Shown: one piece after another, positions 1 to 64,000 of the stretch
How the letters are laid out: every line of letters starts with the position of its first letter
Numbering within the stretch: the stretch's first letter is position 1
Assembly: GCA_965287045.1 (NCBI GenBank)
Contig: OZ336890.1
Coordinates: 45,632,001 to 45,696,000 of the forward strand
Reading direction: 5' to 3'
Source: Carcharhinus amblyrhynchos
Taxonomy: Eukaryota
Length of the DNA stretch: 64,000 nt
Notes under the pieces: generated by a model
What the model saw: the letters and a program-made list of their open reading frames with translations, nothing else
The model's database searches: none
Told to the model about the DNA's origin: nothing
Position numbers and translations under genes: made by a program

Positions 1-87
1 TGAGGTCAGGATTCTCGGAATCGGGACATGCCCACCATTTTCAAAGGATTCCCGAGTCACTCTGACTTGATAAAAATCCAGGTCAGA

Positions 88-675
88 GACCCAGGATAAG
101 AGGATGGCCATTTTGAGATGAGACAAAGAGAAGTTTTTTCTCTCAAAGGGTTTTGTATCTTTAGAATTCTCTACTCCAGAGAAGGTCAGGCACTGGATAT
201 GTCCAAGATTGAGATTGATTAACTTTTGAACTTTGAGGGAATCAAGATATGTAGGACTTGGTTGGGCAAGTGGAATTTAAGTCAAGGATCAGAATGATAT
301 TAAATGATGGGGTAGGCTTGAGGGGCTGAATGATCTAGGACTAGGGGGCACAGCCTCAGGATAAAGGGGGGGCGGTTTAGAACGGAGTTGAGGAGGAACT
401 TCTTCACTCAAAGTGTGGTGAATCTCTGGAATTCTCTGCCCGTTGAAGTGGTGGAGGCTGCCTCACTCAATATTTTTAAGACGCGGGTTGATAGGTTTTT
501 GATAGGCAAGGGGATTAAGGGTTATGGGGAGAGGGCGGGAATGTGGACCTGAGCCACGACAGATCAGCCATGATCTTATTGAATGGCGGGGCAGGCTCGA
601 GGGGCTAGATGGCCTACTCCTGCTCCTATTTCTTATGTTCTTATGTTCTATTCCTCTTCCAATTTGCTATGTTTT
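88..675 (+). mobile_element. Old CR1 LINE 3' end interrupted by a young 5'-truncated CR1 copy (about 336-650)
   Basis: 336-650 is nearly identical to 17061-17374 and ends in (TTCTTATG)n. The old 3' UTR gggctgaatgatcta...ttcctcttcc is split around it. Confidence 0.85.
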
Positions 676-1118
676 TCTGCAGGCTCGGTAGACTACACAG
701 GATAGGATGAGTACATAATAGGAGTACACATGATGGGAAGGGTACATAATATCAGAAAAGATAATGGAATGGGTGGATGGCAAACACATAGAAAGATGAG
801 GCACAGATCGCAAAGTGCTACATTGCTTTCCTAGAGAGGGTTGTAGGATTGATTCACGGGAAGATCTAGAGGGTGAGAAAGAGATCCAAACTTTGAATCA
901 AATATCAATTTTCAATGAGAGCCGTTCTGTTTCGGTTCTATCTTTTGGGAAGAAAGCACTGTCAAAAACAATATGAATAAGTGTCAGTGTAAAGATATGG
1001 CCATATTTCTAGTAATGCGTAAACAAGCAAATTGTGCAGATAGAAAGCACCCTTCAGGGAACCTGCAAATCAAGGTCTTGTGTTGAGACTGGTACAGTCT
1101 GCCGTCGCTGAAACCTAC

Positions 1119-1288
1119 CTGCCGACGCAGCATTCTGTGAGCACTCACGGACCTCCTTGGGGGAGGAATCTTCGGGATAGTCTCAGAATCAAAACTGTTC
1201 TGCCGGCTGACTGGGTGGAACAGCCCGATTGGAACCTGGAGGTGTCCAGTGGTACCTATGGGCTGGGATTGAACTGATGTGGTGGAAC
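1119..1288 (-). CDS. CACNA1G: Cav3.1 exon 37-equivalent (C-terminus); the gene continues beyond position 1
   Basis: ccctag|GTTCCACC...CGGCAG|gtaggt; 170 nt, phase 1 to 0; GSTTSVQSQP...TIPKIPPPRRSVSAHRMLRRQ resembles human GSVLSVHSQP...[21 protein letters not shown]; missed by the ORF track. Confidence 0.92.
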
Positions 1289-1379
1289 CTAGGGAACAAT
1301 ATGCAGTAACAGTTAGTTATTTACCAGGCTCATCCATGCCTGACAAGATATTCTTCTGACATTTCTTTCTAGTTAACAA

Positions 1380-1690
1380 ACAAAATAGCTCACATTTACA
1401 TCGCATCTTTCATATCTGCAGAACACCCGAAAGTGCTGCCTATTAATTTTGAATTGTAATCATTGTAAATTTGGAGACAGGTTAGGCTGCAAATTTGGCC
1501 AAAGCAAGTTTCTATGTTCGACAGCCTGATAAACAACCAGTTAGTGTTCAACTCATCCCAAGAGACAGCACCTACAACAATGCAACAGGTCCTCAGTACT
1601 GCACTGAAGTGTCAGACCAGTTTACATGCTGAGTGGGGCTTAAACATACAACCTTCAAGCACAGGAAGGAAGAATCACTGACTGAAATTT
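1380..1690 (-). mobile_element. Degenerate SacSINE1/Deu-SINE-like SINE
   Basis: Reverse complement resembles the copy at 20140-20585 (cagtactgagg, tail aaatgtgag). Confidence 0.6.
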
Positions 1691-2227
1691 AAAATCTATA
1701 GAATCCCTACATCGCAGAAGGAGGCAATTCACCCATCGAGTCTGCACCGACAACAATCTCACCCAGGCCCTATCCCCGCCATTCATGACATTAGTCCATG
1801 TATCTGAATCAAGGGATTAGGATAGGTAGAATAATGGTAGTGATGACGGTGAGCTAGAAGCTGTGATATAACCACAGGCTTACATACAGAAAATTAAAAT
1901 GGATTCCTGAGAGTGAGTTCCAGGCTGGAAACTATTCGAAGAGTTTGATACTTCATATGAACAAAGTGTTAATTGGACAGGCTAGAATCCATTCAAACAG
2001 TTCAGATGTCAACATCAGCAGTGTTTATAACCAGGGCTTAGAATGTTCTCTGAGCCCTGAAATGAGTTGGCAGTTTGCAGTCAATCTCTTGTATTCATTT
2101 TTTCCCCTGTAATAGATATTGGGAAGCTCTCAGAGATAACAATCTTATATTTTGGGTCTGCTGTTTTGCTGGTGAGAGCATTTTACAGCGAACATCAGCA
2201 GAACCCATGCAGTCTACACAGGAGGAA

Positions 2228-2412
2228 TATCAGAAAATGCTGGAAATACTCAGCATTGGCAGAGAAACAGAACATGATGACCTTTCATCTGAACTGTTCT
2301 ATGAAAGGTCATTGATCTGAAAATGTTAACTCCCTCTTCACAGCTGCTGCCTGACCTGCTGAGTATTTGCCTTTTATTTTAGATTTCCAGCATCTGCAGT
2401 ATTTTGATTTTG
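2228..2412. mobile_element. Penelope-like terminal repeat remnant in inverted (palindromic) arrangement
   Basis: aaatgctggaaat...gacctttcat | atgaaaggtc...cctgctgagt...atttccagcat inverted arms. Confidence 0.65.
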
Positions 2413-2569
2413 TAGTCAATACAAGTTAGGGATTGACTATTAATTGTGCTGTAATTCCAGCGGTGAAGGTGGCCAGGTTGGCATGTGCACTAAGGGCAGG
2501 ACCAGAATACAAACCAGTCATCACTGCCTGGAGAAAAAGTTAGATTTAACCAGGGGACAATTCCTTATC

Positions 2570-2840
2570 GCGGTGGCACTGCTGCCTCTGGTATTGGGTG
2601 AATGTGTGTGAGGTTTGCACATTCTTCCTGTATCTGCGTGGGTTTCCTCTGGGTGTCCCAGTTTCCTCCCACAGTCCAAAAGATGTGCTGATTAGATGGA
2701 TTGGCCATGGTAAATACATGGGGATTATGGGGATAGGGTGGAGGAGAGGGCCTGGGTAAGATGCTCTTTCAGAGGGTCAGTGCAGACTCGAATGCCTGAA
2801 TGGCCTCTTTTTGCACTGTAGACCTCCTAAGGTTCTATAG
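2570..2840 (+). mobile_element. HE1 (V-SINE) degenerate copy
   Basis: V-domain tgcgtgggtttcctctgggtg..gtttcctcccacagtccaaa and tail tgcactgta. Confidence 0.8.
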
Positions 2841-3031
2841 TTCCCTTAACAGCAATTGCCACCATGACAAAATAGAATCTTGTGCTCGGGTGAGTTAGTT
2901 TGGTCAGATACAGAAAACCAACTTGAGTTTCTCTTTGCCAGATACACTGACAATAGTGAGTACTGCATTGAGTAGATCAAATGAATGATTGACAACTAAC
3001 CAAAACTCATTCAAACATGGATGAGGCATAC

Positions 3032-3215
3032 CTGACTGTAACTTATGATTACTCTCTGACCTCTGAAGGCCCTGCAAGGGAGCAGGGTCAACAGGTTGAA
3101 ACATGTAGCTATCATTGGGTAGAGAGTGTGTCCGGCCAACAAAAGGCTTCCTCACAGTGAGGAGGTTCTTCTCTGCGATCTCCTCCTTAGCCTCCTGTTC
3201 TTGAGTGCCCTCACC
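3032..3215 (-). CDS. CACNA1G: Cav3.1 exon 36-equivalent (C-terminus)
   Basis: cctgcag|GGTGAG...CAGTCAG|gtatgc; 184 nt; contains the Cav3 motif LLTVRKPFVGRTHSLPNDSYM. Confidence 0.93.
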
Positions 3216-6200
3216 CTGCAGGACAGAAAAGGCACCATTAGATTTGTGGGACACAGGCACAGATGAAAACTGAAGGAAGCTGAGCTGTTGATAATGTGAA
3301 ACACACTCATGCAAGAAGGTCATCAACGGCACAGTAACATCCTACAATTACAGCAACAGAAATGCAACAAAAAGAGAAGTCAAAACATTTCAGCGAGACA
3401 TGTTACATCACTTTGCTATAAGGCAATGGATTACAATATAGTTACGCGGCAACACAAAAGACACAGTGGTGTGTCACAGATTGATAAGTCACAATACTGG
3501 GCATTCTCTGCAGTACATGAACCATGACAATGCCAATTCCATCAGTCGGCCGCTTCATGCAAACATCTCATATTCTCTGCTATTTTCTTCATCCAATGTC
3601 TCCAAATGAATAACCACAAGCTATTAGCCATTTTACTAGCCATCTCTTCAACTACTGATGCAAACTAGCTAGCTGTTACACAAAGTCAGTAAGGTACGCT
3701 TGACAGCAAAGAATAATTATTGAAAAATAAATGTTTAATGAAAATCTCGGGAAAAAATTAAAACTGTAAATTAAAACGATGGGCTAGAAACTTGCCTTGC
3801 CTGTTATTGATTTACTCTGCCAGATATTCAATTCTATTGACGTTAATGTTGATTAGGTTAAATCACTAATTTTGCCCCACTACCCAAGACAAATTCCTAC
3901 CCCTTCCCATTCCTTTCTTTATTGATGCTACTTCAACATAAAATGGGAGCTGCATGAGTCCAAGTCAAGGACTGAAATGCAGGCTAGAATCCAATCAAAC
4001 AGTTTAGATGAAGATATTAATATTTTATATTCAACTTGTCTCCATTTATTGGCCTTTGTCTAGAAAGGGGTATGATAAAGACAAAGTTAGAATTGAATGA
4101 GACAGGCCCTTGGAATTTGCTAGCATCTGTAGCAGTTTGGAGAAGACCAAAAAGCCATCAACCAAATAACCGACTCTTACTCTGCACAGAAAAACTGGTC
4201 AAAGAACTGGGAAAACTGGTTATTATCAGAGACTAAGAGGTGACTTCCATTCGTTGGTGCTCATTCACTCAGATGTGCTAGCTGGTGTGACTGCATGACC
4301 TGTATTAGATGGTGCTAACCTCATAAATGCATATCAGCTAGTTGATGTTTTTTGTGCTACCTTTTAGTCCCCAAACTACCTCCAGAGTCTATCATGTAGA
4401 CACTCCTCCCGTAACAACTATCCTGTGAATCCTTGACTTAATCAGTGGATCGTCCACTTCAAAAGCTTCCCTTCTGTTATTGTGTTTCATCTGTGTGACC
4501 TTATTCTGGTATACATTCTGTAACACAATGTCCAAAATGAACAACTTTTCACTTAGTCAATTCTCCCCAGTCCTCAAGGTGTGACTCCTGGCAGGGGTTG
4601 GTTTCATAGGCACTGGTTGTCCCCAAGTATCAGATTCACTCAAATGTCCAAGAGTGAAGCTGGAAGTAGATAGACTATCTGATCATAGGGGAGTACCACA
4701 ATCAAGCCTTCTATCCTTACCCTTCCCATTTATATCTACTCACAACGAGTCCAGAAATGAATTTCTGTTGTACAGTTATGTATCCGTGATGAACTGAAGC
4801 TGCAGCCACATTTGGGAGAATTGATGAAAATGTCTAAGAGCAGGGACAGCAAAGGTGGCATTTATTTCTTCCACCTTTTCAAAAAAAACTGCCTTGCCTC
4901 TTCAGCCCATGCAGAATCTTTAACCTAGAATAGTTTTTAAAAAATAGCAAAAACAGAAAATACACAGGAATTAGAAGAATGCGTTCCCTTGTCACCCCAG
5001 GTTTGTGGAAACATTGCACTAATTCCAAATACTTTGAACTATTTAGGCAGTGTTACTTTTATTCAATTGAACCTGCCATTACACATCTGTGTCTTGTGAC
5101 TATTAAGAAAAATTGTTTCTGTGCACAGGGTCCATTTCTCTGCTTAACAAAACCCATTAATTCAGGACAAACTGGCTGCTGGAACCAACGCTGGCCATTA
5201 ATCACATGCTCTTGCATGAGGCATGATGGGAATAGTACTCATTGTCATCGGCAACGGCTACAACATAGCACAAAAACATTTCTGTGCCACTGTACCACAG
5301 AGACACAGTCAACGATGGGATGACACCAACAAAAAGCACAGCCAGATCTAACAGAAGACAGATACAAGATCCAGAAATGTTGGCTTGAGAAAAAGGAACT
5401 GTTTGTGCGACAGATGAAAGCATTAGTCTACACATCAGCCTGGAAATGTCGAATGCTTGGGCAGTGGAGAGGAGCAGATGGTTTTATATATAAATCAGGG
5501 CTAGAAATACTCTTCCTTTATGCATTTCCCACCAAAGTGAATGCACAATAATATCACATTAATAGAATTAGATGCCCGCAGATCATCACCTGTAACATTT
5601 TGCCTTCAGTTTGAAATGTCCAGAGTCATGCTAGCTGTCAATAGTTTTACAACACGATGTTCCTTAGCCTCCTTTATGGTTTTGTAATGTGAGGACACAA
5701 TGGTGTTCCCAGTGTAGAGTCTAATCAATGCCTTCCCATCAGATGTTCTCATTTTTAAACAACATTTTTCTGTGGCTAACACTATATGACGAACTCAGAA
5801 TTTAAAAAAAACTCATGTTTCTTCGAGTAAGTGTTTTAAGTACCCTATGTTGTGGGTCCCATAATACCACGGTCAGGTTTTCTAGGCAGTAGTTGAACGG
5901 AAGCATAGAAAAACCACGGCCTGAGGCAGGACTAGCTTAGCCCAGCTAGGGGGCATTGTGTGCCTGCTACACCTGGTCTGTGCAGCTGTGGAAGGATTCC
6001 TTCTCCTGACAGCTATTGAGAGGCTCCTGTCTGGGGACAGCTTAATACCATTTGCTGTTGAAGTGCTCGCTGACGCGAGTTACCACCGAATGAAGTGATG
6101 GAAAGTGACCATACCTTTGGGACCAGAATCTAATAAGGGGTCACCACCTTCAAGAAAGGAGGGGGCGGAGAATTTGTTCTAAGGTCTATAGTCGAATGTG

Positions 6201-7834
6201 TTGTAGGTGGAGAACTGTCAAGGAGCCCAAGGGTCAGTGGGATTGGAGGAAGTGACCATCGATTGGTGTTTGAGTAACAACATAGGAGTTGTTTCTCAAA
6301 GGTCTGTTTCAGAATCACATCGGGTCACATTTAATCTATTGCTAATATACTTGTTTTCAAATGAATAGAGTCACATCCCTTTTCTCCTGAACTGTACAGG
6401 ACTTAAGCTGGCGTAGCCATGTCCCTTGTATACCTCTCAATAGCTAGATGATCAATTCTTTTTATTGGTTTACCTTTACACCAGACTCCTTATTTTTCCA
6501 CTGAGGATCAATTTATCTTCGACTCCGTCTCAAGCCAGGTCAGTGAGCTAACAGTGAGAGCTGACTCCTTTACATCTTTCTCTCACCCTGGGTTTTACCT
6601 TCCGTCTCCTGAAGGTGGCGATTCCTGCAGGGCAATTCCGCAGCTGCTGGGATCTGCTTAGTTGCCTCTGTACAAACTTAGACAAGAAATACCTGCCTAT
6701 TCTGCAGCTACTGGGGTATCACAGAACAATTCAGTCCCCAGCATGAATCAGCATTCCTAGCAGGGGTCAGGGGACAGGGTTTGGAGAAGGTGACCTCTCC
6801 ACTGCCATTTGGTTCTGATGAATATTGAGGTCCAATTATAGTGCCCATGATACTCGGCTTAACAATTCAGCAGAGAGCAGTTGCTCTCAAGTCTCCAGGA
6901 GTTAAAGATTAATCCCAAAGACTGCTGTGAGCAAACCGGCAGACAAAAGTCACAGGGACATTTGAACAATTTTGCTTCTCAGTTATAAGAAAAGAGTTAC
7001 GTGACTAGGCAGAGTCATCTCTGATGAAATCTCTAGAATACCCAAGTAGAGCTGGTAGCAGTCAATTTGGTTCTATGAAGGTCTGAATACTTAAGTGTCA
7101 CAGACAGGTACAGTGCAATAACTGAGCCAAATGTAGCAGCACAGGCAGGTTGTATATGAGTCACTGTGTTCATAAAGAACAGAGATAGGAGATCAGTGAC
7201 GCCAAATACAATGGTTAAGCCAGCTCCAACGCAGGCACATATTAACTTACTGACCTAAATATTAAATACAAATCATAATCTAAAGACACTTCTGCCTATT
7301 TTATTGTAAGGGTGAAACTGGCTAGGATGCTTATAGAGCATGTCTGAAAGGCATTCTGATGGTGAGCCAATCAAGTCATTAAGAATAAAGGCATCCATAA
7401 AACTGTACAGATCCCTTTGTACTGCAATGGCACTTATAGGACAAAGCAGATGACAAGGATATAAACTTTCTACATCCAACCTGCTTTGAGTTCTGTATTC
7501 ACACACTGCAGAATATGGAATTTACAAAGCAGGGTTACAACATGGTTAAAATTTGAGCTGGTGATTTTAAGTGCTTATGTATAAAACTTTTCAAAGAAGG
7601 ACAGGACTTTGAACCATGTGTTGTATCTTGGAATATTATGGAGCTGACTTCAAAAAGCTGGAGAACGATGTGTTAGTTGTTCCAAAGCCTAGGATCACAA
7701 AGTACTGAGCCTGAGGTCAGTCAGGGTTCGGTGCGGTCCTTTCACTCACATTATAAACGGATAACATAAAGTAAAAATGGATGAGTATTTCGAGCCCTGT
7801 TATAAATAGTGGAATACAGGTGTGAAGTATGTAC

Positions 7835-7969
7835 ATTGCTTTCCAGCGTATTTAGTAAGAATACGTTAGCATCATCAGGCAAAGAGTCATCCGTCAGTGC
7901 TAACGACCACGATTTCTCAGACTGAATATCAGACGTCAGAGAAACAGCCTCCATCTCAGCTAGAGGGAT
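7835..7969 (-). CDS. CACNA1G: Cav3.1 cassette exon 35-equivalent
   Basis: atttag|ATCCCTCTA...AGCAAT|gtacat; 135 nt, symmetric phase 0; [45 protein letters not shown] resembles human [33 protein letters not shown]. Confidence 0.94.
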
Positions 7970-9098
7970 CTAAATAGGGGAGAGACGACCAGTTGTGAGA
8001 AACTAGGACAACAGTTCATAGATGGACTTCACACCTCAACAGTCTGCACGCTCACTTACCAGAACTCTCTCAAAACGGTAGCAGGTTCTTAAGTACGGAT
8101 CCACTACAGCCATTGTACATTCATCTTGTTTGTTCACTTCCAATTTACTCCCCGGCCCACCACATTCTCTCCAGTGAGCTATTACTGTCAGTGCATTATT
8201 GTAGGAATGTTCACCACTGATTGGGTCTGCCCTAATTTAATTGACTACAATCCTTGCGAGTTATTGCCTGGGTTCAATTTGGTTCTAGAATGAGACCCAA
8301 CTTTACATGTTGACGTTGTTTTAAAAGCACATTTGTATGCTGTCCTGAGTAAATAGGCAAAACACCCAGAAAACTGACGCCACTGCCCACAGGTGTGAAA
8401 AACGTTACAAATGTGCACTCACTTAGTCTGACTGCACACTTCCTACCAAGTAACATGAAGGAAATATGTAGACTATTCAGCCCCTTTGGCCTGCTATACC
8501 ATTCAATTAGATTACGGCTATTCTGTACCTTTTCCATTTTCCATAGTTCTTTGAAAATTACCCCTATCCATTGGCTTCACATCACGGATGGCTTCATCAT
8601 TCCATCCTGCTCACTGTCATTCAAAAGGTGTGGTTATGAAGTCGCTATGTGGTTACAGTCAGCATTGCAAATCAGTCACACATCATAACCAGGTTTGGAA
8701 AAACTCTCCTTCAATGCCAATATGATAAAAAGTGGTACAAGAGAAGATAGGTTAATTGATTCCTTTGCGTCCATCTCAACTGGAGGCAATGCTCCTCTAT
8801 CATACTGATTTAGATTATTTCTCTGTTTTCATTTAAGTTTGGGCCTTGGCTCAGGCCTGGTTCCTTCCAGAAGGAAAAGCCAGTTCACAATTTTCAAATC
8901 TTTGTAAAAATCACTCATACTGGCAGCAGAAATGCTGGTGTCCATTTTAAGGTGTACAGGGCCAGTTCAGGCAAGGTTTACTGCTACTCTTCAATTCTGA
9001 GATTTACTGTGTTTTTCCTACTTGTATGGGGATTCCTCTGATTCCTCACCAGTGATTATTCTTCCTGTGACAGATCCTGGGCACTAAGTGTCATCAGA

Positions 9099-9312
9099 GG
9101 CCAGGATTCTGTGGCCCCCTCGTGTCTGGTTTTCCAGTGGCAGAGGTGGCCCACCATTAGTCAGTATCGATATCTTCTGATCCTGCCAAAGGCAATGATG
9201 TTTTCCATGGCTTACTAGCCATGCTATCGGGGAACCGGCCAATGGCAGGCTGCCTCTACCACTGGAAAACCCACTGCGGGGACAGTGGGGGGGGGGGGGG
9301 GGAACTTAGCCA
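9099..9312. mobile_element. Palindromic MITE of about 200 bp (Harbinger-like family; also at 28711-28915, 29691-29900, 54628-54812)
   Basis: Shared core ggtggcccaccatt..gatctt..tcctg; internal inverted arms ttttccagtgg/ccactggaaaa; includes a G run at 9287-9302. Confidence 0.6.
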
Positions 9313-9724
9313 GAGTTTGCAGTGTAATGTGCACTTGTTGCACTGCACAGTCTTGATAAGATTGATGTTAAGATGAACATTGCTTGTTTGCAGCCCGTTT
9401 GTTCCCTGCACAGCATATTCCCAATTGCTGCATAGTCACACATCTATGCAGTTTAGAGGGAATGTTGTTGCCAACCTTTCAGGATCATCTTGGATTCTCC
9501 AGGAATTAAAGGTTAATCTTTAGGATAGTGTTGTAGGCAAACTAAGGAGTAAAATCATAATGAGAGAAGGGGCTGGTATTAAAATAATCTGTGTGGTATT
9601 TACTTTCTTGGAACCCTTTCATTTATTTATTATATAAATACTGATAATGTGAAGAGGTTGGGAATTAAAGGCTGTTTGATTGGGCAGGGTGGCTGCAGGA
9701 TGGAATCAGATGTTGAAACCTCCA

Positions 9725-10272
9725 GGCCACAGCTGGAGCACTGCGTGCAGTTCTTGTCACCATATTAGAGGGAAGATGTGATTGCGCTAGAAAGGGTGCA
9801 GAGGAGATTCACCAGGATGTTGCCTGGGCTGGAGCATTTCAGCTATGAAGAGAGGCTGGTTAGGCTGGGGTTATTTTCCTTAGAGCAGAGAAGGCTGAGT
9901 GGGGGACCTGATTGGGGTGTACAAATTTATGAGGGATATATATAGGTAGACAGGAAGAAACCTTTCCCCCTAGTAGAGGGGTCAATAACCAGGGGGAATG
10001 GATTTAAGTTAAGAGGCAGGAGATTTAGAGTGGATTTAAGGGAAAATCTTCTCACCTAGCATGAGGTGAGAACTGCAAATCACTGCCTGAACGGATGGTA
10101 GAGGCAGGAACCCCTCACAACATTTAAGAAGCATTTAGCTGAACACTTGAAACGCCACAGCATACAAGGCTAGGGATCAAGTACTGGAAAATGGGATGAT
10201 AGGTGCTTGATGGCTGGTGCAGCTATGATGGGCTGAAAGACCTCTTTCTGTGCTGTAAAGCTCTAAGACTCT
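9725..10272 (+). mobile_element. CR1 LINE ORF2 C-terminus and 3' UTR, degenerate
   Basis: Encodes PQLEHCVQF-like and [15 protein letters not shown]-like motifs. Confidence 0.88.
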
Positions 10273-10629
10273 TTGAGTGTAATGGGGGCTGCCAAGACCA
10301 ACTGTGATGGATACAGTAGTGGAGCACAGTCCTTAGCTAGTTTGAAATTGGGGACTGTACCTTTGGCCTTTCAAAATAAATCATTTCAGAAATGTCTCGT
10401 CATCTGCATAAAGTCTGATTAGGATTGACGAACATTAGCAAATCTTGTAAAGTGGATGGCACAGTGTCTCACACTGACTGCAGATATTTTGGAATTCTTG
10501 CAGATACTCAATTCAGTGAAGGGCTTTGACCTCTGTTATATTTTTCTCTTGGTTTTTCTTACTTGGTAAGTCTAAGCTGGATATTTCTCCACTTAGGCAA
10601 GCTAGCTCTCCAACACCATCTGTATCGCA

Positions 10630-13112
10630 AATTTATTAGAGATTTTTGAGCGTGTAACTGGTAGGGTTGATAAAAATGGAGCCAGTTGAATTTTCAAAAG
10701 GCAATTGATAAAGGGTCACTCAAAAGATCAAGATAAGGGCTCTCAAAGTTGGGGATTATATATTAACATGGATGGAGGATTGGTTAATGGACAGGAGGCA
10801 GAGAGCAGGGATAAATGAGGCAATTTGAAATTGGAAGGCTGTAACTAGGGGAGTGCTGCAAGGATCAGTATAGGCAATTGATATTAATGACTTAAACAAA
10901 GAGACAGAGAATAATAGATCCAAGTTTGCTGGCAATACAAAGCCGTTTAGGAAGGTAAGTTGTGAGGGGGACACAAAGTGTCTGCACAGGGATACAGAGT
11001 TCCGAAGAAGAGTCACATTGGACTCAAAACATTACTCTGTTTCTCCTTTCCAAGACAATGCCAAACCTGCTGAGTTTTTCCAGCACATACTGTTCTTATT
11101 GCAGATTTTCAGTATCCACAGTATTTTACATTTTTATGGAAGAACAATGCATACCAGGAATCTCAGGAATGCTGTGATTGTGACTATATTTAAGAAGGGG
11201 GTCAAATCTGGTTCTAGTAACTATAGAGGTGTCTCCCAGTGTTTGCCACAGAAAACAGCATCACAAGGATTCTCCTCAATTGACTCCTCCCAATGGCAAG
11301 GAACTCTTTCCAGAGTCACAGTGTGGTTTTCGCCCGTTGAGAGGCACCAGACATGATTTTCACTGTGTGGTAAATTTAAGAAAAGCACAAGGAACTTCAC
11401 CAACCTGATTACAGTACCAACCTTTCTTTGACCTCAAGAAAGCTTTTATGCAAAAGCTTATGGGCTATCCCTCAGAAATGTATCACCATCCTGATGATAT
11501 GCAAACCATCATCCTCACCAATGGAACCACCACAAACACTACTGTGCCCTGTTTTCCAAATTATACTCCTCACTTCCAGCAAATTCCCCAGAGGTGTGGA
11601 GATAATCTACAGAACAGACATTAAGCCTGTCAACTAACACCACCTTTAATCCAAAACCACAACCACTGCAACCGCAACCGTGGAGCTTCATGAACTCCAG
11701 GTCATTGTTAAGTCCTTTTGTGAAACATATGGAAAAATGAGCCTTTTAACAGACACTCAGAAAACTAGGCTCCTCTTTCAACCAGCACAACAATTCCCCC
11801 ATCGATTAAGACAAACAGTGAGATCCTGGGAATAGTGGACCATTTTCCATTTCTTGTGAGTCCTTTTTTCGCTGAAGGTAGACTTTGATGATAAATTCAT
11901 TTTTGCCTCCAAGGTGCCAACTCAGCCTTTGACTGACAGGAGAAGAGTATCTGAGGATGAAGACTAAATTCATAGTTTACCAGACAATGGTAATCCCTGT
12001 GCCCCATAGGCTTTGAAGACTTGGACAACCTACAGCAGACAACTCAAAGGACTGGAGAAGTGCCACCAGTGGTGCCTCCAAATTTGGCAACAAGAAATTC
12101 GGACCAACAGTAGCGTCCTTTCCCAAGTCTTGTCCAGGATCCACATAATTCAAATCACTCAAAACTAGCTCCACGTGCTGGGACATGTCGTTTGTATGTC
12201 TGAAAGCAAAGTCCAGAAACAACTGTTCTACTTGGAACTCAGTCGTGGCAGAGACCCTGCAACTCATGGGAGTCTCTATCTTGTGACCAACCAAAATAGA
12301 GGAAGCTCACTTGGGAAGTTATTGAATGCAGAGACTTCAAATGGGAACATACAGAGGCCAAGTTGAGGCTTTGGAGGGAGTACACAAACATCCAAAGAAC
12401 CCATCTATTCAACCCTTCAAATACCACCAACCACACAAGGCAGAGTCTACAGATCACACATTGCATTTAGCAGGTCAGAGTGGGCAGAATCTTTTCCATC
12501 CTGAGGGACTGTCTAAGAAGAGAGGGAGGAAGGCGATTGGCATGTTGGCCTTTATTGTGGGATTGGTGTCCAAGAATAAGGCAGTCTTTTTATAATTGTA
12601 AGAGCTTTGGCGAGACCATACCTGAAGAACTGTGCGCAGCTTTAGAACTCCTGTCTAAAGATGGATAGACTTGCCTTGCAGGCAGTAGAGAAAATTCACT
12701 CGATTGGTTCCCTGGATGAGACGGTTGTCCAATGATGAGATGCTGAATAAATTGGACCTTTACTTTCCGGGGTACTAAAGGCAATTGACAGGGTAGACAC
12801 TGACAGGTTGTTTCCCTGGCTGGTGAATCTAAAATATAGGGGCGCAGTCATAGGATAAATCAATCATTTAAGTCTGACAAGAGGAGAAACTCTTCACACT
12901 CAAAGGAGTTGTGAATCTTTGCAATTCTCTATCCCAGAATGCTTAATTGTTGATTGTATTTAATGCTGAGACACAGATTTTTTGTCTTCAAGACAATGAA
13001 GGAATGTGGGAGACTGGTAGCAAAGTGCAGAAGGTCAGCTATGATTGTATTAAATGGAGGAGCAGGCTCGAGGGACTGAACCATCTACCTCTACTCTAAT
13101 TCCTTATGTACT
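10630..13112 (+). mobile_element. Old CR1 RT region split in two (about 10630-10990 and 12520-13112) by Penelope and RTE insertions
   Basis: FQKAIDK, WMEDWL, SKFA-like motifs on the left; KAIGMLAFI and the 3' UTR on the right. Confidence 0.75.
11135..12470 (+). mobile_element. RTE-clade LINE RT fragment, degenerate
   Basis: NAVIVTIFKKG..SNYRGVS, PESQCGFRP.RG.DMIF-like, VEIIYRTD and KQLFY.EL motifs typical of RTE ORF. Confidence 0.8.
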
Positions 13113-15229
13113 TAATGGTCCGGATTAATTGTCTCTCCACAAGCCCATTCTCTATGATTCAAAGACAAGGCTTCTTCACAGATTTTTATCTCTTTCTCCT
13201 CCTGCCTCCTAACATGCAGAAGTAGTTCACATAACAGGGGTTTGTCAAATTCTGCCAAAGAGAATAGGTGAGGTTAAGCAATTACCCCACTGTAAATTCA
13301 AAACATATTGACAGTGGGGGTAAGGGCAGAATTCAGACAGAGGATGAGAGTATCATTACTTATATCCTCCTTCATTATCACTGGTGAAGACAGTTACGAC
13401 CTAATGCCAAGCAGACCCAGTTCAGCAAAGATATCATCTTCCTCCCTCTTTTCTCTTTCTGCTTTATCCATATTACATGCGATTGTTGCAACTTTATTTG
13501 ATCACCTTTCATATCAACCATCTTTTTTTTGGATTGGCAGATGGTCCTGCAGCTGGATGCCTTTCCTGCTGCTAATCCTACCCATTAATCCAGGCTGGAG
13601 ACTGGCACTGATACCTGTTGGCTTTCTTGCACCAGTGGCTGTCATTGCACCACTTAAATCAATCTTCGATAATAGCTTTCACCAGGCGAAACACACTCAG
13701 TGTTGACCACTGAGGGATTACTATGGACATCGTGTGTGTCTGTTAAGCAGAGCAGTAAGTGATTCTCTGATGGATCTGCTCAAAGTTAACCTGACAGGCC
13801 TCTTCCTGGATGAACCTCAATTTATTAACTTGATCAGAATGTCAATTTGAAAGAGTTGTTGCAGCTTTTCTTTGCAAACTAGATGTGACGGTGTTTCAGA
13901 ATAGAAATCAAAATCAGTGGAGGATGATGTCTTGTGTGTTATCACTGGGGGAATAAAGTCAGGATATTTGAAGGTAGCCCCAATTACTGCTGGATATCTC
14001 AAACTTGAGCCGACGCTTATCCAAGTGCAATCGTATATGAACAATTCTTCCAATCTTCATCAAATGTATACAGACAGGGTGGAAAAGAGGAACCATCATC
14101 CCAGGCTTGGTTAAGAGGCAAACCTCCATCCAAAATCCATCCAAAATGCGTCTTGAAATAAATACTGTTGTGCTGAATAAGTAAGAAATGCATTGTTGTT
14201 GTTTTTAATAAGTGCTCAACATGGATTTTGTTGTGAGATCTTTTGCACCTTATGATCTCCAGGATGGTAAGTATTCATTGCTGAGAGCATCTCCAAATGT
14301 AACATGGGAATCGATCAGGATCCATGATTACAACAATCATTGACTTCTACCAAAAGACAATTATATTCTGGCAAAAACTGTACTTCAGGATACAAAATAA
14401 GGAAACGGGAACTTCCTGTTGGCAGGATACAAACGGAGAAAAGCATTGATCGTTAATGATCCATATTTGCTTTGGAGGACTCCTGTTGTAGTAATAACAT
14501 TGGGAAAATTCTGTAACAAGTAGTTCCACCAGTTCACTGCCTCAGAGGTGAAGGTGAAGACTAAAGCACAGTTACAGTGCTGCAAGAAGAGGGGTCCTTG
14601 AAGATTGTCAGCAGGGTACAAGAGAGAGTTCCATTTCAATATTGAGCATGGCTACTGCTGTTCTCCCAACACAATCACCTGACAAGAGTAACCATGGAAC
14701 AATAACCTGTGAGTGCATCTTTTAGTACCAATCCTTTCTAATAACCTTCTGCCAATAAATAAGCTTATCTCTAATTGATAAGCGGCAGGTTAATCAATGA
14801 CTCTTAAACATTCAAATTTAAGTTACCAATGACTAGCTTTATATTCCAGCTGGGCAAAAAGGATCAATTTGTACCCCTTTTGTGAGGAATTTCTGCATTC
14901 CGGTCAGAGACTGCTGTCTCCTCATTTATTCAAACGTATCACTCATACAATTTTGTGTTAACAAAATTTCAGACTTAAAGCAGTGCTTCTTACCAAGTAT
15001 TGCTGGCACATTACCATACCATTCTGATTCAGTATGCAGAGAAAAGCAAGTCAGTAAATTTACGCCACTGAGTTGAATATCACGTAAATATCACATGTAT
15101 ATACAAGCTCATCTCTCACTGTTGACAGTCATTGCAGACATTTGCAACATAATTGTCTAAAGAAAACGTTTTAATATTTTGTAGCAAGGCTCGCTCCCTG
15201 CAGCTTATGGCTTATTTTTGTTAACTTTC

Positions 15230-15600
15230 TCCCTTTCTTGTCAGCTGTGCTGATGGACAGTTCCACAAATCCTCGTGACTCAGCTAATTGACTATTCTTC
15301 ACGTGTAACCCAGCTCATCAGTGGACTGTCTGGCCATGGAGGCTTGTCCTATTGTGTTCTTGTTGGCAATCACACTTAAGGCAGTAGCCAGCAGGACTCA
15401 GAATTCCAGGGGCTAATTTCCCCCCTTCTCTAACTGACTGTGGCAGAAGCCCATTGGAGTGTCCCCACTGATACCTTGACTGAGGTTAGCTAACTCAATC
15501 CAGACGAAGGGTTAAACCCTGAAACCTTTCCCTGGCTGATATGATACAGTTGCACAGTAGGGAATACCTTGCACCATACGAGCAGGACCCAGCAGCCTTG
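15230..15600 (-). mobile_element. Ancient LF-SINE-like repeat (related remnants near 4540-4750, 6540-6870, 17650-17840, 18880-19070, 37690-37860, 62190-62500)
   Basis: Shared degenerate motifs such as ctgaggttagctaactcaatccagac...aaacc...cct; assignment is by recall of the family consensus. Confidence 0.45.
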
Positions 15601-16215
15601 GGGGTCAGCAAGCCAGTCAATAAAGTAACAAATTCCTATCACAGAGGTGAAAAATAAAACAAGGTAAGCATTGCTATAGTCACTAACAGGACCACAGCAT
15701 TGAGAGTTCCTGGTAAGAAACAGAATGGAGAGTGACGTTACATTAATAAATGCCTTCTATCACTTAAACTGTTGCCATGATGAGGAAAATAAGATACTTC
15801 AATTTGTTTAAATCAAGTACTTTCTGAATGTGAATGAGCTTTGTTTTCAATGTCACTTTTCCCCCCAATTCATTGATTTGACACCAGCACAGGTATGTTT
15901 TTGCATCATATTAATTCTTTCCAGTTTCACTCCTTTTCCTGCATGCAGTGTTCATTTGTAAGGACAAGAGGTATCATCATTTTCCCAGGGAATAACCATG
16001 CACATAAGGATTGCAGTTCAACTAAATGGGGTGAATGTAGGCAATAAGTAGTCCCAGACGTAACTTGCCATCAGCTAACCAGCTGTAGGGATATGCACTC
16101 AACCTTGCTACCTTCATGAGTAAGTCATGGCAAGTTCTCAGGATCAAAGGTCAACCTTTAGCAGTACAATTATTCTGACCATTGGCTTCCATTGTTGCCA
16201 CCTGCTCCAACACAA

Positions 16216-17374
16216 TTTTCAGAAGGCGTTTGACAAGGTACCTCACAAGAGGTTATCGCAGAAGGTAAGGGGGCATGGAGTTGGGGGTAGGGTGTTAGCG
16301 TGGATAGAGGATTGGTTGTCAAATAGGAGGCAGAGAGTGGGGGTTAATGGGTGCTATTCGGATTGGCGGTTGGTGACTAGTGGAGTGCCCCAGAGGTCGG
16401 TGCTGGGGCCTCAGCTATTTACCATTTATATAGAAGATCTGGAGGAGGGAACCGAATGTAGGGTGTCGAAATTTGCTGATGACACCGAGATTGGTGGAAC
16501 GGCAAATTGCGCGGAGGGTGTGGAGAGTCTGCAGAAGGATCTAGATAGGCTGGGCGAATGGGCCAGGAAATGGCAAATGGAATTTAATGTTGGCAAGTGC
16601 GAGGTGGTCCACTTTGGTAGGAATAATGGTAGGAAGGACTATTACTTACTGGGCGACGGTGCAGAGGGACCTCGGGGTCCTTGTGCATGAGTCGCAAAAA
16701 CCCAGCCTGCAGGTGCAGCAGGTGGTCAGGAAGGCTAATGGGATGCTGGCCTTCATTGCGAGGGGGATTGAATATAAAAGTAGGGAGGTCGGCATTGGTG
16801 ACGCTGCAGCTGGAGTACTGTGTGCAGTTTTGGTCGCCATACTTACGCAAGGATATTTTGGCCTTGGAGGGAGTGCAGAGGAGGTTTACTAGGCTGATAC
16901 CGGAGTTGAGGGGGTTGAGCTATGAGGAGAGGCTGAATAAACTAGACTTGTACTCATTAGAGTTTAGAAGAATGAGGGGAGATCTCATTGAGACGTATAA
17001 GATGATGAATGGGATGGATAGGATAGAGGTGGAGAGGCTCTTCCCGCTCAGAAAGGACAGTAGGACTAGGGGGCACAGCCTCAAGATAAAGGGGGGGCGG
17101 TTTAGAACGGAGTTGAGGAGGAACTTCTTCACTCAGAGGGTGGTGAATCTCTGGAATTCTCTGCCCGTTGAGGTGGTGGAGGCTGCCTCGCTAAATATTT
17201 TTAAGACGTGGGTTGATGGGTTTTTGATAAGTGAGGGGATTAAGGGTTATGGGGAGAGGGCAGGAATGTGGAACTGAGCCACGACAGATCAGCCATGATC
17301 TTATTGAATGGCGGGGCAGGCTCGAAGGGCTGGATGGCCTACTCCTGCTCCTATTTCTTATGTTCTTATGTTCT
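16216..17374 (+). mobile_element. Young 5'-truncated CR1 LINE (RT domain, C-terminus, 3' tail)
   Basis: FQKAFDKVPH, SGVPQRSVLGP, KFADDT, LEGVQRRFTRLIP, FFTQRVVNLWNSLP; (TTCTTATG)n tail; small internal deletions break ORF2. Confidence 0.96.
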
Positions 17375-19081
17375 AACCTGGAATATGCTGCCTGAAATGA
17401 TAATGGTAGTTTTCAGAGGGGCATCGGGTAGATGTTTAAAAATGGAAAGTTTGTAAGGCTATTGGGAAATAGGAGGGGAGTGAGACCAATTGGATAATTC
17501 TTTCAAAGAGCCTGCATAGACACAATGGACACATTAGCCCTCTTGTGCGTTGCATGACTCTATGATAATTTATGATAATCTATCACACTCTTGAGAAGCT
17601 GACTGGAGAAAATATATTGCTATTATAATGTGACCCTTTCTCAAAGGGTGAACCTGGCTCTTAAGTAAGTAGATGCATCAGAGTGATAACTAGGAAGATC
17701 TCAGGATCAGTCTTTAGCCTGGTTAAGTTCAGATAGAGTAATAGGGTATGATGGTTAGCCTCCATGGGTTACAGTGAGGAACATGAGTCAGGGTTTCCAC
17801 TCCCAATTGCTGTTTAATTTCCAATGGGGAAGAAGTAAAACTGACTTCCTGATCAACGACACCCATTTTATACTGTCACATGATGTGAACAATACCTTCC
17901 CCTCCCCCTACATCCTTTCCTTCCTCCCCATCCACTGGCTCTCTAAAATGAGGAATGCATTGAAAGTCATATTATATCAAATTTCAGGCAAGATCACTGA
18001 GCTTCTGATAGTGCTCAGATCGTGGCAACATGTAAGGAATGGAAAATCCCCAGCGGCTCAGGTGAGGTAATACTGAAGGGGAAATGACAAAAGGGGGTCA
18101 ACAAGAGTTCTCATGAACATTCTCTTGCTCAGCAACATGTTTTCTTTAAATGTTTCCATTGAAGACATTTACATTTTCTTGTTGCTTCCAGTCACTGCCA
18201 TGTGACTCTATTGACCAGTTACCAGGCCGCAGGGTTAGCAAAGGCCAGGGAGGAGATTCATTGCAGAGAAACCTGAGAGCAAGTCATCCGCCAACCTTCC
18301 ATCATGAATGGTCTGCACTGTGTGGGACACAGAAGGGATGAGAGGGGGAGTCTTTTCACATTGTTCAAGGCAGGTCCTTTACCCAGAGAAACAATGATCT
18401 GTCTGGTTTCAGGGTGTGTGCAATACGAAATATTTAAAGTGATTTGGATTCTTCATGGTCTGGGGCCAGCGAGCATTGAAGGTATTCAATTGATTGCATT
18501 AAGATGGCACCAGTTCAAAAAGCTTTCTGACAACCTTTAAAGTGAGTCCTGAGCCCAGCTAAAGGAAAAAAAGGAAACACAATTACGCACAATGCAAGGC
18601 AAATAGTCCAGTCTCCAGATCAGGAACCCCAGTCTAACTCTAAGACAAGACCTGAAAGGCCTGGAACAGGCAAGCTCTATGATGGGCCCATGTAAAATAT
18701 AAAAGTTTCCTTATCCAAAATCTTGGATCTCAGAATTTCATTTTGATTGCTCTTCTCCTGTTAGCTAACATCCAAATCAATAAAATGGATCATAATCTCA
18801 CACTGACAGAAGCAAAGAAGTATTAAGTCATTACAAGGTAATGAGACTGGGGTAGTTTAGAAATTTTTTTTTCAATGTTCTCCTTTTGTTCTCCTTCTCC
18901 CAGGAATGCTGACTATTGCTGAGGAACCAGGTATCTTCATGTGTGAGTCTAGAGAATGAGTGTCTGGAGTTATTTTAAATCATGGAGGAGGGACGTTCCT
19001 GTTTAGCGCAATCCTGCAGTCACCCCACACTCTTGTCCAGAGGAAATCTGTGAACGGAGGTCAGGACAGTGCCAAAGGGGA

Positions 19082-19700
19082 GGCAGTGGCATCGTGATAT
19101 TGTCACTGGACTAGGAATCCAGAGATCCAGGATAATGCAGTGGGGACCTGGAATTCAAATAACACGCAGATAGCTGTGTTTAAAGTCAATTTTTAAAAAT
19201 CTGGAATTAAAAGTCTAATGATAATCATGAAACAGAGATGTCAGGGGTAAGTTTTTCACTTGGTGGTGAGTGAGTGGAATCGGCTGCCGTTGGTGGTGGT
19301 GGAGGCGAACTCGTTGGGGTCTTTTAAGAGTCTTCTGGATGAATACATGGGATTTAATGGGATTGAGGTTATAGATAGGCCTGGTAGGTAGGGAAATGAT
19401 CAGCGCAACTTGTAGGCTGAAGGGCCTGTTTGTGATGTAGTTTTCTATGTTCTATGTTCTATGAAACCATTGTCGATTGTCACAATAAATATCTGGCTCA
19501 ATAATGTCCTTTAGAGAAGGAAATCTGCTGTCCTTACCTGATCTGGCCTACAGGTGACTCTAGATCCACAGCAATGTGGTTTTCTCTTAACTGCCTTTTG
19601 AAATGGACTAGCCAGCCCTTCATTTCAATGGTAATTAGGGATGGGTAATAAATGCTGATCCAGCCAGCGATGCCCACACCCCATGAATGAATTAAAAAGA
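19082..19700 (+). mobile_element. tRNA-type shark SINE interrupted by a CR1 3' fragment (19234-19460) with a 7-bp TSD ATGAAAC
   Basis: ATGAAAC at 19227-19233 and 19461-19467; insert ends in (TTCTATG)n; an uninterrupted inverse copy of the SINE lies at 46146-46495. Confidence 0.85.
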
Positions 19701-20139
19701 TAATTTCCAATTGCATCACATAAGGGTGCAAATACAAACTGAAGCCACTCTGCTGCTGCCCATCCAATCCAAGGATTGAAACTGGTGCCTCCCTAATCCA
19801 TACCAATAAATACCACATGTGGGGTCTGTATTGCTCTGTCCCTTTCAACATTATTGCAGAGTATGTTTAAATACACTTCATTGGCTGTGAAGTGGTGTGA
19901 GGCATCCTGAACTTGTAAAATGCAAGTTCTTCTTTGAAGGTTGTTGTTAATTAGAATTAGAAGGCTTGAAATAAGATTAGAAGTTTTCATTTTAGCCTGA
20001 TCCTAATTAAATTCAGTTGAACCACAAAGTGGTTTAACTCAAAGTGAGAAAGTCAGTGTTAACTGGCACTGACTTTTTGAACTGATCGTGTACAAACTGT
20101 CACGTCCACATGTCTCTCCACAGGCATTAGCCTCGTCTC

Positions 20140-20585
20140 AGTTTGAAGCACTTCTGCCTCTCAGTCAGAAGACTGGGGTTTAAGGCTTACTCCAGACGCT
20201 TGAACACAAATTCTATGCTGACATGTCAGTACGGTACTGAGGGAATGATGTAATGAGAGATGTTGTCATTCAGATGTAACATTAAACTGAGTCCCTGTCT
20301 GCTCTCTCAAAGTTACATAAGAGACCCCACGCTACTATTTTGACAAATAATGGGGCATTCTCTCTGATGACCTGGTCAATATTTAACCTTCAACCAACAT
20401 TATGAAATAAAGATTATCTGGTTATTTGTTACATTGCCACTTGAGGGATATTGCTGTGAGAAATTTGCTACTGTTTTTCCCTAAATTACAGCAGAAAGTA
20501 CATTTCAAAGTACTGCATTAGCTGTAATGTGCTTTGAGATGTTGTAAGGTTGTGGAAGTTGCTCTCTAAATGCAAGTCTTCCTTC
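20140..20585 (+). mobile_element. SacSINE1/Deu-SINE-like SINE, near full length
   Basis: Head gcacttctgcctctcagtcagaag, Deu-like core gtactgaggga..ttaaactgag, tail taaatgcaagtctt; further copies at 27010, 33660, 56455. Confidence 0.8.
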
Positions 20586-20661
20586 ACTTCAAGGCAGCTT
20601 GTCCTTTGATAGGCATTCTAAAGTTTCCTTCAGAAGGTGAAACACTTCCCAAAGAGACTTA

Positions 20662-21259
20662 GGACTGGATTTTCAAAGGAGATTTGAGGTTGGGACCTGG
20701 AGCAGGCAGGGTTTAAAATTTGTTGTCCCAGAGGTTGTCTTGGCATTTTCAAAGGACCAAATGGAGTGCGGGAATGGGAAACTCCCCCTTTCCTGCCAAT
20801 TAATGACCCTTTAAGCTGCTTAATGAACTTGCAATTTTCAACTTTTAATTCGATAAACTCAAACAGTCAAGCACATGTTTGTGCTCACCTGTCATTTTCG
20901 CTACAAGGCCATCTCTCACCATTTAGTTAAAGTTGATCTTTCCTGGACTTCCTTGTGCCAGTTTCAGCATTGATCTGTAATCTATCTTGAATGGTCCTTT
21001 TGTCACCATGGACACTACTGATCCTCAAGGGAACTGTTTGCTCTCATTGGCAAGAGAGCAGCAGGCTTTTTCTCTGGCACCAGGCAGACTGCTCTGAGCT
21101 GCAAGAGGCGTCCATTGTCACTTATTGGGCATCAAGATCACCTCCTGCCCAACTCGGCCATTTGAAATTAAAAATAGCATTGTGAGTGTGAAACACTCAG
21201 GAGCAGGGTTGGGATGTATCCAGGTCAGGTTCCCAATCCCAACTTTGAACATTTAGTCC
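20662..21259. mobile_element. Non-autonomous DNA transposon (Harbinger-like MITE)
   Basis: Imperfect TIRs ggactggattttcaaag / ctttgaacatttagtcc with subterminal ttgggacctg / ggttcccaa inverted matches. Confidence 0.6.
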
Positions 21260-21514
21260 ATGGCAAGTGCGGAAATATAGAGAAATATAAATGATAATGC
21301 GTTATTTACTGTGCAGTACATTCTATCAATTTCCACTCCTGCAAATTAAGAAATGACCCTTATACTATATTGATCAAAAGTGACACTATTGAAAGGCCCC
21401 TGCTGTATCATCTTCAATGCATTCCCTTCGCCTCATTTAGCCTTAGTCTTTTGAGCCATTCTTAGGTTCCAGATCTGAACACAGGACTTTGGCAGAGAAG
21501 CTAGAATGATTAAC

Positions 21515-21655
21515 CTGTTTCTCAGCACAATGTTTGTTTTGCTGTGGGATGGCATAGTTGTGGCAGACTGAACCTGAGAGGTTATCCATGAGGGTCAATT
21601 CGCCTTCCAATGAACCTTGGATCAGCAGGGAGACGTTGTCAAAAAATTGCTTGTC
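21515..21655 (-). CDS. CACNA1G: Cav3.1 cassette exon 34-equivalent
   Basis: cacag|GACAAG...AAACAG|gttaat; 141 nt, symmetric phase 0; [26 protein letters not shown]... resembles human [26 protein letters not shown]. Confidence 0.92.
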
Positions 21656-22289
21656 CTGTGTATGCAAAGTATGCGGGAGGGAAGGGTAAAGAGGGCAGAG
21701 GGTTTAATCAGGGAAGGGAATTGGAAGTGGAAGGATTGCGTCAATACATAAGGTGTGGAAAGGAGATGGAAAGGAGAAAGAACATGTAATTAAATAAAAT
21801 CCACACTTGGTAACAGTGAAAATATTGGTGCGCAACATTGAGAAACAAAATGATTAATTGCGTTCTGATGCTGTACTTTTAAGGAATGGTTATTTCTCAT
21901 TGGCTGCTACTACAGATGTATCATACTTCCAGATACTTGTTTTCAAGAGTTTTGATGACACGAGGTATTAAATAATCTTTACACCAACATGTCTGACAGA
22001 GTAGGATTAAAATTTGCTAACAGTTCTCGTTACTTATTCCAAGATTTCTCAATCTGGTTAACTGCAAATGTATTTTCCTCTATTCATTTTTACTGTATTA
22101 CTTCACCTGACTGACCCTGTGGAAAATGATTAAATCAAATTAAGGCAAAAGAGGGAATAAAACCCACAACATTCAGCTTACTAAGAACACATATTTAGTC
22201 TAGTTTCAATGTGGAACAAGTTGTTTGGACTCCTAACCATGATTATGGTTGCCGACTGCTTTCAGACAGCACTGATCCTTGTTCTGTTA

Positions 22290-22595
22290 TGAGCACATTC
22301 TGCTATTTGACCTTTATGCCACTATTAACACCTGCTTTAGTCTTTAACACTATCATTACCACTCCCTTTGTCCAGTGTCCATGACATCTTTGTCAAATCT
22401 TTCCTGAACTCCCACCTATTGCTGACCTTCTACTTTGCTCTACCTCTTCCATATCCTCTCTTCAATAGCTCTGAAGAAGTCAGATGGACTTGAAACGTTA
22501 ACTCGGTTTCTCTCTCCACAGATGCTGCCCAACCTGCTGAGATTTTTCCAGCATTTTTCTATTTTTATTTCAGATTCCCAGCATCCGCTTTTATT
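22290..22595 (+). mobile_element. Penelope-like element 3' end (pseudo-LTR)
   Basis: C/T-rich leader followed by ctgaagaagtc..gacttgaaacgttaactc..cacagatgctg..cctgctgag..tttccagcatt. Confidence 0.75.
22467..22503 (+). ncRNA. Minimal type I hammerhead ribozyme motif in a Penelope terminal repeat (best-preserved copy)
   Basis: AGCT-CTGAAGA-AGTC-agatg-GACT-T-GAA-ACGT-T-AACT: CUGANGA and GAAA cores, stem II hairpin, palindromic ACGT stem III. Confidence 0.6.
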
Positions 22596-22596
22596 T

Positions 22597-22933
22597 TAGA
22601 GTTGTTGGTTTTCCAGGAATCTCCAGAAATTAAAAACTAATTTCCCGGATACTGCCAGCAATCCAAGGAGAAAACTCAGAAGAACTGCTAAAAATATTAT
22701 CGAGTTTTTTCTGATTTTCTTTGAACACTTTCATTTATTAATTGAGGCTATTGACAGTTCAAGAATTATCCATTCAAATAAGTTCTGTTCACTTTACTCT
22801 AGTTAAGGGAATGTGTTGTGTTGTGGAAATAGATGTGTTGGGTGACCGATGTGGAACTATGGGAAAGAGGTGGTTAGAGATGAGAAATCATGTGATGAAG
22901 TTTCCAGGAATATGACCAGAGTTGGCAACTCTA
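22597..22933. mobile_element. hAT-like MITE (TAGGGTTGCCA-type TIR); partial copies at 6880-7045 and 9465-9725
   Basis: tagagttg...gttggcaactcta ends; internal ctccaggaattaaagattaat motif shared among copies. Confidence 0.6.
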
Positions 22934-23469
22934 TCTTTGACTGGACGATATTTAAACCCAAACCCAGGTATTGGATAAGCTATTACTGTTGGGGCTTTCT
23001 TAGTTCTACTAACAGTGGTGTGGAGGAGGTGCACAGAAATAGGCCATGACTCAGATCCACAAGGGCTTGAAATATACCACCAAATTTGACTTAGTAAGGG
23101 ACCTGCTGCCTGCCATTGAGCCAAAGAGATAGGGATTGGGCCTGCACTGGGGTCTTCCAAGGCTTGGAGTTTTGATTTCCCTGCATCTCTGTGAGTCCTG
23201 ACAAGCCTATATGCCCAATGTGATGAGGCATACCAGTTTCTAAGCACAACTGGGTTGCATGGGGTTGCAAGGCATTAATTGTCCATTTAAGGGCCTAAAT
23301 TGGGAGTGGGGCAGGAAGGCTGTCCATGGACTTTTCCTCCTCAGATTTAATTGTGGAAAAGGTGAAAAGGAGGCAGGGTCCCCAACCAGCACCTCCCATT
23401 TGATTAAATGCTTCCTCACCTCCAATCACATCTCAAGAGAGGGCATTAAATTCATCTCATAATAAGGGA

Positions 23470-25070
23470 GGAGCCCAAGAAGGAGCGTTAGCAAGAATGA
23501 TCAAAAACTTGGCCAAAGGAGTTATAAGAAGGGTCTTAAAGGAGCTCAGTTAGAGAGATGGAGAGTTTAGGTGATTGAACTTATGGATGCCAATGGTGAA
23601 GAAAAGGAAGGAGGGGGGGGGAGATCAAAAAGCAAAGCCAAAATTTGCACTTTTATCACACCACTAATGTAAGAAAATGTCCATCTTTGTCAGAGGTATT
23701 GTGGACCTTTCTGTTTGGAGGCCCCCAGTGTCAACAGCAAGTACACCCATGCCACATGCAGCATAAAGTTCACTTCACTTTGCTTAAGCATTCAGTCCAA
23801 CACACCTTTCAAAACGAGCCATTTTGTTGTCTGGGTGAACTTGCCAATTTAGTGGTGAATTTAGAGTTTTATTGTAGGCTCATGGATATTAATGGCTGCC
23901 CAAACTTAGTTCAAAATCTGCACGAATGCCAATCGTTCAGTGAACGGTTGGGGCAAAGGGGAGAGAGATATATTGGTGATTAGAGCTAGAAGAGGGGAGA
24001 ATTTCGGGGTAGTGTAGTTGTTGGATAGAGGAGGTTACAGAATTAGGGATGGGTCAAGGGCATGAAGGGTTTTAACGCTGAAAGCAGAATTGTAAATTTT
24101 ACGTATTAGGGGAGCCAATTGTAGTCAGGAAGGTCAGGGTTGAAGGGTGAACAGGCCTTAGTGTGGAATGGGATACAGCAACAGAGTTTTGGATGAGTTG
24201 ATGTATGTAGAGCAGTTTATGGAGGATGAAAGGCTGGCTAGAAAATTATTGGAGTCTGAAGGTGACAAAAGCACAGATGATGGCATCAGCAGCAGACAAA
24301 GTGAGGTTAGAGCAGAGGCAATTGCTGAGGCAATGTGATGGAGATGGAATTACAATCTTTGTGGTGAAGAGGATTTGGGGTGGCAGGCTCAGTCAAATAA
24401 GATACTGAACTTTCCAACAACATGGCTGAACCTGAGACAGTGAGAAAGGAGTAGGATGATGTCACTGACAAAGAATACTGTGTTTGCAGCAGGAGATGAA
24501 AATAATGACCTTGGTCTTCCCACTATCTAAGCGGAAGAGGTTGCCGTTCATCCAAGTCTGGATTTCTGACCGAATTTGACAGTCTGAGATAGTGAAAAGA
24601 TCGAGAGAGAGTAGCGGAGATGGATCAGCATATAAGTGGAAGCTGATCTCATGTCCGCAAGTAATTGCAGTAGGGGGAGGCAGAGAGATAAAGGTTCCAA
24701 AGTTAAATCCCTTGGGGAATTCCTCAGGTAATGTTGATGGGATGGTTAGAGAAGCCACTGCTTGACAATGATTGGTTTGGTGAAAATGGAACCAAACAAG
24801 AGCTGTTCCATTGAATTGAACAATGAATGAGAAACTTTGAAGGAAAATGCAGTTCTCTACTGTGCCAAAGGCTGTAAATTCAGAGAAAAATGAAGAAGGA
24901 TAGTATCCTAATGTCACAAAGAGAGGCAGTGCACCAGGATCACAGTCACACAGGATGTAATTTGTGGCTTTGACAAGGGCCATTTCAGTGCTACGGCAGA
25001 GACAGAAATCTGATTAAAGAGATTCAGAAATATGGAGTAATGGGAAAATCATGCATGGATTTATGAGGCA
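23470..25070 (-). mobile_element. L2 LINE RT fragment, highly degenerate
   Basis: ORF 24462-24983: SFHLYAD.., IQTWMNGNLFRLDSGKTKVIIF resemble L2 FHxYADDTQLY and WMxxNFLxLNxxKTE. Confidence 0.75.
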
Positions 25071-25074
25071 ACAG

Positions 25075-25365
25075 CACCAACAGGCCTCCTCAGACAGTAT
25101 CTCTCACATTGTCAACCATTGTCATCTCGAAGGACAAGGGCAACAGATACATGGAAATTCCCTTCCAAGTCACCATCCTGACTTGGAAATAGATTGCCGT
25201 TCCTTCACTACTGATGGGTAACAATCCTGGCATTCCCACCCTAACGGCCATGGGTGCACCTAAACCAGAGGGACTGCAGCTCACCTTCTCAAGGGCAATT
25301 AGGGATGGGCAATAAATGCTGACCAAGCCAGCGACACCCACATCCCAAGAACAAACTAAAAAAAA
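25075..25365 (+). mobile_element. CR1-clade LINE 3' end that shares its tail with the SINE at 19082
   Basis: ttccaagtcaccatcctgacttggaaa hairpin and tail gggcaattagggatgggcaataaatgctg..cccacatccca. Confidence 0.7.
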
Positions 25366-27009
25366 AGTTGAAGAACATTGGAGAGGAAGTAGGATTTGGA
25401 GATGGGGCAGTAATCTACAAGGTCAGAACAGGTGATTTTACTTTTGAAGTTGGGATAATGACTTGAACGTTGAAAGGGAGAGTGAAATTATCCCTGGAGA
25501 GTTACTTGCAGAGGAGACAGGAAAGCAGGTGTGGTGGTCAGCAAAGCTCTTTACTTCTATTGAGAGAAGCACTGGGTCTTTATTACTACCTTCCAAATGA
25601 CATCCCAAAGTGGTGGTAATCAGGATAGAAAAAAAGAGAAAATCCCCTGAAGACCCAGGGCCAATAATGTGTCATTTAATTCACTCATAGTCGGGAACTC
25701 ACAACAGGGGAACATAATCGTTCAGTTAGAAATAAATCAGTTGAAAGTAAATTATTAAACCTTCCCTCAGGGGTTGTCAAATGCATCGTTTCAGAGGCTG
25801 ATGGATGCAAAATTGATAAATGTTTTGAAATTCTCTTCATTATTTTAGGCGCCTCAGCCACTCTTTTCCTTAATTTCCTAATCCACGCCCTCGTCCAAGA
25901 TATTAATCTTGGAAATTGCCATTGAATTTAAAGATAAACTATATTCTTAAAGTGAGATGGCCAAAACGGAACATCGTGCACTAATTGTGATCTGACCAGC
26001 ACACTCTATGAATGAATTAGTGCTATAGTTGCATTTAACTCTTTGGGCAAACCCCACCGCCCTTCATTTTCACTGTGAGCTTACACAATAGTTTCTCATG
26101 ACTATTTTACCCCAGTCCATAAATTCACTCTCAAGTGTTTTCCCATTTATATTGTGATCCCATCTGCAATCCATACTTTCAAAGTTTACACTAACTGTAG
26201 GACTGGCAGATGGGAATATGTTGAGCTACATCTGCTATCATTCTACCCACACAGTTATGTCCTTATGTTCCACTATTATCATACCTAAATCTGCCCTTTC
26301 TTGATGCATATAAAAATATTTTCTATTTAGCATGATACCATCTGCAAGTGAGTTTTGTTACATCCTGGTTTTGGCACATGGTAATGTCTTCTTTTGTTGC
26401 ATTCTTTAATTCTCACTCTTTCCATTCTTGCCATTATTATTTGCCTTGAGATAAGCTTTCTTATCTTGTTTAATATTGGTTCTGATGACTCACATGCAAC
26501 ACAGTCGTTCTCGCTGGGATTAAAATTCTTTCACTTGTAATCCACCTGCTGACTAACAATTTCTCCCACTTGCTGGTGCTCGGAGGCCTCAGAGTGGATG
26601 GAGATTGAGCTCCTCATGAGAAAGGTTTGTAGGGATGGCAGGGAGATTTGCTAGATCACAGGGGATCTTCAAACAGGCAAACTGGATCCAGTAGGTAGGT
26701 GCAGAGGTAAACCATCTCCTCGATCCCCAAGTGCTCGCTTTGATGTTGCTGCCAGGTTTTCTGAGCGCAGAAACCCAGCCTACCAGAGTTAATGCTGAAA
26801 ATTATATTTAAATTACCAACTCACCTCCTTGGGGCAGGTTGGTCACCTGCCTATCATTTCACCTCAGTTAAAGCCAGAAGTAGGCAAATTGGAGGCAGGC
26901 TTGGATTGGAAACCTGATTTTTAAGACTTTAACCCCTTACCCAACCCAAACCCACTTCATCTTGGTTAAAATTCCACTCATAATGACTTCTGATAGAAAT
27001 TCAGTAAAA

Positions 27010-27350
27010 TAACTGGAGCGCAGTGCTGAGGGAGTGAGTGCTGCACAATGAGATGTGCTGTTTTATGGGTAAATCTTTAAATTGAGGATCTATCTACTCC
27101 CTTCAGTGGATGTAAACGATCCCACGGCACTATCCAAAGAAGACCAAGGACATTCTCCTGGCTAATATTTATCGCCCAATCTAAAACAGCTTGTCTGGCT
27201 ATTTCTTTGGTTGCTGTTTGTGGGATCTTGCCATGCAGTAACTGCCTGCCACATTTCCCTAGATTAAAACAGTGACTACACTTCACAAGTAGCCCTTTAG
27301 CTGGGCATCCTGAAACATGAAAAATATTTTATCAATGAAAATTTAACCTT
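27010..27350 (+). mobile_element. SacSINE1/Deu-SINE-like SINE
   Basis: gtgctgagggagtg..gatcccacggcactat..tgtttgtgggatcttg..agtgactacacttca. Confidence 0.8.
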
Positions 27351-27527
27351 TCTTCTGCCCTTTGGCCATTTGACTTCCCAGTGGCTTCTTAAAATGGAAG
27401 ATGATGAAGACATTAACAATGAGCAAAGCACTGAAACTCCAGAACTAAAAGGGGGCATTATTAAGCAGATCTTCAAATATGAACTGACCTAAAGGCCCCA
27501 TTGGATTGAATCCCACACAATATATAG

Positions 27528-27894
27528 TAAGGTTGCCAACTGTGATTAAATCTATTCCTGGAGGTTTCACTACATGACTTGTTCCCACACTTCAGCCATT
27601 AGTCGGTCAACACATCCATCTTTTGTGACTCTCTGCCTCTCTTACACCAATTGGAAAGCAAAAAGACTCATTACCCATTTGGATGATGTCTGACTATCAG
27701 CCAAAGAACCCCCTCCCACTCCCCACCATTTAAAATATTTATCTGGTAAAGAGATATGTTTGAAGAAAATTTTAAATAATTCCTCTTTCATACACCTATA
27801 ATTTCTTTTCTCCAGGGTCGCACACAGCAGTGTCCTGGAGATCGATCTTCAATTCCTCAAGACTCCAGGCCATCCTAGCACGTTGGCAACCCTT
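27528..27894. mobile_element. hAT-like MITE, complete
   Basis: TIRs taaggttgccaac / gttggcaaccctt; inverse orientation relative to the copy at 22597. Confidence 0.7.
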
Positions 27895-28188
27895 AGACAT
27901 AGGCAGGTTGATTTGTTGATTGACACATGGCTAACAGAATTAGCCTGGTTTGAATAAAACATAACAAATAAATCCTCTTATTAATATCTGACGTAAAGAT
28001 GCTATTAGGTTGAGGAATAAATTAAATGGAGTCTCCTCTTGATCAATATTATTCTCTTCTTGATAACCTATTCATTTGTATCTCTTTAACTGTTGTACTG
28101 CGGTAATTAGAAATACTTTATAATGCAATGTACTTTCCATTAAATCTCTATGGATGAGAAATAGTCACCCTAACTTTCTGTTTCTTAC

Positions 28189-28530
28189 CAGTGGTGGTTC
28201 TAAAGAAAATGGCGAATCCACTTTAATTTGGAGTGATTCGGATGGACTCCCTGGGCTGTCACCTGCATCTCCACCTTCACTGCCTCCCCAGGTCACACCT
28301 TCCACATTCCCTTGATTGATATTTAACATTTTTAATTCAAGTTCCAGTTCTGCCTCGAGTTCTGCTTCCTCTTTCGCCTCCTTGTTGCTCTCTTCCAGGT
28401 GTTTCATCAGCACCGCGATGACTACATTCACCAGCACAAACTGAGCTGTCAGCACAAACGAGACAAAGTAGATTGGGGACACCACGGTGTTATAACAGGT
28501 GCCCTCTTGGTTACAGTCTCGCAAAGTATC
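28189..28530 (-). CDS. CACNA1G: Cav3.1 exon 33-equivalent (IVS6 and proximal C-terminus)
   Basis: ggcag|GATACTTTG...CCACTG|gtaaga; 342 nt, phase 0-0; [65 protein letters not shown]...FSLEPPL. Confidence 0.98.
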
Positions 28531-28710
28531 CTGCCAATAAGTGGATGGGAAAAGCAGTTAAAAAAAATGAAATGAGGAACAGTGCAATAAGACAATTTGA
28601 TCACATGTTCAATAAGGGAAGGAGTTTTTCATTGAATTGAATTTTAATATGCTTCAGGCTATCCTGTCAGTAAATTGCTCCCTGATATACACTTGGCTCA
28701 ATTAAAACAT

Positions 28711-28915
28711 TGGGCAGGATCAGGATTCCGCACCCCCAGGATGTGATTTACAAAGGTGGCCCACCATTGGCTGGCGAAGGGATCTTCCGGTCCTGCTGCT
28801 GTCAACTGGTTTCCTGTCATCCGCACCCTCCACTACCAGTGAATCTGCAGCAGGGGATCATTGTCGATGGGACTAGAAGATTCAGCTAGAGGGAATGGCT
28901 GGAAAATCCTGCCCA
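28711..28915. mobile_element. Palindromic MITE
   Basis: Perfect 10-bp TIR tgggcaggat / atcctgccca. Confidence 0.7.
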
Positions 28916-29690
28916 TCTACTTCCAATTCGATGCAGAAAATGAACTTTAAAAGTTCTATGGTGCTCCAGTTTGTAGGGGTTTAAAATTTGGGGGCACACA
29001 GCCAGAATTCACCAAGGGCCTCTTTCTGCACTGTAGGGTTCTATGACTCTACGATTGAAGGGGACTCCAGAGATGTGAAAGTATAGCTATGAGGATATAT
29101 TAGGATTAATTCCACTGGAGCAGAGAAGGACAAGATGAGATTTAGTGAAGGTTATTTAAAGGATTTGAATTAAGAAAGGCTTCTGATTAGGAAGTCAGTT
29201 GAAATCAGGAATTTAAACTATTTACTAAACAAGAGGGAAGAGAGATTAGGTAATTTTCTTTGCACAACATTGTTATGAACATGGACGACATCATTTATTT
29301 TCAGAACGGTCAATGAACATTTAAAGGAAATACATGGATACGGAGGAGTGAGCGTGTCACCCCAACCCCTCACAAGGATGATATGGGAGAGAGAACAGGC
29401 CCATGAGTTTTGGATTACTCTAACCTCCTGTCTTGCAACATTTTTCACGAGAAAATTAATCTTGGGCAGTATTGCAGAATGGATTGGTGCTTGTTATAAA
29501 CAATATCGCCCGTTTGGTGTTGTTCCCAAGACACCCACCCTGACAGTTTTAGACATATTTGTAACATCTCTGTGGAATTTCCAACTTGGGTGAGGGGCGG
29601 TTGAGTGGATTGATTATCTACAGTTAACCTGCTCAAAGTTTGACAAATTAGACACATAAAAGAGCAGAGACTAAAGTGTCCAAAATATGT

Positions 29691-29900
29691 TGGGCAGGAT
29701 TTTCCGGCCCTTTCAGCTGGCACGATCTTTCCGTCCCGCAGAAGGTGACACCCTGTGACGTCTTCCCTGGTGATGGGATGGGCAAGCCATGCAAAACACT
29801 GTAGATATTGGCGGGACTGGAAAATCCCATCGGTAGCAATGACAAGTTGCCTCTGCCACCGGAAAATGCACAGCAGGAGGAGCCAAAAAAATCCCAGTCA
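29691..29900. mobile_element. Palindromic MITE (same family as 28711, opposite orientation)
   Basis: tgggcaggattttccggcc start; aaaatcccagtc end. Confidence 0.6.
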
Positions 29901-30271
29901 ATAATATGCCAGAGGTATAAGACAAATCATGAGAGGTGCTTGATAGTTATTAGCCAGAAGTTAAGAAAAAGACCATTAAAAGGGCAGAAAGAAAAGCAAC
30001 TGCAGACAATCCATGTCTTTAAGAGCTGCTGATCTCCAATATTTTCCAGTTCTGGTGAAAGATTATCAACCTGAAACACTCACTCTAGTCATTACTTTTT
30101 CCACAGTTGCTGCCTAATCTGCTGAGTGTTCCCAATATTTTCACCAAAACAGACGATTTGGATATTTGTCTCCTTGTTGCTTGTGGTTCCTTGTGTATGA
30201 ATCAGCAGCTGGATTAGGTTAAAAAACAATAGGGACTTTGCTTCAAAACTAATTAATGTTAAAAGATGTGT

Positions 30272-30530
30272 CAGTTAGGTTGATTGGCCATGCTAAACTC
30301 CCCCTTAGTGTCTGCGTGGGTTTCCTCTGGATGCTCTGGTTTCCTTTCACACTCCAAAGGTGTGCATGTCAGGTGGATTGTCCATGCTAAATTGCCTCTT
30401 GTTGTCAGGGGAATTAGCAGGGTAAATACGTGGGATTATGAGGATAGGGCCTGGGTGGAATTGTGGTTGGTGCAGATTTGATGGGCTAAATGGCCTCCTT
30501 CTGCACTGTAGGGATTCTATGATTCTATAA
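30272..30530 (+). mobile_element. HE1 SINE, 5'-truncated with an internal duplication
   Basis: gattggccatgctaaa..cccttagtgt-like segment occurs twice; tail ctgcactgtagggattctatgattcta. Confidence 0.85.
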
Positions 30531-30859
30531 TAATTGTTGCAAGTATTGGGAAACATTCTGAGGACTTGAAAAGTGCCACGAGAATATTGGTTATGTTTCC
30601 TTCCTTATAGATGGAAAGAAAATAGAAAAATTGCCAGCATGTGATATTAAATTTGACTTTCACCAGAGAATGGTGTCAGATCTTATTTGCTGAATTAGAG
30701 CCTTGTGTTTTTGAGTGAAAGCTTCTGTAGTGGAGAACAAAGGTTGTCAAAAACTTGCTTTGAAATGTGTCAGGCAGCCAATATCCATTTGATACACCAG
30801 GAGAGGAAGCGTTTCCCTAGGGAAAAGTAGGGAACGTTGCAAAAGGAGAAAAAGCTCAC

Positions 30860-30981
30860 CTTCATTATCCCATTCCAGTTGTCTCCAGTTGACACTCGGA
30901 ACAAGGTGAGGAAAGCCATCCCAAAGTTCCTGAATGTGGCATGTCGCCCCAACCCCTCACAAGGATGATAGTCATCACATT
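30860..30981 (-). CDS. CACNA1G: Cav3.1 exon 32-equivalent (domain IV pore loop)
   Basis: tgtag|AATGTGAT...ATGAAG|gtgagc; 122 nt; [41 protein letters not shown], containing the Asp of the T-type EEDD selectivity filter (TGDNW). Confidence 0.98.
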
Positions 30982-32051
30982 CTACATTTAAAATATTAAA
31001 ACAAAAACATACATTTAAACAAAAATACCCCAAGTACATCGGGGACAAATATGAGTTACATGGTAACTGTGTGAGGAATATTTCTGAAGGACCTTCCTTT
31101 TGAATTAGAACCTCAATCAATGTTAATCAAAGGAACAAGAGTAGGCTGTTCGATCCCTCAGACATGTTCCACCATCCAATTAAATCATGGCTGATCTGTA
31201 TCTTAACTCTATTTACCCATTTTGCTCCGATATCTCATAACATCCTTGCTAACAAAAACGTACCAATTCATTTTGAAATTTTCAATCGAGTCCCAGCCAT
31301 AACCGCTATTTAAGGGAGATATTTCTAGGTTTTCATGGTCCTTTGTGCAAAGAAATGCTTCTTGACATCATCATGGAATGGTCTATCTCTACTTTTAAGG
31401 TTATGCTCTCTTTGTTATGAACCCCCTCCACTTGAGGAAATAGTTTTTCATCCTTTAATCACCTGGAACACTTTATTGAGTCATCTTTTATACTCAATAT
31501 ACTCAATGAGTATATGGCCTGGATTTTATCATCATCAGCAAAGCAATTGGGTTCTCCCCTCTGACCTCAAAGATCTAGTGATCCTGGTGTTGTGATATTC
31601 CCCTAATTCGACAGCAGTTTAAATCTGGTGTCAAGTCAAGCAGCTATCATAGCTTATAGCAACAGTGACGGCAGCGAGATAGTAGGGAACCAAACACATT
31701 GAAGTATTTACAGATGGCAAACCAGGAAGTTAAAAGCACTTAATATCCTTCACTTTTAATTAGATTTTCAGATAGTGAACTAATGATTATGATTGGATTA
31801 ATATAGATGGTAAAATGATGGTAAACAAACCTCAAAAAGATTTTTTTTCATCATATGTGGAGAAATTTTACATTTCACAAATATAAAATAAGACTTTTAG
31901 GATCACTGAAGGTGTTTAGCAGTAATTGTAAAGTTAGTTCAGTTTTAAAATCAGTTACACTTTATTCACCAACTTTTCCAAGGAATTTTACGGTGAGGCT
32001 AATAGCACGAGTGTGAAAGTTTTGGTCAATTCAATTGATTTCTATGAAATG

Positions 32052-32244
32052 CTGCCTGGGATGGTGGTGAGGGCTGTCTGGGATGATGGTGACGGGTGCC
32101 TAGGATGGTGGTGAGGGCTGTCTGGGATGGTGGTGAGGGGTGCCTGGGAAAATGGTGAGGGGTGTCTGGGATGGTGATGAGATGTGTTAGGGTGGTGGTG
32201 AGGGTGTCTGGGATATTGGTGAGGGTACCTGGGATGATGGTGAC
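32052..32244 (+). repeat. G-rich minisatellite, about 9 units of ~22 bp (TGYCTGGGATGGTGGTGAGGGN)
   Basis: Tandem units are directly visible; explains the spurious His/Pro-rich ORFs 32026-32283 and 32042-32350. Confidence 0.92.
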
Positions 32245-32245
32245 A

Positions 32246-32905
32246 ACATAAGAACATAAGAAATAGGAGCAGGAATAGGCCACCTAGCCCCGCGAGCCTG
32301 CCCCACCATTCAATAAGATCATGGCTGATCTGATAGTGGTTCAATTCCACTTACCCGCCTGCTCCCCATAACCATTAATTCCCTTATTGAACAAAAATCT
32401 AACTGTTACTTAAACACATTTAATGAGGTTGCCTCCACTGCTTCAATGGGCAGAGAATTCCAAAGATTCACAACCCTCTGGGAGAAGAAGTTCCTCCTCA
32501 ACTCTGTTCTAAATTGACTCCCCCTTATTTTGAGGCTGTGTCCTCTAGTTCTTGTTTCCTTTCTAAGTAGAAAGAATCTCTCTGCTTCTACCCTGCCTAG
32601 CCCCTTCATTATCTTATATGTCTCTATAAGATCTCCCCTCAGCCTTCTAAACTCCAATGAGTACAGGCCCAGTCTACTCAATCTCTTCTCATAAGCTAAC
32701 CCCCTCATCTCCGGTATCAACCTGCTGAACCTTCTCTGCACTCCCTCCAAAGCCAATATATCCTTTCACAAATAAGGGGACCAAAATTGCACACAGTACT
32801 CTAGTTGCGGTCTCACCAGATCTTGTACAATTGCAGTAAGACCTCCCTGCTTTTATAATCCATCCTTCTCGCAATAAAGGCTAACATTTCATTTGCCTTC
32901 TTGAT
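32246..32905 (-). mobile_element. CR1 LINE 3' fragment, fairly young
   Basis: ALEGVQRRFSRLIPEMRGL...FFSQRVVNLWNSLP; tail acataagaacataagaa on the + strand. Confidence 0.95.
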
Positions 32906-32978
32906 CTACAGATGGGCATTAATTAGTACAAAAGAATATTAGTTCAAGGTAAATATATTTGTGTTTGCAATATCTTAC

Positions 32979-33057
32979 CCAAGTCCCCAAAAAGTTCAAC
33001 TCCAAGGGCTGCAAATATGAAAAACAGCAGCATGAACAACAGTCCGAGATTCCCGAC
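32979..33057 (-). CDS. CACNA1G: Cav3.1 exon 31-equivalent (IVS5)
   Basis: ggcag|GTCGGGAAT...GACTTGG|gtaaga; 79 nt; [26 protein letters not shown]. Confidence 0.97.
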
Positions 33058-33659
33058 CTGCCGGAGAGATAAAGACCATGAAGGATTTTTCTATTGGCGA
33101 AAATGCAGAACTCACACATTGGGTAGCTTAAAATAGCTGTCTCATCCTCTGTCTTCTGATCATTAACCTCGGATCATTCAAATGCAAGTACATTTTTTAG
33201 TTTGATTGATGCTGGAAGCTTCTCCTCTGAATAACTTTCAACTGGCATCTCAGAGAAATTTCCAGAATCAATTATGGTAGTTACGCTTTAATTATGGAGG
33301 GTTCAAATTGAAATTGTGGACTAGAAATTTCTGATTGGAATATCAGCATTAGCTTATTACAAACTCTTTATTGTGACCTTATGTTTTCACTTCAAAGGTG
33401 GCATTAACCTGTTTAAAACAGCAGAAGATGGTCACATGAATAGTTAATAGTTCAGAGGCAAACATCACAAATGGTAATCTGTAAGTTCATATTTATTACA
33501 GCATGAAATAAATATTTCATTTAGCTGTCAAACAATGAGAGGATTAATAAACAGGCACATCAAATATTTTTGCAGTAACACAAACTCGATTGCTTGATAG
33601 CTTCATCAGGGTTGAGGTTATGGAGAAAGGAGACAGATGAAATGTTTTTGAGATACAAT

Positions 33660-33935
33660 GTTAGAACCAGTCTTGTCTGCTCTCTGAGATAAATGTAAAA
33701 TATTACATGGCACTATTCACCCTGGTGCACTGGCCAACATTCATCTCCCAATCAACATCACAAAAGCAGATTATCTGCTCACAGTGCCATTTATGGAAGC
33801 TTGATATGCTTCAACTGGCTGTTATGTCACCTACATTATAACAGTGACCATACTTCAAAAAGTAATTCAGGAGCTGTGAGGTGCTTCAGGACATTGAAGT
33901 TGGGAAAGGCGCTATATAAATGAAAGTTATTTCCT
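33660..33935 (+). mobile_element. SacSINE1/Deu-SINE-like SINE, partial
   Basis: atggcactatt..cctggtgcactggccaacat..aaaggcgctatataaatg. Confidence 0.75.
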
Positions 33936-35954
33936 CCCTTGTTCACAACTAAGAGACACAAACGAGTGTCATGCAGAATGCCATTGAGACAGGAAACTGG
34001 AGGAGTTCAGATGTCAAGGACTACTGTCTAGGTGGAGTTAAGCCAGTGGTTTAAAAACCAATATATTGTAATCCTGGGCAGAATTTTATGTAAGCAATGG
34101 GGGCAGAGCAAATGTCCATTTCTGAATGAATCTGAGTGACAGCAGACCAATTAGCACAACGAATCACTTGAGGGAAAGGGACATGCGGAATCAGATGTTA
34201 AAGCTATGAAATTGCTTCTGACTTCTCAGTTTCATGCAGCTCTTTGCAAATGAGGTTATTTTATTGACGTAATTCCCATTGACTTGTGCTCCATTCATGG
34301 CCACAAGCCAAAATGCAAATCTCATACCTTTCAATGCTTCTATTTTTTTTTAAACTGGAGAACATTTGAAAAAAAACATCTAATTATAGGATGATTACAC
34401 GACTCTTCTGAAAGCACTGCAAATTTTCAGACTGTCATTTTCATGAACTCCCAGACCTGTGAAACTAGATTGATTGAGTACTGTTCTTTCATGCCTAGCA
34501 CTTGGACCCAGCCAGAGAGGGCTGGCGGAGGTGTCACATTCCATTAGGGAACTTTCAGGAACTGAGTTTCAATTTGACCCTCCAACAGAATTAAAGTTGG
34601 TGTCTCTCCCCTGACTATTGAAAGCCGAAAGCAAAATGAGTTGAGGCCTCAATCTGTCTTGTGGCGTCTGTGACTCCTGCACTGATGTGACAGTCGAGCA
34701 AGTGTTAGGATGGCTGGTGTGAGAAAAGGAATCACTCATGCTGTGACCATTAACTTTCTCTTCTGGGGAATTCAGATCCCCTGCTACAACTATCAGCCCA
34801 GAGAGAGCGCAGAATTGCAGCACAAACCTGTGACAGCAGGCGCAGCAATAATCCAAAGAATAATTTGCAAAATGTGCAGGTCTTGGCAAAGGGAGAAGGG
34901 GTGAGACTTTCAAGGCAGACCTGAAACAGGTGTCCTGACTCTGTGCACTCCACCCGTTTTGGCCTCAGCGTGCCTGTATTGAATGAGTGTTGAGAGTTTG
35001 GTCCCCCATAGCCCCTCATGTCCTCCATGCCAACCTTTACCCCTCTGCCCAGCCCACATGGTGCCTAGATAGGGTGAAATAGATAGTGTATTTCTTAAAA
35101 AAAACACTCCAGACATCTTTTTCAAAGCTTTAAAGGGCAGGCATTTTAAACACCTTGACATCTTGATGGACACTTTTGACAACTGCTTTTGATAGTTCCT
35201 TTTGAGATTTTTCACAGCTCCAATAAGCTTGACAGCTAATGCATTTATGCACCTTTTGTATACATTCTTGTCTACTTTTAACAATCCTAAAGGGTACCTT
35301 ACCTCTTCCAAATGGCACTTGACCTCTTCCAATGGGCACCTGACTTCCCCCAAGGAATATGGGACCAGGTTCAAAGGAATATCCTATTTTTCCATAAGGA
35401 TACCTCACCTGTCCAAAGGACTCCACAAAGTTCAAGCCTACTCCGACTAGGTCATATCTGTGCACCTCATGTTTCACTCACTTGGGTCACCAAGTGCGGC
35501 ATTAGTGGAGGCAACTGCTGATTTATGTGAGCAGCTGCCTCTGCAAAATGCACATGTGCAAATCCCGGCATGGCTCCATCCCCTCCCCTGCAAAAATGGC
35601 ATTAGGGGCAGGACTTGCAATTTTTGGCCAATGTCACATTTTCACTACACTGGAGCATTGCAGTCTTGCAATACTCTGTCATTGCACAAGTTCAGGCATC
35701 AGTTTTAAGCATCATTGTTGAGCTTCAAAGTGATGAGGAAATGGCCTGGGACGTAGTGCTGTACTGATATGACAGCTCCCATGAAGACCTTAGTTTCCCT
35801 TGGGATTGTTACAATGCTGTGGTGTTGTATTCAACAGCTTCTCACACCAGGACATAATATAAGACAAGCAATGGATACAAGCGTAGTGAGCTACCAGAGC
35901 TATAAAACAGATTTGCCATCCTATGATATTGTGAATTTACAGCAATGCGCTTAC

Positions 35955-36025
35955 CTGTGGTAGAGCCTGGATTACGGTGTTCAGTAAGGCTCTCATCCCC
36001 ACTGCCATCTTCAAGAGCTTCAGAA
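35955..36025 (-). CDS. CACNA1G: Cav3.1 exon 30-equivalent (end of IVS4, S4-S5 linker)
   Basis: cccaaaag|TTCTGAAG...CCACAG|gtaagc; 71 nt; (V)LKLLKMAVGMRALLNTVIQALPQ. Confidence 0.96.
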
Positions 36026-36334
36026 CTTTTGGGAACATAAGTAAAGGTTATAAATGCTGCAGATCTGATAATGTCACAGATGTTTCCCAATCACTTGTCC
36101 TTGTGTTGCTAAGTAACACAATTCATCGCCTAACAATGTTCTGTTTTAAATAATTCAGTTAATAAATCTTATTTGAATGAAATGCTAAAATTCCCTTATA
36201 AAGTTAATGATATCCTTCTGCCAATCAAGACAAAACAGTTGCTCCTCAAACCCATCTGGTGCTGACCTGATAAGGAACTCTGCTCCCACCTGATTTTTAC
36301 CCAGTGTTTACTGTTGTTCAAAATTAACAGGCAG

Positions 36335-36995
36335 AACTAGGACGAGTACAGAAAGTCCAGAGGGGAAGCGATAAAGGAAATAAAGAGGCAAAGAACACGC
36401 ATGAGAAGAGACTGGCAGCCAATGTAAAAGTGAACCCAAAAATCTTCTAGGAACACTCTAATAATAAGCAGATAGTAAGAGGAGGGGTGGCCAGTAAGCC
36501 TCAAAATAAGGGAGAGCAGATTTAGGACTGAGTTGAGGAGGAACTTCTTCATCCAAAGGGTTGTGAATCTGTGGAATTCTCTCCCCAGTGAAGCAGTTGA
36601 AGCTACTTCATTCAACGTTTTTAAGGCAAGGATAGATACATTTTTGAATATAAAAGAATTAAGGGTTATGGTGAGCAGTGGGTAAGTGGAGCTGAGTCCA
36701 CAAAAAGATCAGCCATGATCTTATTGATTGGTGGAGCAGGCTTGAAGGGCCAAATGGCCTACTCCTGCTCCTAGTCCTTATGTTCAATTAGGGACGAAGA
36801 AGGGGATCTGCACATGATGACAAAGGGCATTGTTGGGGTACAAAATGGGTATTTTGCATCTGTCTTTATTAAGGAAGAAGATGCTGCTAAGCTTATAGTG
36901 AAAGAGGAGGTAGTTGAAATACTGGATGGTCTAAACATATATAAAGAGGAGGTATTCGAAAGTATGAGTTGCCAGGGCTGACTGGAATGCATCCA
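36335..36995 (+). mobile_element. Older CR1 ORF2 fragment interrupted by a CR1 3' end (about 36495-36786)
   Basis: Pre-RT sequence ...ggaggggtggcca resumes as caattagggacgaagaaggggatctg after an inserted FRTELRRNFFIQRVVNLWNSLP segment and tail. Confidence 0.8.
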
Positions 36996-38230
36996 AAGAG
37001 GCATCCATACAGACCCCAGAGATAAGAAGGTTTTTCCTTCTGTTGCCCATTCACTTTTGTCAGAATAATGATTTCTCCTTCAAAGCTTAAATCTAGATAG
37101 CACAAGGAATGGTGGGAGGTGGTGGTGGTGGGAGGGGGTAGGGGAAGGTGGGGGTGGGTTGATTTTGAGCTGTGACAAGTGTTCCAGAGTGTTTCCTTTC
37201 TTTTTTAGAATCACAGAGATATTTTGACCAGGTACTGTCGGTGGAGAGAAGGCTGCCGAGCAGATGATGGTCGCTGATTCTTCTAACTCTAACCTCTAAG
37301 CATGATTCCTGCATTGACAGTGGGACTGATGGGAATCTTGGTAACCCCACTGTCTCCACCGATCATACATCAGTGGTGTACCTGCAGTACAACAGATCCA
37401 AATGGCTGTAGATTGAGAGAGCGATGATTACTGTTTGGAGAGTGGATAACCAGCGCATGATCAATAATTGATTCATATTTTTTGCCCGGTATCTCTTAGG
37501 TCACAGGGGCTTCAAAATACTGCTGAGCCTAGAGGAGGGATTCTCAACAGAGCCAAGCCAGGTGGCCAAGAGTTAAGGGACTCTAGCCCTGGAATTTAGA
37601 AGAGTAAGGGTGGCGAGAAAGGAGTAGAGCAAGGTCCCATCCTGCAATACAATTCCTGGGGGATAGGACTGAATAGGTGGACCATAATTTGTAGTAATAA
37701 TATCTGGTGGGCCTATAGGGTATTGTGATATAGTTCGAACTGAATAACTCAAAAGGCTCTGGTATCATGATGAAGTAACCAACGCTGGCAGAGAGAGTGT
37801 CACTGGACTATTGGATCAAGTGGGGCATCATTGTATTGCCTGACCCTGATCTCAGATCATACAACATAAAAGGAGACCATTTGGCCCATCATGTTTAGGC
37901 TGGTTCTATGAAAGAGCCATCCAATTAGTTCCACACCCTATTTCCTTGGAGCCTTGCAATTTGTGTTCCTTCATGTATTCGCCCAATTCCCTTTTAAAAG
38001 TTACTATTGGATCTGCCTCCACCATCCTTTTGGCAGAGCTTTCCAGATTCCAACAACTCAAAGCGTAAAAATAAAATCCTCACTTCCTTACTGGTTCTCA
38101 GTTCACCTAATGTCAAAAAATATACATACAATCTATCAGCTAGGAGTAACTCCATGAAGAGATGTGAATTCTTAGTTTTAAGAGGAGTTTACACAAACTA
38201 CAGCGAATAATAAGGTCCAGCTTTACTCAC

Positions 38231-38364
38231 CTCTAGCAATCCGGAGGACTCTCATAATTCTAATGATTGTGGGGTTGATTGGCAAGGAAGCGTTCACCTC
38301 AATCTCCTCAAGGGTGATCCCCATAATGGACAGCAGTACAATAGCTAGATCCAACTGGTTCCAT
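38231..38364 (-). CDS. CACNA1G: Cav3.1 exon 29-equivalent (IVS3 and S4 voltage sensor)
   Basis: cttcag|ATGGAAC...GCTAGAG|gtgagt; 134 nt; [44 protein letters not shown]. Confidence 0.97.
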
Positions 38365-38995
38365 CTGAAGTTAAACCACAAAGGAGTTATCACAAGCAAC
38401 TTTCAAAACTTAGCAGCTGGGCCAAAACTAACATGTGTTTGAAACCTAGGGAGCTGCAGGTAAACCCGAGGGCCCATCAAAGTTCTGTTTCATTTTATTT
38501 TGGGAATTTAAATTAGATTAAAGCCTTGTGTTGTTTCTGATGCTGATAATGCATTATGGTACCGGGCACCTAGAGGCTTGACTTCCCTGGTGAATATAAT
38601 CTGTAATCAACAAAATATTAAAGAGAACATGAATTTCCTCAGCTGTTGTAGATTGCAGATCTCCCAGATAGCATACTGAGGGGAGAATTTTCCAATCTTA
38701 GCAACATTGCATTGAGAGATAACACAATTTTATTTCATCGATAGTAATTTCAAATGTTTTCTGATTTCCACATGCAAGATTAAATTGATCACTGTGTATA
38801 ATGCAGGGGATTTGACAAAAATAACATGACATTGATAGGTCTGATGTTTTAGACAGTCTGGTGTTATTGCATAGACAAAGGTTATACAGTGCCTTGCAAC
38901 TCACACAGTTAAATTCTCTTCTGGAAGATTTCAAGCAAGTATGGTATGAGGAAACTGAATTTCAATTTCCATTGAATGAATATACGTAAGATCAA

Positions 38996-39240
38996 TGTCC
39001 TGATACGGTAATTGTCCTTTTAAGGGTAACACAGCAGAAAAGAGGTCACCTAGTTTTGGTCCCAATGGGGACTCAAGTGTGGGTAATTATCCCAGGGGCG
39101 GAGTCCTCTTCAGCAAGAGACATGTAGAGACTGGCTGTGGTCATGTGGCTGCTAACTATTCTCATTAATAAACCTTTAACCTTTTGGGTTCATTAATTGA
39201 GTCTCCGAAAGTGCATCTTTACACAAGGTTTTTTTTGACA
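38996..39240 (+). mobile_element. Possible Gypsy solo LTR
   Basis: TGTC...GACA ends, AATAAA near the 3' end, ccttttaaggg / ggtcac motifs shared in inverse with 60211-60434; no clear TSD. Confidence 0.4.
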
Positions 39241-40337
39241 TTATGTGCCCTTTGATACTAGCAGAATTACACCAGAGTGAAGCTATAACATCAGCAATGC
39301 CAAACCTTTAAATGCAGCTTTGAAACTGGCAGGCTTGTGTCAGGTTGATCTTAACTTTTGGAGCAGTGGTGTGTACCAGCAAACCCACCCATTTCTGCAG
39401 CAAAGGGGCTGGAGGGATTCTGAGGTCCAATGAAACCTCTGTTGAGTAGAGCTGGCGGGTTGGCTCGCCCCTATCAGGCAGCTGTCTCTGGGTTCAGGCT
39501 TGGCATGGATATCATGTGGCTTCAGCTGCTAACAAGTTCAGGAACGGATGAGGACTGGGGCCATGATCATGGAGACAAATCTGTCTGTGTCTGGGGTGCT
39601 GGTGGAGCCTTGTCTTCCTTCTGACCCCACCAAATAATTGAAAGGATACCTTTTTTTAGCACCTCTTTCATTCTCTTGCCAGTTCTGGCCATAGGTCCCA
39701 AATTTGCTGATTAAAAGGGGACCCACTGAAACAGGTTGGTGTTTTTGGCCAACAGTCAGCCTTTGTAAGAGCTACAGAGAACAGAGTTTTGTGTTAACAA
39801 GTGCTCAGTCTGTCAGCCCCATTTTGAAGTCTTAGTCACCCCATTAACTCTTTGGGAAGTTAAACCGCTCCTTACTTGACCCCATGATGATGTGGAACCT
39901 GAATGGTAAATGACAAATACATGCAACTTGTTATTGTTCCATGCAACAGATTTTCTTGTAAGCCAATAGATAGAGTATCTGCTGCAAAGCATGCGTCTGC
40001 ACTGCTTCCACTCTGTGCCAGAGAATAGTTGGGACAATTATCGTAGAATCCCTACAGTGCAGAAAGAAGCTTTTCAGCCCTTCGAGTCTGCACCGACTCT
40101 CCGACAGACAGGGTGACATTAATGTTACAGCAGAAAAAATGCTGACTGTGAGATTATAGCATCTCTGGGCAATGAAAATACCTTTCTGCGACGGCTGCTC
40201 CAATTAAACAGAGTATAAAAGATAAAAAGGTTCAATCCACCTAACTCTCCTCTGTGCCAACAAAGCTAAATAAGTCATACAATAAAACGAGCAATGATCC
40301 AACACTTAACAGCTTAATTGTTGCTGCGGTATTTTAC

Positions 40338-40447
40338 CTATCCTTGAAGAATCGGCGAAAACCAAAGGCAATTAGTTTGAAAACAGACTCCAGGACAAAG
40401 ATAATCGTGAAGATGTAGTTACAGATCTTCAGGGCCTCATCGAGAAC
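40338..40447 (-). CDS. CACNA1G: Cav3.1 exon 28-equivalent (IVS2)
   Basis: ttctcag|GTTCTCGAT...AAGGATAG|gtaaaa; 110 nt; [36 protein letters not shown](R); missed by the ORF track. Confidence 0.97.
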
Positions 40448-40965
40448 CTGAGAACATTAGAGATTAAGATTGAAGGTAAAACATTAAATTAGAACAATTG
40501 CAAATTTGTCCTTTTGTGGGTACCAATTTATATTTGACATAGAATGAAATAGCACTGAGGGGAGGTCATTTGACTTCTTGAGTCTGTCCGGGCTCTTTGG
40601 CAGAACTGTCCAGTGAATCCTACTCTCTTGCTTGTCCCCATAGCCTTGTAATATTTTCTATTTCTGGTTACTGTTTGGAAAATTACTACTGAATCTGCTT
40701 GGTATTATGACATGTTGATTTATTTTGTTCCGGAATTCTATGACTTCTTAACCTTTACTACTGTTCCCTTGAATTTACAGTTGGGAGTATTCACATTTTA
40801 ATCTAATAATTAAACAACATATCATGTTATTTACCAAGATATATTCATTAGCATTAGCCTCACACCCTTCGGTCAGCTGTGGTTCACTGCAAGCACTCTT
40901 GCCTCCAAGTTAGAAAGGGGAATTCCTAATGTGTGGAGGGGCGAGAGGGTGGCAAAGCCCATTAA

Positions 40966-41278
40966 GCGGCAGCACAGTGGTTAGCACTGCTGCCTCACAG
41001 CGTCAGGGACCCGGATTCGATTCCCGGTTTGGGTCATTGTCTGTGGAGTTTGTACATTCTCCCTGTGTCTGCGTGGGTTTCCTCTGGGTGCTCTGGTTTC
41101 CTTCCACAGTCCAAAGATGTGCGAGTTAGGTGGATTGGCCATGCTAAATTTCCCCTTAATGTCAGGGTGACTAGTTAGGGTGATTGCATGGGGTTATAGG
41201 GATAGGGCCTGGATGGGATTGTGGTTGGTGCAGACTTGATGAGCTGAATGGCTTCCTTCTGCACTGAAGGATTCTATG
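40966..41278 (+). mobile_element. HE1 SINE (V-SINE), full length
   Basis: tRNA head with A box (gtggttag) and B box (ggattcgattcc), V domain, CR1/HER1-type tail. Confidence 0.93.
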
Positions 41279-42306
41279 TCTAAGTGTAATGAAATTAGGT
41301 TCTTAACCTTCCTGGGAGAGATTCTCATTTTCTGAGTCTCTCAATATTTTGTGCTCACATTGCCATTTACACTCGCAGTGAACACGGGCTCAAAATCCTG
41401 GCAAATCTTTTTTTATATATGAATGGAGGTTTGGGACTTTAAAAGTTAATTCACAGAAATCCTGTCTTTTCCTGATTATTTCTAATATAGGGAAATGGAG
41501 GAGCTACTGTGATACCAAGGAGATTATGAAACTTTTGAAAGTGCAACTTGGACGAGTGGGAAGCTGGAGTTGTTAAAATATCTCTTGATTACTGCAAGAA
41601 TATTAATTCAGATGAGAGCTGGTGTTGGGTGTCAAGAAGTGTGCTTCAGGGTGAGCGTGGGTGGAGGGGGTGCTTGACAAAGATGCCAAAAATGGTGTTT
41701 ACAAAAGTTGCCAATTTCATATGAAACAGGTGTCAGTTTAGAGTCTTACCGCTTCAATAGCTTCCTCCAGAATAATTTCTACTATTTACATAGGAATCCT
41801 GTTAGTTTACTCTGACAGTGGCCAAGAGTTGAAATTGTGTTGCTTGCTGACAAGAGAGATGTCACTGTAGTTGTTCAATAAATGTAGTATACTATTTTCT
41901 TCAGTTTTCCAATCAGCCAAATCTTATATGCTCAGCACTGTGCTGTGAATGCGAGTGTCCAGCACTGAGCAACAAACTTTAACACACATATTATTGGTTA
42001 CCCTGCCAAAGGTATACAGCAGCAATGCTGTATACCAATATTTTGTTCCACAAATGCATCCAGCAGGCTTGAAAGCATTTACCAATAGACATCATTAAGC
42101 AAGCAACAACATCAGCAGGACTTCTCATGCCCTTCAATCCTGAACATGTTCTGACGTACGAGATGAGTTGTTGGCTCTTAGTCACATCGCCTGCCAACTC
42201 TTACTCAAATGCAGTTAGCGTTAGGAAACTGGAGGTGGTCAGCTTTAGAACTGTGACCAATGCCATTTTCCTGTTTCTAGTTTGATTACAAAATAACCAT
42301 CCTTAC

Positions 42307-42458
42307 CTTTGGCTGCTGATAATGTTCCATTGCCATGGTGATTACATTCAGCCCAATCACTACAGTGATGAACAAATCCAAGTAATGGCTCGTGCACATT
42401 TTGTGGATGAAAAGCCGAGCAGGAGAATAGTCAGAGTAATAAGGTTTACACTGTGCTT
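42307..42458 (-). CDS. CACNA1G: Cav3.1 T-type calcium channel alpha-1G, exon equivalent to human exon 27 (end of III-IV linker, IVS1)
   Basis: catttag|AAGCACAGTGT...CAGCCAAAG|gtaagg; 152 nt, phase 1 to 0; encodes [60 protein letters not shown] is typical of Cav3.1. Confidence 0.97.
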
Positions 42459-43769
42459 CTAAATGGGGGCAAGACATTAAACAAAAATCATTTAGATTTC
42501 AAAACCATGACGTATTCTTCTAGTTGTTACTTAGCCATGCATAATTGAGCAAATCTCCTGCCAGAGTAACTCCAGTGTTTATTCAGTGTCAAAAGCAGTC
42601 TACAAGAAAAACAGAAGGGCATCCACTTCTAGTGGCTCAGATCTACAAAGCACATCACAGGAATCCAATAAGGTCTGTTGGTGATCAGTGGTGATGAGCT
42701 CTGGGAGGATTAGCTTCTTTGCATACGTGACCATGAGTCAGTGACACAAAATGCCCTGAATTAGTCTCCCTCCCTCAGCTTTCAAAAACTTTGGATCTAA
42801 TATCTTAAGGGGCTGATAACTTGAAGAAGGTGCCTAGCTCCATCCACGAATCATGACTTGAAGTCACAAGAAAAACCAATGTCTTACATTTCCTTGAACT
42901 CAGTTGATTAAGATTAAGGGCTTATAACTCAGATTCTCAGAAGTTATGTCACTTGAGCATTCTGTGCACCTTCTTTTAATCACAGTCATCAGAAAATGAT
43001 GCAGTCATAGACTGTAGTGTAATCGACCAAATTTAAAACAGGACACAAATGTATGAGTCTAAAACCGTTAATTTTGGATTGGGCACCTTGCTTCTGTGAT
43101 GTGCTTGGTGGAAATAAAACCTTTTCTCACTGGTACAGATCACAAGACTTAAATCAATGGCAGTTTTCTTCTATTTGTGTATACTCTTTAATTGATTAGC
43201 TCAATATTTAAAAAAGAAATTGCTCTTCTGCAAAATTCTTGCAAGTTCCACACTGGGTAATGTTGACAGGGTTGTTCTTTTGACACTGAATGCCTGAAGT
43301 GATAATCATGAGTAATGTGCAGGTATAATTAGTCTCCAAAGAGACTTGACTACATACAGCCTGTTGCTTTGTGAAACTCTTAACACTTTAGCAGCAGCAC
43401 TGTAATTCAGTTAGTTGTGTTTTACAAGGACTGCTCAATACAATCATGGGCAAGTGTACAGAAAGAGTAACTTGGAAAGATGAATTGTCACCAAATGTCC
43501 CTCTGAAGTTATAGTGAATGTATCTTGATATACTATCTTATTACCATTTTGTTTCCTTCTTTTCCCCCATAAACATAAATTGTTTGAATTCACCTCCCAT
43601 TTAATCTTCCTTTCCAGTTTAAGAGCTACCCCTCGAGAAAAGATGGATGTAACTTAAAGTTCACTCATGACCTAGTGTGATGGCACAGGCTCAAGGGGCT
43701 GAATGGCCTACTCCAATTCCTATATTCTTAGCACTTTTAACATTTTTCTTAGTCAGCAGAATGGGGATG

Positions 43770-45545
43770 ACACAGCCTGATTTATCCCTCGATACCACTA
43801 ATGCTGCCAGATCTGGTTGGACCACTATTGGGTCCTGCTATCCTCTGCTAAAACTGCTTCAATATTCAAGGCTCATCCTGAAATGTAAAGATAACCCTCG
43901 GGTTCTCTTCTACACCATAAACCATCTTCATAAACCCCTCTTCCCCGGGGTCTTCCATTCCCACCTCCAACAACAACTGTGAGGAGCTCATATACTTCTT
44001 TGTGAGCTGCCTTTACCCCTTCCCTTAGTTCACCTGCTTTGGCATTGAACTCAGTTTTCTCTAGGATCTTTCCTTTGTCCCCTCTCTGGGCTGAGCTTGT
44101 CCATGATACCATCAATCCTCCTCCCACTGCTGACCACCCAACTTTCCTTCCTGGTTCCTATGTCAGCTGGTATTGTTAATGGCTTCCTCTCTTTGGGTTT
44201 CAACCACACCTCCTCAAAAGAAACACGCTTGGCCCCTGTGTCCTGCCTCACATCCAACCACCTTTTCCTCTCCATAGTCCCTCAATTTGTTGACTCCTCC
44301 CATACTTATCTTCCACACAACTCCATTGCTTGAATTTCTCTGATGAGATTTCCAATCCTGCCATGGTATTGAAACAGTTTATATGATGGTAGTAAATTAT
44401 TCCTTCTTAACCTTCCAGACCTATCTGTGGCCTTTGACATTGTTCACCTCAATATCCTCCGCCAACACCTCGCCACTGTTGTCTGGCTGGGTGGAGCTGC
44501 TCTACCTGGTTCCATTCTTATCTATCTAATCACAACCAGAGCATCACTTGCAATGGCTTCTCTTCCCGCTCCTGCACAATTACATCGGGATCAGTCCTCG
44601 GACCCTGATATCATTTGAATGTCAATTTCCATTGGTCTGCTGATGCCATGTAGCTCTACCTCACCATCTAGTCTCTCGACTCTTCCATCAATTCTACATT
44701 ATCAGGCTGCTTCTCTGACACCAAGAAGTGGATGAGCAGAAATTTCCTCTGACTAAATATTAGCAAGACAAAAGCCATTCTTTGATCACCTAAGCCATTG
44801 ATTCTATCCTTATATGAGGTTGAATCAGATTGATCACAATCTTGGTGTCATGTCCAGCACAGAGGCGAGCTTCCAACAACATACCTCCTCCATTGCTAAA
44901 ACCTCTTATTTCCACTTCTACAACATCACCTGATTATAGCCCCTCTCTCAGCCTATCAGTTGCTGAAAGCTCCCATTCATGCCACTGTTAAGTCTACGAA
45001 CCGTTAACTATTTTCTTGATCTCCTGGCTGAGCTCCCATCTTTCACCCTACATAAACATGAGTTCCTTAAAATCTCTACTGCCTGCATCAAGTACTGACT
45101 GCCCTGAGTGATGAGTTCCTTCATTACTGAGTACTGCTAGCAACAAGTACTGATTGCCCTTACCCCAATGTGCGCTGCAATTGCTAAAATTCTCATCATT
45201 GTATTCAAGGACTTCACAAGCGCCCCCCACACCACCTCGATTTCTTCAACCTCTCCAGCCTTACAGCTCTTCTTGTTCTCGTGTTTGTCTAATTCTGACC
45301 CCTTCCACATCCCTGATTTTAATCACACCACATTTGGAGGCCACGCCTTCAGTTGCCTAGGTCTTAAACTTTGGGAACCCTTCCATCTCTCTTTGGCCCT
45401 TTATGGAACTCCATGAAACCAAACTGCTGGCCATCTGGTATCTCATCTCCTTATGTGGTTCAACATTAAATTTCACTTGACAACATTCTGATGAAGTGCT
45501 TAGGGATGTTTTGTACATGAAGGACGTTATACAAATGGAAGTTGT
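43770..45545 (+). mobile_element. L2 LINE ORF2 remnant with 3' end
   Basis: DLSVAFDIVHLNILRQHL, SADA..LYLT, WMSRNFL.LNISKTKAI motifs with many stops. Confidence 0.8.
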
Positions 45546-46145
45546 TTTTTTTAAACTACTTGCAGATTTGGGCATTTCTTAAGACAAGAAATTTCTTAAA
45601 TATTTAAAAAACAACATTTTGATCTTAAATTCTAATACTTCCAAATGTAGGACCTTGGGGAGCTAGAGTGACAATGCTTCAGCATGTCCAATCAGCTAAG
45701 CCAAAATTTAATTATTTTGTAATGTTATTCCCAGAGGAAAAATGATATTAAAAGATGTTTTTGTAGATTTAAAACTATGACAAAGATTTCCTTTGGACCA
45801 AACATCAAGTTGATGCATGGAGATGTTGCTGGGACTGGAGAATTTTAGTTCTTTAGTCATTTTGAATTTGAAATGTTAATTTGGTTTGTCTCTCCACAGA
45901 TGTCCCACCCCTGCTGAGATTTTCTGGCATTTTCTATTTTTATTTCAGATTTTCAGCACAGTATTTTGCTTTTATAATATTTTCTATCCTGAATGAATAA
46001 GAACCAATAATAACATACTTGTGTTGGACATTCATTGCTTGGCAATGGCAGTATATTTTGCTCACCAATGGGATGGCTCCTTGTTACCACCCTTTCAATT
46101 CTATGGGAATAGAAATCCAACATTTTAATGTAGATTGTGGGACTT

Positions 46146-46495
46146 CTCTTTATTCATTCATAGGACATGGGTATTGGTGATGGGCAATAAATACTGGCCC
46201 ATCTGTAGTTGCCCATCTGCAGTTAAGAGTCAACTACATTGCTATGGCTCTGAAATCATATGTAGGCCAGATCAGGTAAGGATGGCAGATTTCCTTCCCT
46301 AAAGGACATTAATGAATCAGATGGGGTTTTCCAACAATCAACAATGGTTTCATGGTCATCAGTGGATTCTTAATTCCAATTTTTTTTATTGAATTAAAAT
46401 TCATCTGCCATGGCGAGATTCAAACCCGGATCCCCAGAACATTAGTTGAGTTTCTGGATTAACAATCTAGTTTACTAGCCCATTGCCTCCCAACA
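46146..46495 (-). mobile_element. tRNA-type shark SINE (same family as 19082)
   Basis: Reverse complement matches 19082-19700 without the CR1 insert; B-box-like gggtttgaatc. Confidence 0.8.
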
Positions 46496-47857
46496 CTGTG
46501 CTAATCCCCACCTTTTTGTGTCCCTCTTTGATCACCTCCTTCCAACTTGAAGGAGAACAGGAATGAAAGGGAACAAATTCAGTAAAATTTCCACCAAAAT
46601 AATAGCTATACCAATGAGTTCCATTATATCATATCCTTAAAGCTTGCTTACACTTTAAACCTTTCTGCACAATGTGTGTTGATCGACTGAGCAGTCCCTT
46701 CAATCACACCCAGAATTGTAATTAGTGCTTTCACTGTGCAGACTCTCTTTGCAATCCAAACAAAGTGGTTGGCTAACCAGAAATAACTTGTAAACTTAAG
46801 CAATCCAATTTAGCATTTTGAAAATCCATCATGCTGATCATGCAGCTGAATACCGTTAATAGCAACTTTTCTTTTGGTCCTTAACAGCAGAATGTATCTT
46901 CATGCAGTTGGTAAAGCTTCGATTATTATAAGACAAATCTTCATGGACAGTCTTTAGTAAGGAGGCATGGACTATTATCCATTTTAGACCATTGATTTGA
47001 CCCCCATTTATACACTGAGTCAAAGGAAAAGCAGTAACTTTGAAACCTGGATGTACTAAGTTCAGAATTGCAATGGTCTCTTTAAACATTATCTGCATTG
47101 TTTTTTCTTCTGGTAATTTAGAGAACAAAAGAAAAAAAAAAAGTAGAATTTAAAAATCACCTCAAAGAGAGTATTTTGGGCACTATACTTCAGAAAAGGC
47201 TGTAGGAAGGGTCTACTGGCATATTATCAGGGACGACAGCCATCAGATAGGAGGAGCGATTTGAAAAGTTAGCACTAGTTGTCTTTGAACTTCTAAGTGT
47301 TAGAAGTTGAGGGTTTGGAAACTGCTGTTGGAGGAGCCTTGGTGAGTTGCTGCAGTTCATCCTGTAGATGATTTACACGCCTAAAAATGTCTTGAGCTGA
47401 TTGCTTTGCTTGTATTATGTCATTAACCAATCCACATTCGCGAAATATTACTGAGATTGCAAGCCCAGATGATGCTATTTTCCAGAAGGGATGGGTCAAA
47501 AAAAGAAATACAAAGCAACAGTCATTTCTACTTCTATGAATTTACTTATTTAATAGAAATACTTTTAATGCTTTTGGGATGGGTTCCTCAGGACTACTAG
47601 TTTCAGTCTGACTTGGTGACCCATCTTCAATTGTATTTATCGTACAGCCCAGCCCTGTGAGCCTAATTAAGTTACACTGTCTGTCAGCGTCAAATTGTGG
47701 ACAGTTTCGTACCATGCTCCTGCAATTAAGAGGAAGACTGGGTAAAGATGACCCAAATAATGTATAATTGTTATGGCCTGATAAAGGAGGCGACTCACTG
47801 TTCCACGATGGTTCCAACTGCAGGGGTTTCAGAGGTGAAAGGACAGCCTGCTCAATT

Positions 47858-48020
47858 ATAGACTCCCTACAGCATAGAAGGAGGTCATTTGGCCCATCGA
47901 GTCTGCATCGACTCTTTGAGAGAGCATCGCACACATATTCACCTCAACAATCTCCCTAATTTACACATGTTGGGACACTAAAGGGGGCAATTCAGCATGG
48001 CCAATCAACCTATCCTGCAT
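47858..48020 (-). mobile_element. HE1 SINE 3' half
   Basis: ccctacagcatagaaggagg tail and gggcaattcagcatggccaatc. Confidence 0.8.
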
Positions 48021-49429
48021 TTCTGCCACTGTCCCCTAGACTGGGTGTTGTTTCCACATTGATTAAGAGTTCAGTTGCTGCTCAATGTAATAAAGCAAAC
48101 GCATTCAATGAGATTTCTATCATGTTTAATGAGACCATCCTCTGTTTGCAGTTCCCCAGTAGCTTTCATCAGTGGTCCATGACTCCTTACGATCTGTTCA
48201 GTAGTTCAAATAGCAAACAGTTTAGTCTTGGGAAATACAGACAATTTCTGTGCCCTTAGTCACACATCAGAATACACATGCTGGCACAGCTAACGAAAGA
48301 TATTACAGAAAACAATGAGTGGAGATCAGAATCTGAGACCACATCCATGTCCTCAAAGCTTGATTGGACTGGATTAGACTGACTGACACCAAACCTAACA
48401 GGTATCAAACACTACAGCATGTGGCCTGGAACATGTGGGGAACAGGAAACAAATCAGCAAATAAAAGTCGCACAGGTCATCAGAACATAACACGTTGGAC
48501 ATACTAAAAGCTGTAAACTCAGCCACTGGACAACAAATATATGAATTTGACATTTTGACGTGATATTCTGAACACAGTTATATGAAATTTGGTTCTGGAA
48601 AAGGGGTAAGCGTGTTCTTCTGAGCTCGCCCTCTCATCATCAGCAAGAACTGTTGAATTCTCAATCTGAACTGAAGCAGGCTAACACAACGATAGGAGTT
48701 TCATTCACTGCTTCTTACGCTGCGAGACAGGACAGTTCCATTTGCTTGGTGAATCATTTTCATCTGTTGACACATTGAGAATTCAAAGGATCTTGTGGAG
48801 ATGGTGAGGGCAGGGTGATAAGGGGGTGCTGGTGAATATGACTGCAGCTTTCTCAGGCTCAATTAAAAAAATTAACAAATTCAGATTTTAATTGTTTTAT
48901 CTCAAGCACTGTGCTCAGGGTATATCACTTGAATAGGGGCAGCTTGTTTGAGTCTGCGTGTTGTGTGCATCAGCAGCCAAGTAGGTTGCAAGTAAGAATG
49001 TGGTTTTAAGATAAGGACTAATTTTACAGCTTTTTTGCAGTGGTACATGAGCAAAATATCTTTATCACCCCATGAAACCCTTCAGTAACATTACACCCTG
49101 TAACAAGCCATTACTGTGACTCTAATTGAGTAAGTAATTCTTAGAGCCAGGAACATTCAACTCTTGTTAACTTGAGATACTGTGACAGTGTGCAAGCAAG
49201 TACATGCCTTGGGACATTTTTCTATGTTCAAGGCGCTATATAAAGGCAATTTGTTGTGTAGGTGTGGGAGTCCTTTGCTACATCTTTCGAGCGTTGCTGT
49301 TTGTAGATCCTGGGTCTGAGAATGATGAGACCTGGACTCCAGAATGCTTCAGAATATGATTTAGAACACACTTCAGTCACAGCCAATTATCATTCTGCCA
49401 GACAGTAAGAGTGCTGAATCTAAGCTATC

Positions 49430-49625
49430 ACTCCATTCACCCCCTCCCCTAAAACAGTACAAATTTCACCCCATTTCCAGTTTTCTTTAGCTCTGACAAA
49501 GATTCATCCAGCCTCAAAACATTCGCTGTTTTCTCTGCACAGCTGCTGTCAGACCTGCTGAGATTTTCCAGCATTTTCTGTTTTTGTTTCAGACTCCAGC
49601 ATCCACAGTAATTTGCTTTCATCTT
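49430..49625 (+). mobile_element. Penelope-like terminal repeat with a decayed hammerhead motif
   Basis: agctctgacaaagattcatccagcctcaaaacattcgct..gctgtcagacctgctgagattttccagc. Confidence 0.7.
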
Positions 49626-51510
49626 AGTTGTTTAATTCACTACCCTGAAGAAGTACTGTTCTTCTCTCTGACAGGATTTCCATTTCTCTTTCACCCTGTC
49701 CACCTTCCATTCCCCTCCTAGTGTTAGCCAAGTCTTGATTGTTGATGATGTCCAGATCTGTGTCTTTCCCAGTTTGTTAGCTTACAGATCTGTGGATGCT
49801 AGGTGCTTACATTTTTGCTGCCTTTTCTTAAATAATTTTTTGCCAAAAGAAAACAGATTTTCTTATATCACCTGAACATAGCATGTGTGCATCACCTGAA
49901 CCAATGCATATTAAATACTGTACTGTAAAAGCTTGCCTAAAAGGAAGTAAAGTACGTTTTAGAATATGTAAAATAAATGTTTGATAGATTTGGGAATTTA
50001 TAATATAAATGTAATTTTTTCAGTTATGCACCAAGCTTTGACTTGTTCAACATGTAATGCTCTGAAGGCTTTGAAGAAAAAGACATGTGCATTGCTAATG
50101 GCAGGATGTGTTAGTGTCCTTACTGATATTCCCTAATTTCAAAAATCATTAGTATACATTTGCAAGGGGATACTGAAACATTGCGACACAACAGACAGTT
50201 GAACGAACTATGAAGAATCGGTACAAATACATATTTCACACAGACAGTACTAAATCATTAAAAAGAACATGACAAACACACACATGGAGACAAACCACAG
50301 TGGTCTTTCTGAGTCTGCCTTTGAAGGGTGGGAATTTTTGGAATGAAAAAAATGGACATAAAATTATGAGAGCCTTATACTTTACACTGTTCAGGATACT
50401 ATTCAATAGTGTAATCAGCAGGCTGGGGGATTGTGTCCTTACAGAATTTGCCTTCCAATGAGAGACTTCCTAGCCCAGCATGCTCAGGTTTAACAAATGC
50501 AAATCTGATTTAAGTTGACTGCAAACTCTGCTTGATATTTATCTCAAAGAGCAGCATTTGACTTAGACTGCAGAATCTTTGAGCTATTAGTTTGGACATT
50601 ATTGAATAAAGAATTTGAATGTCTGTTTTTGAATTACAAATTGTGATGTAAAATTCAGCAACAACAACAGTACTGTCAATAAGACTATCAAGAGCAACTG
50701 GAGCCAAAAGAAATAGATTCCTACAAATGTTCTCCAAGCACGACCCTACATGCATCCATGTCAACATTGACAAACCTTTTCTTTGTACTGAGTTTTATTT
50801 ATCTGTGCTGATTTTAATGAAGTTTTTTAAGGTGCATCATTGGATTAACCCTGGGTGGGGAGTTAGACCATAACAACAATTTTAGTAAATTCAACAGTTC
50901 CACGTTAACTAAATCTTATCCTGCCAACTAAAATCAAATTCTGTGCGGCTGCAGCAATGTGCACTGTGACTAGTAGCGTATATGTTTATTTGTGTTTACT
51001 CCAATACTGAAGATTTGCCATTTGTTAGTGGCAATGCAATGTCACCTGTGTGCTCGACAGCACATTGCTCGACTCAATATCGCGTCAGCCTGGTTAACCT
51101 GACAATTAGTGAAGCAGATTTACCAGTGAGTTAGCACATTCTTCTGTGCTAACTCACAGGAGAGTTAGCACAACCATCAGAGCCTTCAATCATGAGAAAC
51201 AACAGTCTGGAATTTCCCAGGGATTGGGTGGGTGGTTTGGAGGGTCCCAATCCTGCTGGAGGAATGGCATAAATGGTTATGGGGCGGGGGGAGGGGGGAG
51301 AGTATCCACTGGGGCAAATTCTACCCTTACTTCGTCTCAGGGAAGATGTAATCTGGCAAAAAAATCTATTCTGTGGGCCAAAGCTGGTAAGATCTGCGTG
51401 TCACATGAACATTGCACAAAGGTGAACAATTGAGATTTGAGGCATTTGTTTATCAATGAGAAAAGATTGGCCAAGAGATTTCCTTAAACACCTAAAAAGG
51501 TGACATTTTT

Positions 51511-51838
51511 CATAGAAACTCTACAGTGCAGAAGGAGGCCATTCAGCTCATCAAATCTACAAACACAACAATCCCACCCAGGGCCCATCCCTGCAACTCC
51601 ACATATTTACCCCACCAATCTCACTAATTTACGCAACCTGGGACACTAAGGGGCAATTTAGCATGGCCAATCAACCTAATCCGCGCATCTTTGGACTGTG
51701 GGAGGAAACTGGAGCACCCGAAGGAAACCCACAGACACAGGGAGAACGTGTGCAAAACTCCATGCAGACAGTGACCCAAGGCCGGGAATCGAACCTGGGT
51801 CCTAGCTCTGCGAGACAGCAGTGCTAACCACTGTGCCG
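51511..51838 (-). mobile_element. HE1 SINE, full length
   Basis: Reverse complement: ggcacagtggttagcactgctg..ggttcgattcccggcc..V domain..ctgcactgtag. Confidence 0.93.
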
Positions 51839-52104
51839 CTTGAAAGTTCCAAACTGGACTGTAGGAGGGTCATATTGTGGTGCCTTAAGAGGTGACTTCA
51901 CAGAGATGCAATATCACCTTGCTAAGGAGTACCAACTCTGGCACAGCCTTTGACACCGAGAATCTGGCTGGTTTGCCTCTCAATTATGTTTTATTTGCTT
52001 GGGGAGCTGTTGGCAGAAATACGCAATGCCTTCATACACTGAAAAAAACTCCCTGAGAATGACATTTAAAAGAAAACTTTTGGACTTGATTCCACAACTG
52101 AAAT

Positions 52105-52315
52105 GAGAATCAAAAACAGAAAATGCTGGAAAATCTCAGTGGGTCTGACGTCGTCTGTAGAAGGAAATAAAGCCAATGTTTCAAGTAAAGGGTCACCCAG
52201 ACTTGAAATATTGGGTCTATTCTCTCTCCACAGATACTGTCAGACCTGTGCAGATTTTTCAGCATTTTGCTTCTGTTTTTGTTTCAGATTCCAGCATCCA
52301 CAGTATTTTGCTTTG
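52105..52315. mobile_element. Penelope-like terminal repeat, inverted pair
   Basis: aaaaacagaaaatgctggaaaatct..tctgac..atgtttcaagt | acttgaaatat..gtcaga..agatttttcagcatttt. Confidence 0.75.
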
Positions 52316-53189
52316 ATCTTACTGAAATGAGAATATTCTGATTCGTTACTGCATTTTTTCCCAGATTGAGACTTTTCCAATTAACACTGATTAGCCGAAA
52401 CAGACAATAAATCAGAAATATTCCAGAGAGAGCATTCTAGGTTTGAGATGACATTCCTAAAACTGCCGAGTGGTGTTTGGTGTGAGGGGAGCAGGGAGAG
52501 TGCGATTACTACTCAATTTTCCAACAAAAGTATAATTCGTTACATAAGCCACATTGAAAGGCAACCAATCTAACCATCCCACAGCTGCCTTATTAGATTT
52601 ACTTGACATTTAAAAGTTAATAATCACTTTAATGTTTGTTGAATAAAATCCAAACCTAGTCCTTATTTATGAAGAAAGTTCTTTCCTGCACAATTTCATT
52701 TCATTAACTTTTACGAGTGGGTTTGTCAAATCTTCTTCCCTGTTTATATTGGGGTGTCACTGAAGGATCATCTTCATGTACATCGATGTTATCAAAGTCT
52801 AATATAAATGTGCATAATACTGGCTTCAAGTCAATGGGAGATGTTGCCACAGGAGCAACAGAGACTGCCCTTGCTGTGATTATCTATCAATAGGATCAAT
52901 GCTGCAGGAGCAGGCTAATGAGAGATTTGTTGGGCCAGGTGTGATTTAAATTTGGTAAGGACTCCCCTTAGTACATTAATTTTGTAATTCCAGGCGCTGG
53001 GTTTATGTCATGATGTAACCCCAAAACTTAATCTTACTGGGATGCCATCTGTTAGGTGTAAATAGCTCCCTGCCGGATGCTCTCTCTGCCTGTACAGCGA
53101 CTGGGGACACAAATTAATTCACGTCACATTTGTGGCCTACTGATCTGTTTGCCTACATCTGTATTTGTATCATTTAGTCTCAAACACTA

Positions 53190-54390
53190 GCACCATACAT
53201 CTCTTTCAAACATTTCCCCCCTCAGTCTCAACCTATGCCTCTGAGTAATTGACCCTTCGACCCTGGGAAAAAGCCTCTGATTTTCCACCCTATTCAAGTC
53301 TGTCATAACCTTGTAAATCTCTATCAGGTCCCCCTGTCATCCTCCAACACGCCAATAAAAACAATTCAAGTTTGTTCAACCTTTCTTCATTGTCCATATA
53401 CTTCAAACCAGGCAACATCCTGGTAAATTTCTTCTGCACTCTTTCCAACGCATCAACATCCTTTCAGTAGTCTGGTGACCAGAATTGAACACAATATTCC
53501 AAATGGTGCCTAACCAAAGTCTTATACAGCAGCATGATTTTCCGATGCCCATGCTCAATGCCCCGACTGATGAAGGCCAGGGTGCCATATGCCTTCTTGA
53601 CCACTTGCCCACCTGAGTTGCCACCTTCAGGGAACCGTGGACCTGCACGCCTAGATCCCTCTGTATGCTAATATTGCTAAGGGCTCCACCATTTACTTAT
53701 ACGTTTCTTCTGCAGTAGACCTTCCAAATCGCATCATCTCACATTTGTCCATGTTAAATTCCATCTGCCATCTTTCAGCACAGGTCTCCAGCCGCTTTAT
53801 ATCCTGCTGTATCTTCTGACAATCCTTCTCACTATCTGCTACTCCCCCAATTTTTGTATCATCTGCAAATTTACTAATCAGACCACCTACATTTTTCTCC
53901 AAATCATTTATATACATTACAAACAACAGAGGCCCCAGCGCTGTTCCTTGTGGAACACCCCTTGTCACAGACCTCCAGTTAGAAAAGTACTTTTCCACTG
54001 TTACTCTCTGCTTTCTGTGCCCAAGCCATTTCGTATCCATCTTACCAGCTCATCTTAGATCCCACATGACTTCACCTTCTGTGTCAGCCTGCCATGAAGA
54101 ACCTTATAGAAGGCTTTATTAAGGTCCATGTATATAACATCCACTGTTCTGGTCAATTTTTTTTGTCACTTCCTCAAAGAACTCAATCAGATTTGTGAGA
54201 CATGACCTTCCCTTCACAAAACCATGCTGCCTATCCCTAATAAATCTATTCTCTTCCAGATGTGAATACATCCTGGCCCTAAGAATCTTCTCCAATTATT
54301 TCCCCACGACTGATGTAGGGCTCACAGGCCTGTAGCTTCCCGGATTGTCTCTTGTGCCCTTCTTAAACAGAGGAACAATGTTAGCTACTC
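53190..54390 (-). mobile_element. CR1 LINE RT fragment
   Basis: GVPQGTALGPLLFVMYINDL, KFADDTKIGG, WQMEFN motifs; frameshifted. Confidence 0.93.
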
Positions 54391-56454
54391 AGAGTTTGTC
54401 TTAGTCACCATCAAGTTCCAGGGGTGGAATTCTACATGATTTTCTTTTGGAGATTAAGGATTGGATTTTCTGATCTTGTTTGTACCTGCCTCACTGTCAG
54501 CGAGAACGGAAAATTTGGTGCTCAGGCAAATCTCCATTCATTGCAGCGGCACCGGAGACTCCCAGCCATGAACGAGATTGGAGGTTTTCAGCATAAATGT
54601 GCACAGCAGGACAGTGAGATTGTACATGGGGCAAGATTCTCTAGCCTTTCCTCAGCATTTTTCTCAGTGGCGTGCCATTTGCTGATGGTGGGACCCTCTC
54701 TCTGATCCTGCTGTGGTCAATGGAATTCCTATTGGAAAATCAATGGCAGGGGCTTCACTGCTGATGGGACCAAAGAATATTGCCGATGTGAACGGTCGGG
54801 GAATTCCGGCCTTGGATTATGGAAAGAGCAGCCTAGATGGACTAAATGATCTTTAGTTCCTGTTCTTTTTATGCTTTTAAATATAAACAGGAATGTTATT
54901 TGGAATCATTGGAATGTTGTTTGTTAGTGTGAGCCCTTGGACTTTAATAACAGTGGGCAGTCGGAGTGGGGATTGATTATAGCTCTGATGCAGATGTTTG
55001 AATAAATAATGATAATATAACACCCAATTACTTTATGGAAAACTATAGGTCCAATTTTCTAAGGATTACTGAAGCCATTAACTATGAAATACAACTGGCC
55101 AGGATTGCATAATACAGACTGCAAAACACAATCGATATCTGAAGATTACCTGGGAATTAGAGTGAAATTTCACAGAGGCAGGAGGTTAGTAAATTGGATA
55201 CAGTCCAACATTGTATAATCTGTTGGAAAGAAATGACCTTTTGTTGTGCATCATTTTTAAATGCTTTAATGTTGACACGTGTATTTATAAGCAATTTGTA
55301 CGGAGACTGCTTCTAACAGTTGGCTAAATTAAAGAGCGTTGAACGATCAATTCAAATTACACGCAGTAAAGAGGCTGAAACATTACCTAATAAGTATAAA
55401 TAGTGGCTCCTTCGTGTCAGACCTGATTGAAAAGCTGAGAGTCCAGCTTCAATCCCTGTTCTCTGTTGATATTTGCATTTGTATTTTCTTCAGAGGGCAA
55501 GTTCCAATATTGGCAGACTGTTAGACACAATCCAATTGGGGGAAATAAATAAAAGGAAATTGAATGGAGACCAAGCTACTCTAACCTGGATCTCCCAGTG
55601 GATCCAGAAGTAATGCGTTGCAATTTGCAGATGGGTCAAGTTAGCCTTTTTATATGAATACTCAGGATGATTTGAGCTTTATTTCCACCCTTAGTTGTCT
55701 GGAGAAAGCAGTGCACCTTCTAACAGAAAACCACTTCAACTGATGTTCTGATACAACCCAGTACTGGAGTCCAATTTATATCAGGCCAGGAAAGGATGAC
55801 AGACATCTTTTCCTTAGGGACATTATTAGATTAGTTTTGTTTTTTATACTACAATTCGTCAATTTACCAACTACTATGGCAATATTGTAAATTCTCATTG
55901 TCTGAATTATTAGTCACCCCCTTACTCCAATCCCTTTACGATGAACGAAGATAATCTTCATATGAGAGATTAAATAAAATTCTCTAATTTATTTAATTGC
56001 ATTATCAATCTAATATGACAGCTGTCCTCTATATTGTGAACATACTTATTTTATTGAACCAATTACATCCTTCACCTTTCGCGATCAGTACAAGCTATTT
56101 TCGCAACAACAGCTCTACTCATTCTTGAACATCCTTTATCAGAACAATTTCTGATTCTCATTCTTGGATGTGATAATAGGTGCCTAGTCACAAAAAAGAA
56201 AAAGTCAGACTTATGAGGATATGTTCTAACTTATGCACGAGACCTTTTAAGGATATAACTTGTACGATCTGAGTTGGCAACAGTTTTTAATATTTTACTG
56301 TGGTCCATCTCACATGCTAGCCTCTAGTACTTTCTGCACTCATCTATGTGCTGTCATTCTCAAGAGCAAGGGCCTTGCGCATGAAGATTGTCATAGACCT
56401 GCTGGCAAATGGAGTTGAGTGTGCTGGAAAGGAGTTCTCCTTTCCCAGGCAATT

Positions 56455-56870
56455 CTGCCCAGTTCTCACACCTGAGGCATGGGTTCACGCCCCACTCCAG
56501 AGACCTGTACAAAAATCTAAACACGCTGTCCAGTTCATCACTGTGCCCTCAACGGCTGTCTTCAGAAGGGGTGTTAAAATGAGTCCCTACCCTCTGCAGT
56601 GGATACAAAAGACCCTTGGTACAATTTTGGAGAAGTGGGCGGGGTGGGATTCTCCCTGGTGTTCTGATCAATATTTGTCTTTCAACCAACATCGCTGAAA
56701 CAGATTATTTGGTCATTATCATATTGCTGTGTTGTGCCTTGCTGGGTGTAAATTGGTTGCTGTATTTTGCTAAATTATAACAGCGACTACACCCGTAAGG
56801 CACTTCATTGACTGTAAATATTTTGGGAGGTTTTCAAAGGTGTGAGAGAAATACAAGTTTTTTTTTCTTT
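56455..56870 (+). mobile_element. SacSINE1/Deu-SINE-like SINE
   Basis: gggttcacgccccactccagagac head; cagattatttggtcattatcatattgctg core. Confidence 0.78.
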
Positions 56871-58202
56871 TATTCCACTTCAGAGATTCACATTAAAGAG
56901 AATGGCATCTTGCCCAGATTGGATAATTTATCTGTGGCAGAAGGGAAATTTTGCAGGGATTTAAGAAAGAAAATCAGGACTTAAATGGCTAATAGCTTTA
57001 CTGGGGATGAGGAAAGTCAGATGGTTCAATTTGGGTCTGCACAGGCTAGGTCATTGCTGTCCAGGTTGTGAACTGTCCACTATGTTTAGATGCGACCCGA
57101 GCGTGAGTTCATTCGATCACAGTTCTAATGTGTTCACAGGGGTTGGGTCATCTGGACTGAGCACCATTTGCAAGTGGGCAGGCAAGTTTACATTGCCTGC
57201 TTGTGCAAATCTGTGATCTGTCATCAGAAGGTAACCAAGGGCAAGTGCTCTCTCCCTGTCGAGGCCAAGTGGCTGATTCTTGCTCTATCAGTCCCTGAGA
57301 CTGACTCATGGGCTCATATTCTGCCCTGACTGCAAAGCTATTGGTCTTCTGCTTGTGCTAGCTAGCTGGGTGTCCAACACTTATGGAAGCTCATCACCCT
57401 TCTGAATCACTCAGAAACCCATAAATATAGAGCTTCTCTTTGCCAGAAATGATGTACATACATTCACCCACTTGGCGATCTCATGCATGGCACCCAAATG
57501 CATGTGCATACGTGTGTATAGGTACTGCTGGAATTTAGCTAACAAAAATGACATAGATTATCAGCAGTGTACAGTTACCTGCTGCTTGTCTGTCAAGGCC
57601 CACCCTCTTAGCTACCGCATTCCCTTGCAAAGTCACCGTTGGTTGAGTAGGGAGAATCCAGCTCCGAGAGAGGATGGTCCCTCTAGTTCTTGCCAATCAT
57701 TTGGGTCAGCTGGACAATATTGGCCCTGGAGTAATGTTTGGCTAGCGTTTTAGATTACCAAGTCTCCTATAAATAACTGATAGTTTCACCCAATGATCTT
57801 GGAGCAACCTTAACCTCAAAAATTCATCTCCCTTACCCTCTGTGCTTGTTGTTCGTAAGCATAGGTTTCAGCCATTACCATCTTCTCCTAGCTCATGGCC
57901 AAAACAATATCTCATTGACTGGAGAGCGGAGTTTTAGCAATACCCGATTTCCTCATTGTAACCAAATCAGGGGCCAGTGAATTCTGGATAAAAAGTATGT
58001 TTTCCTATCTGGCCTCCAGGGTCAGCAGCCCTGATAGGAGTTCCCTTATCAACAATGCAACAAAATAAACCTTCAGTGAAGTGGAAGGACCTATGTTAGA
58101 CAGTTAACAATGTATCTATATCCCAGCCACCCAAATCCAAAGTGCAGCAAGGATCATTTACCAATTAGGTTCTGATGTGAGTGGTTTAGGCAAAGAGGCA
58201 GA

Positions 58203-58225
58203 CTCTCTCTCTCTCTCTCTCTCTC
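58203..58225 (+). repeat. (CT)n microsatellite
   Basis: About 11 perfect CT units. Confidence 0.95.
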
Positions 58226-60210
58226 AGGGCAGAAGGTGGTCAATAAAAGACTGCAACCCTGCTTCCCGCACACTATGAACTCACCAAATCCGACTGTGTC
58301 ACAATCTGAGTGCTCGCGAGTGGATAATTTCAAGCAGCAGGCAGACAGAGGCCTCTTTGACCTAATTATAATGACACATTAAAGCAGAAAAATGCTTCAA
58401 TGAAAGAAATCAGCATAAGTCTGACTTGCTGTCCGTAAAATTGCTCATTGTTCCCAAGTGATTCAAAAGGAAAATCACTTACGGGCTCTCTCTGGAATGT
58501 GTTACAGGTAAATATGAAATTTTGATATTGACACAGGAAAGAAACAGGAAAAGAAAGTTCTGGAAAAGTCAAGAGCAGTGATAATATAGACAGGTAGAGA
58601 AGTAAAGATAGCTACCTACACTTCACTAAACACCATCCTACAATTACTTATTTAATGACTATTTCTGAGGAAGGATCCGATTTAACTGGTGAATTTGTTG
58701 ATGCATCTACCAATCAGTCACTGAGAGAATGCCCCCCAATATATATTGCATGAGGCTGCACCTCACATCAAAAGTGTATCTAAGGCCAGCACCCTAACTA
58801 TGATCTGTGGTCAGAAAATAAAATTAGCAATTGCTGCATTCTTAGGGAGCGGGGAGGAGGAAAATCACTGCAATGGGACCATGAACTGATTACAGCACAG
58901 CAGAGAAACCAATTTATTAATACTTGAGACTAAGTCACTAGGAGAACTCTCAATTTTCCAAAGTCCCCTGAGGGACCAGGGTCACAATGAGACAGAAAAC
59001 TACTCTTTCTTCAAGGACCATCTCAATTTGACTTTGCCACCATCAGAGGAGGAAGGCTTGTCTTTCAGAACCCTAGTGCACATCCCAGTAACTTTTAAAT
59101 GTGATGAGGTTTCCTGCCTCTACCACCCTTTCGGGCAGTGAACCCCAGGATCCTTTGGGTGAAAACAATTTATCCTCTGACAAGTCTGTTCAGCCTATTT
59201 CGCGAGGCAAAATGGCAGGGAGGTTCTGTGGTGCATGGGTAGCGACCCTACATCTGAACCTGAAGCTTCAGGATGGAGTCCCACTTCAGACCTTGACTTG
59301 CGTTTGTAATCATCAACCTGGAAATTTTCCCAATATTTCTACATAAATCCTAATCTCTTTAAACTTCAACACACAGTGGGTAAGAATGCTGTGCCTCAGA
59401 GTTTAGAGGTCAGGAGTTCCCTTTTGATTGGTCGGGAAGGTGTGGGGTGGGAATTGTACCACCTTCCCGACTCCTCCTCCAGCCAGGCTCCAGGTGGGAA
59501 GGATGGAGGAGGGCCTTCCTGCCCGGAGGCCAATTGAGGCCATTAAGTAGCCACCCAAAGGCCATTTAAGGGATGAATATGCCACTGCTGGAATGCCACC
59601 TGCGGCCAGCAGGGAACTCATGTCTTGGGAAAACACATCCTTCCCTCACTATTCCCCAAAAGGGGGAAAAGAACGCTGCACGGGTGTGAAGATACAAGAA
59701 AATAAAAACACAGCAAACATTGTCGTGTTTACCTGTGGCCTACTGGATGGGTCGGGGCCCTTCGTACTCAGACACCCTGGCTGGAATCTTGTGGAGGTAA
59801 TGGCTGGAGAGCTGGCATGAGCCCCATGTTGCCTCTTTCCAGAAAGACCTGCCGCATCTTGTTCCATTCAGACACTTGGCAGGCCAATGATGGGCTTCCT
59901 CTGGGATCAAGGACCTTGAGGAAGGAAGACCTACGCATCGGGAGTTGCCGGCCACCAGCGGCTGGCAGATTTATTGAACATGGAGGAGGTGGCTGCTACG
60001 GGTATGACACCTACCCGAGACCCAGAATTACCCCAGGCCACAGGTGAGCGATAGTGGGAGGGATTGGCAGGGTGTTGGCCATTGGAGAGGAGGGGCTTGG
60101 CAGTAAGAACAGAGGACATGGCTCTTAGGAGGACCCCCCCCTCCTTCCTGGTATCCCGCTCCTCGATCAGGCATTGAGAATCTTTGAAAGAAAGACCTCC
60201 CCCACTATAG

Positions 60211-60434
60211 TGTAGCGAGGAAAGGCTCGAACTCAGGCCAATGAACTGATAAGAGATTTACTAACAGGTTAACTATGCACATTACAGAGTATGGGAAAAG
60301 GTCTTAACTCTACAGGCCCAAAACTCTGACTGCTGGAACAAGCCCAAGTGAGTCCCCAACTCAGCTTGAGATGGGACCAGTGGGTCACATGACCTTTTCT
60401 GGGAAAATGCCCCTTAAAGGGCTCCTTCACTACA
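60211..60434 (-). mobile_element. Probable Gypsy solo LTR inside a GC-rich Harbinger-like remnant
   Basis: Inverted termini TGTAGCGA / TCACTACA; ggtcacatgacc palindrome and ccttaaagg; no clear TSD. Confidence 0.5.
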
Positions 60435-60832
60435 CCCAGCACCCTGTGAGCTTGCAGTTTGCTCCTTGTGCTCCCACTTGGCGAGCCCCAGCCTATCCTC
60501 AAGGATATTTATTGGTGATGGTGGTGCTAAAAGCAGATGTAACAGCAATTTCTCTCCTTGGAATTTCTAGCAAAGTGCACAGTCAGTACTGACTCAGTGC
60601 ACAGTCAGTGATTTTCCTTCTCTTTGAAGGGACTGTCAACATTGGAATTATTCAGCAAGGCCCAGCCTGAGAAAGATTAATCTTTAACAATTTAACTCAG
60701 TTTTCCCCGACTCTGGGTTTGTGTAGTGACAGCTTAGCGGGGGACAGAGCAGACGGTGACGGTTCACATTAGATGTTGGAACAAAAGGGGCAATTTAGTC
60801 AGGCATTAGACAGGCACATCGCATCACAATGC

Positions 60833-60886
60833 ATCATCTCGTGCTGCTTGAACTTTCCAAGGTAATTACCTTCTCCAGCATAACAT
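60833..60886 (-). pseudogene. Degenerate homologue (pseudo-exon) of Cav3.1 cassette exon 26
   Basis: 54 nt, phase 1: xAT GTT ATG CTG GAG AAG GTA ATT ACC TTG GAA AGT TCA AGC AGC ACG AGA TGA T = (N/D)VMLEKVITLESSSSTR*. Aligns without gaps to recalled human (N/D)LMLDDVIASGSSASAAS and lies upstream of exon 27 as expected; flanks are ttg| and |gc. Confidence 0.6.
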
Positions 60887-63387
60887 CAACAAGGAGCAAA
60901 TGCGTAACACAAATAACCCCTTGGAGAGCGGCAAGGCTGTAAACTATTTTGAAATAGCTACCTTTTCCTTTAGCTTGAAGATTTTATTCTTTTACTCTTT
61001 CATGCTATTTATTATAAACATTTAAGCTGTGCAAGTTTAAAACAACCACCTCGATGCACAATTTTATCAAGGTTTTACAGGTTTCTACTTGAGAGAGAAG
61101 AGGTTAGCTGTTGTGGCTCCAAGTTTGCTAATTTAGTTTAACAGTGGAAGAGTGAAGGAAGAGAGTAAGGTGCAGAAAATGTGAGAGGATGGAAGTAGAC
61201 ACAGACTGTAGAAAAGCTGAGCTGACACCACCAGAAAAGAACAGACAATAGATAGAAAGGAGGAGGAGGCATGCAAAGCAAAATGACAACCTCTGACCTC
61301 ACCGCAAGTAAATCAGACTACATCACATCCTGCTGAAGCATCTTTACTCTTTGAAACATTGAAAAGGGAAACTTTTATGCATCACTTCTTGTGTCAAAAA
61401 TTAATTCAATATCGTTGCAAAAATATCTGCAAAGCTACAGTCTACTTTGAAAAAGGTACCTTTTTTAAAAATCTTAAAATAATTTATCATCAATGAAAAG
61501 CAGTTTGCTGTGTCTGGCTGCAACAACATGTAATAAAGCAGCTTTGCCTCTATTAACTGTCACAGATGTGACAGTCCATGACCTACTTAAATATTTAGAA
61601 TGTATAGTGAGTTATTACATGTATAATGTGACCTTTTATCTGTATTTCTCAAGGGGTATTTGATAGTTTTTAAAAAAAATTCGGGTCTTTTTTGCACTGT
61701 TTGACTTATTGGATTTTTGAGTTACCACCTGGAACACGACTGCTTCAGTACTCGACTATATTTTAAATCCTCAATCTTTAAACCGTGGTAAAATCGCCAG
61801 GGAAACGGCCAAGGCACAAAACAATTCATCCTCCCATACTTGGGGCTGCAGGATAACATCAATTATCTGAAGGAATTTTACCCAGTAGATGGGTCAGTCT
61901 ACACCTGGACACTCAACCTAATGTGGTGCAGGTACCTATCTACCTGTCATGCACAATCGTAAACATTCATAAACGTTTTTGCAAGGGTGATAGCAAATCT
62001 AAATTAGCCAGGCTGAGTAAAGACAGTTTGGTGTTGAAGCCACTATATGCAAGGCTTTAGGGGAGCAAAGTAAAATACACAGTACCTTGAAGACCAGAGT
62101 CATAGCTTTTTTTGACCAGGCTCTTCATAGAACTTCTGAAATATGAAGTTAATTGATACCAAAGACATTATGAAAGAAGCTATTTCTCCACACCATTCCC
62201 CCACTCTCCTCCCTCAGCATGTGAGCAAAGCTCAGTACTAGCCAAGCGTTGCGCTGATAATTTCAGTCCCAATGTCACCCTGCTATTTCTGATCCTAAGT
62301 TATCCATGTGCCTCGATATTATTTGTCCCTTCACTTTTCTGGTGTCACACTATTATCTGTCCCTGGACTATCCTGTCCATCATTGATCTCACACCACTAC
62401 TGGCAGAGTTACACTAGCTGTCATCTGTGACCTCAGTGCTTTCCTGGATAATAAGATTCTCACACAGCCCTAACATCCTGGAGTGGAATGTGCTTTGATT
62501 CACTGGTATGGGCCTGACCTTCCCAAGATTCACAGCACCTGACACTATCCCAGCTCCCTCTTGAAGTGCATCTGGAAAAGCAAAAGTGCTGTCAGGTTTC
62601 TGACTTGACAGATGTGGCCGTAATCAAACTTCTGTGGCCTTGTTTAGAGTCTGAGCAAGACATTTCATAAGCTACAGATTTGAAGCTTATAGGGTAGCAC
62701 TGGCAAGATTTTATTCTGACTTCACTCAGTTTCCACACTTGTCAGCAAGGATCACTGGAATGTGATCAAATGCAGGAACCCTGGTTGCTTTGTCTTTTCT
62801 CTACAACCCTGAGTTATTGAGGCCAATTGAAGCCCCCATAAAACTACCTCTTAACTCTGTAGGTACTGCAGATTAAGCCTAGAACCTCTCTGTTCTTCAA
62901 GACTTTGTTCTACATTAACTTAAGAACTGAAATGTTTAGTAGGATCTGCACTAAACTAATTTTGTAAAAGTGGCAACTCATTTGAAAAGACTTGCTGACT
63001 CTTTTGGAGCCTTCCACTTTTTCCGCAATTGAAATAACTGACTTTGAGTTTTTAATAATTGCCCCATTAGCAGAATCTATCAGCTGGCCAAGGCAAGAGA
63101 GATGCACAACCACTTAACTAGGGGTGAAAAACATCTAAGCAAGGCTAAGTCTGGAAACAAAATGACAAAAACTGCACTAACCACCACTAACTACAAGCCT
63201 GTCTGGGGGTTGGCATGCAATGCTATGCAGAGGATTATTTTGTGACAATTAAGAGGGCAATGCTGACACTTTCAGTTTGGAAAGAAAAAGGATAAGCTAC
63301 ACCTACCCTACAGAGTAAATTTAAAGTGGGTTCAGAGATAGGTGTGAGTGCATCATGACCTTCAGGGAACAGAATTTAAAATGCCAT

Positions 63388-63502
63388 TGCATCCAGACTC
63401 AAAACGTTAGCTCTATTCTCTCTCCACAGATGCTGTCAGACCTGCTGAGGTTTTTCAGCATTTTCTGTTTTTGTCTCAGATTTTAGCATCTGTAGTAAAT
63501 TA
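63388..63502 (+). mobile_element. Penelope-like terminal repeat (3' half of the hammerhead motif)
   Basis: catccagactcaaaacgttagctct..cacagatgctgtcagacctgctgag. Confidence 0.7.
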
Positions 63503-63557
63503 CACCAATATATTCCAGTGTTATGTTGAAATGTGTAACATATGGAATCTACCAATA

Positions 63558-63790
63558 TTGGTTAGATTAGCTCAGTTGGCTGGATGGCTGGTTAGTGAAG
63601 CAGAGCAACACCAACAACACAGGTTCAATTCCTCTTCTGTCTGAGGTTATTCATGAAGATCCTGCCTTCTCAACCTTACTCCTTGCGAGAGGTAGGGTGA
63701 TCCTCAGGTTAAATCACCATCAGTCAGCTCTCCCTCTCAAAGGGGAGAGCAGCTTATGGTCATCAGGGACTGGAGCAACTTTACCTTTCC
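63558..63790 (+). mobile_element. tRNA-derived SINE
   Basis: A box TAGCTCAGTTGG, B box GGTTCAATTCC, 3' hairpin gctctccct..ggggagagc. Confidence 0.75.
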
Positions 63791-64000
63791 CCACTTATAA
63801 CAGCAGAATGACATACCAATATAGAACATGAGGTTATGTAGTTGGATATCATGTTGTGCTCTGTGAGGTTCCTAAACATATACTACAACCACATAACACT
63901 ACATTTTCCTATAATAACCTGCTGCTTCAATCAAGCCATTATTATTAAGCATATGAGAGATCAGTATCTTGTGAGTTCATCTATTCCACCACGACTGAAA

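Follow-up and report, generated by a model that had tools for sequence, protein, structure and literature searches.

A putative remnant of cassette exon 26 in the CACNA1G gene of a shark

In an intron of the shark CACNA1G (Cav3.1) gene we find a 54-nt segment that resembles cassette exon 26 of bony vertebrates and that is broken at both of its ends and in its reading frame. We put at about even the chance that this segment is the dead remnant of exon 26, lost in cartilaginous fishes. Among the explanations weighed below this one is the best supported because the lesions are common to related genomes, because the segment shows no constraint beyond that of its flanks, and because the listed cartilaginous-fish gene models are without the exon.

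Setting and register of the segment

The window, by which we mean the whole 64-kb stretch of DNA that was analyzed, carries exons 27-37 of CACNA1G on its minus strand, and the gene is intact here. Specifically, 501 of the 502 residues of the exon chain agree with P0273, a model from Mustelus asterias, with the end of the last exon being approximate, which suggests this houndshark or a species very near to it; Cav3.1 structures are the best match of exon 27 (42307..42458, minus strand), which is intact with a phase-1 acceptor. The exon-26-like segment (60833..60886, minus strand) lies on the sense strand, where 18.4 kb separate it from the downstream exon 27, in an intron that continues past 64000, exon 25 being outside of the window. 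When read from 60886 to 60833 it exhibits a split first codon followed by VMLEKVITLESSSSTR*, with TG in front and GC behind. This is in agreement with an earlier note on this DNA, made from its letters, which had described a 54-nt phase-1 segment on the sense strand some 18 kb upstream of exon 27, having TG in place of the acceptor AG, GC at the donor position and TGA as its last codon. The segment has no repeat character and matches no Rfam family. A protein search with its 49-residue frame gave none out of 16 candidates, which is weak evidence, and the same frame compared with 1.84 billion representatives recovered only P0287, an unrelated repetitive protein.

The register in which the segment is read depends on the length of exon 26 elsewhere. 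In the proteins compared, exon 26 is 18 codons long in therian mammals and 17 codons long (51 nt) in amphibians, birds, squamates, teleosts and the coelacanth, and the amplicons of 292 and 238 given in Table 1 of PMC2696442 put mouse exon 26 at 54 nt. Thus the description of exon 26 as a 54-nt cassette is correct for therian mammals and does not extend to the other bony vertebrates. Given the 51-nt length outside of therian mammals, the donor position of the putative remnant is uncertain (the 51-nt register ends at 60836), and the GC donor and last-codon TGA of the earlier note both depend on the mammalian register.

Several other elements of the window are recorded here in their own right. 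A 36-letter near-copy of part of exon 32 (29383-29348, minus strand; 33 matches, one gap) is present in the next intron, 1.5 kb downstream of exon 32, where it carries a stop; its local score is 57, compared with 29 for the second-best block, and it has the look of a short duplication within the gene. At 7969-7835 (minus strand) there is an intact optional exon of 135 nt with a weak donor; it is the size of mouse exon 35, is a 98% match to catshark model P0264 and is absent from the Mustelus model P0273. The open frames at 16124-17277, 32406-32765 and 53681-54058 resemble what we take to be reverse-transcriptase remnants of CR1-type LINEs, and short dispersed repeats occur at 45910, 47932, 49526, 51600, 52217 and 63413.

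Likeness to exon 26 relative to chance

We compared the segment with exon 26 of bony vertebrates at the level of the peptide. The segment and the human exon 26 peptide as it is printed in PMC3376122 agree, by eye, at seven places (M, L, V, I, S, S, S), which confirms the residues that had been claimed as identical with mammalian exon 26; the eutherian model P0088 likewise has 7 of 17 identities. The marsupial sequence has 8 of 17 identities, and the lizard and coelacanth sequences have 8 and 7, respectively, with one gap each. Teleost exon 26, the sequence of which is strongly diverged, shows no similarity to the segment (2-5 identities). When 42460-64000 is searched with pooled profiles of tetrapods and coelacanth the segment is the best place, with no better or intact candidate in that interval, and across the pooled and primer models no more than one place in the intron ranks above it.

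How much this likeness exceeds chance depends on the model that is used. With pooled peptides the score of the segment is reached by 11 or 12 of 60 simulated introns, and with single back-translated peptides by 35-100 of 100, which is chance level. Pooling six back-translated peptides lowers these figures to 7 and 11 of 200, and a pooled profile combined with the pyrimidine tract lowers them to 3 of 300, a best figure that overstates the case because several models were tried. Under this last model the segment scores 11.4, and a control on the plus strand (31350) comes close with 11.1. The only real exon-26 DNA used for comparison is a 22-letter mouse primer from Table 1 of PMC2696442, which matches the segment in register at 14 of its 22 letters, including both Val-Ile third positions, and the control at 31350 at only 7 of 22; four places in the intron reach at least 14 of 22. 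The score from the primer combined with the eutherian profile is attained by 126 of 300 simulated introns (29 of 300 once the tract is added), and hits in real control sequence, at 13.2 and 12.7, are on a level with the 12.8 of the segment.

These figures bear directly on the explanation that the segment is a chance look-alike, that is, ordinary single-copy intron sequence resembling a short serine-rich exon, with the true exon 26 having been deleted, lying beyond the window, or never having existed in sharks. The chance-level scores of the single peptides, the scores attained by pooled peptides in simulated introns and the equally high scores of real control sequence all speak for a look-alike, as do the lack of constraint and the lack of a recognizable donor (2-3 of 9) described below. 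However, the top rank of the pooled profile falls in the right intron, on the right strand and in the right phase, the tract is in register so that profile and tract are jointly matched in few simulated introns, and the mouse primer favors the segment over the control. We regard a look-alike as unlikely, though as the likeliest of the rivals. Orthology of the segment to exon 26 is suggested by a likeness that is marginally above chance, and we consider it probable. Figures S3 and S4 of PMC3376122, which cover the splice sites and a DNA alignment of exon 26, are relevant to this orthology.

Related genomes and splice signals

We next compared positions 60560-61160 with contigs from related genomes, using 4 of 22 runs (X12, X13, X19 and X20), each of which covers the interval in one piece; the runs that are possibly the source of the window (X1-X4) are not among these four. 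Over 601 letters there are 10 differences in X12, 20 in X13, 23 in X19 and 24 in X20, and this 96-98% identity suggests that the coded organisms are related sharks. The X12 contig has a depth of 2 with five difference rows unseen, so it was excluded from the constraint test and gives nothing certain on the donor or the stop, and the depth of the X13 contig is also below 5. At the missing acceptor site (60887..60888, minus strand) all four relatives have C at -2, giving CG, and AG is observed in none of them. The GC that stands where the 54-nt register would have its donor (60831..60832, minus strand) is kept in X13, X19 and X20, and the in-frame stop (60834..60836, minus strand) is TGA in X13 and X19 and TAA in X20. 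Of the TG, GC and TGA bases that the earlier note had wanted checked, the GC and a stop recur in X13, X19 and X20, and the TG recurs in none of the four relatives; the absence of AG that it reported extends to all four.

Since CG is present in all four relatives, the TG of the window is likely a late CpG-type change and not a special acceptor. Lesions that are common to related genomes are real and older than this species; the death of an ancestral exon, which the note had placed in this lineage, thus fares best among its explanations with an older date than it gave. The same comparison addresses an assembly error that masks an intact exon 26. The T at -2 is seen in the window alone, as such an error would have it, but the relatives have C and not A at that position and the GC and stop recur in three independent genomes, which leaves an error highly improbable. 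Upstream of the segment, the letter at 60930 in all four relatives makes an extra AG (60930-60929, minus strand) that the window does not have.

Four changes fall inside the segment, these being K to E (X13 and X19), T to I (X13), a silent change (X19) and the change of stop to stop (X20). As a result codon 5 in X13 and X19 is E instead of K, which is nearer to the D of tetrapods. Variable places number 4 of 54 in the segment relative to 33 of 547 in the flanks (Fisher p 0.56), a comparison that has low power with four events and that assumes neutrality of the flanks.

Regarding the splice signals, a pyrimidine-rich AG-free stretch (60889..60919, minus strand) directly precedes the segment, is like an acceptor tract in being among the top 4.3% of intron positions, and falls inside the range of the real acceptors of this gene. 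The donor consensus is matched at 3 of 9 letters after 54 nt and at 2 of 9 after 51 nt, so that neither register has a usable donor. Both registers also run into a stop, which in the 54-nt form is the internal TGA and in the 51-nt form is created at the junction with exon 27. Hence the segment has no AG acceptor, no phase-1 GT or strong GC donor and no open frame into exon 27. A strict filter for in-frame AG..GT cassettes found 0 in 42460-64000, which upholds the statement that 42.5-64 kb contains no intact exon 26.

Tandem TG acceptors in U2 introns are a known class, and the segment resembles them in that a pyrimidine tract precedes its TG and AGs follow 14-17 letters further on. It is unlike them in that CG replaces TG in all four relatives and in that all products from the TG carry a stop. 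On these grounds a working TG acceptor is unlikely, and the proposal that the segment is a non-canonical exon is weakened by the CG of the relatives and by the stop in either register.

A strong donor-like site is present inside the segment (60864..60872, minus strand), where it matches the consensus at 8 of 9 letters and is one of only two such sites among 1227 GT sites. The other 8-of-9 site in the intron is at 57578 on the minus strand. The six intronic letters of the internal donor (60869) are the Val-Ile codons, which are present in mouse exon 26 too. Because this codon pair serves as the intronic hexamer of the donor, a change just before the pair would have made a strong out-of-frame donor.

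This donor also allows a poison exon to be drawn, in which a candidate 50-nt frameshifting exon (60870..60919, minus strand) would be bounded by the AG at 60921-60920 and by the donor at 60869; with a predicted stop 96 nt into exon 27, its inclusion would subject the mRNA to nonsense-mediated decay. Minor variants through the same donor would be a 17-nt exon using the TG acceptor or a 3-nt microexon. The rarity of the donor, an acceptor tract in the top 5.8%, canonical splice sites with a premature stop by prediction, and both dinucleotides being unchanged in X13, X19 and X20 are consistent with such an exon. Poison exons coupled to nonsense-mediated decay are, however, usually strongly conserved, and this conservation is missing from the canonical unit that can be drawn over the putative remnant. 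Among these close relatives it varies at 4 places in its 50 nt, with 5 of 44 in 60887-60930, which is not above the conservation of the flanks. In addition the relatives all have the extra AG nine letters upstream that is absent from the window, the TG needed for one variant is not kept, and a one-residue insert is found in no gene model listed. We consider a poison exon quite unlikely, and it is very doubtful that in sharks the gating cassette became a 50-nt poison exon, through a single change before the Val-Ile codons that made the internal donor, loss of the old acceptor and use of the upstream AG, so that it now holds down the amount of Cav3.1 and no longer tunes its gating. A new mechanism would be at hand only if the 50-nt form is spliced.

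Gene models and the history of exon 26

Gene models that span the III-IV linker were examined for exon 26. Among those listed, 0 of 53 cartilaginous-fish Cav3.1 models (21 species) contain it, with 38 being without any insert, 13 carrying 25C alone and 2, both from rays, carrying 25C together with a 10-residue insert. Exon 26 is present in 87 of 198 bony-vertebrate models listed. These models are predictions and a biased sample, the bony set being bird-heavy with many isoforms per species; five of the 20 members of one cluster are outside of the listing, and P0248, P0250, P0262, P0274 and P0282-P0284 were left out of the count as they do not span the linker. Six chimaera models are also without 25C and so say little on exon 26. 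With these limits, the contrast between 0 of 53 and 87 of 198 speaks against sharks, rays or skates having exon 26 intact. The insert of the two rays (P0253 from Mobula birostris and P0254 from Hemitrygon akajei) follows 25C, is unrelated to exon 26 and has no counterpart in the window; it is possibly a ray-specific replacement cassette. Among 66 loci from a metagenome scan for bony-vertebrate DNA, the one that was read, the fish-like L001, has exon 27 and no exon 26 in the 1.9 kb upstream, and seven further loci are 61-70% matches to exon 27.

The same count bears on whether the orthologous segment is a precursor that was never an exon in sharks, remaining in the intronic ancestral state until bony vertebrates later recruited exon 26. 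With none of the listed shark, ray, skate and chimaera models having the exon, a single gain in the bony vertebrates is no less parsimonious than a gain followed by a loss, and no relative compared has an intact splice site. However, the segment already has the tract, the phase and 17 open codons, and it is closer to tetrapods than teleost exon 26 is. Furthermore, PMC3376122 describes for Cav3.2 a cassette in the place that exon 26 takes in Cav3.1, and this hints at an older origin even though its sequence is unlike. We judge a never-exonized precursor to be rather unlikely.

Fossil cassette exons, or pseudoexons, in introns are a known concept, and the segment is like them in being an exon-like remnant with broken splice sites, a stop and changes at the rate of its flanks; it is unlike them in that its homology to an exon still in use reaches no more than marginal significance. 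It is like CACNA1G exon 26 of bony vertebrates in its sense strand, its place upstream of exon 27 and its phase-1 register, and unlike that exon in having no AG, no GT and an in-frame stop. A literature search, mostly without subscription papers, found nothing on exon 26 in sharks.

If the segment is a dead remnant it would descend from an exon 26 of ancestral jawed vertebrates, with the loss occurring before the compared species split and possibly early in cartilaginous fishes. Splicing would now pass over the remnant and connect exon 27 straight to exon 25 or to 25C. More speculatively, the change before the Val-Ile codons may have made the strong internal out-of-frame donor, inclusion would then have caused a frameshift, and this may have favored loss of the acceptor; the donor would thus either have killed the exon or have come afterwards. 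Slow shark evolution may have kept this old loss legible, since PMC10587355 gives sharks a low mutation rate (7e-10 per base and generation).

A real remnant would mean that exon 26 of Cav3.1 was already present in the last common ancestor of jawed vertebrates, and that cartilaginous fishes gave it up but retained 25C, so that one of the two optional inserts in the III-IV linker was lost. This would be a modest and checkable fact of the evolution of ion-channel splicing, and one in which slow shark genomes keep lost exons legible.
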